Shown piece by piece: positions 1-64,000 of a stretch of 64,000 nucleotides of DNA. Under the pieces are notes generated by a model. That model saw only the letters and a program-made list of their open reading frames with translations, made no database searches and was not told where the DNA came from. The first letter of the stretch is position 1, and every line of letters begins with the position of its first letter. The stretch is from Spirochaetia bacterium. Its GTDB lineage: Bacteria > Spirochaetota > Spirochaetia > SZUA-6 > Bin103. The translations under genes were made by a program, and so were the position numbers. The stretch covers positions 320,001-384,000 of the forward strand of contig CBDBOV010000001.1 of assembly GCA_965208575.1 (NCBI GenBank). The letters are read 5' to 3'.

Positions 1-434
1 TCGCCTGAGGTCAGGTCGCGACCCGCCACCAGCAGCCGCCGGCTCGCGGCGCCGCGGTTCAGCCGGTCGGTCTCCACACCCACGGCGGCCACGCCCGTGC
101 TGCGTTCGCCCGCCTGCAGCAGTCCCCCGAACAGCAGCTCCCTGCTCACGGTGCGCACTTCCGGAAGCGCCGTCACGACGCGCTCGACGCGGGCCAATGC
201 CGCGCCCGGTATGAGCGGCTGTGCGCCCGGGCTGCCGTGCTGGTAGTCGGCGTGGTGAATCTGCAGGTCGCCGGCCTGGTTGCGGATTCCAAGGCTCAGA
301 ACGGCGTACAGCCCCTGCAGGTAGGCGTGGCTCAGGAACAGCAGCCCGGTCCCGAGCGCGATGATCAGCACCGCGGCCACGGTGCGCCGCAGGTTGTGCA
401 CCACGTTGAGCAGCGCGCAAATGATCAGCGGCAC
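1..434 (-). CDS. ABC transporter permease, LolE/FtsX-like (N-terminal part; runs off the window)
   Basis: Manual translation from GTG at 434: VPLIICALLNVVHNLRRTVAAVLIIALGTGLLFLSHAYLQG, the typical N..R..LT + TM start of MacB/LolE permeases; follows the ABC ATPase. Confidence 0.75.
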   Translation of the reverse strand, partial: MPLIICALLNVVHNLRRTVAAVLIIALGTGLLFLSHAYLQGLYAVLSLGIRNQAGDLQIHHADYQHGSPGAQPLIPGAALARVERVVTALPEVRTVSRELLFGGLLQAGERSTGVAAVGVETDRLNRGAASRRLLVAGRDLTSG

Positions 435-438
435 GCGC

Positions 439-1143
439 CTACGCGCTCCGTTCCCGCAACTCGCCGTCGCGCATGTGCAGCAGCCGGTCGGTGGGCTCCA
501 CCAGCGAGCGGTCGTGGGTGACCATCACGAAGGTGCGCCCGTCGGTGTGCTGCTGCTCGCGCAGCAGGGCGTAGACGCACCGCGACGACCGCGCGTCCAG
601 GTTGCCGGTGATCTCGTCGCCGAGCACCACCTCCGGTTCCGCCACCAGGGCGCGGGCGAGGGCGACCCGCTGTCGCTGCCCCACGGACACGGCGTTGACC
701 CGCCGGGTGAGCAGATCCCCGATCTCCAGGCGGTCGGCGATGCGCCCGACGCGGCGCCGCCGCTCGCGCCGCGGGATGCGCGCCAGCAGCAGGGGAAACT
801 CGATGTTGCGGTAGCAGCTCATCAGCGGCACCAGCTCGAAGCCCTGCAGGACCACCGCCAGCCCGCGCCGGCGCAGGCGGGTGCGCTCGGCGTCGGTGTA
901 GCCGCGCAACTCCCGTCCGCGATAGCGGATGCGGCCCTCGTCGACGGTATCGAGGCCGCTGAGCACGTTGAGCAGGGTGCTCTTGCCGCTGCCGGAGGGC
1001 CCGAGCACGACCGCGAAGTCGCCGCGCCGCACGGTGAGGTCGACGCCGCGCAGCGCGGCTACCGCGCCGGTCTTGCTGGGGTAGCGCCTGGTCGCGCTCC
1101 GCGCCTCCAGCAGCGGTGGCCGCGCATGGGTGCGCCCGTTCAC
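439..1143 (-). CDS. ABC transporter ATP-binding protein (LolD/MacB-like)
   Basis: Walker A GPSGSGKS, signature VSVGQRQRVALARA, Walker B-like GDEITGNLD, VTHD. Confidence 0.93.
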   Translation of the reverse strand: MNGRTHARPPLLEARSATRRYPSKTGAVAALRGVDLTVRRGDFAVVLGPSGSGKSTLLNVLSGLDTVDEGRIRYRGRELRGYTDAERTRLRRRGLAVVLQGFELVPLMSCYRNIEFPLLLARIPRRERRRRVGRIADRLEIGDLLTRRVNAVSVGQRQRVALARALVAEPEVVLGDEITGNLDARSSRCVYALLREQQHTDGRTFVMVTHDRSLVEPTDRLLHMRDGELRERSA

Positions 1144-2042
1144 TGCAGCCGCTCCAGGTACAGCGCCGGGTCGTCGCCGGCGGCCAGGGCGCGGGCGGTC
1201 GCCACGGCCGGCGGGAAGCCGGGGGCGAACTCCAGCACCTGTGCGATCACCGCCGCCGCCTGCCCCGGTTCGCCGAGCTGGTGGTGGGTGACGCCGAGCC
1301 AGACGCCGGCGACCGCCCGTAGCGCCGGCGTCTCGCCGCCGAACGCTTTGCGGAAGTGCTTGAGCGCCTGCTTGCGGTCGCCGCCGAACGCCTTGGGGGC
1401 GTTGGCGAAGGTGAAGGCGAGGTTGAGGTGAGCCATCTGGTGGTCGGGATCGAGGTGCAGCGCGGTGGCGGTGGCCTGCCTGGCGGACCGGGCGAGCAGC
1501 ATCGCGCTGGCCGGGTTGGCGGCGATCTTCTGGCCCAGGATGGCGCCGTGCAGCGCGTGCCCGTCGGCGAAACCGACGCTCTGTTCCGCGAAGTGCTCGA
1601 TCTGCTCCAGCGCGCGGTCCAGGTAGCCGGCGCGTTCGTCGCCGCCGGTGCCGGCCAGCCGATGGTAGGCGTCGTACTCGATGCGGGCGCGCAGGTAGTG
1701 GTAGGCCGCCGGATCGCCGCGCAGCTCGTCGCTCCTCTCCCGCCAGCGCCGCATGTCGGCCGTGACCCGCGCCGGGTCGGGGGAGGCAGCGGTCGCCTGC
1801 CGGGCGAACCCCTCCGCCTGCACGCGCTCGTATTCGGCGAGCATCTGCGCCGCGGGTGGCGAGGGAGTGTAGTCGTGCAGTTCACGTGCGCCACCCGCGA
1901 AGCCGGCGGCCGTGCAGGTCAACAGCAGGATCAAAGTCGGGGCGGGCACTGCGGGTCGCGCGGGACGAAGAGCGTCGACCCATCGAGGTCGTCCGTCGGC
2001 CGCCACGGTCTGGTCGGAGTGGTACTGTTTCATCGTTTTCAT
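1140..2042 (-). CDS. TPR-like membrane-anchored/exported protein
   Basis: Hydrophobic N-terminal segment, helical TPR-like repeats (ALHLDPDHQMAHLNLA), overlaps ATPase start. Confidence 0.65.
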   Translation of the reverse strand: MKTMKQYHSDQTVAADGRPRWVDALRPARPAVPAPTLILLLTCTAAGFAGGARELHDYTPSPPAAQMLAEYERVQAEGFARQATAASPDPARVTADMRRWRERSDELRGDPAAYHYLRARIEYDAYHRLAGTGGDERAGYLDRALEQIEHFAEQSVGFADGHALHGAILGQKIAANPASAMLLARSARQATATALHLDPDHQMAHLNLAFTFANAPKAFGGDRKQALKHFRKAFGGETPALRAVAGVWLGVTHHQLGEPGQAAAVIAQVLEFAPGFPPAVATARALAAGDDPALYLERLQ

Positions 2043-2094
2043 CGTTCGTCTCCAATCTGCTAGACTTGCACTCCACGCCGCACACGAGCCGGTG

Positions 2095-2424
2095 TCACCG
2101 CGCCCGTTCGATGAGGCGGGTCAGGTTCTCGATGTGCTGCGCGAGGTGCTGCTGTCCGCCGGCGGTGAGCTGGTACCAGGTGACCGGGCGCCGTTCGCGG
2201 TAGGTCTTGTCGACCGCCAGGTAGCCGGCGTCCTCCAGCTTGCGCAGGTGGGTGCCCAGGCTGCCGTCCTTCTCCTCCAGCACTTCCTTCAGCCGGCGGA
2301 ACGACATCGCGTCGTACTTGGACAGCAGCACGCAGATCGCCAGCCGGACGCGATGCTGAAGGAGCCCGTTCAGCGCCGCCAGCTCGTCCAGGTCGGGAAC
2401 GTCGGGATCAACAGGCATCGTCAC
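2095..2424 (-). CDS. Winged-helix transcriptional regulator (MarR/HTH_34-like)
   Basis: HRVRLAICVLL...DGSLGTHLRKLEDAGYL...RRPVTWYQLT. Confidence 0.9.
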   Translation of the reverse strand: MTMPVDPDVPDLDELAALNGLLQHRVRLAICVLLSKYDAMSFRRLKEVLEEKDGSLGTHLRKLEDAGYLAVDKTYRERRPVTWYQLTAGGQQHLAQHIENLTRLIERAR

Positions 2425-2531
2425 TCAGCACCGCGCCAGGCGGTCTCGGGGCGCCTGCGGGCCTTGGTGGCGGGCGTTGCACCCGGAGCGCCGTTCGAAT
2501 GCAGCCGGTGTTCCGCCACGGGCCGCTATGG

Positions 2532-3101
2532 CTAACGGGCGGCATCGCGTGTGCGCGCTCCGAGGACCGCCTGCCAGACGAGCGCCCCCGCCACGAGGAC
2601 GCCGGCCAGCGTCCACTGGTACCCCGGTATGAACAGGGTCACCAGGTAACACACGCCGACTACCGCGCCCATCGCCAACATGCGGCGGTCCAGGTACAGG
2701 CCCGCATGAAAGTAGGACACGGCCAGCAGCAGCACCACGAGCGAACCGTACGCGGACCATGGCAGGTGTCCGGCTGCGACCAGGGCGGCGCCGAGCGCCC
2801 CGGCTGCCATGAATGCCAGCCAGTGCAATCCCCAGCGTGTGCCGGTCCGCGCGCCTCCCTGACCGGCATGGCGGCCGGCGCGATAGCCAAGCCATGCGGA
2901 GATACCGAATCCGGCGGGGCCCGCCACCGCCCAGAACCCTCCTACCCAGCGCCCGTCGGGTACGAAGTCCGCCAGCGCGAAGCCGCACAGCGAAATAACC
3001 GCCCACACCACGTATATCGACGGACTCGTCGCGGCTCCGGCCCGCTCGGCCGCGGCGCGCACGTACGCGATGTCTTCCTTGAGGTTGCCGGTCGTCGTCA
3101 C
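2532..3101 (-). CDS. Multi-pass membrane protein
   Basis: About six hydrophobic helices; N-terminal LKEDIAYVR typical of partners of this regulator family; GTG start chosen by me. Confidence 0.75.
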   Translation of the reverse strand: MTTTGNLKEDIAYVRAAAERAGAATSPSIYVVWAVISLCGFALADFVPDGRWVGGFWAVAGPAGFGISAWLGYRAGRHAGQGGARTGTRWGLHWLAFMAAGALGAALVAAGHLPWSAYGSLVVLLLAVSYFHAGLYLDRRMLAMGAVVGVCYLVTLFIPGYQWTLAGVLVAGALVWQAVLGARTRDAAR

Positions 3102-3149
3102 CTGTTTGCCCCCTGACTCTCGATCCGAGATAACTCTCGAATACCGTAT

Positions 3150-3186
3150 ACTCTGAAATATAGAGTGCATGGGGATGGGTTGTCAA
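3150..3186 (-). promoter_or_regulatory. Sigma70 promoter with overlapping palindromic operator
   Basis: Minus strand TTGACA (3186-3181)-N18-TATATT (3162-3157); inverted repeat ACTCT-N7-AGAGT at 3150-3166 covers the -10. Confidence 0.65.
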
Positions 3187-3297
3187 CCTCGGCAACCCCG
3201 GGCTTCGAGTTCGCACGCACGCTGAACGCGGCTATGATTGGTGGGACGCTGGTGTGGAGCGCCCGGGCTCGGATCGGCGAGCGAGGAGGTGGGCGGT

Positions 3298-4152
3298 TTG
3301 AGCGAGACTGTGCAGGCGGCGGAGCTGCCGAGTCTGACGGAGGATCTGGAGACGGCGCGGAGGGACCTCGCGGTGTGGGGTTACGCGATGATCGCGAATG
3401 CGCTGACGGCGGAACAGGTGCGGGAGTGCCGGGAGCGGCTGCGGTCCCAGGCGGCGGCGGAGGAGGCGGCCGGGATCGGGCACTTCGACAACGGCGAGCT
3501 TAAGCTGAATCAGCGGGTGTGGAACCTGGTGAACAAGGGCGGGGTGTTCCGCGACCTGCTGTTCCACCCGGTGCTGCGCGAGTTGCTGCCGGAACTGCTC
3601 GGCGAGGACTACACGCTGTCGAGTTTCACCGCGAACATCGCCGCGCCGGGCGGGGAGCCGATGGCGCTGCATTCGGACCAGGGGTACACGCCGCGCTCGT
3701 TGCCGATCCGGGTGGTGGTCAACACGGCCTGGATGCTGGAGGACCACTCGGAGGAGAACGGCGGCACGCGGCTGGTGCCGGGCAGCCACCTGTGGCCGGA
3801 GTTGCCCGCGGACAAGCCGGAGGTGGCAAGCATTGCCGCCACCGGGCCGGCGGGGACGATGGTGATGTTCGACGGGCGCCTGTGGCACGGCACCGGCGCC
3901 AACCGCACTACCCGCCGGCGGCACCTGCTGCTCGGCTACTTCTGCCGCCCGTGGATCCGGCCGCAGGAGAACTTCACCCTGTCGCTGCTCGACGAGCTGT
4001 ACGAGAAGGCTTCGCCCGAACTGCTCGGGCTGCTCGGATTCCGGACCCACGCCACGCTCGGCAACGTGAACGGCGTGATCGTCCCCAACGGCGCCCTGAT
4101 CGACCGCGGCCGGCAGGTAGGGCCGATGGAGGCTACCCCACCACCGGAGTAG
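3298..4152 (+). CDS. Phytanoyl-CoA dioxygenase (PhyH) family Fe(II)/2OG oxygenase
   Basis: LHSDQ (HxD), NGGTRLVPGSH, LWHGTGAN; SD GAGGAGGT before TTG 3298. Confidence 0.9.
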   Translation: MSETVQAAELPSLTEDLETARRDLAVWGYAMIANALTAEQVRECRERLRSQAAAEEAAGIGHFDNGELKLNQRVWNLVNKGGVFRDLLFHPVLRELLPELLGEDYTLSSFTANIAAPGGEPMALHSDQGYTPRSLPIRVVVNTAWMLEDHSEENGGTRLVPGSHLWPELPADKPEVASIAATGPAGTMVMFDGRLWHGTGANRTTRRRHLLLGYFCRPWIRPQENFTLSLLDELYEKASPELLGLLGFRTHATLGNVNGVIVPNGALIDRGRQVGPMEATPPPE

Positions 4153-4181
4153 CGCCGTGCCCGCAACAGAAGGTGCGGTGG

Positions 4182-4565
4182 TCAGGGAAACACGATCCGC
4201 ACGGAGTTCCTGGTAATCCGTGCGATGTAGGGAGGGAACTGAGTGCTCAATATCTGGCGAATGCGTGAGTCATGCTTGCGGAGCAGCTTCGCTTGGTCCT
4301 GTCCCGAGATGTTGTTGCTCCGAAATGCGAAGTATCGGACCTGATGATCCTTGACCGCTTGCAACTCGACCTCCGCACGACGAACCCGGTTGTCGCCGCT
4401 CAACACTGCCCAACCCTTGCCGCCTGCCAGCGCCAACCAGTGCGAATCATCCTGCTCTTTGGGGCTGAAGTGGTCGGAGTGAAGTTCCACGCCGTACCCC
4501 AAGGCCGACAGCGCGGCAGGTATCGTGTACCTGCCGAGACAGCGATCAACGAGGAAGGTGTGAAT
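4182..4565 (-). CDS. PIN-domain toxin, VapC45-like
   Basis: Frame extends upstream of the listed ORF to TFLVDRCLG; also DDSHWL and VLSGDNRVR; the plausible start is ATT at 4565 after AGGA. Confidence 0.75.
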   Translation of the reverse strand: MHTFLVDRCLGRYTIPAALSALGYGVELHSDHFSPKEQDDSHWLALAGGKGWAVLSGDNRVRRAEVELQAVKDHQVRYFAFRSNNISGQDQAKLLRKHDSRIRQILSTQFPPYIARITRNSVRIVFP

Positions 4566-4576
4566 CGCTCGTCCTA

Positions 4577-5272
4577 CTAGGCGGCGGAGCGAATACCGCG
4601 AAGATCCTGCTCGAAGTGTATGGCCTCTCGGATCCGTTCAATCGGCATCTCGTAGTCGTGAGCGAGCGCGTCCACCTCATCCCCCGCCCGGTGACGCTGG
4701 TACAGAATTTCCGTTGGTATGCCGGTCCCAGTAAGACACGGTCTGCCGAACTGAATGGAAGGGTTGATTTCGATGGTCTGCGGCTCCGCCGATTCTACTT
4801 CGGCAGAAGGGAACGGGTAGAGCCTGCGAGCTTCCCCAGCCGGGTGTCTCTCTATTCTCTGCAGAGCAGCTCGGAGCACCTTGTCGAGGTGAATCTGCTT
4901 GTCGTGGTCACTGACGTTGGTCAACAGCCCCGACACGCGAGCAAACAGCTCGTACCCATCGGTGAGGATGTCTTGCTCCGCCAATGGATGCTTCGATTTC
5001 CATGATTCGGAGAGGATTTCTATGGCAATTCTTACCCGGTACAACGTCACGCGGTGACGCTTCCGTATCGAGTTGAGCACGTGAAGTTCGACCAGGTTGC
5101 GAAACGACAGCATCCGGTGCCTGGAGTCGTCCAGTTGCAGTACTGGCTGGAACTGTCCCCAGCCGGTCTTCGCGCCAAGAAACCAAGCTCGAACGGTAGC
5201 TACCGGAGCCCTAACGTAGCGCGCCGCATCGGCGAACGTGTACGCACCGAGGGTGGGCACTTCACGGGTCAC
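4577..5272 (-). CDS. DUF433-containing antitoxin, VapB45/Rv2018-like
   Basis: N-terminal HTH (YTFADAARY, LSFRNLVELH) and C-terminal DUF433 (INPSIQFGRPCLTGTGIPT). Confidence 0.88.
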   Translation of the reverse strand: MTREVPTLGAYTFADAARYVRAPVATVRAWFLGAKTGWGQFQPVLQLDDSRHRMLSFRNLVELHVLNSIRKRHRVTLYRVRIAIEILSESWKSKHPLAEQDILTDGYELFARVSGLLTNVSDHDKQIHLDKVLRAALQRIERHPAGEARRLYPFPSAEVESAEPQTIEINPSIQFGRPCLTGTGIPTEILYQRHRAGDEVDALAHDYEMPIERIREAIHFEQDLRGIRSAA

Positions 5273-5404
5273 AGGCGGCGCCTTTCGTCATTTCCGGTCA
5301 TGCGAATTCTCCAACGGGCACCTGTTCCGTGGTGTCGGTGTGCCTCCCACCCATGTTGCCGATCGTACTGCCGTCCATCAGGCAGGTCAATTGACAAGGA
5401 GATT

Positions 5405-5761
5405 CTACGAACTCGACTCCATCACGTCCTGGAAGCGGACGAAGCCGTGCGCCTCGTAGAATCGTCGGGCGTCGTGGTTGTCCGTGTACACGTGGAGTTC
5501 GATGCGCTCCGCTCCTCGCCGCGCGGCCTCGGCCCGGATTCTGTTGATCAGAAGCGCGCCGATCCCCCGCCGGCGGTGCGTGCCGGACACCGCCATCTGG
5601 TCGACCATGAGCGACCGGCTGGCATACCGAAACGGATTCTCTGCCCTCACGGAGTCACACACCATGGCGTACCCGACGCAGACGCCCTGGAGGCGGGCCA
5701 CGAGCAATTGGAAGAGCTCGGTCGAGGGTATTGCCCTGCCCTTCCCGCCGAAGCGTTCCAA
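5405..5761 (-). CDS. GNAT acetyltransferase (start uncertain)
   Basis: HRRRGIGALL acetyl-CoA motif, NHDARRFYEAHGF. Confidence 0.8.
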   Translation of the reverse strand: MERFGGKGRAIPSTELFQLLVARLQGVCVGYAMVCDSVRAENPFRYASRSLMVDQMAVSGTHRRRGIGALLINRIRAEAARRGAERIELHVYTDNHDARRFYEAHGFVRFQDVMESSS

Positions 5762-5836
5762 CGGGCGCGGTCACGCAACGCCGCCGCCGGCGAGCGGGTG
5801 GCGCGCAGGCCGGCGGCGTTGCGGACCGGAATCCGG

Positions 5837-8080
5837 CTACGAGCCGTTGGACGCCTTGTGGGTGAGGATGCCTGCCAGTACGCGGTCCGGGGACATCGGC
5901 ACCTGGCGCAGGCGCACGCCGGTGGCGTCGGCGATGGCGTTGGCCACCGTCGCCAGCGGCGCCACGATGGCGTTCTCGCCCACGCCGCGCACGCCGTACG
6001 GGTGCTTGGGGTTGGGCACCTCCACCACCACGGTGTCGATCATCGGCAGGTCGAGGGCCACCGGCATGCGGTAGTCCAGGAAGCCGGCGTTCTCCATCAC
6101 CCCCTGCTCGTTGTAGAAGTAGCCTTCGTTGAGCGCCCAGCCGATGCCCTGGGCGGCGCCGCCCTGGAACTGGCCTTCCACGTAGCTCTTGTGCAGCGCG
6201 CGGCCGGCGTCCTGGCACACGGTGTAGCGCACCACGTCCACCTTGCCGGTGTCCTGGTCCACCTCCACGTCGCAGATGTGGGTGCCGAACGCCGGCGCCG
6301 CGAAGCGCGCGTTGATCGCCGCCTCGGCGCCGAGCGGACCGCCGGTCTGCGACGAGCTCCCGGCCAGGTCGCGCAGCGACAGCGGCTCCTCGGAGCCATT
6401 GCTGCCGCCGTTGCAGTGGGCGGCGCCGTCCTGCCAGGTGACCCGCTCCTTGTCCACCTCCCACACTTGGGCGGCGCGATCGCGCAGCAGGTCGATCAGT
6501 CTCTTGGCGGCTTCGTGGATCGCCATGCTGCTGGCGTAGGCGGTGCTGCTGCCCTCCGAGATGCCGTTCATGCCGACCGTGTCGGAGTCGCCGATGGAGG
6601 GGTTGATCTCGTCCACCGGGATGCCGAGTTCCTCGGCCAGGACCATGGCCTGGGCGGCGCGCGAGCCGCCGATGTCGGGGCGCCCGGTGATCAGCGACAC
6701 GCGCCCGTCGGGCAGCACCGAGATGTTGGCGGTGGCGTCGCCGCCGATGTTCATCCAGAACCCGCTGGCGACGCCGCGGCCCTGGTTCGGGCCGAGCGGT
6801 GCGCTGTAGTGCGGATGCGCCTTGGCGGCCTCGAGCGTCTCGACCATGCCGATTTGCGGGTAGACGGGGCCGTAGGCGGCCTTGGTGCCCTCCTTGGCGG
6901 CGTTCTTGAGGCGGAACTCGATCTTGTCCATGCCGATTTGCTCGCAGATCTCGTCGATGATGCTCTCGGTGGCGTGCGCGGCGTTGGGCGCCAGCGGGGC
7001 GCGGTAGGGGCGCATGAACGGCTTGTTGACCAGCACGTTGTAGCCCTTGATGTGGTAGTTCGCGACCTCGTAGGGGGCGGTCAGGCACATCATGCCCAGT
7101 CCCATCAGCGGCCCCGGGTAGCTGCCCGACTCGTACCACAGGTCGGCGTCCACGGCGGTGATGCGGCCGTCCCTGGTGGCGCCCATCTTGAGGCGGATGT
7201 GGCTGCCGGGGGCGGGGCCGCTGGAGGTGAACACCTCCTCGCGCGTCATCACCATCTTCACCGGGCGGCCGGTCTTCTCCGCCATCAGGATTGCCACCGG
7301 CTCCAGGAACACGGTGGTTTTGCCGCCGAAGCCGCCGCCGATCTCGGCGGGAATGGTCTTGATGCGCGACGGCGCGATGCCGAGCTGGCCGGCGGTCAGG
7401 TCGCGGATCGCGAAGTGGCCCTGGCTGGACACCCACAGCAGCACGTTGCCGTCCTCGCCCCAGCGCGCGACGCAGGCGTGCGGTTCGATGTAGCCCTGGT
7501 GGATGGTGGCGCTGTCGAACTCGTGCTCGATGATTACGTCGGCGGCGGCGAAACCCGCCTCCACGTCGCCGGCGTCGAACACGTTGGTGGTGGAGATGTT
7601 GGACGGCGGCGCCGCCTCGTCGCCGTCGGTGCGCAACTCGGGGTCGATGATCACGTTGCCCTGCGCCGCCTCCCACACGTCGGTCACGCACGGCAGCACC
7701 TCGTAGTCGACCTCGATCAGGCCGAGCGCCTGGTCGGCGATGGTGGGCGTGGCGGCCGCCACCGCGGCGACCGGCTGGCCCTGGTAGCGCACGTGGCCGC
7801 GGCACATCACCACGTTGGCGCTCACCTCGCTCGGCGTCTCGGACGGAAAGTCGTCCCCGGTCACCACCGCGAACACGCCGGCGAGCCCCTCCGCGGCGCT
7901 GGTGTCGATGGAGCGGATGCGCGCGTGCGCGTGCGGGCTGCGCAGCACCTTGCCGTGCAGCATGCCGGGCAGGTGGAAGTCGGCGCCGTAGTTGGCGCGC
8001 CCGGTCACCTTGTCCACGCCGTCGTGACGCACGGGCCGCGTGCCCAGCACCTTGTATTTCGCGGTTTTCGTATCGCTCAT
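5837..8080 (-). CDS. Xanthine dehydrogenase-family molybdopterin-binding large subunit
   Basis: DKVTGRANY, LRSPHAHARI, IGGGFGGK, EGQFQGG, GVRGVGE; true start MSDTK at 8080. Confidence 0.93.
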   Translation of the reverse strand: MSDTKTAKYKVLGTRPVRHDGVDKVTGRANYGADFHLPGMLHGKVLRSPHAHARIRSIDTSAAEGLAGVFAVVTGDDFPSETPSEVSANVVMCRGHVRYQGQPVAAVAAATPTIADQALGLIEVDYEVLPCVTDVWEAAQGNVIIDPELRTDGDEAAPPSNISTTNVFDAGDVEAGFAAADVIIEHEFDSATIHQGYIEPHACVARWGEDGNVLLWVSSQGHFAIRDLTAGQLGIAPSRIKTIPAEIGGGFGGKTTVFLEPVAILMAEKTGRPVKMVMTREEVFTSSGPAPGSHIRLKMGATRDGRITAVDADLWYESGSYPGPLMGLGMMCLTAPYEVANYHIKGYNVLVNKPFMRPYRAPLAPNAAHATESIIDEICEQIGMDKIEFRLKNAAKEGTKAAYGPVYPQIGMVETLEAAKAHPHYSAPLGPNQGRGVASGFWMNIGGDATANISVLPDGRVSLITGRPDIGGSRAAQAMVLAEELGIPVDEINPSIGDSDTVGMNGISEGSSTAYASSMAIHEAAKRLIDLLRDRAAQVWEVDKERVTWQDGAAHCNGGSNGSEEPLSLRDLAGSSSQTGGPLGAEAAINARFAAPAFGTHICDVEVDQDTGKVDVVRYTVCQDAGRALHKSYVEGQFQGGAAQGIGWALNEGYFYNEQGVMENAGFLDYRMPVALDLPMIDTVVVEVPNPKHPYGVRGVGENAIVAPLATVANAIADATGVRLRQVPMSPDRVLAGILTHKASNGS

Positions 8081-8362
8081 GTGTTTCCTCCGAAGACGTC
8101 CGAAGACGGTTGCCGATAGTGGCTTGCTTGCCGGCAGGGTAGACGAAACCGGGACTGTTCGACAACCGCTGCCGTCCGCACCCGCCTGGTCCGTTGCGGG
8201 GATCGCGTTTCCGCAACGCCGGCGATGCGGCCGGCGCGGGGGCAGTATGGCAGGCTGTCGGCTCCAGGAGCGCCTTCCTCGACTTCGACCGTGTCGGAGT
8301 TGCGGAACGACGGAACAGGGAGAGTGGCCGTTCCTGCTTGCTCGGTCTATACTGGCCGGTAC

Positions 8363-9382
8363 ATGGAGCCGGCTACCCCCCACAGCGGTCATTCTGCGCT
8401 TGACCCGCAATCCAGCGCTCCGGGAGCGGAGGCTGCCCCGCCGGGCGGGGTGCTGGCGAGGCCGGCCTTGAGCGTGGCGCGTGCCGCCACGGTCCGGGCG
8501 GCAGGGGTAGCCGCTCCGCCGCCGCCGCTGAACGTCGACATCGAATCTCTGGTAACCGAGGATGATACGCCGGTGGACAACATGCCCTCCGAGAAACAGC
8601 AGCGCCTGCTCACCGAGCCGCTGTACAGTTCGTGGGCCGGTCCGGGGGGCGGGCGCGCGTTTGTGGCGGCTGCCAACGTCGGCGTGTTTCCGGAGCCGCG
8701 CAACCCGGCGATCGTGCCGGACGTGTTCCTGAGCCTGGACGTGCAGGTGCACGAGAACTTCTGGGAGAAGAGGCACCGCTCCTACTTCGTGTGGGAGTTC
8801 GGCAAGCCGCCGGACCTGGTGGTGGAGATCGTGTCGAACCAGAAAGGCAACGAGGTTGGCAGCAAGCGGCTCAGGTACGCACGCATGGGTGTGGCTTACT
8901 ACGTGATCCACGATCCGTTTCACCGCGTGATGCGGGACGACCTGCGCGTGTACCGGTTGCGCGGCGGGCGCTACCAACGCCAGCAGTCGCCGCGGTTCCC
9001 GGAGCTGCGGCTGGGCATGCGCCTGTGGGAGGGCGAGTTCGAGGGCGTGTGGTGGAACTCGTGGCTGCGCTGGACGGACGAGCACGACGTGTTGATACCG
9101 ATGGGCAAGGAGCGCGCCGAGCACGCGGAGCACCTGGTGGTGGAGGAAAGCCGCCGTGCCGAGCAGGAAAGCCGGCGCGCTGAGGAGGAAAGCCGCCGTG
9201 CCGAGCAGGAAAGCCGGCGCGCTGAGCAGGAAAGCCGCCGTGCCGAGCAGGAAAGCCGGCGCGCTGAGGAGGAACACCGGCGCGCTGAGGAGGAACACCG
9301 GCGCGCCGAGGAGGAACACCGGCGCGCCGAACGCCTGGCGGCCTTGCTGCGCCGGTCGGGCATCGACCCCGAGCAGGCGTGA
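8363..9382 (+). CDS. Uma2-family (PD-(D/E)XK) endonuclease with C-terminal coiled-coil repeat tail
   Basis: PVDN..SEKQQRLL, VPDVFLSL, KPPDLVVEIVS, YYVIHDP; start uncertain. Confidence 0.88.
   Translation: MEPATPHSGHSALDPQSSAPGAEAAPPGGVLARPALSVARAATVRAAGVAAPPPPLNVDIESLVTEDDTPVDNMPSEKQQRLLTEPLYSSWAGPGGGRAFVAAANVGVFPEPRNPAIVPDVFLSLDVQVHENFWEKRHRSYFVWEFGKPPDLVVEIVSNQKGNEVGSKRLRYARMGVAYYVIHDPFHRVMRDDLRVYRLRGGRYQRQQSPRFPELRLGMRLWEGEFEGVWWNSWLRWTDEHDVLIPMGKERAEHAEHLVVEESRRAEQESRRAEEESRRAEQESRRAEQESRRAEQESRRAEEEHRRAEEEHRRAEEEHRRAERLAALLRRSGIDPEQA
9143..9331 (+). repeat. 21-bp tandem repeat x9 encoding E(Q/E)E(S/H)RRA heptads
   Basis: Directly visible GAGCAGGAAAGCCGGCGCGCT-like units. Confidence 0.95.
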
Positions 9383-9401
9383 GCGGCGGGTATTCCGCCG
9401 C
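9383..9401 (+). terminator. GC-rich hairpin after Uma2 gene
   Basis: GCGGCGG-GTATT-CCGCCGC; no U-tract. Confidence 0.4.
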
Positions 9402-9659
9402 CGATGGGGTGCTGTTTCCGAGAGCGGCTTGACCGGTGAGGGGGGCCGTGGGAGAGTCAGCGTCATGAAGGTGCAGACGGTACGCAAGGAACCACGTGCG
9501 CGCGGCGTACGCCGGTGAATCTCGCGCCGCGCCGCATCGTCTTGGCGTCCTTGCCGGGGCACACCGGACTGTGTCGCAGGCGTGCCCGTAGAGAGTGAGC
9601 AAGGGCCGGCAAACCACCGCAACCAACTCTCGCAGGTCAATAGGAAGGAGAGGATCTTC

Positions 9660-11405
9660 ATGAGGATTTCCGCATTCGAGAAAGTGATCGTGGCCGGACT
9701 GCTGTTGAGCCTTGCCGCGATGCCGCTGTGGGCAGCCGCGGCGGGCGAGGAGGGAACGGCGGCGGCCTCGGGAGCGCCCGGCGAGCCGCAGTACGGCGGC
9801 ACGCTCACCGTGGTCACGTTCAAGACGCACGACGAGAGCGTGAGATGGGACGCAACGCTCGGCAAGTACGTGACCAACACCTTCCAGAGTCCCTTCTCCG
9901 AGAGCCTCCTGGTAGGAGACGTGGACACGCACGGGCCGCGCGGCTCCGGCGAGTACAAGTTCGGCGTCATCGAGTTTGTCCCGCTGCAGTTTACGCGCGG
10001 TCAGCTTGCCGAGAGCTGGGAGATCACCAGCGATCCTCCCGGCATCGTCTTCCACATCCGTCCGGGCGTGATGTGGACCGGTAACGAGCACATCGGCATG
10101 GAGCCGAGGGAGTTCGTTGCCAGCGACGCGGTCCATCACCTGGAGCGGTTCCGGAACAGCAGCCACGCCTCCGACTACTACTATATCGACAAGGTGTACG
10201 CGGACGGAGACCACCGCTTCGTGGTCGAATTCAACCAGGGATACTCGTTCTGGCCGTTCGATCTCGGCTACGGCACGTTCGCTCACCACGTGGCGCCGGA
10301 AACGTTCGACGCACCGGGCGGCATCCAGGATTGGCAGAACCAGGTGGGAACCGGTCCCTACATCCTGGCCGACTTCGTGCAAGGGTCCACCGTCGCGTTC
10401 GTCAAGAACCCGAACTACTGGGACACGACGACCATCGACGGCACGGAGTACCAGTTGCCGTTCACGGACGAGTTCGTGCTGCCGTTGATCGCTGACGAGT
10501 CCACGCGGCTGGCCGCCCTGAGGACCGGCAAGATCGACTGGGACACGAACCTGAACGTGGTCAGCGAGGCGACCCTGGATCGGACCAGTCCGGAACTGAT
10601 CAAGTACCGGCATGCGCGTGCCTCCATCTACCAGGTCGGCTTCAACACGACGAGAGCACCGTTCAACGACATCAACGTGCGGCGGGCGATGCACCTCGGC
10701 ACCGACCAGCACACGGTGGCGAAGAACTTCTTCCAGGAGTACGACCTGCATGCTCATCCGCTGCGCGAGGACGCCGCCGGCCTGTTCGTGCCGTTCGAGG
10801 AACTGCCGGAATCGAGCCGCGAGCTGTACACCTACGATCCCGAGCGGGCAAAGAAAATGCTCGCCGACGCCGGCTATCCAGACGGCTTCAAGACGACCCT
10901 GAATACGGCTGACATTCTCGGCTGGCCCACCCTGGCGGCAGCGGTCAAGGACCAGTGGTCCAAGATCGGCGTCGAGGCGGAGGTGATCGTCCACGAGGGA
11001 GCGGCGCTGTGGCCGATGCTCAACCCCGCGGACGAGGCGGACCGGTACAAGGGCACCCTGGTGTTCGGTAACGGCAACACGATGATCCCGTTCCACCTTT
11101 CCAAGTGTGCCGGCGAGCACACCTACGCGGTAACCGGATTGGACGATCCCGAGTACAGCGAACTGTTCGCCGCGGCCATGGCGGAAATGGACTACGACAA
11201 GATGGCGGCGATGGGGCGCGAACTGTTCACCAGGTGCATTGCAACGGCCACCATCATGCCGCTCGGCGACGGCCACGACATCACCTACGCGTGGCCGTGG
11301 GTCAAGAACTACTTCGGCGAGATCGAAACCGGCTTCGTGAGCGTCGGGCCGATCGGCGCACGCATCTGGCTCGACCAGGCGCTGAAGAAGGAAATGGGAT
11401 ACTAA
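9660..11405 (+). CDS. ABC transporter substrate-binding protein, family 5 (DppA/OppA-like)
   Basis: Signal peptide, PQYGGTL, GQLAESWE, VGTGPY, YDPERAKKMLADAGYPDGF. Confidence 0.93.
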   Translation: MRISAFEKVIVAGLLLSLAAMPLWAAAAGEEGTAAASGAPGEPQYGGTLTVVTFKTHDESVRWDATLGKYVTNTFQSPFSESLLVGDVDTHGPRGSGEYKFGVIEFVPLQFTRGQLAESWEITSDPPGIVFHIRPGVMWTGNEHIGMEPREFVASDAVHHLERFRNSSHASDYYYIDKVYADGDHRFVVEFNQGYSFWPFDLGYGTFAHHVAPETFDAPGGIQDWQNQVGTGPYILADFVQGSTVAFVKNPNYWDTTTIDGTEYQLPFTDEFVLPLIADESTRLAALRTGKIDWDTNLNVVSEATLDRTSPELIKYRHARASIYQVGFNTTRAPFNDINVRRAMHLGTDQHTVAKNFFQEYDLHAHPLREDAAGLFVPFEELPESSRELYTYDPERAKKMLADAGYPDGFKTTLNTADILGWPTLAAAVKDQWSKIGVEAEVIVHEGAALWPMLNPADEADRYKGTLVFGNGNTMIPFHLSKCAGEHTYAVTGLDDPEYSELFAAAMAEMDYDKMAAMGRELFTRCIATATIMPLGDGHDITYAWPWVKNYFGEIETGFVSVGPIGARIWLDQALKKEMGY

Positions 11406-11439
11406 AGGCCTTTCTTGCAGGACAAGGGAATCTTGATCG

Positions 11440-11474
11440 AGAAGGGGTGGGGCCGCGCGTCTCGCCCCTTCTTT
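11440..11474 (+). terminator. Intercistronic hairpin after SBP gene
   Basis: AGAAGGGGTGGGGC...GTCTCGCCCCTTCT followed by TT. Confidence 0.55.
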
Positions 11475-11502
11475 GCAATGCTTTGATCACCGAGGAGTCG
11501 GC

Positions 11503-12513
11503 GTGCGTGTCTACCTGATCCGAAGACTGCTGCTCACCATTCCCACCCTGTTCATTGCGAGCATCATCGTGTTCCTGTCGGTTCGCTTCATACCGGGCGA
11601 CGTCGTGGACGTGATGATGATGCGGGCGCAGACCGGCATGTCGGAAGAGACCCGGGCGGCGATACGGCGCGACCTGGGACTGGATACGCCGATCCACATC
11701 CAGTACGGCCGTTGGCTGGGCGTCCTTCCGCAGCACGATGCACCGTCGGACGCGGGTGTCGGGAACGCCAGGTTCAATGGGGTGTTGCAGGGCAACGTCG
11801 GCACTTCGCTGTGGACCGGGGTGCCGGTGTTGGAGGCGCTCAAACGCAGGCTGCCGGTTACCGTCGAGCTGAGCTTGATGGGCCTGGTCCTGGGCCTGCT
11901 GATAGCGATGCCGATCGGCATGTATTCGGCCCTGCGCCAGGACACGATCGGAGACTATATCGCACGCAGCATTGCGATGGCGTTTATCGCCGTTCCCTAC
12001 TTCTGGATCGGGATCCTGGTGGTGGTGTTCGGATCGTTGTGGTTCCGGTACATGCCGCCCTTGCGGCTCGTTCCCTTTGTCGAGGATCCGCTCGGCAACC
12101 TGGGACAGTTCATCGTACCGGCCATCGTCCTCGGCATGGTGCTGTCGGGGTGGACCATGAGACTGACCCGGACAATGATGCTGGAAGTACTGAGGCAGGA
12201 CTACGTCAGGACGGCGTGGGCCAAGGGGCTGCGGGAGCGGGCGGTGGTGCTGCGCCATGCGCTGAAGAACTCGCTCATCCCGGTGGTCAGCCTGATCGGT
12301 CTGCAGTTGCCCCTGTTGTTCGGGGGCACGGTCGTGATAGAACAGATATTTCTGCTGCCGGGCGTCGGCCGCTACACGGTGGAGGCCACCATCAGCCGGG
12401 ACTACCCGGTGATCAGCGGAGTGCTGCTCCTGTTCGGCGCCACCGTCGTGCTGGCCAATCTCCTGATCGACCTGAGCTACGGCTTCCTGGACCCGCGGAT
12501 TCGCTATGAGTAG
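11503..12513 (+). CDS. Peptide ABC permease (DppB-like)
   Basis: YLIRRLL, LEVLRQDYVRTAWAKGL, LDPRIRY. Confidence 0.93.
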   Translation: MRVYLIRRLLLTIPTLFIASIIVFLSVRFIPGDVVDVMMMRAQTGMSEETRAAIRRDLGLDTPIHIQYGRWLGVLPQHDAPSDAGVGNARFNGVLQGNVGTSLWTGVPVLEALKRRLPVTVELSLMGLVLGLLIAMPIGMYSALRQDTIGDYIARSIAMAFIAVPYFWIGILVVVFGSLWFRYMPPLRLVPFVEDPLGNLGQFIVPAIVLGMVLSGWTMRLTRTMMLEVLRQDYVRTAWAKGLRERAVVLRHALKNSLIPVVSLIGLQLPLLFGGTVVIEQIFLLPGVGRYTVEATISRDYPVISGVLLLFGATVVLANLLIDLSYGFLDPRIRYE

Positions 12514-13432
12514 TGGGACGGTGGCCGGCAAGCGGCCGCGCGGCCTGCTGGCGGACAGCGCGGTGCGGCTGGTGCGCGAGAAGCCGCTGGGTACCGTGGG
12601 TGCGGCAATCACGCTGGTGTTCCTGCTGATGGCGGTATTTGCCGACGTCCTGGCGCCGTACGGCATGAACGAGGGCACGCCGACCAACCTGACGCCGCCG
12701 TCGGCGGAGTTCTGGCTGGGTACGGATGAGTTGGGGCGCGACGTGTTCAGCAGGGTCGTGATCGGCGCCCGCATCTCGATGGGAATGGGGCTGGCGGCGA
12801 GCGCGGTGAGCATCGTCATTTCGGTGGCGATCGGCCTGGTCAGCGGCTACGTCGGCGGCAAGTTCGACATCATCGTGCAGCGGTTCGTGGATGCCTGGAT
12901 GTCGCTGCCGGGCCTGATCTGGATGATGGTGGTGCTGTCGATCGTGGGCCGCGGCGTGGTGCCGATCGTGGTCGTGCTGTCGCTGGTGCTCGGCGTCGGC
13001 GGTTCCCGGATCATCCGGGGAGCGGTGATCAGCGCCAAGGAGAACGTCTACGTGGCGGCGGCGCTGGCGATCGGCTCCCGTACCGACCGGGTCCTGTTCC
13101 GGCACATTGTGCCGGGCATCATGGCGCCGATCATCATGCTGTTTTCGGTACGCGTGCCGGATGCGATCCTGATCGAGGCGGCGTTGAGCTTCCTCGGTTT
13201 CGGCATGCCGCCGCCGTATCCGAGCTGGGGCAGCATGCTGTCCGGCAGCGCGCGCCAGTACATGTTCGTGGCCCCGTGGATGGCCCTGTGGCCGGGCGTG
13301 GCCCTGGCGCTGGTGGTGTATGGTGTGAACATCTTCGGCGATGCCCTGCGCGACATACTGGACCCGCGCATGCGGGGCGGGAGCGGACGCTTCGGCGTGC
13401 GCGCGAAGAAGTTGTCCGGCAAGAGGAGGTGA
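12506..13432 (+). CDS. Peptide ABC permease (DppC-like)
   Basis: LGTDELGRDVFSR, EAALSFLGFG, GDALRDILDPR. Confidence 0.93.
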   Translation: MSSGTVAGKRPRGLLADSAVRLVREKPLGTVGAAITLVFLLMAVFADVLAPYGMNEGTPTNLTPPSAEFWLGTDELGRDVFSRVVIGARISMGMGLAASAVSIVISVAIGLVSGYVGGKFDIIVQRFVDAWMSLPGLIWMMVVLSIVGRGVVPIVVVLSLVLGVGGSRIIRGAVISAKENVYVAAALAIGSRTDRVLFRHIVPGIMAPIIMLFSVRVPDAILIEAALSFLGFGMPPPYPSWGSMLSGSARQYMFVAPWMALWPGVALALVVYGVNIFGDALRDILDPRMRGGSGRFGVRAKKLSGKRR

Positions 13433-13434
13433 AC

Positions 13435-14490
13435 ATGGAGCAGCGGCGGTTCGGCGATACCGAGCTGGCTACCTCGCCGATCGGCTTCGGCACCTGGGAG
13501 ATGAGCGGCACCATGTACGGCAAGATCGACGCCACTGCCGCCGGCCGCGCGGTCGGGGCGGCCATCGACCACGGCATCACGCTGTTCGACACCGCGGCCG
13601 TGTACGGGCCGTTCCACTCGGAGCGGCTGCTCGCCAAGGCGCTCGGCGCGCGGCGCCGGGAGGTGACCCTGGTCACCAAGGTGTGCGAGCGGCTCAGTGA
13701 CGACGAGACGCTGGACTGGCGCGACCGGATCGGACCGCGCGACGGCAGCTACGAGCACACCATCCGGGCGGCGGAGGGCTGCCTGCAGCGGCTCGCCACC
13801 GACGTGATCGACCTGCTGCTGATCCATCACCGCGACTTCGACACGCCGATCGCCGAGACCATCGGCGCGCTGGAGCGGTTGCGGGCCGACGGCAAGATCC
13901 GCTACTACGGCGTATCGAACCACGACGTGCCGATGCTGGAGGAGTGCCGGATTGTCGGCGGTGCCGGCAGCATCGCCACCAACCAGCTTCCGTTCAACCT
14001 GTTCGACCGGCGGGTGGAGCCGGAGATCCTGCCGTGGTGCGCGGCCAACGGCGTCGGGTTCATGTCCTACGGCACCCTCGGCTTCGGCCTGCTGACCGGT
14101 GCGTTCAGCGCTGACACCTCGTTCGGCGCCGACGACTGGCGCAGCGCGGGCAGTGCGTTCGGCCTGCCGCTGTTCGAGGGTGCGCCGTTCCGCGACCGGC
14201 TGCGGGTGGGCGCGCGGCTGGCCGAGCTGGCCGCGGAGCATGGCAGGACCCTGGCACAACTCGCCATCGCGTGGGTGCTGGATCATGGCCCGGTGACGGT
14301 GGCGCTGGTCGGCATGCGCAATGCGCGCGAGCTGAGCGAGAACGTCGGTGCGGCGAGCTGGAAGCTGACCGACGAGATTCGCGCACGGGTTGACCGAATC
14401 TTCGCAGCGGAGAACGTTACCACCTATGTCGGCACACCGGTCACGGTGCGGCCGGACCAACAAATTCTATCGGAGGGAGATGACGAATGA
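13435..14490 (+). CDS. Aldo/keto reductase
   Basis: IGFGTW, FDTAAVYG, IDLLLIH, GKIRYYGVSN. Confidence 0.92.
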   Translation: MEQRRFGDTELATSPIGFGTWEMSGTMYGKIDATAAGRAVGAAIDHGITLFDTAAVYGPFHSERLLAKALGARRREVTLVTKVCERLSDDETLDWRDRIGPRDGSYEHTIRAAEGCLQRLATDVIDLLLIHHRDFDTPIAETIGALERLRADGKIRYYGVSNHDVPMLEECRIVGGAGSIATNQLPFNLFDRRVEPEILPWCAANGVGFMSYGTLGFGLLTGAFSADTSFGADDWRSAGSAFGLPLFEGAPFRDRLRVGARLAELAAEHGRTLAQLAIAWVLDHGPVTVALVGMRNARELSENVGAASWKLTDEIRARVDRIFAAENVTTYVGTPVTVRPDQQILSEGDDE

Positions 14491-15206
14491 GCGACAACCA
14501 CAAACCTGACAAGCTGGTGTACACCGCGACGGTGGAGAAGCGGTTCAAGGCCCCCGGCCCGCAGCCGAACGGCCTGCAGGCGGCGGAGGACGGATTGTGG
14601 TGCATCGACCAGACCAACCTGAAGGTGCACCAGCTCGACTGGGAGACGGGCGCGGTGCTGCACGAGTTCCAGACCGCCACCGAGCACTCCAGCGGCATTA
14701 CGCTCGACGGCGACGGCAACGTGTGGATTACCTCCACCTGGCAGCTCGAGGTGGTGAAGTACGACCCGCGCACCGGCGAGGAGCTGGCGCGCTACCCGGA
14801 CCCCGGCAAGGGCGTAGCGGCCATGGTCGAAACCACCCCACCGCCGTGGAAGCCGTCGTCCAGCCACGGCATCGAGTGGCGCGACGGCAAGTTCTACCTG
14901 GCGGCGCCGCCCACGCAGCGCCTGCACGTGATGGACGCGGAAAGCTGGACCGAGGTGCGCTCGCTGGCGGCGCCGGGGTTGCGCATCCACGGCATCGGCT
15001 GGAACAGCGATGGCCGGCTGTGGGTGTCGGATACGTCGTCGGGCGCGGTCCACCTGATGGACGTCGACAGCGGGCGCTTCGTGGACGTGTTCCGGGTCGC
15101 CGAACCGGACGAAGTGCACGGCATGACGGTGCGCGGCGGCGAGGAAATCTGGTACTGCGACGCCGGCACCTGCGACATCGGCGTGCTGAAGCGGCCGGGC
15201 TCCTGA
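14487..15206 (+). CDS. Beta-propeller protein (glutamine cyclotransferase/NHL-like)
   Basis: PGPQPNGL, SSGITLD, HGIEWRDG, HGIGWNSDGRLWVSD repeats. Confidence 0.65.
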   Translation: MSDNHKPDKLVYTATVEKRFKAPGPQPNGLQAAEDGLWCIDQTNLKVHQLDWETGAVLHEFQTATEHSSGITLDGDGNVWITSTWQLEVVKYDPRTGEELARYPDPGKGVAAMVETTPPPWKPSSSHGIEWRDGKFYLAAPPTQRLHVMDAESWTEVRSLAAPGLRIHGIGWNSDGRLWVSDTSSGAVHLMDVDSGRFVDVFRVAEPDEVHGMTVRGGEEIWYCDAGTCDIGVLKRPGS

Positions 15207-15368
15207 CAGCCCGTGGCGAAACTCCGGCTGCATTGAATGCAGCGATCGATCCCGGCTGCTGCGTCGCTCCTCGCTCTCAAGTGCCCTGACGTGCTCGCTC
15301 GCCGTGCCTTGCCAGCCGGGCGCCTCTCCGCTCTCGGTGTGACGCCGGCGGCCACCGCGGGCTGCTAG
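15207..15368. mobile_element. MITE/REP-like element with imperfect terminal inverted repeats
   Basis: Left CAGCCCGTGG, right CCGCGGGCTG followed by CTAG; internal palindrome GCTGCATTGAATGCAGC; related ends at ~2498-2528 and ~16364-16416. Confidence 0.55.
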
Positions 15369-15386
15369 GCCGGACGCGCGCCCGGT

Positions 15387-16366
15387 ATGCGGCCCCCGAT
15401 CTTCAACTGCACCTACACCGCGCTGTCGAGCGCCGTGCAGGAGCGGCTCGCCGGCGTGGGTGAGGTGCACCCGTATCGGCCGGCGCCGCGCGATGCGACG
15501 CTGGAGCAGTTGCGCGCGGCGCACGCGCTGCTGGGCAGTCCATATCGCGCCGGCCGGATCGATGCCGCCTTCCTGGACGCGCTGCCATCGCTGCGGGTCA
15601 TCGCCGGGGTCGGCGTGGGCTACGACGGCATCGACGTGGATGCGGCGAGCGCGCGCGGCGTGGCCGTGTGCAACGCGCCGGGAGTGCTCAACACCGCGGT
15701 CGCCGAGTTGACCGTGGCGCTGATCCTGATGCTGGCGCGGCGCCTGGGTGAGAACGAGCGCTACGTGCGCAGCGGCGCGTGGACGCGCGGCGAGGAGGCG
15801 CCTCCGCTGGGCAGCGACGTCGGCGGCAAGACGCTCGGCGTGGTCGGGTTCGGGCGCATCGGGCGGCAGGTGACGCGCCACGCGCAGGGTTTCGCGCCAC
15901 CTGGTACGACGTGTTCCGGGAGCCGCCTCCCGGAGCTCCACCGGCCGAGTACCGGCCCCTCGACCAGCTCCTGGGGGAGGCCGACTTCGTGACCCTGCAC
16001 ACCGACCTGAACGACTCCTCGCGGCACCTGATCGGCGGGCGCGAGCTGGCCCTCATGAAGCCGACCGCCTACCTGGTGAACATGGCGCGCGGCGGCGTGG
16101 TCGACCAGGCGGCCCTCACCGCGGCGCTCCGCGACGGATCGATCGCGGGAGCGGGCCTCGACTGCCTGGCCCCGGAGCCGCCGCTGGCCAGCGACGACAT
16201 CGTGCGGCTGCCCAACGTCATCGCGCTGCCGCACGTCGGCACCGCGACCCACGAGACGCGCGAGGCGCTGGCGCAGATGGCGGCCGACAACGTCGTGGCC
16301 GTGCTCACCGGGCGCCCGCCGCGCGCTATCGTCAACCCCGAGGTGCTCGGCGCGCGCACACCGTAG
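15387..16366 (+). pseudogene. D-isomer-specific 2-hydroxyacid dehydrogenase, frameshifted near 15893
   Basis: N-half (GVGYDGID, GVVGFGRIG) and C-half (LVNMARGGVVD, LPHVGTAT) in different frames; may be a sequence error. Confidence 0.8.
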
Positions 16367-16468
16367 CAGCTCGTGGGTCAACACTGGCTGCACTCCAGCG
16401 GCGATGCACCCCGGCTGGTGTGGCGGCCCGCAACTGCTCGCGCACGCGCCGCGCGTCCTGCAGCGGGG

Positions 16469-18127
16469 ATGAGGCGACCGGAGACAGCGATCGGGGCGAC
16501 CATCGGGGCGTGGACGCGGAGCGCCGCGCGCCTGTTGCTGAGGCTCGCGCCAGTGGCGCTGGCGTGCACGCCGGCGGCGGAGCCGGCGCCGGGAGCGGAG
16601 ATCTTCGTCGACGCGAGCGCGGCGGCCGGCATCGACGCGCCCCACGGGGGCGCCTGGGAGTTCGACGGCAAGGGTGGCTACCTCGGCATCGGTCAGGCCT
16701 GGGGCGACTACGACAACGACGGTCGGGTCGACCTGTTCCTGGCCGGCGGCCGGCTCCCGAGCATGCTGTATCGCAACAACGGCGACGGCACCTTCGCGGT
16801 CTCCGCACACGCCGCCGACGTCGCGCTGGCGGAGGCATGGACCGGCGGCGCCGTCTGGGCCGACTACGACAACGACGGCTGGCGCGACCTGTACGTGCTC
16901 ACCCACGGCGCCAACGTCCTGTTCCGGAACGAGGCCGGCGCAGGCTTCCGCGACGTCACCGCGGCGGCGGGGGTGGGCGCCGCCGGCAACGGTGCCACGG
17001 CGGCCTGGGGCGACTACGACGGCGATGGTCTCCTCGACCTGTTCGTGGCCAACTGGACCTGTTACCCGGAATGCTCCCCGGAGGAGGCGGACGCACTGAC
17101 CAGCGACCGGCTGTATCGCAACCGCGGCGACGGCACCTTCGAAGACGTCTCCGCGCTGCTCGGCGACAAGTTGCGCGGCGCCGCCTTCTCCGCCAGCTTC
17201 GCCGACTTCGACAACGACGGCGACCCAGACATCTACGTGGTCAACGACAAGGTCGACAACCCGATCGGCAACGTGCTGTGGCGCAATGACGGGCCGGGCT
17301 GCGGCGGCTGGTGCTGGCGCGACGTGTCGAGCGAGACCGGGACCGGCGCGGTGCGCAACGGCATGGGCCTGGCAGTCGGCGACTACGACAACGACCTGGA
17401 CCTGGACTTCTACTTCTCCGACATGGGCGAGCCGATGTCGCTGCTGCAGAACATGGACGGCCGCTTCCGCAACGCCAGCGAGGCGGCCGGCGTTGGGGCC
17501 GATCGGCACGGCCGGATTGTCGGTTGGGGCACGGCTTTCTTCGACTTCGACAACGACGGCTGGCTGGACCTGTTCCTGGCCGCCACCGCGTACTCGCCGC
17601 GTTCCAGCGACCCCGGGGCGCCGATCGACCTGCTGTTCTTGCCGCATCCCAACGTGCTGTACCGCAATCGCGGCTACGGCAACTACGTCGAGGTGACGCC
17701 GGCGAGCTGGCGGGTGCGCCCCGACCCCAGCATGGGCGTGGCGTACGCCGACTACGACGGCGACGGGTTCGTCGACTTCGTGGTGGGCAACTTCGACGCC
17801 GGCTACACGCTGTACCGGAACGCCGGGCTGGCGGGGGCGGACAACCACTGGCTGACGGTGCGGCTCGAAGGCCGCCGGCCGGTCAACCGCGACGCGATCG
17901 GCGCCCGGGTGTACGTCACCGCCGGCGACGGCCGCCCGCGCATGCAGGAGGTGAAGAGCGGCTCGTCCCTGGGCGCCGGCAACGACACCGCGCTGCACTT
18001 CGGCCTCGGCGGCTCGGCGGCCGCCGACGTGCGCGTGCTGTGGCCCGACGGCACCGAGGCGGTATTCGAGGCGGTCCCCGCAAACCGGAAGTTGCACCTG
18101 ATCTACGCCCAGACTAAGTTGAGGTGA
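16469..18127 (+). CDS. CRTAC1 / ASPIC-UnbV FG-GAP repeat protein
   Basis: Repeated WGDYDNDG/DFDNDG motifs; C-terminal NRDAIGARV...LHFGLG...VLWPDG. Confidence 0.9.
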   Translation: MRRPETAIGATIGAWTRSAARLLLRLAPVALACTPAAEPAPGAEIFVDASAAAGIDAPHGGAWEFDGKGGYLGIGQAWGDYDNDGRVDLFLAGGRLPSMLYRNNGDGTFAVSAHAADVALAEAWTGGAVWADYDNDGWRDLYVLTHGANVLFRNEAGAGFRDVTAAAGVGAAGNGATAAWGDYDGDGLLDLFVANWTCYPECSPEEADALTSDRLYRNRGDGTFEDVSALLGDKLRGAAFSASFADFDNDGDPDIYVVNDKVDNPIGNVLWRNDGPGCGGWCWRDVSSETGTGAVRNGMGLAVGDYDNDLDLDFYFSDMGEPMSLLQNMDGRFRNASEAAGVGADRHGRIVGWGTAFFDFDNDGWLDLFLAATAYSPRSSDPGAPIDLLFLPHPNVLYRNRGYGNYVEVTPASWRVRPDPSMGVAYADYDGDGFVDFVVGNFDAGYTLYRNAGLAGADNHWLTVRLEGRRPVNRDAIGARVYVTAGDGRPRMQEVKSGSSLGAGNDTALHFGLGGSAAADVRVLWPDGTEAVFEAVPANRKLHLIYAQTKLR

Positions 18128-18396
18128 CCGATCCTGAGGAGAGGCTCTCGAATACCGCTTGTATGGTGCTGACCCTTCCCCGCTGGAACTGCGGGCGTAG
18201 CGCCGGCTTGGTGTGTTGGCGAGTTGCGGGCTGTTGTAGTCGTGCATGCCCACCTCTGCCGGCCGTGGGGCGTAACTGGCTTGGGCTTGGTTGATTCGGA
18301 CTGCCGGCTTGACTCTGCCGAGTTTCCGGGCAACACTGTCTCGCTGATGAAGGGGTGGTCGCCCAGGTGTGGGGCTGCCATTTTGGGTCACACGGC

Positions 18397-19908
18397 ATGT
18401 TGACGCGGCTCTCTGTTTCAGGCTTTAAGAACCTGGTTGATGTGGATCTCCATCTTGGTGCATTTACGTGTGTCGTCGGGCCCAACGGTGCGGGGAAGTC
18501 CAACCTCTTCGACGCAATCCGGTTTCTCAGTGCACTAGCCAACCATACTTTCCTGGAGGCGGCCTCCTCGGTCCGCGATCAACACAGCCGTACTGCTCAG
18601 ATACGGGACCTGTTCCATCACGTAGGCAGTCACTATGCCGGCAACATGAAGTTTGTTGCGGAGATGATCGTTCCCGGCAACGCGACTGATGATCTTGGAC
18701 AGGAGGCGAAAGCAAGCATTACGTTCCTGCGCTACTCCTTGGAACTCGCCTACCGAGAGTCTAACGACAGCTTAGCCCCGGGAGCGCTGGAGATTGTCAA
18801 GGAGGAGTTGGTTCATGTCACACAGCGTGACGCGCCACGACACCTCCCATTTCCTCATAGCGCGAAGGACTGGCGCAAGTCGGTGGTACAGGGACAGAGG
18901 CGTGCGCGCTATTTCATCTCAACCGAAGGGGAAGGTCAGAACCGGGTAATTAAGCTGCATCAGGATGGTGGCAGCAGCGGGCGTCCCCTGAGCCGGCCGG
19001 CTGCCAATCTTCCGCGCACGGTACTTTCGGCGGCAAATGCAACGGAGAGCCCTACCGTGCTGACTGCTCGCCGCGAAATGGAAGCATGGCAGCTTGTACA
19101 ATTGGAACCTAGCGCCATGAGAAAGCCCGACGAATTCGTATCTCCAACCCATGTGGGAACGGACGGACGTCACCTGGCGGCAACTCTTTATCGATTGGCC
19201 CGTAGTGCGGAACAGCACGAGCACAATGGCAACCGAGACGCTCTTGTTACGGGCCTTCAAACTTCTGCTCCGAACGGTGAAGATCTAGGAGCATACAGTC
19301 AGATCGCCAACCGTCTTGGTGAGCTTATCGACGATGTGCATGGTATCTATGTAGATCTCGATGAAAAGCGAGAGTTGATGACGTTGTACGTGAGAGACAG
19401 GGATGGGACTTCACATCCTGCACGGGCACTGTCGGATGGTACCTTGAGGTTTCTCGCGTTGTCCGTTCTGGAGAGCGACGCCAAGATGCAAGGCGTCCTT
19501 TGTCTGGAGGAACCCGAGAACGGTATTCATCCGGAGCGGATTCCAGCCATACTTGAGCTCCTGATGGACATCGCCGTCGACACTCATCAATCTGTCGGCA
19601 TTGACAATCCGTTGCGCCAAGTTATTGTCAACACACATTCGCCGGTAGTATTCCAGCAAGTTCCGGATGACAGTGTGGTATTCGTCAAGCCGATCGAGGC
19701 CGTGGACAATTCCGGTCGTCGCTTCAAGAGTGCGCAATTCCTCTGTTTGTCAGATACTTGGCGTGCGCTGGACCGTGAGCACGCAGCACGGGGTGACCTC
19801 CTGCCCTATCTGAATCCGGTGCTGTCCGAAGAACAGCCAGAACCGTACGTCAAGAAACGGGTGGTCGATCGGGATGACGTGCAGCAACTTCTGTTGTTCT
19901 CTCAGTAG
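18397..19908 (+). CDS. ABC-type AAA_21 ATPase, defence-associated type
   Basis: GFKNL, Walker A GPNGAGKS, LSDGTLR, LCLEEPENGIHP, NTHSP; lower GC than flanks. Confidence 0.88.
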   Translation: MLTRLSVSGFKNLVDVDLHLGAFTCVVGPNGAGKSNLFDAIRFLSALANHTFLEAASSVRDQHSRTAQIRDLFHHVGSHYAGNMKFVAEMIVPGNATDDLGQEAKASITFLRYSLELAYRESNDSLAPGALEIVKEELVHVTQRDAPRHLPFPHSAKDWRKSVVQGQRRARYFISTEGEGQNRVIKLHQDGGSSGRPLSRPAANLPRTVLSAANATESPTVLTARREMEAWQLVQLEPSAMRKPDEFVSPTHVGTDGRHLAATLYRLARSAEQHEHNGNRDALVTGLQTSAPNGEDLGAYSQIANRLGELIDDVHGIYVDLDEKRELMTLYVRDRDGTSHPARALSDGTLRFLALSVLESDAKMQGVLCLEEPENGIHPERIPAILELLMDIAVDTHQSVGIDNPLRQVIVNTHSPVVFQQVPDDSVVFVKPIEAVDNSGRRFKSAQFLCLSDTWRALDREHAARGDLLPYLNPVLSEEQPEPYVKKRVVDRDDVQQLLLFSQ

Positions 19909-19917
19909 CGGCGTCCT

Positions 19918-20550
19918 GTGCATAGATTGAACTACACACTGGTGTCGGACGGGACGTCTGATCGCGCACTGTTACCGATTCTGTCGTGGCTGCTGCGGGG
20001 CTTTTGCGGTTCGCTGCCCATCCAGCCGGAAATTGCTGATCTGAGAAGGCTGAGAAATCCTCCAAGATCGCTTGTGGACCGCATTGAGCGGAGCATCGAA
20101 CTCTATCCATGCGATCTGCTCTTCGTGCACCGGGACGCGGAGGGAGCTGCCTTCGAGGATCGGCTAGCGGAGATCACAGCGGCTCTGAGTGAGAGTTTGG
20201 CGACTGCAATGCCTGCGGTATGCATAGTTCCCGTGCGCATGTCGGAGGCGTGGTTGCTCATCGACGAGAGCGCGCTTCGACATGCAGCGGGCAATCCCAA
20301 CGGTAGCGTACGCCTGAATTTGCCGAGTCCGCATCGACTCGAACAGTTGCCAGATCCCAAACGAGTTCTTCACGAGGTCTTGCGGCGGGCAAGCGGGCTG
20401 CGCGGCCGCCGCCTTACTAGCTTCAACCGTCGGTTACACCGATGTCGCGTAGCTGATTGGATCGATGACTTTAGCTCCCTATATGGTCTCCCTGCATTCC
20501 AGCGCTTGTCAGCGGATTTGAGGCAGGTCGTAACCTCGAACGGCTGGTGA
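19918..20550 (+). CDS. DUF4276/TOPRIM-like protein
   Basis: LVSDGTSD, LFVHRDAE, VPVRMSEAWLLID, PDPKRVL pattern; 9 bp after the ATPase. Confidence 0.7.
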   Translation: MHRLNYTLVSDGTSDRALLPILSWLLRGFCGSLPIQPEIADLRRLRNPPRSLVDRIERSIELYPCDLLFVHRDAEGAAFEDRLAEITAALSESLATAMPAVCIVPVRMSEAWLLIDESALRHAAGNPNGSVRLNLPSPHRLEQLPDPKRVLHEVLRRASGLRGRRLTSFNRRLHRCRVADWIDDFSSLYGLPAFQRLSADLRQVVTSNGW

Positions 20551-20716
20551 CCAGTGGCGGGAAGTCGGCATTTCCCCCGAGCTGATCGAACGATTTCCCG
20601 AGTTGCATGTCGTTCTCGGTATGGATTCGGCGTATCCGGCGCCCAGCACCGGCGAGTCCCCTCTGAACGAACGGGTCGAGCCGTTCATGAAGCTCGGCCA
20701 GGACAAGTTCGCGTGA
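20549..20716 (+). pseudogene. Orphan C-terminal gene fragment
   Basis: Start-less frame DQWREVGISPELIERFPELHVVLGMDSAYPAPS...KFA* with host-like codon use. Confidence 0.4.
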
Positions 20717-20787
20717 GGTGAGCAGGACTTGATGGCTCAATCGGGGTATATTCCGATTTAGTCGAACTATTTCGGAGTACATTACGA

Positions 20788-21956
20788 ATGGGTCAGTATC
20801 AGCGTGTCCTCGACATCGACCTTCCGCAGGGCCAGTCGGCGTTCCTGTGGGGTCCCCGCAAGACCGGCAAGTCGACGCTGCTGCGGGAGCTGTTCCCGCA
20901 CTCCGCCCGCTTCGACCTGCTCGATACCCGGTTGATGCTGGAGTTCACGCGGGCTCCGTGGACGCTTGCGGACCGCGTCCGCGCGCTCGACCCGGCCGCC
21001 AGGGCGCATCCGATCATCATCGACGAGGTGCAGAAGGTGCCGGCGCTCCTTGACGAAGTGCATCGCATGATTGAGGGCGACCGCCTGAGCTTCGTGCTGT
21101 GCGGCTCCAGCGCTCGCAAGGTGAGCGCGGGCGAGCCAACCTGCTCGGCGGCCGGGCATGGGGCTTCCGGCTGCATCCGCTGAGTTGGCGCGAGATTCCG
21201 GAGTTCGACCTGCTGCGCGCGCTCAATCGCGGACTCGTGCCGCAGCACTACGACTCCGCGCGGCACCGGCGGGCGCTGTCCGGGTACGTGGACACCTACC
21301 TCAAGGAGGAGGTGTTCGACGAGGGGCTGACCCGCAACGTGGCAGCGTTCTCACGCTTCTTCGACGCGCTGTCGTTCTGCCACGGCGAGCTGCTGAACTA
21401 CAGCAACGTGGCGCGTGACTGCGGCGTCGACTCCAAGACGGTGCGCGAGTATTTCCAGATTCTCGTGGATACCCTGCTCGGTGTGTTCGTGGAGCCGTTC
21501 AGCGGGCGGCCCCGCTCGCGAGCGGTGATCGTGCGGGCGCCGAAGTTCTACCTGTTCGACGTCGGCGTCGCCGGCCACCCGACCGGGCGCCGCATCGGGC
21601 AGGCCGCGGGCCCGGACTTCGGGCGCGCCCTCGAGCACTTCGTGCTGATGGAACTGCTCGCCTGCCGCAGCTACCGGGAGTGCGACTACGAGGTGCGCTT
21701 CTGGCGCACCAGGTCGGGCCTGGAGTGCGACTTCGTGCTCGGGCGGGAGGGCGAGGTGGCCATCGAGGTCAAGGGCAGCGCCAACCCCGGCCCGGGAGAC
21801 CTTCGGGCACTGCGTGCTTACGTGCGGGATCATCGTCCCCGTCTCGCCGCCCTGGTCTGCAACGCGAGCGCTCCACGGCGCACACCCGACGGCATCGACA
21901 TTCTGCCCTGGGAAGTGTTCCTGGAACGGCTGTGGGCCGGCACGATCATGGCATGA
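20788..21956 (+). pseudogene. AAA_14 + DUF4143 ATPase, -1 frameshift near 21124
   Basis: GPRKTGKST, IIDEVQK, CGSSARK | RGRANLLGGRA, PKFYLFDVG, ECDFVL, AIEVK. Confidence 0.82.
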
Positions 21957-22018
21957 CGCGCGTTGTGGATAACGCACTGCCGGCGACTGCCGGGCACGCA
22001 GGTTGAGAGGCCATCATT

Positions 22019-23242
22019 TCAGGATGCCGTTGATGAACCACCCAGCATGCCGAGCAGGACCTCTGCCGCCCTATCGGCGAAGGCCGGATCGTTGATGTTG
22101 CAGTCCAGCTCCACGACTTCGATGCCCGGCTTCAGGTTGTTCTTGATGGCCTGGAAGCAGGCGCGGTCGGCATCCGGATCCCAGAAGGCGCCGCCCTCGG
22201 TGTCGAGCATCGACACACCGCCCAGTGGCAGGAGGATAGCCACCGGCGCCGTCGACGCGTTAGCCGCAGCGGCGATCAACTCGCCGATACGCCTGTTCTC
22301 GTCTGCATTGGTGCGGAGCAGGGTGGCGGTCGGCGTCCACTGAAACAGATTGCGCTCCCGGTACCGCTCGGGCACGGAGTCGAGGGCGCCGAAGTTGGCC
22401 ATATCCACACAGCCCGGCGCGATGACCGCCGGTATCCCGGCCCGCGAGGCGGCCATGCAGCGCTCCGGCCCGGCGCTCGCCCCGCCGCCGCACACCTCGT
22501 CGGCCAACTCGGTGGTGGTGATGTCGAGGCAGGCGACGATGTAGCCGTCCGCGATCATGCCCTCCATGGTCTGTCCGCCGATGCCGGTGGCATGGAACAC
22601 CAGCACCTCGTAGCCGTGGTCGGTGAGCACGCCGCGGGCGCGGTCGACGCAGGCCGTCGTGTTGCCGAACATCGACGCGGTAATCAGCGGCTTGTCCAGC
22701 TCACTGGCAGGAGGCTCCACGCCGAGCATGCCGGCGATGGCGCCAACCGCGTTGGCGTACACCCTGGCGCTGATGCGGTTGATGCCGGCCACGTCGACGA
22801 TCGACGGCATCATGATGATGTCCTTCGGGCCGACGAAGGCGCGCACGTTGCCACCGGCGACGGTGGAGACCATCACCTTGGGCACGCCGAAGGGCAGCGC
22901 GCGCATGCCCGTCGTGGCGATCGAGGTGCCACCACCGCCGCCCATGCCCAGGATCGCATCCAGCCGGCCCTCGTCGTACAGCCGTCGTACCACCACCGCC
23001 AGGCCCTCGGCCATGATCGGCATCGCCTCTTCGCGCAGCTTGTTGCGACGCAGGTACTCGAGATCGCCGCCGCCGGCCCGCGCCACCTCCTCGCGGCTTA
23101 CATCCGCAGGAATGGTCGGCTCACCCAGGATGCCGAAGTCGACGACCAGGGCGGCCAGCCCCTGCTGCTCGACCAGGTCCTTCACGAAGGCGAGCTCCGG
23201 GCCCTTCGTGTCCAGGGCGCCGACGATGACGACGGCCTTCAC
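22019..23242 (-). CDS. Tm-1-like ATP-binding domain protein (UPF0261)
   Basis: GALDTKGPE, GGGGGT, LPFGVPKVMVST, SMFGNTT, VFHATG, CNINDPAFA. Confidence 0.92.
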   Translation of the reverse strand: MKAVVIVGALDTKGPELAFVKDLVEQQGLAALVVDFGILGEPTIPADVSREEVARAGGGDLEYLRRNKLREEAMPIMAEGLAVVVRRLYDEGRLDAILGMGGGGGTSIATTGMRALPFGVPKVMVSTVAGGNVRAFVGPKDIIMMPSIVDVAGINRISARVYANAVGAIAGMLGVEPPASELDKPLITASMFGNTTACVDRARGVLTDHGYEVLVFHATGIGGQTMEGMIADGYIVACLDITTTELADEVCGGGASAGPERCMAASRAGIPAVIAPGCVDMANFGALDSVPERYRERNLFQWTPTATLLRTNADENRRIGELIAAAANASTAPVAILLPLGGVSMLDTEGGAFWDPDADRACFQAIKNNLKPGIEVVELDCNINDPAFADRAAEVLLGMLGGSSTAS

Positions 23243-23244
23243 GC

Positions 23245-24129
23245 TCAGGTCGTCGCGGCTTCCGAGAGGCTTGCCTTCCGTTGCTTGATCGCGTGGCTCT
23301 TGAACCCTTGCAGCGCTCCCATCACGGCCTTCTCCACGGGGATACGCTCGATGCTCGAAGCTCCGACGAATCCCTGGGCGTCGGTCTGCGCGTACAGCGC
23401 CGCGGTGTCCGCGGGTTCGGCAAAGGGTCCACCGTGCGCCAGGCAGATGGCGTCCGCGTCCACCGCCCAGGCCCCCTCCATGATCTCCTGGGCGCTGCTC
23501 AGAGCCTCGGTCATCGGACTGGCGGCGAAGCCGACCAGCCCGCCCGAGGTTCCGCCGACGTGGGCACATACCACGTCCACGCCCGCCTGCACCATCTCGG
23601 CCGCGTGCTCGGCCGAGTGGACATAGCACATGGTGAACAGGCCCCCCTCCCTGAACGTCCGTATCATCTCGACCTCGCGCGCGAAGCCCCAGGGTATGCC
23701 GAGGTTGCGCCCGGTCTGCCGGTTCTGTACCAGGGTGTGTGGGTTGAAGGTCTCGCCGTGTCCCTGGGTGGGAAAGTTGATGACCCCGTCGTAGCCCTGG
23801 TCCACGAATCGGCGACACAGCTCATCCAGATCGTAGACCGTCTGGTCGCACGCCTCCACGCCGGCAATGATCGGCGTGTCCCTCACCACGTTGCTGATCT
23901 CGTCGTACATGCTCAGCGTCTGTGGATTGGCGTGATCGATGTTGATCGTCTGCAGCCCGCGTATGCGGGACTGACCGGTGCTGTAGCAGATGATCAGATC
24001 AGCGCCGCCGAGCTCGGCCGCCCGCGCGATGAGGCCGGCGCTGCAGCCGGCCCCGATGATCGGCTTGCCGGTGGCGATCGTGTCCCGCAGCCGCGCGACG
24101 ATCTCGTTTCGTGCGAACCTCTTCTTCAT
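23245..24129 (-). CDS. TIM-barrel signal-transduction / PEP-hydrolase family protein
   Basis: PIIGAGCSAGL, GGADLIICYS, GVINFPT, HGGP, GFVGASSIERIPVE. Confidence 0.9.
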   Translation of the reverse strand: MKKRFARNEIVARLRDTIATGKPIIGAGCSAGLIARAAELGGADLIICYSTGQSRIRGLQTINIDHANPQTLSMYDEISNVVRDTPIIAGVEACDQTVYDLDELCRRFVDQGYDGVINFPTQGHGETFNPHTLVQNRQTGRNLGIPWGFAREVEMIRTFREGGLFTMCYVHSAEHAAEMVQAGVDVVCAHVGGTSGGLVGFAASPMTEALSSAQEIMEGAWAVDADAICLAHGGPFAEPADTAALYAQTDAQGFVGASSIERIPVEKAVMGALQGFKSHAIKQRKASLSEAATT

Positions 24130-24160
24130 GTAATCAAATCCTTCGATTAAGTCTTTCGAA

Positions 24161-24850
24161 TCAGATTCTTCGTGATACCCAGTGGATTCCGCGTTGGAGG
24201 ACCTGCCGGAATCCGGGCTCCTGCCAGGTTTGGTTGTCGTGGCCAGACTGGAAACAGAACACACGGGCCTGCTTGTGCTCGCGGGTCCACCCGATCGTGC
24301 GCATACTCTTCGCGTGTGCGGTGGTAAGCAGGATCTCGCTCCCCTCTTGCGCATCCGCCATGGTGTAGGTCTCGTCGCCCATTTCCCACGACGCGATGCC
24401 CTCGGTAATCGGGTGCCGAGTGTCGGCAACGTCGATCCGCAGATGCTGATCGAAATGGGCCGCGAATGAGCGGTCCTCGATGCCGACCAGCTGGTTGAGT
24501 AGGGACCAGTCCGGATACGCGAGCAGGGCATGATGGAGAACCACGATGCCCTGTTGCGTGTCGCCCAGGTGCTCGATCGCCGCCCGCGGTTTTCTGGCAA
24601 AGAACCAGGGCTCTTCCGCGTCCTGAGGCTCCCCCCTTCCCGCATCGCCGACAGAATAGGGATGAACAAAAAAGTACAGCACCACCGCGTCGTAGGAGTC
24701 TCGCTCGGCTTGTGTTGCACAGGCGAAATCGTCCAGGTGCTGTATGTAGCAGTCGACGCCCTCCAGTCCTCTAAACAGGTGATGGAAATCCACCACACTG
24801 AAGCCGTGGGCTCCGGTGACTACCGCGGTCTTGATCGCGCCGCCGTTCAT
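24161..24850 (-). CDS. ThuA-like domain protein
   Basis: VTGAHGF, GIVVLHHA, HPITEG..WEMGDETY, RVFCFQSGHD. Confidence 0.8.
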   Translation of the reverse strand: MNGGAIKTAVVTGAHGFSVVDFHHLFRGLEGVDCYIQHLDDFACATQAERDSYDAVVLYFFVHPYSVGDAGRGEPQDAEEPWFFARKPRAAIEHLGDTQQGIVVLHHALLAYPDWSLLNQLVGIEDRSFAAHFDQHLRIDVADTRHPITEGIASWEMGDETYTMADAQEGSEILLTTAHAKSMRTIGWTREHKQARVFCFQSGHDNQTWQEPGFRQVLQRGIHWVSRRI

Positions 24851-26826
24851 AGCGTACTTCCCACCACGTAGCCCTCGAGGATCGCGTCATGGATGCCGCG
24901 CGGTTGCTTGCCATCACCGATCAGATGCACGTCGGACAGCTCCTGCAGCAGAGACCTGTAGAGCGCATTGTCAGCCTGCATGCCGGCCGCCAACACCACC
25001 GTGTCACAGGCGAACGTGCGGGTGCCGGAGATACGATCAACGGCAATCAGCTCGCCGTCTCGCGCCTCCTGCACCATAGTGTCGGCGGCGATGTTGACCT
25101 TGCTATCGGCCAGCATATCCAGGAGCATCGATCGGTTGATGCCGACTGCATCGCTGGCAAGAGCAGATGCCTGCTCCAGGAGCGTCACCTCCTTCCCCTG
25201 CTGCGCCAACCACAGGGCCGCGTGGCATCCGGCGTGACCACCACCGATCACCGCGATGTGCTCCCCCGCCTTCGCGGGGTCCAGATAGAGCTCGCTGCAC
25301 GTGTGCGCCGGTGCCTGGCTGATGCCCGGGATTTCGGGAACCTGGTAGGTCGAGCCGGTCGCCACGATCACCACATCGGCATCCTCCTCTCTGAGTAGCT
25401 CAGCGGTCACCGCGGTGCCGAGCTTGATCTCGACCGCTGATTGGTCGAGTTGCCTCTTGTACCAATCCAACAGCCGCCTGATATCCAGGTTGAAATCCGG
25501 GACCGAGATCGCTATCAGGTGTCCGCCAAGATCTGCGGCTTGTTCATACAGCGTTACCGCGTGGCCCCGCGACCACGCCATCCTCGCCGCCTCCATGCCC
25601 GCGACCCCGCCACCGACGACGACGACTTTCCGCGGCCGAGCCGGGGGGCTCAGCGCCGGCGCTGCGGCTTTTGCTCTGCCGCAGGCCGGATTCACCGAAC
25701 AACTGAGGTGAGCACCCGCGAGCGGTCGGTGCAGACAGCCGTCATGACAGCCGATACATGGACGCACATCCTCGGTCCTGCCCTCGAACACCTTCTTGGG
25801 CCACTCGGGGTCGGCGAGCAGTGCTCTGCCCAGCACGATGATGTCCGCCTTGTCCTGATTCAGCACCTCCTCGGCCACTGCGGGCAGGCCCAACCTGCTG
25901 GCCGCGAGAATCGGGATGCGAACCGCCTCTTTTACCTGCTTGACCAGATCGGCGGTGAAACCATGCGCGAAATAGTTTGGTGGATGAGCGTAGTAGCTAC
26001 TATCGTAGCAGCCGGTATCGAGATCGAGGCCGTCGTAGCCAGCCTCTTCGAGCAGCCTGGCCATCTCGATCGACTCGGGGAGGTCGCGTCCCAGCTCGGT
26101 GTCTCCGTGCAGGGATGCTCGCCACGGCTCGGCGATGAAGTGTTTGACGCCGAACCGGTAGGTGACGGCCAGGTCGGGCGCTCTTTCTTTGATGGCGCCC
26201 AGTATTTCGATGGGAAACGTCAGCCGGCCTGGCAGGTCGCCGCCATATTTGTCGGTTCGATTGTTCCACAGCGCGGTAGCGAACTGATCGATCAGGTAGC
26301 CCTCGTGGCCGTGCACCTCGATGCCATCGAATCCCGCGCTGGCGACCAGCTCCGCCGCGCGGCCAAACGCCGCGACGATCTGCGCGACCTCGTCGGTTGC
26401 CAGGGCGCGGCAGGTCACATCCGGCACGAAATGGGCTTGATTGGCCGAGGCCGAAACTGGCGTGATGCCGGACTTGATTACGTTGCCCCCGGTTACGCGA
26501 CCCGGGCCGGCGCTCAGCTGAATAAAGACCTTCACCCCATACGCGTGAGCGTAGTCAGTCAGCTCGTGGTACTCCGGCAAGGACTTCTCGGTAAGCATGG
26601 GCCACACGAACAACCCGTTCGCCATGCACTGCTCGATCTGGTTTTCTACCTTGAAGACACCGGTAATGAGGTGGCCCACGCCGCCTTTGGCTATTTCCAC
26701 GTAGTAGTCGACACATCGCTGCGTTATCGTGCCGAAGGTGGGATCCATCTGATGGAAGTTGTTGATCGGGGCCAGGGCCACCCTGTTCTTGAGCCACACG
26801 TTGCCGATGGATATCGGCTCGAACAT
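24847..26826 (-). CDS. NADH:flavin oxidoreductase (OYE + Fe-S/FAD; enoate reductase/BaiH-like)
   Basis: LKNRVALAP, GFDGIEVHGHEGYLIDQF, CIGCHDGC...CSVNP, VVGGGVAG. Confidence 0.92.
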   Translation of the reverse strand: MFEPISIGNVWLKNRVALAPINNFHQMDPTFGTITQRCVDYYVEIAKGGVGHLITGVFKVENQIEQCMANGLFVWPMLTEKSLPEYHELTDYAHAYGVKVFIQLSAGPGRVTGGNVIKSGITPVSASANQAHFVPDVTCRALATDEVAQIVAAFGRAAELVASAGFDGIEVHGHEGYLIDQFATALWNNRTDKYGGDLPGRLTFPIEILGAIKERAPDLAVTYRFGVKHFIAEPWRASLHGDTELGRDLPESIEMARLLEEAGYDGLDLDTGCYDSSYYAHPPNYFAHGFTADLVKQVKEAVRIPILAASRLGLPAVAEEVLNQDKADIIVLGRALLADPEWPKKVFEGRTEDVRPCIGCHDGCLHRPLAGAHLSCSVNPACGRAKAAAPALSPPARPRKVVVVGGGVAGMEAARMAWSRGHAVTLYEQAADLGGHLIAISVPDFNLDIRRLLDWYKRQLDQSAVEIKLGTAVTAELLREEDADVVIVATGSTYQVPEIPGISQAPAHTCSELYLDPAKAGEHIAVIGGGHAGCHAALWLAQQGKEVTLLEQASALASDAVGINRSMLLDMLADSKVNIAADTMVQEARDGELIAVDRISGTRTFACDTVVLAAGMQADNALYRSLLQELSDVHLIGDGKQPRGIHDAILEGYVVGSTL

Positions 26827-26857
26827 CTTGCGGCGTTCGCCCACCCGAGCGGTCACC

Positions 26858-27625
26858 TCAGTAGCCCCTGACCATCGTACCGCCGTCCACCATCAGATTC
26901 TCGCCGGTGATGAACGACGCGTCATCCGACACCAGGAAAAGGGCGGCTTTGGCAAGGTCCGCTACGTCACACGCACGGCCCATTGGCGTCTCCCGCGAGA
27001 CGAAATCGTTCCAGTTGTCAGCGTCGCCCTCCCGCCACTTCGCGTGCATCGGTGTCGCGCCGATGCACGGACTGACGGAGTTGCAGCGTATGCCATTGCC
27101 GACGTAGTCCATGGCGATAGCGCGGGTAAACGCTACGATCGCGCCCTTCGTGGCGCAGTACACAGCCACATTGCGATTACCGCGAAAAGCGCTGTCGGAC
27201 CCGGTGCTCAAGATGGCGCCACCCCCACTCGCGATCATCGCCGGTACGGCGTGTTTGGTACCCAGCACCGCACCTTTGAGGTTTACCGCGAGCAGCCTGT
27301 CGATGTCCTCCTCGGTGACCTCCTGGAGTTTCGCCGTCGGTCCGAGGATACCGGCGTTGTTGAACAGAATGTCCAACTTTCCGTAGACGCCCACCGCCTG
27401 CTTGACCATGTTCGCAGCGTCGCCCTCTTTGGTGACATCCGTCTTCACGAAGATGGCTGCGCCGCCGCCATCTTGTATGGCCTTTGCGACCTTCTCGCCA
27501 GCCTCGACGAGCACGTCAGCGATAACCACCTTGGCGCCCTCCTGCGCCCAGAGATAGGCGGTGGCCTCGCCAAACCCGCTGCTCGCTCCCGTCACGATAG
27601 CTACCTTGTCTTCTAGTTTGCCCAC
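26858..27625 (-). CDS. Short-chain dehydrogenase/reductase
   Basis: TGASSGFG, NNAG, YCATK, VDGG. Confidence 0.93.
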   Translation of the reverse strand: MGKLEDKVAIVTGASSGFGEATAYLWAQEGAKVVIADVLVEAGEKVAKAIQDGGGAAIFVKTDVTKEGDAANMVKQAVGVYGKLDILFNNAGILGPTAKLQEVTEEDIDRLLAVNLKGAVLGTKHAVPAMIASGGGAILSTGSDSAFRGNRNVAVYCATKGAIVAFTRAIAMDYVGNGIRCNSVSPCIGATPMHAKWREGDADNWNDFVSRETPMGRACDVADLAKAALFLVSDDASFITGENLMVDGGTMVRGY

Positions 27626-27761
27626 TTAGATCTTGGCTCCCCCCTCAGCGTAGCCTGTTTGGCACGAAGTTCTTGACAACGTCCGATCCGGTGCAGTCCG
27701 CAGCGCCGGTTGTGGCGACAGGGCCGTCCAGCGATGCCGTCGCGCCGACGGTGGAGCGACG

Positions 27762-28649
27762 CTATAAAGCACCGAGACGACCGCCACCGCCGCGCAGCCG
27801 CGGGTCGAGCAGATCCCGCAGCGCGTCGCCGAACATGTTGAGGCTGTAAACGGTAATCGTCAGCGCAAGACCGGGCCAGAGACCCAGCCACGGCGCCACC
27901 TCCATGTACCGACGCCCTTCCCGGCTGAGCAGACCTCCCCAGCTAGGGATCTGGGCTGGCAGACCGAATCCGAGGAAGCTCAGAGAAGCCTCAGAGATAA
28001 TAATTCCCCCGATGTTGATGCTGAATATGATGATTGCCACAGGCATGATATTGGGCAGGACATGTTGGCTAAATGTTCTCCATTTCGAACAGCCAATCGA
28101 CTCCGCCGCCTGGAAATAGTCATTCTCCTTTACTACGATAACGGCGCCTCTTACTGTTCTCGAGCCGACGATGCCTCCTGCTATCCCCAGCGTCACTATC
28201 ATCTGTGGTAAACCGCGTCCGACAATGGACATCACGGTCAACAATAGGAGGAGTCCCGGGAAGGCCATCCAGGCATCGACGAATCTCTGCACAGCCAGGT
28301 CAAATCTGCCACCAATGAATCCTGACGTGCCGCCTAGCAGGACAGCCACCACAACATTGATACTGGTCGCCGCCAGGCCGACAAGCAGCGAAATGCGAGC
28401 CCCATAGATAATACGGCTCAGGAAGTCTCGCCCCAAATGGTCGGTACCGAGCAGATACCGGGCTGATGAGCCCTGTAGCGTGTCTGCCGGGTGCACTTCC
28501 GAATACCCATAAGGGGCCAGAACATCGGCAAAGACAGCCACTAGAATCAATATCAATACAAAAACACCACATGCAGTACCGAGTGGCTTCTCTCTAATCA
28601 GCCTGATGAGGACATCAATCGACAGGGAGCGTCTCCTTGGACCGGCCAC
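27762..28649 (-). CDS. Peptide ABC permease (DppC-like)
   Basis: LGTDHLGRD, EASLSFLGFG, GDALRDLLDPR. Confidence 0.93.
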   Translation of the reverse strand: MAGPRRRSLSIDVLIRLIREKPLGTACGVFVLILILVAVFADVLAPYGYSEVHPADTLQGSSARYLLGTDHLGRDFLSRIIYGARISLLVGLAATSINVVVAVLLGGTSGFIGGRFDLAVQRFVDAWMAFPGLLLLLTVMSIVGRGLPQMIVTLGIAGGIVGSRTVRGAVIVVKENDYFQAAESIGCSKWRTFSQHVLPNIMPVAIIIFSINIGGIIISEASLSFLGFGLPAQIPSWGGLLSREGRRYMEVAPWLGLWPGLALTITVYSLNMFGDALRDLLDPRLRGGGGRLGAL

Positions 28650-28650
28650 T

Positions 28651-29607
28651 CTATGTATAGCGGACCCTTGGATCCAAAAAGGGATAAAGCAGGTCGATCA
28701 AGAGATTGATCCCTAACACCCCCGTGGCGAAAACCAGGTTCACTCCGGAGACCATTGGGTAGTCTCTACTATCGAGTCCTTCCAGCAGTAGACGACCCAG
28801 GCCCGGTAGGTTGAATATGTTCTCCATGATAACGGAACCGCCTACCAGGATAGGCAACTGCATACCTATCAGGGTAACTACCGGAATGACGGCGTTCTTG
28901 ACGGCGTGTCTGACGATGACGACCTTCTCCCGCAGACCCTTGGACCAGGCTGTCCGGATATAGTCCTGTCTGAGCACCTCCAGCATCATGGTGCGCGTCA
29001 TCCGCATGGTGGCTGCAGACATGCCCGTCCCCAGAATCAGGCTCGGAATGAGGAACATTCCAAGGTTACCCAGTGGGTCGTCGGCAAATCTGATCAGCTG
29101 CATCGGTGGCGCCCAGCCCCACCAGAGTGCCGGGTAGATCATGACCATAATTGCCAGCCAGAAGTTAGGCGTCGCCAGGCCGATGACGGCCGCCGTGCGC
29201 CCAGCGTAGTCGGCGACCGTATCCTGTCGAACGGCCGAGTAGATGCCTATCGGCAGCGCTATCAGTATCCCGATGACGAGCGCCATGACACCGAGCTCGA
29301 TGGTTACCGGTAGTCTAGCAAGAATCTCTTCCTCTACCGATGAACCGCCCAGCAGTGGGGTGCCGAGGGTGCCATGCAGGAGAATACCGCCCATCCACCG
29401 CCCGTACTGCACATAGACAGGCACGTCTAAACCCAGCATCTCCTCAATAGCTTCACGGTCCAACTGGGCATTCAAATAGTCGAGTTGGGATTGCATTATG
29501 TCTATGACATCGCCAGGGATGAAGCGGACCGAGAGAAAGACCAGGACGGTCACTATGAACAGGGTGGGGATGATCAGCAATATCCGCCTGATGATATAGC
29601 CCCTCAT
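28651..29607 (-). CDS. Peptide ABC permease (DppB-like)
   Basis: YIIRRILL, LEVLRQDYIRTAWSKGL, LDPRVRY. Confidence 0.93.
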   Translation of the reverse strand: MRGYIIRRILLIIPTLFIVTVLVFLSVRFIPGDVIDIMQSQLDYLNAQLDREAIEEMLGLDVPVYVQYGRWMGGILLHGTLGTPLLGGSSVEEEILARLPVTIELGVMALVIGILIALPIGIYSAVRQDTVADYAGRTAAVIGLATPNFWLAIMVMIYPALWWGWAPPMQLIRFADDPLGNLGMFLIPSLILGTGMSAATMRMTRTMMLEVLRQDYIRTAWSKGLREKVVIVRHAVKNAVIPVVTLIGMQLPILVGGSVIMENIFNLPGLGRLLLEGLDSRDYPMVSGVNLVFATGVLGINLLIDLLYPFLDPRVRYT

Positions 29608-29682
29608 CGACCCACCCAATACTCAATACTCAATTGAGAAAGGGAGCCGGAAGACTCGAGCTACCAGCTCCGTGTTCTCCTC

Positions 29683-31500
29683 TTAATGACCCATTGCTTC
29701 CTTCAGCTGACTGTCGATCCAGAGGTATTGGAAGAGAGTATTATTTGCACCTCCTCCCATGATGCCTTCGCCGGCGTAGCCCATCACCCACGGCTGGACC
29801 ACGTTATACACCGGGGCATCCGGACCCCAGAGAGTCCAATGCTGCTCTATGTAGTTCTTGTCCATCTCGCGACTCAGCCTTTCCACCTCTTCGACAGTGA
29901 CAGCCTCTAGGAGGTCTTCATGCAGGGCATCATGGCGAGCGTCGGTAGTCGACATCTGCCAACCACTGGTGTCCCCGGACGTATGCTGCCACCATTGATC
30001 CGACGGATCAGCCTTGACGCCTGCGGTATCGTTAACCATGTCAAAATTCAAGGCACCTCTTCTAGCCATGAATTCTGCCGAGGAAGGTGTCTCGATACTG
30101 ACATCTATGCCAATCTCAGCCCAGTACGCAGCCATGAATTCCGGCCAGCCCACATCCCACCGGGGGAAGTGCGTGAACGTGGTCTTGAATCGGATACCGT
30201 CAGCGCCGCGCGGATACCCGGCCTCATCGAGGAGCTTCTCGGCCCCTGCCGGGTCGTAGGTATAGTATCCCTTGAGCTCCGCGGACCACTCTTCGTATGG
30301 GTAGATATAAGATGAGAATGTCCGGCCTATCCTTCCCCGTGGTAACGTATCTGCAAATCCCTTGAAGAAAGAGCTGTTCATGGTCTCGAAGTCTAGTGCC
30401 ATCTGCATGGCATGGCGCACCCGGACGTCGTCAAACGGCGGCTTTTGAACGTTCATATGAACGGCGGTGCCCTCGGAGCGCTGTGACCACGCGAACTGCT
30501 GGAGTTCGGGGTTGGTCCGCTGCAGGCTCAAATGATCGTTGATACTGAATAGTTGAGTCGAGCCGGGGTGACCGATATAGTCGATGGCACCCGAGCGCAG
30601 TCCCGCCAGACGTGTTTCAAACTCTACGATAATGAGACCCTTTACCTCGTCAACATATGGCAAGCGGTTCTCAGGCCATTTTGGGTCGAACCCCCAGTAG
30701 TTTGGATTCTTGGTGTAGGTAAAAGAACTGCCACTAACCCAGTCAGTCAGCTCGAAGGGACCGGTGCCAACCAGGTTCCTCCAATCGGCAGCGTCACCGT
30801 GTTCCTCGATTACCTCGGGGGGGTAAATAATCGCGGCTTGGTTATCCATGATTTGGCTCAAGGCAGTGAGACTTGGCTTCTTCATCTTTATGACAAGCGT
30901 TTGATCGTCGGTGGCCTCTATGGATTCCCAAGGCAAATCTCCGAAGGAACCTATCTGGAGGGCTTGGGGTTCGGTAAAGCCGCTGCCCAAACCCAATTGA
31001 CGGTGAAAGTTATATGCTACGTCCTGCGCAGTAAGTTCCCGCCCATTCATCGGCGCCTTATCATGCCAGTGAACGCCCTGGCGGATATTGAACACATAAG
31101 TGTTGGCGTCGGGCGTTTCCCAGCTTGCCGCCAGCGCCCCCCGCAGGGCGGATACAGGCGTCCTGAAGCCGCCGTTAAAAGGATATGCGTCCCTATCCAG
31201 TGCCCAGTCCATCATGCCCAGTTTCTCATTAACGAGACTGCCGATGAGCCCCGACGCCCGATTATTCTGAGCGGTGTCAACATTTTGGGTGGCAAACATG
31301 GCGCCAGCTCTGGCAAAGGTTATGGTCCCGCCCCACTCATGCTCAGTATGCACGTTGCCGGTGACGGGGTCGGTCACGTACCTCTTGTCGGCGGCGGCTG
31401 CCGTCGAGCCCTCGTCTGCGCCAGTGGCCCAGAGGCCGGTGGCGGTCAGGGCGAGTCCAATCAGGATCGCGAGGCACGTCTTAGGAAATGTCTGTCTCAT
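29683..31500 (-). CDS. ABC transporter substrate-binding protein, family 5
   Basis: Signal peptide, LAASWE, VGTGPF, YDPAGAEKLLDEAGYPRG. Confidence 0.93.
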   Translation of the reverse strand: MRQTFPKTCLAILIGLALTATGLWATGADEGSTAAAADKRYVTDPVTGNVHTEHEWGGTITFARAGAMFATQNVDTAQNNRASGLIGSLVNEKLGMMDWALDRDAYPFNGGFRTPVSALRGALAASWETPDANTYVFNIRQGVHWHDKAPMNGRELTAQDVAYNFHRQLGLGSGFTEPQALQIGSFGDLPWESIEATDDQTLVIKMKKPSLTALSQIMDNQAAIIYPPEVIEEHGDAADWRNLVGTGPFELTDWVSGSSFTYTKNPNYWGFDPKWPENRLPYVDEVKGLIIVEFETRLAGLRSGAIDYIGHPGSTQLFSINDHLSLQRTNPELQQFAWSQRSEGTAVHMNVQKPPFDDVRVRHAMQMALDFETMNSSFFKGFADTLPRGRIGRTFSSYIYPYEEWSAELKGYYTYDPAGAEKLLDEAGYPRGADGIRFKTTFTHFPRWDVGWPEFMAAYWAEIGIDVSIETPSSAEFMARRGALNFDMVNDTAGVKADPSDQWWQHTSGDTSGWQMSTTDARHDALHEDLLEAVTVEEVERLSREMDKNYIEQHWTLWGPDAPVYNVVQPWVMGYAGEGIMGGGANNTLFQYLWIDSQLKEAMGH

Positions 31501-31706
31501 GGAGATAGACCTCCTTCATCGGTTTTGAGAGTGCTGTTTCCACTGCCGGGCCCCTCGCTACTCTCGCGAGCGAGAGCACTCTCATCGAGCGAGGGCGGCA
31601 CCCGGTTTCCCGCGTCAGTCGCCGCGACGCCCCGCGGGCTGCTGGTCGGCGAAGTAGCGAGACTCCCCGCTTCATAGCCAGTTATCCGGTATAGTGGTGC
31701 TGCGTC

Positions 31707-32639
31707 GTGGATTCGAGAATGAGACGAACCGACCAAAACCTATCTGGAACCGACATCGGGCATGGAACTCGCGAGGAGAAGCTGGTCCGGGTTGACACGC
31801 GCGACCAGCGGCCGCAGTTCCAGGGGGCGCCGGTGTGTGCCTCTCTCGCCCGACACCACATCGTTCACCTGGGTGTGGCTCGCCAGCAGGGACCGTGGGA
31901 GGTCGTCCGCACCAAGCTCGGGGGGAGCTTTTTCCAGGCGACGTTAGACGGCGAGGGGCAGGTGGTTGTCGACGGACGTTGGCAGCCGTGTCGCAGCGGG
32001 GAAGCGTTTCTCTTGCCGCCGGGAACACGGCATCGGTTTCGCGCGCTGCCGCGGCGTCGCTGGGATCATTGCTGGGTGCGCTACGAGGAGCCCCCAGGAC
32101 AGAGACCCATCGCGGCGGCGAGCTCGCCGATTATCGCGAGCTTCGATTCCGGGCCGCTGCGTCACGCGATTCTCGGGCTTCATGGTGAGTGCTCCACGGC
32201 GACGGCGCCGGAGACCGCGGACGGGTGGGCGGAGCTCATTCATCGTTACGTCACCAGATTCGCCGGGCCCGCCGCGATGGATGCGCGTCTGTGGCGGCTA
32301 TGGGAGACCGTGGCCACGGACTTGGGCCATCGTTGGAACACATCCGCGATGGCGCGCGTTGCCAACGTGAGCGAGAAGCACCTCGAACGACTCGCCAAGC
32401 GAGAGCTTGGGCGAACCCCGCGCCAGCAGCTTATCTGGTTACGGATGCGGCGGGCGGCCGAGCTCTTGGCCGATGAAAGGCTGACTATCGAGAACGTCGC
32501 GGCGCAGGTGGGATACGAGAACCCATTCGTATTCTCGACCACGTTCAAGCGAATCATAGGCTGGCCGCCGTCGAAGTACCCCGGTCGACGGTCTATCGAT
32601 GCCGTCGCGCCGCGCGCCGCGAGCCGGGTCAGCCCTTGA
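31707..32639 (+). CDS. AraC-family transcriptional regulator
   Basis: Cupin-like N-domain; C-terminal VAAQVGYENPFVFSTTFKRIIGWPPSKY; start uncertain. Confidence 0.9.
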   Translation: MDSRMRRTDQNLSGTDIGHGTREEKLVRVDTRDQRPQFQGAPVCASLARHHIVHLGVARQQGPWEVVRTKLGGSFFQATLDGEGQVVVDGRWQPCRSGEAFLLPPGTRHRFRALPRRRWDHCWVRYEEPPGQRPIAAASSPIIASFDSGPLRHAILGLHGECSTATAPETADGWAELIHRYVTRFAGPAAMDARLWRLWETVATDLGHRWNTSAMARVANVSEKHLERLAKRELGRTPRQQLIWLRMRRAAELLADERLTIENVAAQVGYENPFVFSTTFKRIIGWPPSKYPGRRSIDAVAPRAASRVSP

Positions 32640-32819
32640 TGGCGCCGAGCATGATGCCCTTGACGAAGTACTGCTGGATGAACGGGTGGACCGGCACGAT
32701 CGGCCCGATGGCGAGCAGGACGCCTGCACCGGCACCATGATGGTCCAGTAGGCCGCACCGTCGATGATCGCGGAGTCCTCCATCGACTGATCGACCATCA
32801 TCAGGAAGTTGCGCGTCAC
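32629..32819 (-). pseudogene. Remnant of carbohydrate ABC permease (MalG/UgpE-type)
   Basis: EAA-like RNFLMMVDQSMEDSAIIDGA joined out of frame to C-terminal HPFIQQYFVKGIMLGAIKG*. Confidence 0.7.
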
Positions 32820-32895
32820 GATGCGAGGGTCCCGCGAGTCGCGTTGACCGTACCGGTTGCTTGCAAGGACGCGCCTCGCCCGCGAATTGCTTGGC

Positions 32896-34002
32896 TCAGA
32901 TGAACATGGTCTTGGTGTCGTAGTCCCGGAGGATCGCAGCGCGGGCGGCCTCGTTCCAGCGGTTGTCGTCCGGTTCGTCGGCCAGCGGTTGGTAGCGGTA
33001 GCTGCGCTCGAGCGGAAAGCGCTGGTGGCGGGCGTCGATGGCCAGCGCGATGATGCGCGAGCGCTCGTGGATGCGCGCGGCGTCGTAGGTCACCGGCGGG
33101 TCCCCGCGCGTTACGCCGAGCAGCGACGAGCGGCGGTGAAAGCCGAACACCAGCGTCACCCGCAGCTCCTCGGACTCGTTGGCGAACGCGCCGTGCACCA
33201 CCTGGCGGTTGTTGATCGCCACGTCTCCGGGGTTGCACAGCATCGGCACCGCGCCGGGCAGGCGGTCGGAGCCGCCGTTGGCCGCCACGTGAGCGGCGAT
33301 GTCGAACCGGCTGCGGTGGGTGCCGGGCACTACCCACAGCGCGTTGGCGGGAGTGGTGGGGTAGAGCTGGGCCATCGTGTTGTAGCCGTGGGTGCCGGCG
33401 TCCAACTTGCCGCTGTCCCAGTGCGTGGTGCCGTCCTGGTGCCACGCCGTGGACGGCCCGAGCCCCGGTTGCTTGACGAATATCCCCTCGTTCCAGGGCA
33501 CGAAGTCGGGGCCGTTGATCCGTTCCGCCACTGCCAGCAGGTCCGGATGGCCGTACAGCCTCAGGTAGGCGTCCATGAGCTGCAGCGCGCCGCCGCCGAT
33601 GAAGCTCAGCACCTCCTCCGGCGCCTCCCGGGAGGCCTCGGGCTCGGTCATCTTTACCGGGTGGCGGCCGTCGCTGGCCGCGGTGCCCCCGGCCGGGTCG
33701 CTGAGAGGCTTCGCGAACTGGAACTGCGGGCGCTCCAGGTCCACGCCGAGCGCGGGCCGGCCCTGCGCATCGGTATCGGCCGCAGGTGCGTGCGGCGCCC
33801 GTTCCAGCACGCGCGCGAAGTCAGCCTTCAGCTCGCTCAGCTCCTCGTCGCCCACCACGCCCTCGAACACGTAGAAGCCGGTGCGCCAGTAGGCGTCGAC
33901 AATCTCCTGCGCAAGCTTGCCATTGCCGTCGAACCGCAGCGGTCCGCGGTTGCCGAGTTCACAGGCACGCCGTTCGCCCTCTACCAGGTACGCGTCAGTC
34001 AC
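32896..34002 (-). CDS. PhyH-family dioxygenase
   Basis: WHQDG, LWVVPGTH, VHGAFAN; paralog of 48010-49116. Confidence 0.9.
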   Translation of the reverse strand: MTDAYLVEGERRACELGNRGPLRFDGNGKLAQEIVDAYWRTGFYVFEGVVGDEELSELKADFARVLERAPHAPAADTDAQGRPALGVDLERPQFQFAKPLSDPAGGTAASDGRHPVKMTEPEASREAPEEVLSFIGGGALQLMDAYLRLYGHPDLLAVAERINGPDFVPWNEGIFVKQPGLGPSTAWHQDGTTHWDSGKLDAGTHGYNTMAQLYPTTPANALWVVPGTHRSRFDIAAHVAANGGSDRLPGAVPMLCNPGDVAINNRQVVHGAFANESEELRVTLVFGFHRRSSLLGVTRGDPPVTYDAARIHERSRIIALAIDARHQRFPLERSYRYQPLADEPDDNRWNEAARAAILRDYDTKTMFI

Positions 34003-34225
34003 CGCATCCCCCCTCGCCGGGGACATTATTGGACGCGTCAGTCGGCGGCGCAACCGATCGGCACAAGAGCGGGCGCGCGGTAGCCGGCGAGGGCGCGTCC
34101 TTGACGGATTTCCGGTCCGGTCCGACACTGCGCGCAGTGTCGGACCGCATCACCTTCAGGCAACGGCGGCGCGGCGTCGGAACGGAAGCGCCGCGGGTCG
34201 CACCGGAATCGGTCGGCGGGCGATC

Positions 34226-35659
34226 GTGCTGACTCGGCTGCGCGTTTCGGGCTTCCGGAACCTGGTCGACGCCGATGTCCGGTTCGGACCGTTCACCTGT
34301 GTCGTCGGGCCCAACGGCGGCGGCAAGTCCAACCTGTTCGACGCGATCCGGTTCCTGAGCGCGCTGGCCGATGGCACGCTCGACGAGGCTGCCGACGTGG
34401 TGTGCGGCGGTCACGGCGGCGCCGACGTGCGCGACCTCTTCCACCGCTCCGGCAGCGGCGTCGCCGACCGTATGACGTTCGTGGCCGACATGGTCGTTCC
34501 CTGGCGAGCGGTCGACGACTTGGGCCAGGAGACCAGGGCCAACAGCACGTTGCTGCGCTACTCCCTCGAACTCGGCCGCCGCCAAGTGCGGGCCGGGTTG
34601 GCACACGGCGCCCTCGCCGTCATCAGGGAGGACTTGATTCATCTCCGCCAGCGGGACGCGCCGCACCACCTCCTGTTCCCGCACAGCGCAAGCGAATGGC
34701 GCCGGGCGGTGGTGGGCGGCCGGCGCTCGGCGCCATCCTTCATCTCCACCGAGGGGAACGGAGAACAGCGCGTCGTGGTGCTGCATCGCGACGGCGGCGG
34801 CGGCGTCGGTCCGGTGCGCCTGCGAGCGGTCGACCTGCCGCGCACCGTGCTGTCGACGGCCTCCGGCGCGCAGAGTCCCACGGTGCTCGCCGCCCGCCGG
34901 GAGCTGCAGTCGTGGCAGTTGCTGCACCCGGAGCCGGCCGCGCTGCGCCGGCCGGATCGATTCGGCTCACCGTCGCGCATGGCAGCCGACGGCGGCCACC
35001 TGGCCGCGGCCCTGTACCGGCTGACCAACAGCCATGGCGGCGACGCGCGCAACCTGGATCGGGCACCGTTGGAAGCGATGTCCGATCAACTTGGCGAGCT
35101 GATCGACGGCGCGCATGCGGTGCAGATCGAAGTGGATCGCGAACGCGACCGGCTGGTGCTTTCCCTGCTTGACCGGAACGGGACCCCTCATCCCGCATCG
35201 ACGCTTGCGGACGGCGTGCTGCGGCTCCTGGCGTTCCTGGTGCTGGCCCACGATCCGCGGACGTGCGGCGTGCTGTGCATGGAGGATCCGGAACGCGGCA
35301 TCCATCCGGCTCGGATTCCGGCTGTCCTCGACCTGTTGATCGGGATCGGCGTGGATGCTCACCAGCCGGTCGGGGAGCGCAATCCACTCCGCCAGGTGAT
35401 CGTCAGCACCCATGCGCCGGCGGTCCTGCAGCAGGTCCCTGACGAGAGTGTCGTGTTCGTGCGATCTCAAGGCGGGAGCGCGCAGTTTTCGTGCCTGCCG
35501 GATACTTGGCGAGCCGGGGACAGCCGGCATGTGTCACGCGACGATCTGGAGGCGTACCTGCATCCGGTGCCGTCGCGGGATGCCGGTGCCGGCGGCGCGC
35601 GCTACCGGCGCGTAGTCGATCGGGAAGACTCGGAGCAGTTGCCGCTGTTTCTCAACTGA
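34226..35659 (+). CDS. ABC-type AAA_21 ATPase, paralog of 18397-19908
   Basis: GPNGGGKSNLFDAIRFLSALA, LADGVLR, CMEDPERGIHP, STHAP. Confidence 0.85.
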   Translation: MLTRLRVSGFRNLVDADVRFGPFTCVVGPNGGGKSNLFDAIRFLSALADGTLDEAADVVCGGHGGADVRDLFHRSGSGVADRMTFVADMVVPWRAVDDLGQETRANSTLLRYSLELGRRQVRAGLAHGALAVIREDLIHLRQRDAPHHLLFPHSASEWRRAVVGGRRSAPSFISTEGNGEQRVVVLHRDGGGGVGPVRLRAVDLPRTVLSTASGAQSPTVLAARRELQSWQLLHPEPAALRRPDRFGSPSRMAADGGHLAAALYRLTNSHGGDARNLDRAPLEAMSDQLGELIDGAHAVQIEVDRERDRLVLSLLDRNGTPHPASTLADGVLRLLAFLVLAHDPRTCGVLCMEDPERGIHPARIPAVLDLLIGIGVDAHQPVGERNPLRQVIVSTHAPAVLQQVPDESVVFVRSQGGSAQFSCLPDTWRAGDSRHVSRDDLEAYLHPVPSRDAGAGGARYRRVVDREDSEQLPLFLN

Positions 35660-35690
35660 GCCTGAAGCGCACGGCAGTTGGCCGGTCAGG

Positions 35691-36221
35691 TCAGACCGAG
35701 GCCATCCGGCGAACGGTCGCCGCGACTTCGGCGACCGAGCGGTGGTCGGTGGTGAGGTGGGTTGCGAACCGCGGCGATTGCAAGGCTGTGGTACAGCGCT
35801 CAACGCGCTGCAGCGCCCACCGCGTCGCGCGCGGATCGAGGGGGCGCAGCAGGAGCCGCCGGCGGATGGTCTTCGGGTCGGCGACCAGCGTGAAGTGGTG
35901 CACTGTTATGCCGGCTCTCCGCAACTCCCCCACCGTCTCGTCGAAGTATCCGGCATCCACCACCGCCATCGGCACCAGGAGCAGTCCTGGATGGTCCTGC
36001 AGCACGCCTGCGACAGCGGCGACGGTGAGGCGCCGCCACAGGTGCAGGTCCTGGAAGTCATCGCTGCGCCGGGCCGCCGGGATCGCCCTGCTCAGCATCC
36101 CGCCGATGTCTTCCGGATCCAGCGTCATGGCGTCCGGCAGGAGCGTGGACAGCCTCCGCGCCACCGTCGTCTTGCCGACGCCGAATGCCCCGTTCAACCA
36201 GATTACCCGTGGCTTCGACAT
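35691..36221 (-). CDS. P-loop kinase-like protein (AAA_33/TmrB-like)
   Basis: WLNGAFGVGKTT, DPEDIG, DFQDLHLWR, HHFTL. Confidence 0.8.
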   Translation of the reverse strand: MSKPRVIWLNGAFGVGKTTVARRLSTLLPDAMTLDPEDIGGMLSRAIPAARRSDDFQDLHLWRRLTVAAVAGVLQDHPGLLLVPMAVVDAGYFDETVGELRRAGITVHHFTLVADPKTIRRRLLLRPLDPRATRWALQRVERCTTALQSPRFATHLTTDHRSVAEVAATVRRMASV

Positions 36222-36249
36222 GGGTGACCGTGTGTTATGGTATTGGGCA

Positions 36250-37011
36250 GTGGAAACTTCGCACAACGGCTTGTCGGTCGAACAGAAGGCGCGCTACCGG
36301 CAAGATGGCTACGTCGTCCTGGATCGCGTGTTCGCGGCTGACGAGTGCCGGCGGTTCGTCCGCCACGTGGACGACCTGAGCGCCGGAAGGAAGCGGCTCG
36401 ACGGGTTCGGCCAGCAGGAGAACTACGGCCAGCGCACGTTCAATCAGCACCTCTACGATCCGGTCGCGCTGCAGTTCCTGATCGACGAGCGCCTGCACCG
36501 TCCGCTCGCCGACTGCTTCGAAGACGAGCCGGAGGCGATCCAGACCATGCACTTCTTCGCAGGCTCGGAGCATCCCCTGCACCAGGACCAGTACTACCTT
36601 CCCGACTGCATGTCGGCGTGGATCGCGATGGTCGACGTCGACCAGGACAACGGCCCGCTGGTGGTTCAGCCCGGTTCGCACACGGGCCGGCTGGTCACCA
36701 AGAGCGACGCGCGCCACGAGCTGCAGCCGGGCGAGACCTACATGGACCAGCAGCACGGCCGCTACTTTCCGCTGGTGCGGGAGGCGTTCCACGACAACGG
36801 GCGGGACCAGGCGCAGGTGCTGGTGAACCGGGGCGACGTGGTGCTGTTCCACGGCCGGCTGATCCACGGCGGCGCCCCGGTGCGGCGCCCCGGCACCCCC
36901 CGGCACGCGCTGGCGTGTCACTACATTCCGCACGGGAGCGAGAACTGGGACCGCGACTGGCCGCGCATCTCGTTCGACGGCACGCGCCGCGTCCACTACC
37001 GCGCCGCGTAG
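36250..37011 (+). CDS. PhyH-family dioxygenase
   Basis: YRQDGYV, HPLHQD, NGPLVVQPGSH, LIHGG. Confidence 0.9.
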   Translation: METSHNGLSVEQKARYRQDGYVVLDRVFAADECRRFVRHVDDLSAGRKRLDGFGQQENYGQRTFNQHLYDPVALQFLIDERLHRPLADCFEDEPEAIQTMHFFAGSEHPLHQDQYYLPDCMSAWIAMVDVDQDNGPLVVQPGSHTGRLVTKSDARHELQPGETYMDQQHGRYFPLVREAFHDNGRDQAQVLVNRGDVVLFHGRLIHGGAPVRRPGTPRHALACHYIPHGSENWDRDWPRISFDGTRRVHYRAA

Positions 37012-37040
37012 CCAGCCTCGGCATCGCACTCGCCGGCCGC

Positions 37041-37484
37041 ATGCGCCACCTGCCCCGGTTCTTGATTGCCTGCGGCGTCGTGCTGCTTGCCATCGGCTGC
37101 ACCGGCGGCCGGCAGCCCATGCCCGCGCTGGCGCCGGTGGTCCTGGGCGGGGACACTCGACAGACGGATGCCTTCCAACTCAACGCCGCCGCGGTCGATG
37201 GCGACGTGCTCGCCATAGAGGTGTCCTACGCGGGCGGCTGCCGCAACCACGAGTTCTTGCTGCGGGCGTCGCGCTCGTTCCAGGTGGTGGCCGGCTCGGT
37301 GCGGCTTGAGATTGCACTGATCCACAACGCCAACGAGGATCCCTGCGAGGCCTTTCTCACCGAGCAGCTCCGCTTCGATCTGGATCCGGTCAAGCGCCTC
37401 TACCGTCAGACGTACAGCCAGGAAACCGGCACTGTGTACCTCCGTCTCGACGGCCACGCGGGGCCTCTCGTCTACCGTTTCTGA
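37041..37484 (+). CDS. Putative lipoprotein
   Basis: Signal peptide with LAIGC lipobox-like end; VSYAGGC...DPCEA cysteine pair. Confidence 0.7.
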   Translation: MRHLPRFLIACGVVLLAIGCTGGRQPMPALAPVVLGGDTRQTDAFQLNAAAVDGDVLAIEVSYAGGCRNHEFLLRASRSFQVVAGSVRLEIALIHNANEDPCEAFLTEQLRFDLDPVKRLYRQTYSQETGTVYLRLDGHAGPLVYRF

Positions 37485-37530
37485 CTCACGACGGCGAGCA
37501 GGTCAGGCGGCTGGCGGAAGGCTGGGGCGT

Positions 37531-38133
37531 TCAGCAGTCGGGAAGGCGCGGGCGCGGTCTGGTCCTGGTGTCGCAGCCGTGTGTGCGCTCAAGATCGACA
37601 TTGGTCAGGTTGGCGCCACCGAGGTCTGCCTCGTCCAGGACAGCGCCTGCTAAATCCGCTCCATGCAGATTTGCCTCGCTCAGATCGGCTCCGTTCAACG
37701 CCGCACTGCGCAGATCCGCCTCGTGCAGGTTCGCTCGTCGCAGGATCGCCGCCACCAGGGATGCGGCGCGCAGATTGGTGCCGCTCAGGTCCGCCCGCCG
37801 CAGGTCGGCATCCACCAGGTCGGCACCGATCAGGTCCGCCGCCGCCAGGGAGGCATCGCGCAGCATCACGTTGCGCATCGTCGCCCCGGTCAGGATTGCT
37901 CTCTCCAGGTCCGCGTTGATCAGGTCGGCGTTCGTCAAGTCCGCGTTGACCAGGAGGGCGCCCGACAGGTCGGCGCCGGTGAGATCCACGCCGCGCAGGT
38001 CGGCGCCGCGCAGGTCGGCGTCGCTCAAGTCCGCATACTCGCAGTCCGGCAAGCACTCCGGCAGAGCCGCTACATACGTGGCGGCCGCCAGCAAGAGTAC
38101 CACAATCGAAGGCAGGTTCCTCTGAAGCGTCAT
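37531..38133 (-). CDS. Exported pentapeptide-repeat protein
   Basis: Signal peptide, CLPDC, long A(D/N)Lxx repeats. Confidence 0.9.
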   Translation of the reverse strand: MTLQRNLPSIVVLLLAAATYVAALPECLPDCEYADLSDADLRGADLRGVDLTGADLSGALLVNADLTNADLINADLERAILTGATMRNVMLRDASLAAADLIGADLVDADLRRADLSGTNLRAASLVAAILRRANLHEADLRSAALNGADLSEANLHGADLAGAVLDEADLGGANLTNVDLERTHGCDTRTRPRPRLPDC

Positions 38134-38412
38134 GCGCCAAGTATCGCACGTCGCACGGACCATGAACCACCACCGTCTGAAGGCCGGCAGAGATGAGGCT
38201 CAAGGTTCACCAGTTCAAACGGCGTCTGGATACCACACGAATACCGTATGTCCGCATCAAGGTGCGATACATGGATGAAATTGGGCATTGGACTCCTGTA
38301 TGGTCGGGACAGGGGAGCGACGACGTTGCGCGACTACCGCTCTATCGACTCCACCGAGCGAGTGATTGACCACGTGCGAGGGGGCGGCCGACACTGCTCG
38401 GGGAGCCGTGCC

Positions 38413-39138
38413 ATGCAGTCACTGTCGGAAAGGGTCGCCGTGGTAACCGGTGGCGGGCGCGGTATCGGCCGCGCCATCGCCGTCGCCTTCGCCCGCGAGG
38501 GTGCGGACGTGGCGCTTGCCGCGCGCAGCGATTCGGAGTTGGCCACGGTCGCAAACAAGATCCGAGGGCTCGGCCGGCGGGTCCTGGCGGTGCCGACCGA
38601 CGTCGTCCGGCGCGACCAGGTGGACGCGCTGGCGGACGCGGTGCGCGGGGAGTTCGGGCGCCTCGACATCCTGGTTAACAACGCCGGCGGCGGCCTGGAA
38701 CCCAGCAGCATCCTGGTCAGCGATCCCGGCCTGTGGGTCGAGGACGTTACCGTGAACTGCATCAGCGCCTACCTGGTGTCGCGCGCACTGCTGCCGCTGA
38801 TGATCGAGTCGGGCGGCGGGCGGGTGATCAACATCGGTTCGGGCATGGGACACCGGCCTACCGCGAGCGGCTCCGCATACCACGTCGGCAAGGCGGGCCT
38901 GTGGATGTTCACCCGCTGCCTGGCCGAGGAGGTGTGGCAGCACAACATCGCCGTGAACGAGTTGATACCGGGTCCGGTCGCGACCCGGATCACGCCGCGT
39001 GAAGGTCCGCCGCCCTACGCGGCGAGCGAAGTGATCAAGGAACCGGAGGAGGTGGCGCCGCTGGCGTTGTTCCTGGCCACCCAGCCGGACCGCGGCCCCA
39101 CCGCGCAGAGCTTCAGCCTCACCCGCCGCCCGATCTGA
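38413..39138 (+). CDS. Short-chain dehydrogenase/reductase
   Basis: TGGGRGIG, NNAG, YHVGK. Confidence 0.92.
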   Translation: MQSLSERVAVVTGGGRGIGRAIAVAFAREGADVALAARSDSELATVANKIRGLGRRVLAVPTDVVRRDQVDALADAVRGEFGRLDILVNNAGGGLEPSSILVSDPGLWVEDVTVNCISAYLVSRALLPLMIESGGGRVINIGSGMGHRPTASGSAYHVGKAGLWMFTRCLAEEVWQHNIAVNELIPGPVATRITPREGPPPYAASEVIKEPEEVAPLALFLATQPDRGPTAQSFSLTRRPI

Positions 39139-39233
39139 CCGGCTCGCGACGGATCTGCGGGGCCTCGGGCCGTGGCGTGGAGGTCGCGCGCGCTGTGGGC
39201 GAGCGGCCGCGAATTTCGTATCCTGACAGGGAC

Positions 39234-40967
39234 ATGAATTCCCACTTGTTGTCCGACGCCGCGATCCGCCAGTTCATCGTGGACGGCTACGTGCAGGTGC
39301 AGACGGAGCTGTCCGAGTCGGTGCACCGCGCCATCTTCGAGAAGACCGACGCCATATTCTCCAAGATCCGCAGCCCGGAGGTGGAGTGGGCGTACAATCC
39401 CCTCAACAACGTGCTGCCGGTGGTGCCGGAACTGCAACAGGTCATGGATGCGCCGCAGGTGCGCGGCGCGCTCACCAGCCTGCTCGGGCCTGGCTACGTG
39501 ATGCTGCCGCACCGCCACTGCCATCCCAACTTCGCCAGGCCGGAGTCCTCCGTCGCGGACGGGCGCAAGCTGATCATGGGCATTCACAAGGACGGCCACG
39601 CCGGCGGCCAGAAGCCGCGCCACCGGGTGCCGCGCTGGGCGATCCTGTTCTACTACCCGCAGGAGTGCCCGGACGAGCAGGGCCCAACGGTGATCGTGCC
39701 GCGCTCCCACTTTCAGCACAACCTTGCCCGGCAGGGCGACGCCGACCCCAATCTGACCCTGGCGGCTCGCGGCGACGGCACCTACGGATTGCCCGAGCAC
39801 TACATCCACCGCACCCTGCTGCCGCTGGCCGGCGGTCTCGGCGCGGTCTCGATCATGCACTTCGACGTCGGCCACTCGGTGATCGAGAACCTCGCCCGGC
39901 AGCACCGCTACGGGCAGAAGTTCGTGTTCATGCGCACCGAGGAGCCGGAAGCGGCCACCTGGGACAATCGGGTGGAGGATTGGGAGCAGCCCGACGTTGC
40001 CGCGATTCCGGACCATGAGATTCTGTGGACCTACATCTGGAACTGGATGCGCGGCGGGGATGACCGCTTCCGGCGCGGGGCGGGAGCCCGGTTGCAGCGC
40101 CGCGGCGCCGCCGAGCTGATTCGCTTGCTGGAGGCACCGGAAGCGCCGCAGCGGCTGCAGGCGGCCAACGAGTTGGGCTTCCTGCGTGCGGCGGCGGCCG
40201 ACACCGAGGGCACGGTGGCCGCGCTGGTGCGGGCGCTGCGCGACGAATACGAGCCGGTACGCCTCAACGCCGCCTATGCGCTCGGCGCCATCGGCGCACC
40301 GGCGCAGGCGCCGCTGCTGGAGCTGCTTGCCACGGATGCCGCGTTCTACGAATTCGACCCGGTAACGCACGTGTCGATCGCCGCCCATGCCCTGGGCGCC
40401 ATGGGCGGGCCGGCCGTGGACGCACTGGCCGAACGGCTGACCGCCGACGGCGAGCACACCCGCTCCTGGGCCGCCTATGCGCTCGGCGAGATTGGGAGGC
40501 CGGCGGCCGCCGCGTTGCCGCGTTTGCTGGCGGCGGCCCGCGACGCATCGCCGAACGTGTGCCGGCATGCGCTGTCCGCGATCGGCATCATAGCCAACCC
40601 CGCCGACCGGGTGGAGGAGGCCCTGGTGGAGCGGTTGGCGAGCGAGTCGGACAGCGAGTTGCGCCAGTACGTGCTGCAGGCACTGTTCCGCATCGGGCCG
40701 TCGAGCAGTTCTGGTGTGCCGGTGGTGGCCGCCGCGCTTGGCGACGACGACGGCTACGTCGGCGCCTACGCCGCCGAGCAGTTGTTCCGCACCGGCACGC
40801 CGGAAGCGTTCGCGGCGCTGGTTCCCTACCTGCGCGGCCAGCGCTGGTTCCCGCACGAGCCGATCACCGAACAGCGTATCACCGAGCGGCGCGGGCGCGC
40901 CCGGACGCAACGCCTCGCCAAGCTGCGCCGCGCCCCGGAGCTGACGGTGACCGTCGGCGGCGGCTGA
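39234..40967 (+). CDS. PhyH-like dioxygenase fused to HEAT repeats
   Basis: FIVDGY, IHKDG, GPTVIVPRSH; C-terminal VRLNAAYALGAIG/AAYALGEIG repeats. Confidence 0.85.
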   Translation: MNSHLLSDAAIRQFIVDGYVQVQTELSESVHRAIFEKTDAIFSKIRSPEVEWAYNPLNNVLPVVPELQQVMDAPQVRGALTSLLGPGYVMLPHRHCHPNFARPESSVADGRKLIMGIHKDGHAGGQKPRHRVPRWAILFYYPQECPDEQGPTVIVPRSHFQHNLARQGDADPNLTLAARGDGTYGLPEHYIHRTLLPLAGGLGAVSIMHFDVGHSVIENLARQHRYGQKFVFMRTEEPEAATWDNRVEDWEQPDVAAIPDHEILWTYIWNWMRGGDDRFRRGAGARLQRRGAAELIRLLEAPEAPQRLQAANELGFLRAAAADTEGTVAALVRALRDEYEPVRLNAAYALGAIGAPAQAPLLELLATDAAFYEFDPVTHVSIAAHALGAMGGPAVDALAERLTADGEHTRSWAAYALGEIGRPAAAALPRLLAAARDASPNVCRHALSAIGIIANPADRVEEALVERLASESDSELRQYVLQALFRIGPSSSSGVPVVAAALGDDDGYVGAYAAEQLFRTGTPEAFAALVPYLRGQRWFPHEPITEQRITERRGRARTQRLAKLRRAPELTVTVGGG

Positions 40968-41014
40968 CCGCGCTTCCTTCGCGAGTGCAGAGTACCGAAC
41001 GAGTCGGCCAGCGG

Positions 41015-42787
41015 GTGTCGACGCTGTTCGGCAGCACGTTGCGCCACACTCCCGCCGAGGCGGACCTGGAGTCGCACGCGCTGCTGCTGCGCGCCGGCTA
41101 CGTGCGCCAGTTGGCCGCGGGCATCTTTTCCCTGCTGCCGCTCGGCTGGCGTGCGCTGCGCAAGATCGAGCAGATCCTGCGCGAGGAGATGGACCGCATC
41201 GGCGGACAGGAGCTGTCGCTGCCGGTGGTGCATCCGGCCGACTTGTGGCAGGCCACCGGGCGCTGGCAGCAGATCGACGCCACCCTGGCGCGGTTCCGCG
41301 ACCGCCGTGAGCGCGACCTGGTGCTGGCCATGACCCACGAGGAGGCGGTGGCGTTCCACGCGGCTGCCGAGATCACCTCGTACCGGCAACTCCCGGCCCT
41401 GGTGTACCAGGTGCAGACCAAGTTCCGCGACGAGTTGCGCCCGCGCGGCGGGCTGATCCGGGTGCGCGAGTTCCGGATGAAGGACTCCTACTCGCTGGAC
41501 CGCGACCAGGCCGGGCTGGAGCGCCAGTACCGCGCCCATTACGAGGCCTACCAGCGTATCGGGCAGCGCACCGGCGTGCCGCTTACCGCGGTGCGCAGCG
41601 ACACCGGTATGATGGGCGGCGCGGTCGCGCACGAGTTCATGTACCTCACCTCCGCCGGGGAGGACAGTCTCGCGCTGTGCGGTCAGTGCGGTTACGCCGC
41701 CAACCGCGACGTGGCCGAGTTCGTCCTCGAACCGGCAGCCGGCGAGCAGGCAGCGCTGGAGGAGGTGCACACCCCCGGCACCGCCACCATCGACGACCTG
41801 GCCGCCTACCTGGGCATCGCGCCGCGGCAGACGGCCAAGATGGTGTTCTACGCCGCCGCCGCGACCGATGCGGGCGGAGCCGGTCATGCGTCCGGGACCG
41901 GCGCAGAGAGAGTTGCGGTGGTGGCGGCAGTCGTGCGCGGCGACCTGGAGGTCAACCCGATCCAGGTGCAGCACCTGGCCGGCGTGGGGGAGTTGCGGCC
42001 CGCCCACGAGGACGAGATCGCGGCCACCGGCATGGTGCCGGGGTTCGCGTCGCCGGTGGGCATCGACCCGGGAGCGGCGGCCTTCGTGGTGGACCGCCAG
42101 GTGGCGGAGAGCACCAACCTGGTGATGGGCGCCAACCGCGCCGACTACCACCTGCGCAACGTGTGCTGCGGGCGCGACTACCAGCCGACCGTGGTGGGCC
42201 CGGTGGCCGCCGCCTTCGACGGCGCGCCGTGCGCCGCCTGCGGCAGTCCGCTGCGGCTCGTCCGCGGCGTCGAGGTGGGCAACATATTCCAGCTCGGCAC
42301 CCGCTACGCCGAAGCGCTGGAAGCGCGCTTCACCGACGAGGCGGGCAGCGCTCACCCCATCGTGATGGGGTCCTACGGCATCGGCCTGGAGCGGCTGCTG
42401 GCCTGCGTCGCCGAGGAGCACCGCGACGAGCACGGCCTGGTGCTGCCGGTGTCGGTGGCACCGTACCAGGTCGCCCTGGTCGCCCTGGCACGCAAGGAGG
42501 AGACCTGGCAGGCGGCCGAGCGCGTGTTCGCCGACCTGGTGGCCGCCGGCATCGAGGTGCTGTACGACGACCGCCGCGCCCTGAGCGCCGGCGTCAAGTT
42601 CAACGACGCCGACCTGCGCGGCCTGCCGCTGCGGGTGGTGATAGGCGAGCGCTCCCTGGCGGCCGGCGGCGCCGAGCTGTCCCACCGCGGCCAGCGCGAC
42701 CGCCGCACCATCCCCCTGGACGAATTGCCCGACACGCTGCATGAAGAAATCACCGCGCTGCACGCCCCTCTCACCCTTGCACCATAG
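41015..42787 (+). CDS. proS: Proline--tRNA ligase (bacterial type with editing insertion)
   Basis: SHALLLRAGYVRQ, THEE, KFRDELRPRGGLIRVREF, GVEVGNIFQLGT, MGSYGIG; start 41015 or 40985. Confidence 0.96.
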   Translation: MSTLFGSTLRHTPAEADLESHALLLRAGYVRQLAAGIFSLLPLGWRALRKIEQILREEMDRIGGQELSLPVVHPADLWQATGRWQQIDATLARFRDRRERDLVLAMTHEEAVAFHAAAEITSYRQLPALVYQVQTKFRDELRPRGGLIRVREFRMKDSYSLDRDQAGLERQYRAHYEAYQRIGQRTGVPLTAVRSDTGMMGGAVAHEFMYLTSAGEDSLALCGQCGYAANRDVAEFVLEPAAGEQAALEEVHTPGTATIDDLAAYLGIAPRQTAKMVFYAAAATDAGGAGHASGTGAERVAVVAAVVRGDLEVNPIQVQHLAGVGELRPAHEDEIAATGMVPGFASPVGIDPGAAAFVVDRQVAESTNLVMGANRADYHLRNVCCGRDYQPTVVGPVAAAFDGAPCAACGSPLRLVRGVEVGNIFQLGTRYAEALEARFTDEAGSAHPIVMGSYGIGLERLLACVAEEHRDEHGLVLPVSVAPYQVALVALARKEETWQAAERVFADLVAAGIEVLYDDRRALSAGVKFNDADLRGLPLRVVIGERSLAAGGAELSHRGQRDRRTIPLDELPDTLHEEITALHAPLTLAP

Positions 42788-43268
42788 CGACGCGCGCTTT
42801 CAGCAGACGGGTCCGAACGCCGGAAACGGCAGAATTCGCATGGCCGGGATCGACGACAGACAGCTTGCAGGAACGCACGACGGACGGCCAACTCCGCACG
42901 CGGCCACGGCGTGGAGGCGGCGCTACCGCGCCGGCTCGGGCGGCGGAGCTGGTCCGTAGCCGTGGCACATGCGGTGGTGCGCCAGGCACGCAAGAACCAA
43001 GTTCTCCGGCTCCGGGCCGCCCCCCTCGGCAACCGGCAGCAGGTGGTGGATCTGTAGCAGGTGGGACGAATTGCAGCGGCGACCGGTGAGCGGGTCCCGA
43101 TAGCGGCAGCGCCCCCCGTCGCGTAGCCAGACGTGACGCCGGACAGCCGCCGGAATGGAGCGCCGCGGCGGCGGCCGGCGCGCGCCGAGCGGAACATCGC
43201 GGGTGCACCGCGGCGATGCTCCCCCCGGCGAGCCGCCCGCACCACGCGCCGGCGGCACGCCGCTGGCC

Positions 43269-43480
43269 AACTTCGGCGCCGCAGCCGCGGCCGACCGGAT
43301 CCGCGTCGCACCAGCGCCATCGGCGGAGTCGCCGCTGCGCAACTTCTGCGCCGCAGCCGCGGCCGGCCGGATCGGCGTCGCACCAGCGCCGTCGGCGGAG
43401 CCGCCGCTGCGCAACTTCTGCGCCGCAGTCGTGGCCGGCCGGATCGGCGTCGCACCAGCGCCGTCGGCGGGGCCGCCGCC
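43269..43480 (-). repeat. 72-bp tandem repeat x3 inside HNH ORF
   Basis: AACTTC anchors at 43269, 43341, 43413; encodes QKLRSGGSADGAGATPIRPAAAAA. Confidence 0.9.
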
Positions 43481-44569
43481 GGCGCTCTGACCCGCCGGCG
43501 CCGCAGCAACGGCGGGCGCGGCCGAAGCAGCGCCACCTGCGCGGGTGCCAACTGCCCGTGCACCGCCCGCCGGGGCGACGGGCGCAACGCCGCGCACCCC
43601 GCCAGCGTTGCGGGTCGTCGCGGCCCGCGCCTGCGCCCCGGCGGCCGCGGCCGCCGCCACGACCGAGGCTGTGCGGGTCCGCTCCCGCCGCGACGATGCC
43701 GCCGTGCCGCCCGTACGCCCCCGCCTGCCACCGCCGCCCCGCGGGTCGTGCCGCGCCACCGCCTCGCGCACCAGGAGCGCCACCAGATCCCCCCACGACA
43801 TGCGCGGGTCGACGTGCGACCGCAGGTCCTTCAGTTGGCGCAGTCCCTGCTCGCACTCCTGGTCGATGCTCACCTTCAACGTGTAGCGGTCCGGCGCCAC
43901 CGCGCGCAGCGTGTCGCGCGGCGGTACCACCTGGGGAGCGGCACTCGCCAGCAGGCCGGCGACTTGGCGCGTGGTCATGCCGGCGGCCTGCTCGATCAGT
44001 TCGCGCTGGCGCCGCGGGTGCAGCAGCGCGGCGGCCGACACCGGCCCGGCCGACCGCTCCGGGCCGGAACACGGTTCCGGGTTGGAACACGGTTCCGGGT
44101 TCCGATCACCCCGCGACGGCGCCGGTGCGAGCGCAGCGGTGCGCCGCGGCTCCGATGGCGCCGCGACCGGCAACGGTACCGGCTCGGCGCCACCCGCCGG
44201 CGGCAGCAGCGGCGCGGCCGGGCCCTGGTCCGAGGCGGCCACGGCGGGATCGGGAGCGCGCACGGGTGCCGGACAGTGCCAGGCGGCTCCGCTCGGCTCC
44301 CGCCGCGCCGGCAGCGCATCGGCATGCCGGGCGCCGAGGTGCTGCGCAGCCGCGTGGCTCGCCACCGGCACTACCGGCGTGGTCGCCGCCTCATTACCCG
44401 TGAGACCGGGCCGCGGAACACACCCCGGCGCCACACGTGGCGCGTGCAGGGTGGCGGCCGTCGAAGCCGGTGCAGCGCCCGAGGTGGCGGCACTCGAGTC
44501 CAATCGGCCCACCGGCTGCGCACCCGCCGCTGCCGGGCGGGCACCGACTGCCGCCGAGTCGTCCGCCTC

Positions 44570-44852
44570 GTGGCCTCCGGCGTCACCGAGCGACCGCGCC
44601 GCCGGCTCGTCCGGCGGTCGGCTGCAGCCGTCGCTCACGGTGTGCCGGTCTTCGCGGCCCCCGGCGGCACGGGACGACCGCGCCGACGAGCCGTCCGATG
44701 ATGGTCCGCAACGGTCGCTCACCGTATGCCGGTCCTCGCGGCCTCCGGCGTCACCGAGCGATCGCGCTACCGGCTCGTCCGGCGGTCGGCTGCAGCCGTC
44801 GTTCCCGCCATACCGGTCCTCGCGGCCCCCGGCGGCACCGAACGACCGCGCC
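44570..44852 (-). repeat. 84-bp tandem repeat x~3.4 inside HNH ORF
   Basis: CGGTC(C/T)TCGCGGCC anchors at 44646, 44730, 44814; encodes ARSLGDAGGREDRHTVSDGCSRPPDEPx. Confidence 0.88.
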
Positions 44853-45247
44853 TCCTGGTCGACGGCGGCCACGCCGGGCGGCGCCGATGCCGTCACCGCC
44901 GCGGCACCGGCCATCCCCGCTCCCGACGCTTCGGCATCCTGGTCACCCGCTCCGCTCAGCGCAGCAGGCAGCCCATGCAGACCTTCGCAGCGCTCCTGAT
45001 CGACGCGCGCGCTCGCTCCCCGGCACTGGCGCTCGGCCGCCCCAAACGCGGTCTCCAACTGCGCCGCCGACGTCACACTCAGTTCGCCGCTGTGCAGCAT
45101 GGCCCGCACCCAGCCATGCCGCCGGCACAACCTCATGGTCTGAATACGCCGTTGCGCGGCCGCGTCGGTGAACCGCAACTCCCGCACCGCGTAGTCGAAC
45201 AGGCTCGAGAACCCGCGCCGCAGCGCCAGCCCGCGCCGGTCGATCTC

Positions 45248-45514
45248 GCAGACGGTGTCAGCGACATCGCCGCGTTGCGCAAATTGTTGGATTTCGGCGC
45301 GCCGATCCGAGGTATTCGTGACCTGCACGCCAAGGTTTACCTGTTTGGTACTCGGCGGGCAATCGTGACATCGGCGAATCTCACCGAGGCAGGACTGTCC
45401 CGCAATCCAGAATTCGGGATGATTACCGACGAAAGAGCGGCCGTTCGAGCATGCCGAAGCTATTTCGATGATTTGTGGCAACGCGGCGGTGGCGCACCCG
45501 GCGCACCCAAGTAG
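45248..45514 (+). pseudogene. Fragment of PLD-family nuclease domain
   Basis: GVSDIAALRKLL...LHAKVYLF...IVTSANLT..GL..N.EFG; no start. Confidence 0.75.
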
Positions 45515-45516
45515 AC

Positions 45517-45545
45517 TTGACCCTCAATCAGTAACCCCGTATTCT
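45517..45545 (+). promoter_or_regulatory. Near-consensus sigma70 promoter
   Basis: TTGACC (45517-22)-N17-TATTCT (45540-45). Confidence 0.65.
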
Positions 45546-45549
45546 CATG

Positions 45550-45686
45550 GTTCAGGGTTCCTGATACGTAGACCCTGACTTCAACGGTGGCTCTGTTCGT
45601 TGCGGTCTTAGCAATCTGATAGTTTCTTACTCTTAATCTATTTGTAATATCTGAGAGATCAGAGTTGCTGCAACCGCAGTGGCGAA
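45550..45686 (+). ncRNA. Candidate structured RNA (two hairpins)
   Basis: Stem TCAGGGT/ACCCTGA then long stem TGCGGTCTTAGCAATCTGAT/ATCAGAGTTGCTGCAACCGCA; AT-rich; directly after promoter. Confidence 0.35.
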
Positions 45687-45848
45687 GTGGGCTATAGTTC
45701 CATTGGGTATATTGGGCCTCGGCTTCACGTAGTGATTTATACGGTCCGTGACGGTGCGAGGCGTATCATCAGCCTGCGCAAGGCGAACAAGCGGGAGGAA
45801 GCGAACTATGCCACCGCTCAAGCCGGACCATATCAGTCCGACGGATGA
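45681..45848 (+). pseudogene. BrnT toxin, N-terminally truncated
   Basis: GE...IGYIGPRLHVVIYTVRDGARRIISLRKANKRE; in-frame TAA at 45645 upstream, so the N-terminal part is absent. Confidence 0.8.
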
Positions 45849-46131
45849 CGAGAACGCTGCAATCGACGCCGGCATCGCAGCCGATCCTGACACGTTTGAG
45901 TTGGACGCGGTGTGGTTCAGGCATGCGCGTCTCGCCTTTGAAGTCGATCCTGATCTAGCGACGCACCCCCGCGTTGCGAGTGACAGTCCGAGGTCTGCGC
46001 GAAGGGAGCGCGTCACGATCATCCTGGATGCCGACATTGCACAGCATTTCCGATCCACCGGGAGCGACTGGCAGGCTCGGCTAAACGAGACACTGCGTCG
46101 TGCCGTGTTCGGCACCGGCAGTCGAGCATAA
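45808..46131 (+). CDS. BrnA antitoxin
   Basis: AAIDAGIAADPD, RERVTIILDADIAQHFRSTGSDWQARLNETLR. Confidence 0.85.
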   Translation: MPPLKPDHISPTDDENAAIDAGIAADPDTFELDAVWFRHARLAFEVDPDLATHPRVASDSPRSARRERVTIILDADIAQHFRSTGSDWQARLNETLRRAVFGTGSRA

Positions 46132-46248
46132 CTCTGCAAGGGATCGCTGGATAGTCCGCCGGGAGCGCCGGAGCGCCGCGGTTCGGATGGCATCCTCCCC
46201 AGATGGCGGCGCCGCCGGGGCGTCAACCACGAGCGCTGAGCGGATCAC
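46130..46248 (-). pseudogene. Possible VapC/PIN toxin remnant
   Basis: GTGA-coupled to the antitoxin, begins IRSALVVDAPA then loses PIN similarity. Confidence 0.4.
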
Positions 46249-46475
46249 CCCAGTTGCTCGTCGCGTCCCGCTCGCTCCTGTTCCAGCACTTGTGCTGCCG
46301 GGACGCCGAGCTTCGTAGTCGAACGTCCCGCGAACCGTCCCTGCCATTCCTGGCGCGCGAGTTCGCGTTCCACCGCGTCCAGGACCACCTCGCTCATTGT
46401 TCGCCTGCTCGCACGCGCGTGGCGGCGCAGGCGTTCGTGCAGTTCCGGGGGCACATTCTTGACCAGGAGGTCCAT
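46245..46475 (-). CDS. FitA/Arc-like ribbon-helix-helix antitoxin
   Basis: LLVKNVPPELHERLRRHARASRRTMSEVV. Confidence 0.8.
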   Translation of the reverse strand: MDLLVKNVPPELHERLRRHARASRRTMSEVVLDAVERELARQEWQGRFAGRSTTKLGVPAAQVLEQERAGRDEQLG

Positions 46476-46559
46476 GGGATCCTTATAGCATGACGGGAGG
46501 GTGGCAGGGACAAGTGCCGGCCCACCGAGTCTGCCGTAAGCTTCGGGGTAGCATAGCGA

Positions 46560-47708
46560 TCAGAGGCGGTCGGGAGAGGGGATGTGGAAGGGGAGGGGAC
46601 ACCATGAGCAGAGGGTGGCGGAGACGGCGCCGGGTGCGGGGAAGGCGCCCGGAAGTGGGCCGGCGAGCGCGCGCAGTGCTTCCGCGGCGGTGAGACGAAG
46701 GTGTGGCGCGGCGTTGGCAGGCTCGCAGCCGGCCTGCGCGCGGTCCACCCACAGCCGCAGGCTGCCGCCGCCGGCGATCCGGACCACCGCCTCGCCGGCG
46801 GGCAGGGGCTCGGAGTGCGCCCGCTCGGCGAGCAGTGCGGTCAGCACGGCGGGCCAGTCGAATACCTGCCAATTGCCGCAGCATTGCACGCGCGTGGAGT
46901 CTGCCAGCGCGCCGAGCCGGCGAGCCAGGGCGCGCTGCCATGGCGAGACCGCCACCTTCACCTGCGGCGCGGACCGTTCGGCGCGCCAGGCCGCGGCCAC
47001 CCGCACCGCGGTAGCGGCGTCCACGGCCACCAGTTCGGTGACGGTGCTCCGGTCACGGCCCGCCACCATGTAGGCGACCAGTTCCTCCGCCTCCAGGGCC
47101 GCGTGCAGGGCGCCGTCCCAGCTCGCACAGATGCGGGGCAGCTCCGCCGGCGGCCGGCGCCAGTGCACCCGTTGGCTGGCGTGCAGCCGTGCGGCCCGTT
47201 CCAGCAACGCATCGCCCTCCAGCAGCCGACGGAACCGTACCACATCCGCGGCGGCGCCGGCGCCGGCGAAGTCGCGCTCGGTGAGCCGGAATGTGATCTC
47301 GGCGCCGGCGCGCTCGTAGCCGAAGTGACGGTAGCGGTGGCCGAGGCCGTCCAGCCAGGAGAGGTGGCAGCCGTCCGCCCGCGCTTCGGCGACGCAGTGC
47401 CCGACCACCGCGCGCATCAGGCCGCGCCCGCGGTGGCGCGGGTGGGTGGCCACGGCGCCGATGCCGGCCACCCGCAGCGCCGTGTCGCCGACCTGCCAGG
47501 TCAACGGGTAGCTGCCGGCTATGGCCACAAGGGCGCCGTTCTCGCGTACGCCCCAGTGGCGGCGCACCAGCTCCGGCTCGGGCCGGTACAGCTTCGGCAA
47601 CATCTTCTCGAAGTCGTGCGGCCCGTAGGTGTGGCTGAACACGTAGTTGATGAGGTCGATCGCTTCCTCAAAGTCGTCGAGGGTCAGTTGCAATACCTGC
47701 GTGCTCAT
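46560..47708 (-). CDS. GNAT acetyltransferase, Eis-like
   Basis: AGIGAVATHPRHRGRGLMR, YRHFGYE. Confidence 0.85.
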   Translation of the reverse strand: MSTQVLQLTLDDFEEAIDLINYVFSHTYGPHDFEKMLPKLYRPEPELVRRHWGVRENGALVAIAGSYPLTWQVGDTALRVAGIGAVATHPRHRGRGLMRAVVGHCVAEARADGCHLSWLDGLGHRYRHFGYERAGAEITFRLTERDFAGAGAAADVVRFRRLLEGDALLERAARLHASQRVHWRRPPAELPRICASWDGALHAALEAEELVAYMVAGRDRSTVTELVAVDAATAVRVAAAWRAERSAPQVKVAVSPWQRALARRLGALADSTRVQCCGNWQVFDWPAVLTALLAERAHSEPLPAGEAVVRIAGGGSLRLWVDRAQAGCEPANAAPHLRLTAAEALRALAGPLPGAFPAPGAVSATLCSWCPLPFHIPSPDRL

Positions 47709-48009
47709 CGCGGCCTCCACGACGGGCGGCGGATCGCCACACCATCGGCGGCCACGTTACCCGTCAGCCTCCCGGCAGACAACTCGCAAGGAACATCCCC
47801 CAGCCCTCCGACTGACGAAGTACAGGCGCCGGCAGCTCTCCACGGCACGCCGATTCGACGGCACGGCCGCGGCTTCGGAAGCGGGGCTTGCACTGTTGGC
47901 GGATGCTGCGGGCCTACGGCAGGCACGTTGCGCCGCACGCGCTGCCGCACTGCTGCTGCGGCGCAGCCAACTTGGTCAGCGTGGCGCAAGCCGCTATGAT
48001 GGTCCCGTT

Positions 48010-49116
48010 ATGGGTGACGCATACGTTGCGGAGGGAGTGCGGCGGGCCGCCGCGCTGGGCAATCGCGGACCGCTGGAGTTCACGGACGACGGCGCGCTGG
48101 CGCCGCACATCGACGACGCCTACTGGCGGACCGGGTTCTACATCTTCGAAGGCGTGTTCGGCGACGACGAGGTGGCCGACCTGGTAGCCGACTTCGACCG
48201 CTTCCTGGAACGGACGCCCACTTCCAGCACGGCGACCACCGACGCGGCGGGCCGCCCTGCCTTGTCACCGGGGCCAGGCGGCAGGAAGCGCTTCACGTTC
48301 GGCAAGCCGCTCGGCGACCCGTTCGGCGGCACGGGTGCCGCGCGCGGCCGCTACCAGGCCCGGATGACCGAGTACGACGCTCCCGACGACGCACCCGAGG
48401 AGGTGCTGGTCAACGTGGTCGGGGCGCTGCAGTTCATGGACAGCTTCCTGCGCCTGTACGGCCACCCGGAGTTGCTCGCGGTAGCGGCGCATGTCAACGG
48501 CCCCGACTTCGTGCCGTTCCGCGAGGCGCTGTGGATCAAGGAGGCGGGCCTCGGGCCGTCCACCGCCTGGCACCAGGACGGCACCACCCACTGGGACAAC
48601 CCGGAGCTGGACGCCGGCACGCACGGTTTCAACTTCATGGCGCAGCTTTATCCCACCACCGCCGAGAACGGGCTGTGGCTCATCCCCGGCTCCCACTGCA
48701 CCGGCAAGATCGACATCAAGGCGCGCGTGGCGGCCAACGGCGGCTCCGACCGCCTGCCGGGCGCGGTGCCGATGGTGTGCCGGCCCGGCGACATCGCGCT
48801 GGTCAACCGCCAGATCCTGCACGGCGCCTTTGCCAACCGCTCCGAGCGCCGCCGCGTGTCGCTGACTTTCGGCTTCCACCGCCGCGCCAGCATCGCCGGC
48901 GTCGTGGGCGAGCAGCCGGAGCCGTATAGCGACGAGCGCATCCACCGCCGCGCCCGCGTCATCGCGCTCGGCATCGACGCCCGCCGGCAGCGCTTCCCCG
49001 ACGAACCGACCTTCGCCTACCGACCGCTCGCCGCCGAGGCCGCCGCCAACCGCTGGAACGAGGCCAACCGCCAAGCCGTCCTGACCGACTACGAGCAGTA
49101 CGACCTCGGCATCTGA
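48010..49116 (+). CDS. PhyH-family dioxygenase
   Basis: WHQDG, LWLIPGSH, LHGAFAN; paralog of 32896-34002. Confidence 0.9.
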   Translation: MGDAYVAEGVRRAAALGNRGPLEFTDDGALAPHIDDAYWRTGFYIFEGVFGDDEVADLVADFDRFLERTPTSSTATTDAAGRPALSPGPGGRKRFTFGKPLGDPFGGTGAARGRYQARMTEYDAPDDAPEEVLVNVVGALQFMDSFLRLYGHPELLAVAAHVNGPDFVPFREALWIKEAGLGPSTAWHQDGTTHWDNPELDAGTHGFNFMAQLYPTTAENGLWLIPGSHCTGKIDIKARVAANGGSDRLPGAVPMVCRPGDIALVNRQILHGAFANRSERRRVSLTFGFHRRASIAGVVGEQPEPYSDERIHRRARVIALGIDARRQRFPDEPTFAYRPLAAEAAANRWNEANRQAVLTDYEQYDLGI

Positions 49117-49154
49117 CGCGCACCCTGCCGGGTTCCCGCTGGTAGGCCAGCTCC

Positions 49155-49832
49155 CTACCGGCGCGCGATGCGGCACGGCCGCCACCGCTTCGACCAGTGT
49201 TCGTCCGACTGCACGTGCCCAACGCGCACGCTCTTGCAGACGCTGCGCGGGAACTCCGCCGCCGGGAACCCTGCGGCAAGGCGCAGCACGACTCCCTCGC
49301 GCTCACCGCCGAGCGCTGACGGCTGACCGTGCGCTTCGCTGACGAAGTCGCGCACCTGCCGCACCGAGTCGAACGTCCCCTCAAACAGCACCGGCACGAC
49401 CGGGATGGCGTGCGTCGTGGCATACTCCGTCATCTCGTGGAACGAGCCGAACGACCCACCCTTGAGCCGCAGTGCGAACGCGTAGAACGTCCTGTCCTCC
49501 GGCACCGGGTCATACTCGATGCTGTGCACGCCGTAGATATCCTCGCCGTAGAGAAACACGTCAGGCTCGGTGACCTTCCATGCGTGGTGCTTCCTGACCA
49601 TCCCCAGCCACTTCGCCGCCGCAGGAGCCGAGACACTGCGCGCATACACCTCGCCCCGATGCAACAGCGTGTTGCTCCCATCCAGCTTCTCGGTAACCAC
49701 GACCGCCGGCCCCACGAACGGCTCCGGATCAGCGACTACATCGCCATGCCGGGCTTGCGTTGGCGAATAGAGCAAGTACGGCATCCGAGGATACTTCCAC
49801 CCCCGAGAGGCTACCAGGAGAGTTGCGCTCAC
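49155..49832 (-). CDS. ATP-dependent RNA ligase family protein
   Basis: KYPR, motif I TEKLDGSN, LYGED, FYAFAL, motif IV REGVVLR, VCKSVR; GTG overlaps upstream TAG. Confidence 0.88.
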   Translation of the reverse strand: MSATLLVASRGWKYPRMPYLLYSPTQARHGDVVADPEPFVGPAVVVTEKLDGSNTLLHRGEVYARSVSAPAAAKWLGMVRKHHAWKVTEPDVFLYGEDIYGVHSIEYDPVPEDRTFYAFALRLKGGSFGSFHEMTEYATTHAIPVVPVLFEGTFDSVRQVRDFVSEAHGQPSALGGEREGVVLRLAAGFPAAEFPRSVCKSVRVGHVQSDEHWSKRWRPCRIARR

Positions 49833-50317
49833 TATTCGGTTGTCGCCTTTGATGCATGCTGCGGGCAAAGCTGCCGGACCCTCACTCCCAAGTCGCGCAC
49901 GAGCGTTTCCTGCTCACTCCAGTCGCTGTCCGTGGCGTTGAGAATCTCGGCCTTGCCCACCACTGCGACCGCCAGGAACTTGCGATCGGATGGATCGAAC
50001 TCGTTCTCCGGTAGTTCCTCGAAGCTGCGGTTTTGATCGTTGCAGGGAGTGATCGCAACCCGACGCACTCTCGTCCCACCGTACATGTGATCATGAACGT
50101 GCTTGAAGAATGCATCTCCTACTCCTGGCGCTCCTGCGAAACTCAACCGACTCCGGTACTCATCGAAAATGAGACTGTTGTCGTCAAGCAGTATTGCCGC
50201 GTTCCCGCAGACGGCTCTCAGTTTTTCGACGCACGCCAGTTGACAAACTAGATCTGCGTGAGTGTCCTTTCCGTTGGCGGCGATAGCAACGTTGGTATCG
50301 ACAACGATATTGGTCAT
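49832..50317 (-). CDS. PIN-domain-like ribonuclease
   Basis: IVVDTNV, IFDEY, DPSDRKFLAVA, NATDSDW: four acidic positions present. Confidence 0.75.
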   Translation of the reverse strand: MTNIVVDTNVAIAANGKDTHADLVCQLACVEKLRAVCGNAAILLDDNSLIFDEYRSRLSFAGAPGVGDAFFKHVHDHMYGGTRVRRVAITPCNDQNRSFEELPENEFDPSDRKFLAVAVVGKAEILNATDSDWSEQETLVRDLGVRVRQLCPQHASKATTE

Positions 50318-51678
50318 TTCGTCGCGTCTATCCGCCTCTTGAGCGATGCCTCGGCAATCGCCGCGATCTCCCCCATATCGTCTCCGAAGAAGCGGTCGGG
50401 CCAGTTCTCTATTTCGCCAAACTCATTGAGGGAAAGGTCACTGAGTCTCGCTGCGCCAGCATCGTTGCCTACGAAGTAGAGTTTGATATCGGACGAAGCC
50501 GCTTCGCCTTCAGCGGCACGCCGTTGGAAGCGGCGAAGGAGATGCTCGCTGTGGCTCTCCACGACAATTTGCACGTTCCGTCGTCTGGCCACCGAGAGCA
50601 TGACATCGGCCAATCCGCTCTGCACCGAGGGATGCAGATGGATCTCCGGCTGCTCCATGAGCACGATCGAGCCCTCAGGTACATAGTACAACAGCACAAG
50701 CACGGGCAAGACTTGGGACACTCCGAAGCCGACATCAGTCAGCATCGTTTCCGGACTGGACTTATTCACTCGCACTCGGGCGTGATAGTAACTTGATCCT
50801 TGCGCGATCTCCTGGATCTCGAATGATTCGATCAGGCCGAGTTCGCGCAGCCAATGAGCAATCATCTCCTGGAACGTCATGAGGCGCATTCGCCATTGAA
50901 GGTTCCTCAACTCATTGTTAGCTGTGGCGGCCAGAATGGCGTCAATCGTGCGTTCTCCAGCACGCCCAACATCCTGGGGACCGACGCCGGACCATCGATA
51001 CTCGCGTTGAGGATGCTCGCGAAGAGGGCCAAGATAGTAGATACGGTCCATCAACCCCTCATATTCGGTTTCGAAGTCGCTGAGAAAACCTGTATCCTGA
51101 AATAGTGTTCGCACTCGGTCGGGGAAAAGATGCGTCTTGACCGGGCCTGGTAGCGCCCAACCACGGCCTCGGTTACGAGTAAAATATACCGGATGGTCGC
51201 CATCGGATCGGAGTACGTACTCGGTGCCATCCTCTGACCTAGGCTCGATCGCAAAGTCAGTGTTAGCGAATCGATAACGGAGACGTCGGGCAGTCAGAGT
51301 CGATCGCTTCAGGCCTACAGAACAGTTCAATTGAAGGTTGCGTCCGTGCATGAGAACTGCTGTCCGTTGCCCCGATGGATCGCTGACCTTCAGTGAGTCA
51401 GGAAGTCGCCACCTCAAAGTCCATTCGATATCGACTCTCTCGTCTCCGTTGTGGACAACATCCTGGAATCGTCCGAGGTTGACCAGCTCTGTGGGACCGC
51501 CAAAATCCAGTACCAAGCTCCGGTCGGTCGCGTTTTTTGTCTGCTTGAGCAAGAGCAGGAACTGAAGCAGGCTGCTCTTTCCGGAGCTGTTCGTACCGAA
51601 GACTCCGGTGATCCGGCCCAGCGGTATTCTCAGTCTACGCCATGCTTTGAAGTTGGTGAGGTGGAGTTCCTTCAACAT
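50314..51678 (-). CDS. ABC-type ATPase AAA_21 with DUF3696-like C-terminus
   Basis: NFKAW, GTNSSGKS, DVGFGVSQVLP, MEQPEIHLHP, ESHSEH, EFGEIENWPDRFFG. Confidence 0.88.
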   Translation of the reverse strand: MLKELHLTNFKAWRRLRIPLGRITGVFGTNSSGKSSLLQFLLLLKQTKNATDRSLVLDFGGPTELVNLGRFQDVVHNGDERVDIEWTLRWRLPDSLKVSDPSGQRTAVLMHGRNLQLNCSVGLKRSTLTARRLRYRFANTDFAIEPRSEDGTEYVLRSDGDHPVYFTRNRGRGWALPGPVKTHLFPDRVRTLFQDTGFLSDFETEYEGLMDRIYYLGPLREHPQREYRWSGVGPQDVGRAGERTIDAILAATANNELRNLQWRMRLMTFQEMIAHWLRELGLIESFEIQEIAQGSSYYHARVRVNKSSPETMLTDVGFGVSQVLPVLVLLYYVPEGSIVLMEQPEIHLHPSVQSGLADVMLSVARRRNVQIVVESHSEHLLRRFQRRAAEGEAASSDIKLYFVGNDAGAARLSDLSLNEFGEIENWPDRFFGDDMGEIAAIAEASLKRRIDATK

Positions 51679-51686
51679 CCGTCGTT

Positions 51687-51714
51687 CTCCTATGTATAGG
51701 CGGCGAGTATATCA
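51687..51714 (-). promoter_or_regulatory. Extended -10 promoter and SD for the ATPase operon
   Basis: TGATATACT (51714-51706) and AGGAG (51691-51687). Confidence 0.55.
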
Positions 51715-51718
51715 CTTC

Positions 51719-52445
51719 TCATCGGATTAGATTCTGACTCCCAGGGAAGGGGTTGGTGCCCCAGATGTCGAGGTCGCGGACCAGGGTGCGGCCGGGAAGG
51801 CGGGCGAGGTGGACGATGGTGGCGGCGATGTCGGCGGCATGCAGGTAGATGCCGGGGGCCGTGCGGCGGGGTGGTGTCCTCGCCGGTGTCGGTCTGGCTC
51901 GGGTTGATCACCATGACCCGGATGTTGGAGCGGCGCACGTCGTACAGCAGCGCTTGCGCGAAGCCGTGCAGGCCGAACTTGCTGGCCGAGTAGGCGGCGG
52001 TGCCGGGGTCGGCCTTCTTGCCGTTCATTGAACTTATGATGAAGATGTCGCCGCGCTCCTTGCGCAGCATGCCCGGCAGGAACTTGCGCGTGGTGTAGAA
52101 AACGCCGGTCAGGTTGACGTCGATCACCCGCTGCCACGCCTCCAGCGACATGCTCTGCACCGGGCCGCCTCCGCCGCCGCCAGCGTTGTTCACGAGGATG
52201 TCGGGCGCGCTCCAGGTCTCCTCGACGGTGCGGGCGAGCGCTTCGATCGCGCGGGGGTCCGCCTGGTCGCACACCACGGGCATGCATTCGCCGTCGATGG
52301 ACGCAGCCGCCGGCTGCAGGCGCGCGGGCGAGCGCCCCGTCATCACCACGCGTGCCCCCGCCGCCGCGAACGCGCGCGCGATGTGCAGGCCGATCCCCCG
52401 GCTGGCGCCGGTCACGACGGCGACCTTGTCAGTCAGATCATACAT
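51719..52445 (-). pseudogene. Short-chain dehydrogenase with +1 frameshift near 51856
   Basis: TGASRGIG, NNAG, YSASK; C-terminus GIYLHAADIAATIVHLARLPGR lies in another frame after a G5 run. Confidence 0.8.
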
Positions 52446-52550
52446 GGTCCCGCACCATACTCGTTTCGCGTAGGCACGGTCACTTCGCGGCTTCTTGCCG
52501 TCCCGCACTGGGCCCCGCAGTGGCGGACGACCCGAGCACTTGGACTTCGG

Positions 52551-53666
52551 CTACGGCGTGCCGAGGGCGGCGCTGGAGCGCGGCGGGTCGGCGGAGGGGG
52601 TGCGCGGAAGGCGGTCGGCGACGGCGGGGAGCGGAGGCACCGGGCACGGTCCCTTCTGGTACCAGTAGGCGGTGGAGGAGTAGTCGTCGGCGCGGTGGTT
52701 GTTGTGGCCGTGTTCGAGGGTGACGCGGATGCTGCGCCGGAACGGGATGGGGTCGGGCACGTGCCAGCGGTACATCGACCAGCGGCCTTCCCAGTCGCGG
52801 TGGCCGTGGTTGTACAGCGAGGTGCCGAAGTACGGGTACTGCACGTCCTGCATCCCCCAGCCCTGGCCGAAGTACTCCTCCTGGCCGGTGCCGTGCAGGG
52901 AGCCGGGAAACGGTTCGCCGTCGACGAACACCATGTCGTCGCCCTCGCCCCACCAGCCGCCGGCGTGGTTGTCCACGCTCAGGTGGCAGCCGAAGTAGGT
53001 GCCCTCGCCGGTGGTGTCCAGGATCACGTAGTTGCTGTCGCCGGTCAGGTTGGGGCCTTCCTTGCCGCCGGGTTCGAGCGCCGTCGGCTCGCACGGCATC
53101 TCGCAGCGCCAGCTCGCGTGGAAGTGGTACAGGCCCGCCGGCAGGCGCTCGCAGCGCTGGTAGTCGACGTGCCAGAACGCACGCAGGTCCTGCTCGCCCT
53201 CGTTGCACAGCACGACCCGGGCGCGGTTCAGGAACGGCATGCGGAACCAGGAGATGAGCGAGCCGCGTCCGTCGCCCGGGTGGGCGCTGACCTCGACCAG
53301 GGCGCTGCTGAAGCTGCGCATCGCGCCATGGCCGAGCGCGAAGAAGTCGCCGACCGGCACGTCCACGCTCGGATAGTCGGCGCCGTCCCAGGAGATGCGC
53401 AGCGCGGTCTTGCGCAGCAGCAGGGGGTCGGAGACCTTCAGGCGATGTCCGCGTGACGCCGCGACTCCGGTATCGATGGCGAACCAGAGCCGGGTGATGA
53501 ATCCGCATCCGTGAATGTCGGCCAGCAGCAGCTCGTCGCCAGCGCCGACGGCGCGCCAGTCGCGGTTCAAGCCGTCGCGCGACCAGCTTGCCTCCCGCCC
53601 GGCCGTGAACGGCAGTGGGCGCCAGGGTTCGGCATGGTGGATGGAGGGCATGGCTTGTTCAATCAT
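52551..53666 (-). CDS. DUF2961 / GH172-like protein
   Basis: PSVDVPVGDFF, WFRMPF, WWGEGDDM, GTGQEEYF, YRWHVPDPIPF, EHGHNN. Confidence 0.9.
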   Translation of the reverse strand: MIEQAMPSIHHAEPWRPLPFTAGREASWSRDGLNRDWRAVGAGDELLLADIHGCGFITRLWFAIDTGVAASRGHRLKVSDPLLLRKTALRISWDGADYPSVDVPVGDFFALGHGAMRSFSSALVEVSAHPGDGRGSLISWFRMPFLNRARVVLCNEGEQDLRAFWHVDYQRCERLPAGLYHFHASWRCEMPCEPTALEPGGKEGPNLTGDSNYVILDTTGEGTYFGCHLSVDNHAGGWWGEGDDMVFVDGEPFPGSLHGTGQEEYFGQGWGMQDVQYPYFGTSLYNHGHRDWEGRWSMYRWHVPDPIPFRRSIRVTLEHGHNNHRADDYSSTAYWYQKGPCPVPPLPAVADRLPRTPSADPPRSSAALGTP

Positions 53667-53849
53667 TCTCTGCTCCGGTCGGGATGGACTCGCGCGCAGT
53701 GTTTCAATAGCTTAAGCGGCAACGCACGCGGTTGCGCAGCGCGGTTCGGAACGTACCGCCAGGCCGCACCAGCGACCGCTATTCAATCATAAACAATAAG
53801 TTACCGGTGTGCGGATCCGCTCGACCCGGTTAACTGTCCAGGAGAAGTC

Positions 53850-55043
53850 ATGAACCTCGTCGATACCGGATTCGTTCTCATCTGCTCGGCGCTCGTCTTT
53901 CTGATGACGCCGGGCCTCGCGTTCTTCTACGGCGGACTGGTCGGGCGCCACAACACCCTCACCATCATGGCCCAGAACCTGATCGCGCTCGGCCTGGTGA
54001 GCGCCGTGTGGATCGTGATCGGCTTCTCGCTCGCGTTCGGCGACACCGTCGGCGGCATCATCGGCGACCTCAAGTACTGGCTGTTCCGGATCCCGGTGGA
54101 CGAGGTGTTCGGCGAGACCACGATTCCCACCTGGACCTTCTTCCTGTTCCAGATGATGTTCGCGGTCATCACGCCGGCGCTGATCACCGGCGCGTTCGTC
54201 GACCGCTTCCGCTTCAGCAGCTACCTGATCTTCATCTGCCTGTGGAGCGTGCTGGTGTACTCGGTGCTGGCGCACTGGGTATGGGGCGGCGGCCTGCTGG
54301 CCCAGCTCGGCGCGCTCGACTTCGCCGGCGGCACCGTGGTGCACATCTCGGCCGGCATGGCCGCCCTGGCCACCGTCAGCGTCCTGGGGGCGCGCCACAC
54401 CCACACGCCGCCGCACGACATCCGGTTCGTGGCGCTGGGCGCCGCGCTGCTGTGGTTCGGCTGGTTCGGTTTCAACGGGGGCAGCGCGCTGTCGCCCAAT
54501 GAGATCGCCTCGGTCGCCTTCATCAACACCGACATCTCCGCGTCCACCGCGATGGTCACCTGGATGCTGCTGTCGTGGCGCCACAAGGGCAAGCCGAGCA
54601 TCATCGGCGCGCTCACCGGCGCGATCGCCGGCCTGATCGCCATCACCCCGGCCGCCGGCTTCGTGACCCCCGGCTGGGCGGCGCTGATCGGCGTGCTCGC
54701 CGGGGCGGTGTGCTACGGCGCGGTCATTTTCAAGGAGAAGATGGGCTGGGACGACGCGCTCGACGTGTGGGCCGTGCACGGCGTGGGCGGCATCCTCGGC
54801 TCGATTCTGACCGGCATGTTCGCGACTCCGGAGACCGGCGCCGCCGGGCTGGTGTACGGCGGCGTGGGCCTGTTCTTCGCCAACCTGGCCGCCACCGCGA
54901 TCAGCATGGCGTACGCGTTCGGCATGACCTGGCTCATCCTGAAGGTGCTCGGCGCCATCAAGCGCCTGAAGCCGGAAACCGACGAGCTGGAAGCCGGCCT
55001 CGACCTCACCTTCCACGGCGAACGCGCCCTCGACCACGACTGA
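53850..55043 (+). CDS. amtB: Ammonium transporter
   Basis: FLMTPGLAFFYGG, DFAGGTVVH, LWFGWFGFNGGS, DDALDVWAVHGVGG. Confidence 0.96.
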   Translation: MNLVDTGFVLICSALVFLMTPGLAFFYGGLVGRHNTLTIMAQNLIALGLVSAVWIVIGFSLAFGDTVGGIIGDLKYWLFRIPVDEVFGETTIPTWTFFLFQMMFAVITPALITGAFVDRFRFSSYLIFICLWSVLVYSVLAHWVWGGGLLAQLGALDFAGGTVVHISAGMAALATVSVLGARHTHTPPHDIRFVALGAALLWFGWFGFNGGSALSPNEIASVAFINTDISASTAMVTWMLLSWRHKGKPSIIGALTGAIAGLIAITPAAGFVTPGWAALIGVLAGAVCYGAVIFKEKMGWDDALDVWAVHGVGGILGSILTGMFATPETGAAGLVYGGVGLFFANLAATAISMAYAFGMTWLILKVLGAIKRLKPETDELEAGLDLTFHGERALDHD

Positions 55044-55181
55044 CCGGGCGCGAGTCGCCACGGCTGGCGGCGGGGCGACACGGCTCGCTTCGGCCGCCGC
55101 CGCCATGACTACGGAACAGTTGGCAACGAATCTGTAGCCAAGACTCTGTCGGAGCCCGCCTCCGACGGCTTCTGCCTCCGT

Positions 55182-55617
55182 TCAAGAACCGGGCACTCCC
55201 GTTGCGATGTACCGTTCCCATGCGTGTCGCGGCGACCACACGACCACCGGCCCACGGCAGGCAGCCGGGAAGTGGGCCAGATTCCCCGTAACGAGCGTCC
55301 GTGCCGAGGTCTGAATCGCGACCTCCAGGAACATCGTGTCATCCCCGTCGGGCGGTGCCGAACCGGACCACGGAAGCGCGGTAACGTGTGCTTGAAACTG
55401 GAAGATGGCCTGAACGGCGGCCTGCCGGACGGCAGGTATGCCAAGTTTGGGCCGCGCGAGAACCTCGCGATATTCGGCCTCGATGCGGTCGTCGATCGCG
55501 ATCCGGAGATGCCGGCCGAGCAGCGCATCGACGAGGCGCCCGGGCGGTCCGAATGGTGACAGAAGTCCGGAAACCAGGACGTTTGGTGTCCAGAACCCAG
55601 ACCGGAGCGCCGCTCAA
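55182..55617 (-). pseudogene. PIN-family TA toxin with +1 frameshift at ~55583
   Basis: Removing one A gives VLDTNVLVSGLL...EAEYREVLARPK...PDGDDTMFLEVA...LVTGNLAHF. Confidence 0.82.
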
Positions 55618-55913
55618 ATGCCGTCTTTGCGCGTCCGCGAGCGTCGCACCTCTCTGATCTCCCGATCGATATCCGCGCTGCTCAATCCGTCCTTACCGCC
55701 GGCACGAGCCTGAGACCGAATCTCTCGCACTGCCCGGCGTGCCCGCGCGAACACCAATTCCTGTACGTCCTCCAACAGCGTTGCATCGCTGGTCGGGACC
55801 ATGATGCTGCGAGGCAACCCATCCTTGGTGATCACGATAGCGCCCTCGCGCTCAAGGTCCTCCCAGACCCTCCCGGGGCGGGCGGCGAGTGTACGTGAAG
55901 GGATCATCTTCAT
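55614..55913 (-). CDS. Phd/YefM-type antitoxin
   Basis: IVITKDGLP; LSSADIDREIREVRR; TTGA overlap with toxin. Confidence 0.8.
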   Translation of the reverse strand: MKMIPSRTLAARPGRVWEDLEREGAIVITKDGLPRSIMVPTSDATLLEDVQELVFARARRAVREIRSQARAGGKDGLSSADIDREIREVRRSRTRKDGI

Positions 55914-55946
55914 GTGCTCTACAATCCTGCAATCAATCGCAGAGCG

Positions 55947-57173
55947 TCAACCAGAAGTGAGGCGGAGTTTGGTGAGGCCGCGGATGACGAAGGTGGGGTG
56001 GTAGACGGGTTCGGTGGCGAGTTCGATGTCGGGGAAGTTGGCCACCAGGTCGGCGAGGGCGATGGCCAGTTCGTGGCGGGCGAGGGGGGCGCCGACGCAG
56101 AAGTGGATGCCGCCGCCGAAGCCGATGTGGGTGGGGTCGCCGCGCGCCACGTCGAAACGGTCGGGGCGGTGGAAACGGCGCGGGTCACGCTGCGCCGAGC
56201 CGAACAGCATGGCGACCTGCTCGCCCACCGCCAGCGGTTGGCCGGCGATCTGCACGCCCGGCTCCAGCACCCAGCGTGCGAACATCTGGAGAGGGGAATC
56301 CCAGCGCAGCAGCTCCTCCACCGCGGTGGCGGCGTCCACCTCGCCGGTGACGAGGCGCCGCCACTGGTCGCGGTGCTCCAAGAGCGCCTTCATGCCGTTG
56401 CCCATGGTGTTGACCGTGGCCTCGTGGCCGGCCTCCAGCAGCACCATGGTGGTGGACACGATCTCGTCGTCGCTGAGCCGCTCGCCGTCCTCGGAGACCT
56501 GAGCCAGTTGCGAGACCAGCCGCTCGTCCGGTGAGCGCCGCTTGGCCGCGATCAGCTCGCGGGTGTAGTCGATGAACGCACCGGCGGCGGCGTTCGCGCG
56601 CGTCTTCAGGTCGTCGGGCGCCGACAGCTCGTACATCTTGACGATGGCGTGCGACCAGTCCAGCAGGCGCTGCGTGTCGGCGCGCGGCACGCCGAGCACC
56701 TCGCCGACCACCGCCACCGAGTAGCGCTGCGCGTAGTCGGCCAGCAGGTCGAACGTCCCCATCTCCCGGCAGCGGTCGAGCAGTTCCCGCGACAGCCCGG
56801 CGATCACCGGTGTCAGGCGCGTCACCGAGCGGGACGTGAACACCTTGGAGACCAGCTTGCGGATGCGGGTGTGGTCGGGTGGCTCCAGGCTCAGCAGCGA
56901 CCAGCGCTCGTGCCGGTGGAACGCGGCCCAGCGCGGGTCGGGTTCCGGCTGGCCCAGTTCGGCGTGGCGGTAGCGGTGGTGGTAGACGCGGCCCATGCGG
57001 CGGTCGCGCAGCGTCTCGTACACATCGGCGAACCGCGTCAGCATCCACTGCCCGGTTTCTTCGTTACGGAAGATCGGCGTCGCCTCCCGCACTCTCCCCA
57101 GCGCCGGATACGGATCGGCCAGGAACCCGGGATCGTAGAAGTTCAGCTCGGCCGCCGGATCCATCGTCGCCAT
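55947..57173 (-). CDS. Cytochrome P450
   Basis: AGHEAT I-helix, EELLR, FGGGIHFCVG heme motif. Confidence 0.95.
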   Translation of the reverse strand: MATMDPAAELNFYDPGFLADPYPALGRVREATPIFRNEETGQWMLTRFADVYETLRDRRMGRVYHHRYRHAELGQPEPDPRWAAFHRHERWSLLSLEPPDHTRIRKLVSKVFTSRSVTRLTPVIAGLSRELLDRCREMGTFDLLADYAQRYSVAVVGEVLGVPRADTQRLLDWSHAIVKMYELSAPDDLKTRANAAAGAFIDYTRELIAAKRRSPDERLVSQLAQVSEDGERLSDDEIVSTTMVLLEAGHEATVNTMGNGMKALLEHRDQWRRLVTGEVDAATAVEELLRWDSPLQMFARWVLEPGVQIAGQPLAVGEQVAMLFGSAQRDPRRFHRPDRFDVARGDPTHIGFGGGIHFCVGAPLARHELAIALADLVANFPDIELATEPVYHPTFVIRGLTKLRLTSG

Positions 57174-57283
57174 CCAACGACTCCTATGCTATCGTAGCCT
57201 TCGTCGACGGTTCACCCCGTTCAAGGTTGAGTTCAGCCATGTCTATCCGGGCGAACTGGTGGTGCTGCGCGCCGGGTGGGCGG

Positions 57284-58126
57284 TTATAGCTCGGATTCGT
57301 CGTCGAAGTCGTCGTCGAACGGGGACGAGGCCATCATCATGGCGTTGTCGGCGGCGTCGGCGATGTCGGTGTCTTCGGAGTCGCTCAGTTCGGCGAGCAG
57401 CGGCTCCGCCTCTCGTGGACGGATGGCGCCGGCCGCTTCTATGGCGGCGAGCAGGAGCACTTTGTCGGTGGCCGGCGCGGTGAGCAGGGCGGATACGTGG
57501 GGCCAAGCGGCATCGATTTCCCAGTTGCCGGCGGCCCATACCGCTTCGTAGCTGATCTCTTCGTCGGGGTCGTCGAGCGAGGTGACGACCTCGTCGTCGA
57601 AGCCGCTCACGAACCGCATCGCGAACACCGCGGTGAGCCGCCAATCGCGGTCGTCACCGGAGTATGCCGCTCGGATCGCGTCCCGGTGCCAGTCGGCGGG
57701 AGCGCGCACCGAGGCTTCCAGGATGCGGCGCCGCACTTCCTTCGGGATGCCGTCTTCCAGGTAGCGGGCGTGGAGCGACTGCCGGATTCTGTGGAACGTG
57801 TGTTCGGAGATCGGCGGGGCGTCGAACGAATCGTCGTCGAGGCCGGGCAGGTCGCCGATGCTGTCCGTGTCCATCTGCTCCAGGACCGGTCCGAGCGACA
57901 GCGCCGCCCGGCTGCGCAGCTCCTCCGAGGCGGCGGCGTCGCCGACGATCGACAGCAGGCCGCCGGCGAGGTCGTCGTTGATGGCCACGATCTCGCCGGC
58001 CATTTCGGCCGCCAGGAGGTGGTCAGATTCGTCCGCCTCCCGGTCGCGCAGAACCGCGAGCAACGTGTTGGCGATGTCCGGGGGCCAATTCCAGGGCGGG
58101 AAGTTCGCAAGCCGCTTCAGATCCAT
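57284..58126 (-). CDS. HEAT/ARM-repeat hypothetical protein
   Basis: Acidic helical repeats (LRSRAALSLG, VRRRILEA, EAVWAAG). Confidence 0.65.
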   Translation of the reverse strand: MDLKRLANFPPWNWPPDIANTLLAVLRDREADESDHLLAAEMAGEIVAINDDLAGGLLSIVGDAAASEELRSRAALSLGPVLEQMDTDSIGDLPGLDDDSFDAPPISEHTFHRIRQSLHARYLEDGIPKEVRRRILEASVRAPADWHRDAIRAAYSGDDRDWRLTAVFAMRFVSGFDDEVVTSLDDPDEEISYEAVWAAGNWEIDAAWPHVSALLTAPATDKVLLLAAIEAAGAIRPREAEPLLAELSDSEDTDIADAADNAMMMASSPFDDDFDDESEL

Positions 58127-58136
58127 ACGCCCGACC

Positions 58137-59162
58137 TCACGATGAGCCGGTCGACAGGAGATTGATCTGCGGCTCGTACAGTTCCTCCAGGTAGTCGATT
58201 TCTTCCGCGGCCAGCGTGAGGGAGGCGCCGGCGGCCAGGTCTTCGAGCTGGGCCGCGCGCGAAACGCCGACGACGGGGGCGGCGATTCCGGGTTTGCCGA
58301 GCAGCCAGGCGATGCTGACCTGGGCCTGCGAGGCGCCGTGCTTGCGCGCCACCTCGGCGACCCGGTCGGCGATACGGAAGGCGCTCTGGCCGCCGTACAG
58401 CATTTCGCTGCGCTCCCGGTCGCGGCCGTGGGAGCGGGTGGTCGATCCCTGGTCGAATCCGCCCCGGTAGGAGCCGGTCAGCACGCCGCGCGCCAGCGGC
58501 GACCAGGGGGTGAGCGCGACGCCTGTGTTGACGCAGTAGGGATTCATCTCCCGCTCTTCTTCCCGGTAGAGCAGGTTGTAGTGGTTCTGCATGGCCACGA
58601 AGCGGGGCCAGCCGTGCATGCGGGCGGTGAGCTGCAACTCCGCGAACTGCCAGGCGAACATCGACGAGGCGGCCAGGTAGAGCGCCTTGCCGGCGCGTAC
58701 CACGTCGTGCAGCGCCTCCAGCGTCTCCTCGATCGGCACGGCCGGGAATCCCGCCACGCCGTGGGGATGGCGGTGGATCACCAGCACGTCGACGTAGTCG
58801 TGGCCCAGCCGCCGGAGGCTGGCGTCCACCCCTTCGATGATGTGCTTGCGCGACAGGCCGCCCTGATGGGGGCCGTCACCCATCGGCATGGCGACCTTGG
58901 TCTGCGACACGTACTCGTCGCGGTGCAGCAACTCCCTGAGGAGGCGGCCCACCACCGCCTCGCTGGTGCCGCGGCCGTAGACGTCGGCGCAATCGAAGTA
59001 GAACAGTCCGCGGTCGATCGCGCTTGCCACGATCGCCCGGGCCTGGTCCGGGTCGAGCGCCCAGTCGCCCTGGCTGCCCTGGCCCGGCTGCCCGAAGTTC
59101 ATGGTGCCCAGGCACAGCCGCGATACGGTCAGGCCGCTGCCAAGTTGAACACGCTTCAGCAT
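58137..59162 (-). CDS. Aldo/keto reductase
   Basis: LCLGTMNFG, FDCADVYG, GLSRKHI, MQNHYNLLYREEERE, WSPLARG. Confidence 0.93.
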   Translation of the reverse strand: MLKRVQLGSGLTVSRLCLGTMNFGQPGQGSQGDWALDPDQARAIVASAIDRGLFYFDCADVYGRGTSEAVVGRLLRELLHRDEYVSQTKVAMPMGDGPHQGGLSRKHIIEGVDASLRRLGHDYVDVLVIHRHPHGVAGFPAVPIEETLEALHDVVRAGKALYLAASSMFAWQFAELQLTARMHGWPRFVAMQNHYNLLYREEEREMNPYCVNTGVALTPWSPLARGVLTGSYRGGFDQGSTTRSHGRDRERSEMLYGGQSAFRIADRVAEVARKHGASQAQVSIAWLLGKPGIAAPVVGVSRAAQLEDLAAGASLTLAAEEIDYLEELYEPQINLLSTGSS

Positions 59163-59168
59163 CGTCCG

Positions 59169-59654
59169 CTATTCTCCATCAGGATCGACCTTGAGATCCT
59201 TCACCGTCGCTCCGCTCACGTCGCGCAGGCGGGCGGGCGCGATCGGGAACACGCTGACCGGGCTCCCGCCCGCCGCCCACACCTCCGCGAAACGGAACAG
59301 GTCGGCGTCGATGAACACGTCGACCGGCGCGGCGTAGCCCAGAGGAGGAACGCCGCCGATGGCGAACCCGGTGGCCGCCCGCACGAAGTCGGCATCCGCG
59401 CGTCCCACCGGTTCGCCGAGCGCCGCCGTGAGCTTGCCGGTATCGAGCCGGTTGCCGCCGCTCATGATGGCGACGGCCGCGCGGTCGCCGGCGCGAAACA
59501 CCAGCGTCTTGGCGATCTCCGCCACCGAGCAGCCGACCGCGGCCGCCGCCTCCACCGCGGTGCGGGTCGAGCCGGGCAGGATGTGGATCTTGCACTGCAG
59601 GCCGGCCGCCTCGAGCGCGGCGCGCACCCGTTCATGCCCCTTCATTCTTGCCAT
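59169..59654 (-). CDS. YbaK/EbsC family aminoacyl-tRNA editing protein
   Basis: TAVEAA..VGC...IAKTLVF, TGFAIGGVPP, VWAAGG. Confidence 0.9.
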   Translation of the reverse strand: MARMKGHERVRAALEAAGLQCKIHILPGSTRTAVEAAAAVGCSVAEIAKTLVFRAGDRAAVAIMSGGNRLDTGKLTAALGEPVGRADADFVRAATGFAIGGVPPLGYAAPVDVFIDADLFRFAEVWAAGGSPVSVFPIAPARLRDVSGATVKDLKVDPDGE

Positions 59655-59715
59655 GTGTCGGCGTGCATTGTAGCCGACGGCACGGTTCAAAGGGAGCACC
59701 CGCGGCGAGGCGGCG

Positions 59716-60540
59716 TCAGCGGCGGACGGCGACGAAGAACAGGCGGCGGAACGGGTACAGGGTGATGCCGTCGCCGCGCCGGGGATACGCGTCGCGCAGC
59801 CGTCTCCGGTATTCGGCGAGGAAGATGGCGCGCTCGGCGTCGCCGAGACCGGCCAGGATCGGGCGCATGCTGGTGCCGGTGACCCATTCCAGCACGGGGT
59901 CGGCGCCGGTGAGGGCGTGCAGGTACTCGGTGGCCCACACTTCGATGTGGGCGGCGCCGGGTGCCAGCAGGTCGTAGTAGAAGCCGGGTTCGTGCAGCCA
60001 GCGGTTGTTTGCCGCCTGCCGCAACCGGTCGTTGCCGAGCCGGGAGCCGCCGGCGCCGCCGTCGGCCAGGGTCTCCCGCATCAGGCGGTGGGATGGCTGG
60101 TCCCAGCTCAGCGGCGCCTGCACCGCCAGGCAGCCGCCGGCCGGCAGCAGCGACCAGAGGCGCGGAATGAGGGTGGCATGATCGGGCAGCCATTGGACGA
60201 CGGCGTTGGAGAACAGCAGCGACGGGGTCGCGGCGGGTTGCCAGTCCGCCAGGTCGCCCTGCTCCCAGCGCACGCCGGAGGGGGTTGCCCGCGCCTTGGC
60301 CAGCATCTGCGGCGAGTTGTCCATGCCCACCACGTCGGCGGCGGGCCAGCGGTCGGCGAGCAGGCGGGTAACGTGGCCGCTGCCGCAGCCGAGGTCGTAG
60401 ATGCGCCGCGGCTCGGCCAGCGGCACCCGCGCCAGCAGGTCGAGGGCGGGCCGCAGGCGGTGGTCGGAGAACTTGAGGTACTGCGCGGGATCCCACGATT
60501 CTCCGGCGATGTCGCGTACGTGTGCGGTGGCTTGGGTCAT
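59716..60540 (-). CDS. tam: Trans-aconitate 2-methyltransferase-like
   Basis: WDPAQYLKF..HRLRPALDLL, DLGCGSG, SNAVVQW, YPFRRLFFVA. Confidence 0.82.
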   Translation of the reverse strand: MTQATAHVRDIAGESWDPAQYLKFSDHRLRPALDLLARVPLAEPRRIYDLGCGSGHVTRLLADRWPAADVVGMDNSPQMLAKARATPSGVRWEQGDLADWQPAATPSLLFSNAVVQWLPDHATLIPRLWSLLPAGGCLAVQAPLSWDQPSHRLMRETLADGGAGGSRLGNDRLRQAANNRWLHEPGFYYDLLAPGAAHIEVWATEYLHALTGADPVLEWVTGTSMRPILAGLGDAERAIFLAEYRRRLRDAYPRRGDGITLYPFRRLFFVAVRR

Positions 60541-60986
60541 GGCGATGCGGGAGGCGCGGAATCATACCACACCCGCACCCACGGCCATGCCGGCGCCGGC
60601 TGCCGCTCCTTGTGCGGTGCATCTACCGCAGGGGGCCGGCACGGTCGAGCGCGCCGGTTCGCCGGCGCGGAACCGGGAAGAGGCGGGCAAGGGCGGCCCG
60701 GCACCTGCGCCGGCGGCGCGACGAGTGGGGCAGGCTCGATGCACCGGCTCGGCATGCGCCCCGCGCAGCTTGGAATGCGGGCCGCCCGACGCGGGCGCCG
60801 GCGCCGCGGACCCGCGCGCGGTCGCGGCACGCCGGAGCGGTGCCGGAGCCGCAGCCGGTCAGGAAGGTGGCGGCGGTCTGGACAGACATCGCGCGCGTGC
60901 GGGCAACTCCGTGCTCCAGACGCACCGGGCCATGCCGATTCGGCACTTTGACACCGCCGACGCTGTCGGGCAGCCTCCGGGCAGCG

Positions 60987-62471
60987 ATGAATCGACCCAA
61001 CATCCTGCTCCTGATGAGCGATCAGCAGCGCTGGGACACCCTGGGCTGCTACGGCTGCACCGCGATCCCCACCCCCGCCCTGGACGGCCTGGCCGCCGGC
61101 GGCGTGGTGTTCGAGCGCTGCTACGTGGACGTGCCGATCTGCACGCCGAGCCGCGCCTGCATGCTGACCGGCCGGCTACCCGCCGGCCACGGCGTGTACG
61201 GCATTCACGACACCCTGCCCGACGACCAGGTGCTGGTGCCGGAGCACCTCGCGCGCCTCGGCTACCAGACCGCGCTGGTGGGCAAGCTGCACGTGTCCGG
61301 GCGTGCGGTGGAGGCCGTCCGGCGCCATCCGCACGACGGCTTCGAGCGCTACGAGTGGAGCATCGACCCGCAGGTGCACCTCGACTCGCCGTTCAACGCC
61401 CACGCCGCGTGGCTGCGCGAGCGCCACCCCGAGTTCCTGGACCGGTTGCTGACCGGGTCACAGGATCATCACCCGGCGGAGGCGCACTTCAGCACCTGGG
61501 CGGCGGAGCGGGCGATCGCCTTCCTGGAAGAGCGCGAACCGGGGCGGCCGTTCTTCCTCAACGTCAGCCTGTTCGATCCGCACGGCCCCTACTTCGACTA
61601 CCCGCTTGCCGCGGGTGAGTTGGTCGATGGTTCGCGGATTCCGCCGGTGCAGCCCCTTACCGCCGCCCATGAGCCGGTTCCCGGCGGCGTGGCGCGCGAG
61701 CGGGCGCTGTTCCACGCCGGCCAGGGCAGGGCGACCGACCCGCGGCGCCGCGACATCGAAGCGATCCGCCACGGCTACCTGGCGTCGATCGCCTTCATGG
61801 ACCAGCAGGTCGGGCGCATCTTGGCCGAGCTGGACCGGCTCGGCCTCGCGCGCGACACGCTGGTGCTGTTCGTGTCGGATCACGGCGACATGATCGGCGA
61901 CCTGGAACTGATCGCGAAGGGCGCGTTCTTCTACGATCCCGGCACCCGGGTGCCGATGATCCTGCGCCTGCCGGAGGGGGAGCTGGCCGGCACGCGGCTG
62001 CGCGACCTGGTGCAGCCGCACGACCTGGCGGCCACCCTGCTGCGCGCCGCCGGCATGCCGCCCGCCGGCGTGGCGGCGCTGATGCCGCAGTCGATGGACC
62101 TGGCCGCCCTGGCCCGCGCCGGCGCCGACTACCCGGAGCGCCGCGATCATGCCATCACCCTGTACCGCAACTCCGGCATCGGTCCCGGCCAGCAGTTCTG
62201 GGATCCGCCGATCCACGCCTCCATGTTCCACGACGGGCGCTACAAGCTCACCCTGTACCAGGACCCCGCGGCGCGCAGCGACCCCGAGGGCGAGCTGTAC
62301 GACATGGACGAGGATCCGGGCGAGACCGCCAACCTGTGGGCCGACCGCGGCCACGCCGCCCGGCGCGACCACCTGGTCCACCGTCTGGGCGCCGCTCTGG
62401 TGGCCAGCGAGGTGCAGCACCTCGCCGGCCGCGGCGGCCGGAGCTGGCCCTACGCGCACGATCCGCGGTAG
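60987..62471 (+). CDS. Sulfatase
   Basis: RPNILLLMSDQQR, CTPSR (CxPxR), GKLH, SDHGD, ELYDMDEDPGE. Confidence 0.93.
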   Translation: MNRPNILLLMSDQQRWDTLGCYGCTAIPTPALDGLAAGGVVFERCYVDVPICTPSRACMLTGRLPAGHGVYGIHDTLPDDQVLVPEHLARLGYQTALVGKLHVSGRAVEAVRRHPHDGFERYEWSIDPQVHLDSPFNAHAAWLRERHPEFLDRLLTGSQDHHPAEAHFSTWAAERAIAFLEEREPGRPFFLNVSLFDPHGPYFDYPLAAGELVDGSRIPPVQPLTAAHEPVPGGVARERALFHAGQGRATDPRRRDIEAIRHGYLASIAFMDQQVGRILAELDRLGLARDTLVLFVSDHGDMIGDLELIAKGAFFYDPGTRVPMILRLPEGELAGTRLRDLVQPHDLAATLLRAAGMPPAGVAALMPQSMDLAALARAGADYPERRDHAITLYRNSGIGPGQQFWDPPIHASMFHDGRYKLTLYQDPAARSDPEGELYDMDEDPGETANLWADRGHAARRDHLVHRLGAALVASEVQHLAGRGGRSWPYAHDPR

Positions 62472-62505
62472 TCGGGGAGCGACGCCGGCCCGCGCCGGCG
62501 CGACG

Positions 62506-63381
62506 TCAACAGTCCACGCGTGCCGCCGCCTCGCCCCGGGAGAGTTGCATGACCTGGTCGGTAGACAGTGATCCCGGTGCCCGATGGCGTCGGAGGTGAT
62601 CGACGACCTCACGTCCCCGCCCGGAATCTTCCGGAGGCGGGGAGAGGCGGTTGAAGCCCATCGTGTCGGCGCCGTGGATTACCTGCAGGGCGTGGCCGTC
62701 GGTGTCGTAGCGCAGCACCTTGACGATCGGGATGATCGCCCGCACCGCCAGCCCGATGCGGCGCACGTTGGAGTGGTTGGCCTCCGAGTGGTGCAGGGTG
62801 CGCTCGTTGAACAGGATGAACTCTCCGGGCTGCATCTCCAGGTCGGTGAGGTCGCGCGGATCGTAATAGCCGGCGTCGGCCATCTCGTCGAACTGCATCT
62901 CGGGAGTGGCCTCGACGTGCGGGACGATGCTGCGGTGCGAGCCGGGGATCACCTGCAGGTTGCCATTCTGCCGGGTGGAGGGGTCCACGGCGATCCAGGC
63001 GGAGATGATTACCGGCGGCTCCAGCGGCCAGTAGTTGAAGTCCTGGTGCCACGGAATCGCCTTGCTGCCGCGGTTCTTGACGAAGAAGTTGGTGCGCCAC
63101 AGCAGCAGGTCGGGTCCGTACAGGCACACCATCCGGGACACGATCTCCGGGTGGGTGGCCAGGTCGTACACCGCGCGGCTGTCCAGGTGTCGATTGTGCT
63201 CGCGGCGGTCCCCGTGCCACGGGTCGGTCGCCAGGACCCGTTCGATCGCCGGTCTCAGCGCGGCCATCTCGTCCGGCGAGCACATTGGATAGGGTCCGAG
63301 ATAGCCGTCGCGGCGAAACCGCGCCATCTCCGCGGCGGACAGCGCGGCGGGTGCCGAAGCCGGTGCCGTGGGTGTTGCCAA
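62506..63381 (-). CDS. PhyH-family dioxygenase with foreign C-terminal extension
   Basis: FRRDGY, PWHQD, NGNLQVIPGSH, LHHSEAN; SD AAGGAG before TTG 63381. Confidence 0.88.
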   Translation of the reverse strand: MATPTAPASAPAALSAAEMARFRRDGYLGPYPMCSPDEMAALRPAIERVLATDPWHGDRREHNRHLDSRAVYDLATHPEIVSRMVCLYGPDLLLWRTNFFVKNRGSKAIPWHQDFNYWPLEPPVIISAWIAVDPSTRQNGNLQVIPGSHRSIVPHVEATPEMQFDEMADAGYYDPRDLTDLEMQPGEFILFNERTLHHSEANHSNVRRIGLAVRAIIPIVKVLRYDTDGHALQVIHGADTMGFNRLSPPPEDSGRGREVVDHLRRHRAPGSLSTDQVMQLSRGEAAARVDC

Positions 63382-63406
63382 TTGCTGCTCCTTGCTTGCC
63401 GTTGCG

Positions 63407-64000
63407 CTACCGTTCGGCCTCGATCCACTCCGATCCCTGCGTCTGCAGCCGGTCGCGGAGGTCCGCTTCCAGCCGTTCCACCGTCGCCGCGGAGTTGGTC
63501 GCCGCCGCGCCGCGGTCGGCGACCAGGTTGTGTCCGGTGACGGCCGCCGACTCGTCTGAGGCGAGGAACAGCAGCACCTCGGCCACCTGCTCCGGCAGGG
63601 CGGGGCTGCCGAGCGGATAGATGTGCCGCTGGCGGCGCACCTCGGCGGGGTTGTGCTCCAGCATGGCGAGCTTCTTCTCGGTGAGCATGCGCGCCGGGGT
63701 AACGGAATTGACGCGGATCCCGTGCGGGCCGCAGGCAACCGCGAGGTGCTTGGAAAAGCTGATCATGCCCGCCTTGGCCGGTCCGTACGACGAGATGCCG
63801 GTGTTGCCGAACAGCGCCGTGTTGGAAGACACGTTGACGATGCTGCCGCCGCCCTGGCGGATCATCGCGGGAATCACCTGCTGACAGAACAGGAAGGGGG
63901 CGGTCATGTGGCAGAAGATGCCCTCTTCCCAGTCCTGCAGCCTGACCTGCTCGATCGATCCTCCCGGGTTGTCGATGATGGCGTTGTTCACCATCACGTC
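63407..64000 (-). CDS. Short-chain dehydrogenase (5' part outside the window)
   Basis: VNNA, SIVNVSS, YGPAK, GIRVNSV. Confidence 0.88.
   Translation of the reverse strand, partial: DVMVNNAIIDNPGGSIEQVRLQDWEEGIFCHMTAPFLFCQQVIPAMIRQGGGSIVNVSSNTALFGNTGISSYGPAKAGMISFSKHLAVACGPHGIRVNSVTPARMLTEKKLAMLEHNPAEVRRQRHIYPLGSPALPEQVAEVLLFLASDESAAVTGHNLVADRGAAATNSAATVERLEADLRDRLQTQGSEWIEAER

Follow-up and report, generated by a model that had tools for sequence, protein, structure and literature searches.

Why would a cassette that encodes a predicted nuclease also encode an RNA ligase? The question is raised by three genes on the minus strand of the window, which is the whole 64,000-nucleotide stretch of DNA analysed here.

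Gene Order and Signals at the Locus

The three genes follow one another in the order ATPase, PIN nuclease and RNA ligase. The features of the cassette are as follows.

50314..51678, minus strand: ABC-type ATPase with a DUF3696 tail, NsnB-like, 454 aa, assigned as the HEC-03 ATPase component
49832..50317, minus strand: VapC-like PIN nuclease, 161 aa, assigned as the HEC-03 PIN component
49155..49832, minus strand: predicted minimal ATP-dependent RNA ligase, nucleotidyltransferase domain only, 225 aa from a GTG start
51706..51714, minus strand: extended -10-like TGATATACT, a motif match only, read directly from the sequence
51687..51690, minus strand: Shine-Dalgarno-like GGAG, 8 nt before the ATPase ATG (51678)

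The stop and start codons of consecutive genes overlap, as a preliminary description of this DNA had read. The ATPase stop codon TGA and the PIN ATG overlap by 4 nt in ATGA at 50317–50314, and in TAGTG at 49834–49830 the PIN stop codon TAG and the ligase GTG have base 49832 in common (1 nt). The ligase open reading frame spans 49155–49868 on the minus strand, and the in-frame GTG at 49832 gives a protein of 225 aa. Homologs with 87% identity have this length, as do many homologs that cover 100% of the query.

The -10-like motif begins 5 nt past the stop codon (51721–51719) of the upstream dehydrogenase reading frame and lies 28 nt upstream of the ATPase start. The preliminary description had credited the cassette with its own extended -10 and Shine-Dalgarno region. 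Both motifs are present, but the promoter is to be read as a motif match only, because the site is without a -35 match and was not called in a consensus promoter scan. Two terminator-like sites found in the same scan equal the shuffle expectation. The low-GC cassette is flanked by a dehydrogenase gene on one side and a PhyH dioxygenase gene on the other. The ligase gene is, as had been noticed, more GC-rich (about 0.66–0.69) than the ATPase and PIN genes (0.54–0.57).

Relation of the ATPase-PIN Pair to Known Systems

A PADLOC search, one of the checks proposed with the preliminary description, matched the ATPase to model PDLC04148 (4.2e-210), with residues 1–452 on model positions 1–455 of 458, and the PIN protein to PDLC04147 (8e-67), over model positions 2–157 of 159. 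Based on these full-length matches, the pair is almost certainly HEC-03. No PADLOC model matches the ligase. PADLOC letters the PIN protein "A" and the ATPase "B", and the HEC-03 preprint has these letters reversed.

HEC-03, or Hma-embedded candidate 3, was described by Payne et al. as a two-gene system (bioRxiv 10.1101/2024.01.29.577857). The preprint reports that the pair of one representative cut plaquing in E. coli, that both genes were required, and that the pair was toxic under IPTG induction; it notes no relation to VapB. The word "ligase" has no occurrence in its main text. Like HEC-03, the locus contains an ABC ATPase and a VapC-like PIN protein that are adjacent (4-nt ATGA overlap, 50314–50317) on one strand. 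Unlike HEC-03 by its name, the cassette is not embedded in an Hma system, and a ligase is the third gene, whereas HEC-03 is published and modelled as two genes. No named system had come to mind in the preliminary description, but the ATPase-PIN pair now has a name, PADLOC models and a reported defence activity.

In Pfam, the ATPase matches AAA_15 (7.9e-25), AAA_21 (1.1e-20) and DUF3696 (8.9e-07). Its Walker A motif is GTNSSGKS, and a PDB sequence search returned P-loop-level matches only. The ATPase also matches the PADLOC model of NsnB (2.2e-61), and a Pfam scan found no DUF262 among 12 neighbouring ORFs, which agrees with the earlier reading of an NsnB-like AAA_21-DUF3696 protein from which the DUF262 gene is missing. 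The ATPase therefore resembles that of Menshen (NsnABC), an ABC ATPase with a DUF3696 tail. Models of Menshen show a PIN-like domain held in a clamp formed by the DUF3696 tails, and in NsnC a BECR nuclease is attached to an inactive PIN (PMC12065111). The present locus has no NsnA (DUF262/ParB) gene near the ATPase, and its PIN protein is free-standing with the catalytic residues kept; assignment to Menshen was rejected on both the NsnA and the NsnC component. Menshen is without a ligase, and the word does not occur in PMC12065111.

The free-standing PIN protein of 161 aa has an intact D-E-D-D set, and its acidic residues D7, E53, D111 and D132 are invariant across 32 homologs. Its Pfam PIN_3 match (0.0021) is under the cut-off, a PDB sequence search gave nothing meaningful, and a PIN profile scan found no relatives in viral contigs. 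A VapBC toxin-antitoxin identity was ruled out, since the gene upstream of PIN encodes the 454-aa ATPase instead of the small VapB antitoxin.

The three genes together resemble a conflict system of PIN, ATPase, ligase and HNH proteins, which is listed as predicted in a table by Matelska et al. 2017 citing Burroughs and Aravind 2016 (PMC5499597). In that system the operons of a PIN_3-type nuclease also encode an ATPase and a ligase; an HNH variant turned up here too, and the trio is likely the system that Burroughs and Aravind predicted. The same authors term Rnl-type ligases "ATP-grasp" (PMC7824862). The idea that the RNA ligase of such operons neutralises the nucleases is in print in this table, as a prediction without experiment. 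The accessible literature yielded no experimental description of this trio and no test of the role of the ligase, and a literature search found no paper on DUF3696 together with an RNA ligase.

The Third Gene Is a Predicted RNA Ligase

The product of the third gene scores 69.6 bits with Pfam RNA_ligase (PF09414), for which the cut-off is 27 (E 4.8e-19). The nucleotidyltransferase motifs I (KxDG; K49), III, IV and V are all present, and motif I is found in 69 of 69 ligases of related loci. Residues E48, K49, D51, G52, E97, E179, K200 and R203 show no variation across 70 family members. With the Walker A motif of the ATPase and the D-E-D-D set of PIN, this bears out the earlier statement that the catalytic motifs are intact in all three proteins.

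An AlphaFold model of the ligase built on a 70-row alignment has a pLDDT of 93.5 and supersedes an earlier model from a shallow 37-row alignment (pLDDT 47.5). A Foldseek search with this model, also proposed beforehand, gave 57 PDB matches at E <= 0.001 with RNA ligases leading, and the top matches were Rnl3, T4 Rnl2, the Naegleria ligase, REL1 and Trl1. For the best PDB entries (5d1o, 2vug, 2hvq, 1s68 and 5cot) the TM scores are 0.5–0.59 and the identity is only 14–19%; a PDB sequence search with the ligase gave nothing meaningful. The nucleotidyltransferase fold and motifs are shared with T4 Rnl2, archaeal Rnl3 and Naegleria Rnl5, but the 225-aa ligase is without the extra N- or C-terminal domains of these enzymes, and it aligns solely with the adenylyltransferase part of the 317–319-residue Rnl2 chains. 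In the T4 Rnl2 family, the C-terminal domain is required for nick sealing. Membership in that family was rejected, as this domain is lacking. Judged by its motifs and modelled fold, the third gene product is a catalytically intact-looking RNA ligase of PF09414.

Domains related to this ligase occur in fusion proteins together with kinase, phosphatase and 2H end-healing domains (four of four long representatives scanned), and an RlaP gene adjoins one phage-like relative. These fusions and this neighbour tie the ligase family to RNA repair.

Conservation of the Three-gene Arrangement

The best 80 of 223 related loci were examined. In 69 of these 80, which come from many phyla, the ligase lies directly downstream of PIN on the same strand, while the other 11 have the ATPase and PIN with neither a ligase nor a remnant of one. 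Solely the ATPase (75 loci), PIN (78) and the ligase (69) are conserved across the 80 loci. The flanking genes vary from locus to locus, and the cassette is therefore mobile. The ligase start and the PIN stop overlap by 4 nt in 29 of the 69 loci and are at most 15 nt apart in 10 more. At one locus, L080, PIN and ligase form a natural in-frame fusion of 331 aa, a hint that the ligase may belong to a complex with the other two proteins.

The difference in GC content recurs as well. The ligase gene exceeds PIN in GC in 69 of 69 loci and the ATPase in 68 of 69, by a mean of about 6 points. Higher GC is thus a trait of the ligase family, and the earlier suspicion that the ligase might be a bystander on account of its GC content falls away. 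Across 59 loci, the pairwise distances of ATPase and ligase are correlated with a Mantel r of 0.774, a value reached in none of 999 permutations, and the correlation between ATPase and PIN is 0.672.

Distant copies on plasmids, with a PIN identity of 31–34%, were found in 12 records, and 6 regions were examined. Five of the six contain a gene annotated "RNA ligase family protein" after PIN. The ligase of an Azotobacter plasmid has 26% identity to the ligase here, yet it matches PF09414 at 9e-31. In the Acinetobacter soli plasmid region examined (one of three such records matched), an HNH nuclease stands in the ligase position, which indicates that the third slot is not always filled by a repair enzyme.

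Whether the ligase is linked to the pair in other genomes had been put forward as decisive, together with a count of ligases after PIN homologs; the 69 of the best 80 loci and the five of six plasmid regions answer this in favour of linkage. A reverse search with the ligase profile covered 54 metagenome loci and found ATPase and PIN upstream in 17, PIN only in 6, ATPase only in 1 and neither in 30. In the majority of these 30, the ligases are just 42–55% identical to the ligase here. The three genes form one conserved module in which the ligase is inherited along with the ATPase and PIN, and it is very probable that the ligase is functionally tied to the pair.

Possible Roles of the Ligase

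By analogy to Menshen, PARIS and Gabija, the NsnB-like ABC ATPase would hold the PIN nuclease via its DUF3696 tail and, when a phage cue is sensed, release or activate it. PIN would then cut RNA, probably tRNA or rRNA, and translation would stop. Cleavage by metal-dependent PIN nucleases is expected to yield 3'-OH and 5'-phosphate ends. An ATP-dependent ligase could seal such ends without end-healing enzymes, and because PIN should leave them, the co-translated ligase would reseal PIN nicks. It may act as an antidote that buffers leaky PIN activity in uninfected cells, and cells could recover through it once the trigger is gone. The missing end-healing PNK, held up as a caveat in the preliminary description, is a weak objection for the same reason, since the ligase family requires 5'-P and 3'-OH ends (PMC7824862). 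The likeliest reading, to which we give an even chance, is that the cassette is a three-gene form of HEC-03 whose ligase reseals PIN cuts as antidote or for recovery, and the prospects that the ligase acts in a repair or antidote direction are likewise balanced.

With the PrrC/RloC anticodon nucleases, cleavage of tRNA by an RNase under the control of an ABC-type ATPase is undone by a ligase (see PMC2610378). There the phage owns the repair enzymes, T4 Pnk and Rnl1, which defeat the defence, whereas here the defence cassette encodes the ligase. PrrC is a metal-independent nuclease, and end healing is needed.

A bolder proposal is that the ligase makes a lethal nuclease response reversible or programmable, by a balance of cutting and resealing or by rewriting of tRNA or rRNA, and we regard it as doubtful. 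In one form, cutting and resealing would run in a constant cycle whose balance tips once a phage inhibits or outpaces the ligase. In the other, PIN and ligase would excise and rejoin tRNA or rRNA into a product that phage repair cannot restore.

The ligase could also be a general RNA-repair gene, useful alone against the RNases of phages, competitors or resident systems, that travels with the cassette and leaves PIN products untouched. The same-genus genomes bear on this, as they carry deletion scars at this site that leave the ligase alone or nothing. An intact orphan ligase is present at the same site in three of them (G001, G003 and G006), and, persisting alone, it may be useful by itself. 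The Shine-Dalgarno-like GGAG region is retained in the scars of two genomes. In G003 the ATPase gene survives as roughly 50 nt of its 5' end, joined to the ligase start, which shows that the trio predates the ligase-only state; loss of ATPase and PIN with the ligase intact is the order expected if the toxin is lost before the antidote. Four metagenome loci (L089, L091, L092 and L101) also keep an intact ligase beside PIN remnants with the ATPase absent. At L107, a ligase of 64% identity adjoins a different ATPase pair, PDC-M07, and the ligase of L108 is probably also beside PDC-M07. An hhalign comparison of the PDC-M07B protein with the PIN profile gave a probability of 1%, and PDC-M07B is not termed a PIN protein. 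Phages, jumbo phages among them, also carry related ligases (25 phage records). The orphan ligases, those beside PIN remnants or PDC-M07 and those of phages would suit a general repair gene, but such a free-standing gene is not expected to stay with one nuclease family, and here 69 of the best 80 loci preserve its position, strand and start-stop overlap, the divergence of the ligase tracks the ATPase as closely as that of PIN does, and the trio persists at PIN identities of 31–34% and a ligase identity of 26% (one pair compared). This role is rather unlikely.

The points counted against resealing were that the ligase is dispensable in some lineages, being absent in 11 of the 80 loci, and that the published HEC-03 has two genes; further points were the HNH nuclease in the ligase slot, the orphan ligases and the ligase beside PDC-M07.

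The HNH nuclease of the Acinetobacter plasmid would also be explained if the third gene were a swappable second effector, or if the ligase joined the attack by wrong rejoining after the PIN cut (nucleotide excision, circularising or adenylylating RNA) that the phage cannot mend. The L080 fusion resembles the layout described for Menshen NsnC, with a PIN-like N terminus and a variable C-terminal effector, and PMC3710099 discusses the use of multiple cuts against ligase repair by phages. However, the complete D-E-D-D set makes PIN unlike a mere adaptor, the ligase family is linked to repair contexts, and the persistence of the ligase where ATPase and PIN have been deleted suggests that it does no harm by itself. 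A part in the attack is therefore unlikely.

The mobility of the cassette suggested by its varying flanks, the Hok/Gef and AbiEii genes that adjoin its copies on conjugative or mobilizable plasmids, and the toxicity reported for the induced HEC-03 pair would fit an addiction module of PIN toxin and ligase antidote that mainly stabilises mobile DNA, with little anti-phage role in this host. As many copies are chromosomal, relatives readily lose the whole cassette, and the two-gene core is reported to protect against phages, we consider this quite improbable. That the ligase adjoins an inserted two-gene cassette by chance, as its higher GC and the ligase-only sites in relatives might suggest, is extremely improbable and was rejected on the same order in 69 of the best 80 loci and five of six plasmid regions, the general GC offset (69 of 69), the co-divergence and the joining of ATPase 5' end and ligase start in the G003 scar.

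Implications

Cell death or arrest is the supposed outcome of many nuclease-based defences, and a cassette that carries its own repair enzyme raises the question of how autoimmunity is controlled and whether arrest can be undone. A further question is why, in some lineages, the ligase gives way to an HNH nuclease or is missing altogether. For annotation, current HEC-03 models miss the third gene of 69 of the best 80 loci and of five of the six plasmid copies examined. Within the genus, sites occupied by the trio, by the ligase only or by nothing form a natural series, which, like the PIN-ligase fusion, offers ready test material. If true, a reversible or programmable response through the ligase would add a mechanism of defence that no system has yet been shown to use.

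Gene Layout of the Cassette

Reading the sequence directly confirmed that the three minus-strand genes have overlapping stop and start codons, as the preliminary description had reported. At ATGA (50317-50314) the ATPase stop overlaps the PIN start, and within TAGTG (49834-49830) the ligase GTG begins on base 49832, which also belongs to the PIN stop.

51714-51706, minus strand: TGATATACT, read upstream of the ATPase gene
8 nt before the ATPase ATG, minus strand: GGAG, read in the sequence
50314-51678, minus strand: ATPase ORF, 454 aa
49832-50317, minus strand: PIN ORF, 161 aa
49155-49868, minus strand: ligase ORF, with an in-frame GTG at 49832 that gives 225 aa

The ligase probably has the 225-aa form, since numerous homologs have just this length and align over the whole query. 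The cassette had also been credited with its own extended -10 element and Shine-Dalgarno sequence. Both motifs are present upstream of the ATPase gene, but the consensus scan calls no promoter at 51714-51706. The same scan gives two terminator-like sites, equal to the shuffle expectation.

Elsewhere in the window, a low-GC patch at 44726-46500 (0.53-0.55 at 45250-46000) holds three small defense-type genes.

within 44726-46500: PLD-type DrmC-like protein, C-terminal part (PADLOC DrmC 5.3e-33, residues 160-256 only)
45748-46131: BrnA antitoxin gene
46245-46475: FitA-like RHH antitoxin gene

An 852-aa ORF at 42923-45481 (minus strand; 76-82% GC) has alanine/glycine-rich segments that recur and, at its C terminus, an HNH motif (Pfam HNH, 1.5e-4); it has no match in PADLOC.

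The ATPase and PIN Protein Match HEC-03

The window ATPase matches Pfam AAA_15, AAA_21, and DUF3696. In PADLOC it matches PDLC04148 over its whole length (4.2e-210) and NsnB at 2.2e-61. The PIN protein has a weak Pfam match (PIN_3, 0.0021) and matches PADLOC PDLC04147 at 8e-67. By these model matches the pair is HEC-03, so that the core of the cassette is already known and has been tested against phages; the preliminary description had known of no named system with the full trio. HEC-03 comprises an ABC ATPase and a VapC-like PIN protein that reduce plaquing in E. coli; both genes are needed for defense, and the system is toxic upon induction (bioRxiv 10.1101/2024.01.29.577857). The A and B letters of the two proteins in PADLOC are opposite to those in the preprint, the main text of which makes no mention of a ligase.

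The third protein belongs to the Pfam family RNA_ligase (PF09414, 4.8e-19) and matches no PADLOC model and, by sequence, no PDB entry. An AlphaFold model built from a 70-row family alignment has a pLDDT of 93.5. In the PDB, the model most closely resembles ATP-dependent RNA ligases (archaeal Rnl3, T4 Rnl2, the Naegleria ligase, REL1, and Trl1), with TM scores of 0.5-0.59 at 14-19% identity. The catalytic motifs of all three proteins appear intact, as had been noted: the ATPase has a Walker A motif (GTNSSGKS), PIN residues Asp-7, Glu-53, Asp-111, and Asp-132 are unvarying in 32 homologs, and ligase residues Glu-48, Lys-49, Asp-51, Gly-52, Glu-97, Glu-179, Lys-200, and Arg-203, covering motifs I, III, IV, and V, are unvarying in the 70-row alignment. 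Within ligase residues 199-220 (window 49155-49832, minus strand), Cys-199, His-206, His-212, and Cys-220 are unvarying in 37 close homologs and form a possible metal site of the subfamily; only His-206 stays unvarying across the wider family.

The Ligase Is Tightly Linked to the ATPase-PIN Pair

A PIN profile scan with one genome per species gave 223 relatives, of which the best 80 loci were used. In 69 of these 80, the PIN gene is directly followed, on its own strand, by a ligase gene; judged by record title, these come from Latescibacterota, Binatia, Thermodesulfobacteriota, Spirochaetia, Acidobacteriota, Gemmatimonadota, Rhodothermales, and Alpha- and Gammaproteobacteria. The PIN stop and ligase start overlap by 4 nt in 29 of the 69, are at most 15 nt apart in 10, and are ambiguous in 30. 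ORF clustering across the 80 loci yielded just three conserved genes (ATPase in 75, PIN in 78, ligase in 69) besides their shadow frames.

In the window, GC content is 54-57% in the ATPase and PIN genes and 62-69% in the ligase gene, in a genome of ~70%; this had raised the suspicion that the ligase is a bystander. The offset is general, the ligase exceeding the PIN gene in 69/69 loci and the ATPase gene in 68/69 by a mean of ~6 points, and it therefore does not mark a bystander. The genes also co-diverge. For the 59 loci in which each of the three ORFs is full-length (L080, a fusion locus, excluded), distances between ATPases correlate with those between ligases at r = 0.774, a value reached in 0 of 999 permutations; the ATPase-PIN value is 0.672.

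On an ATPase tree of 74 loci and the window (6 of the 80 omitted, their ATPase ORF being cut or shorter than 400 aa), ligase presence and absence require three changes. Nine of the 11 ligase-less loci group together, and two (L033 and L074) are isolated losses within ligase-bearing clades; none of the 11 showed remains of a ligase gene. In two ligase-less loci another defense-type gene comes next: in L017 (6855-8066) it encodes a HEC-01A ATPase (1.6e-138), and in L074 (6636-8873) a large protein that is RAMP-like by eye only. In a Gemmatimonadota locus (L080, 6001-6996, plus strand), a single 331-aa ORF carries the PIN in frame with the ligase, the former without its last ~15 residues and the latter without its first ~45; the PIN part matches the HEC-03 model at 5e-56. 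This single fusion could be a deletion product.

More distant copies occur on plasmids. A protein search with the window PIN gave 12 records at 31-34% identity, and six regions were inspected. Five (Azotobacter chroococcum, Aeromonas veronii, Aeromonas salmonicida, Tistrella mobilis, and Rhodococcus aetherivorans) have the order DUF3696/AAA ATPase, hypothetical (PIN) protein, and "RNA ligase family protein." Two of the five were scanned, and in both the first two proteins match HEC-03 and the third belongs to PF09414; the Azotobacter ATPase and PIN score 2.7e-132 and 9e-28, and its ligase is 26% identical to that of the window. In the sixth, an Acinetobacter soli plasmid (L138, 2639-5296), a HEC-03-like ATPase, annotated as split, and a PIN precede an HNH endonuclease (Pfam HNH_2, 5.7e-12) that takes the place of the ligase, and the cassette adjoins an N6 DNA methylase gene.

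The Cassette Was Reduced in Related Genomes

To follow the history of the site, 20 relatives were searched at the DNA level, and the matches were checked at the protein and nucleotide levels. In G007 the two genes that flank the cassette, for the dehydrogenase and PhyH, abut and no cassette is present. They also abut in G008, where 45 nt from the Shine-Dalgarno region and the 5' end of the ATPase gene remain. In G003 the ATPase start region (~50 nt) runs in frame straight into the start of a full-length ligase (80% amino acid identity). In G001 and G006 the dehydrogenase gene is immediately followed by a full-length ligase (80 and 87%), and both ATPase and PIN are missing. From this sequence series, we infer that the trio is ancestral at the dehydrogenase/PhyH site and was trimmed in different ways, leaving the ligase at least twice. 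Full trios lie at other sites in G005 and G012, according to nucleotide matches. That of G005, a genome of the same genus (contig 3, about 244500-249200), has 73-75% nucleotide identity, and short additional ligase- and ATPase-like fragments lie ~2 kb from it.

In the window, the short-chain dehydrogenase gene upstream of the cassette (51719-52508, minus strand) has a frameshift near 51860-51880. Its ORF from 52508 departs from the family sequence after "...PPHGP," and the true C terminus, conserved in relatives, is in another frame with its stop at 51721-51719. Either an assembly error or a pseudogene could account for this.

The Ligase Also Occurs outside HEC-03

A ligase-profile search of metagenomes gave 54 loci: 17 with ATPase and PIN upstream, 6 with PIN only (some truncated by contig ends, some with PIN remnants), 1 with ATPase only, and 30 with neither. 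Within this last group, the ligases of 42-48% identity are in phage-like contexts, for example with tail-fiber-like and Hsp20-like ORFs; of three upstream proteins that were scanned, one matched RlaP (PF10127). In L107 (663-3178, plus strand), a ligase 64% identical to that of the window immediately precedes a PDC-M07 ATPase pair (PDC-M07A 2.8e-161, PDC-M07B 8.8e-52). L108 has the same ligase match and no HEC-03 genes were seen there. In metagenome contig L106 (35-1227), the ligase lies at most 72 nt after an ATPase C terminus, with no PIN match between. Relatives occur in 25 phage records, mostly jumbo phages (31-39% identity). A library-wide search gave 1317 clusters at E ≤ 0.001; in all four long representatives scanned, the ligase domain is part of a fusion with end-healing domains of the kinase, phosphatase, or 2H "Swiss army knife" type. 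These contexts place the family in RNA repair.

A Possible Role for the Ligase

In the most likely mode of action, the ATPase would act as sensor and clamp for the PIN, by analogy with other ABC ATPase-nuclease systems named in the HEC-03 preprint (bioRxiv 10.1101/2024.01.29.577857) and with models of Menshen, where a PIN-like domain is held by DUF3696 tails (PMC12065111), a domain that the window ATPase also has. The PIN, being VapC-like, would cut RNA, and the ligase would reseal the cuts. Ligases of this class act on ends with a 5'-phosphate and a 3'-OH, and it is after metal-independent RNases that end healing is required (PMC7824862). Metal-dependent PIN nucleases are expected to leave ligatable ends; if this chemistry is correct, it explains the absence of a kinase or phosphatase from the cassette.

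A table in Matelska et al. 2017 (PMC5499597) lists some PIN_3 members whose operons also encode an ATPase, an HNH nuclease, and an "ATP-grasp ligase," "ATP-grasp" being the Burroughs/Aravind group's term for Rnl-type ligases (PMC7824862). These operons were proposed by Burroughs and Aravind 2016, as cited in Matelska et al. 2017 (PMC5499597), to be a conflict system whose RNA ligase neutralizes the nucleases. No experimental work on the ligase of the trio was found in the literature searched. The general GC offset, the co-divergence, the within-genus scars, the PIN-ligase fusion, and the HNH and PDC-M07 variants are details added by the present analysis.

Several observations speak against an antidote or recovery role of the ligase, or for other roles: the 11 two-gene loci, the replacement by an HNH endonuclease, the partnership with PDC-M07, and the orphan ligases, which may be useful alone. 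On the other side, two-gene HEC-03 is toxic upon induction, and relatives have lost ATPase and PIN while keeping the ligase; both fit a ligase that serves the trio as antidote or in recovery.
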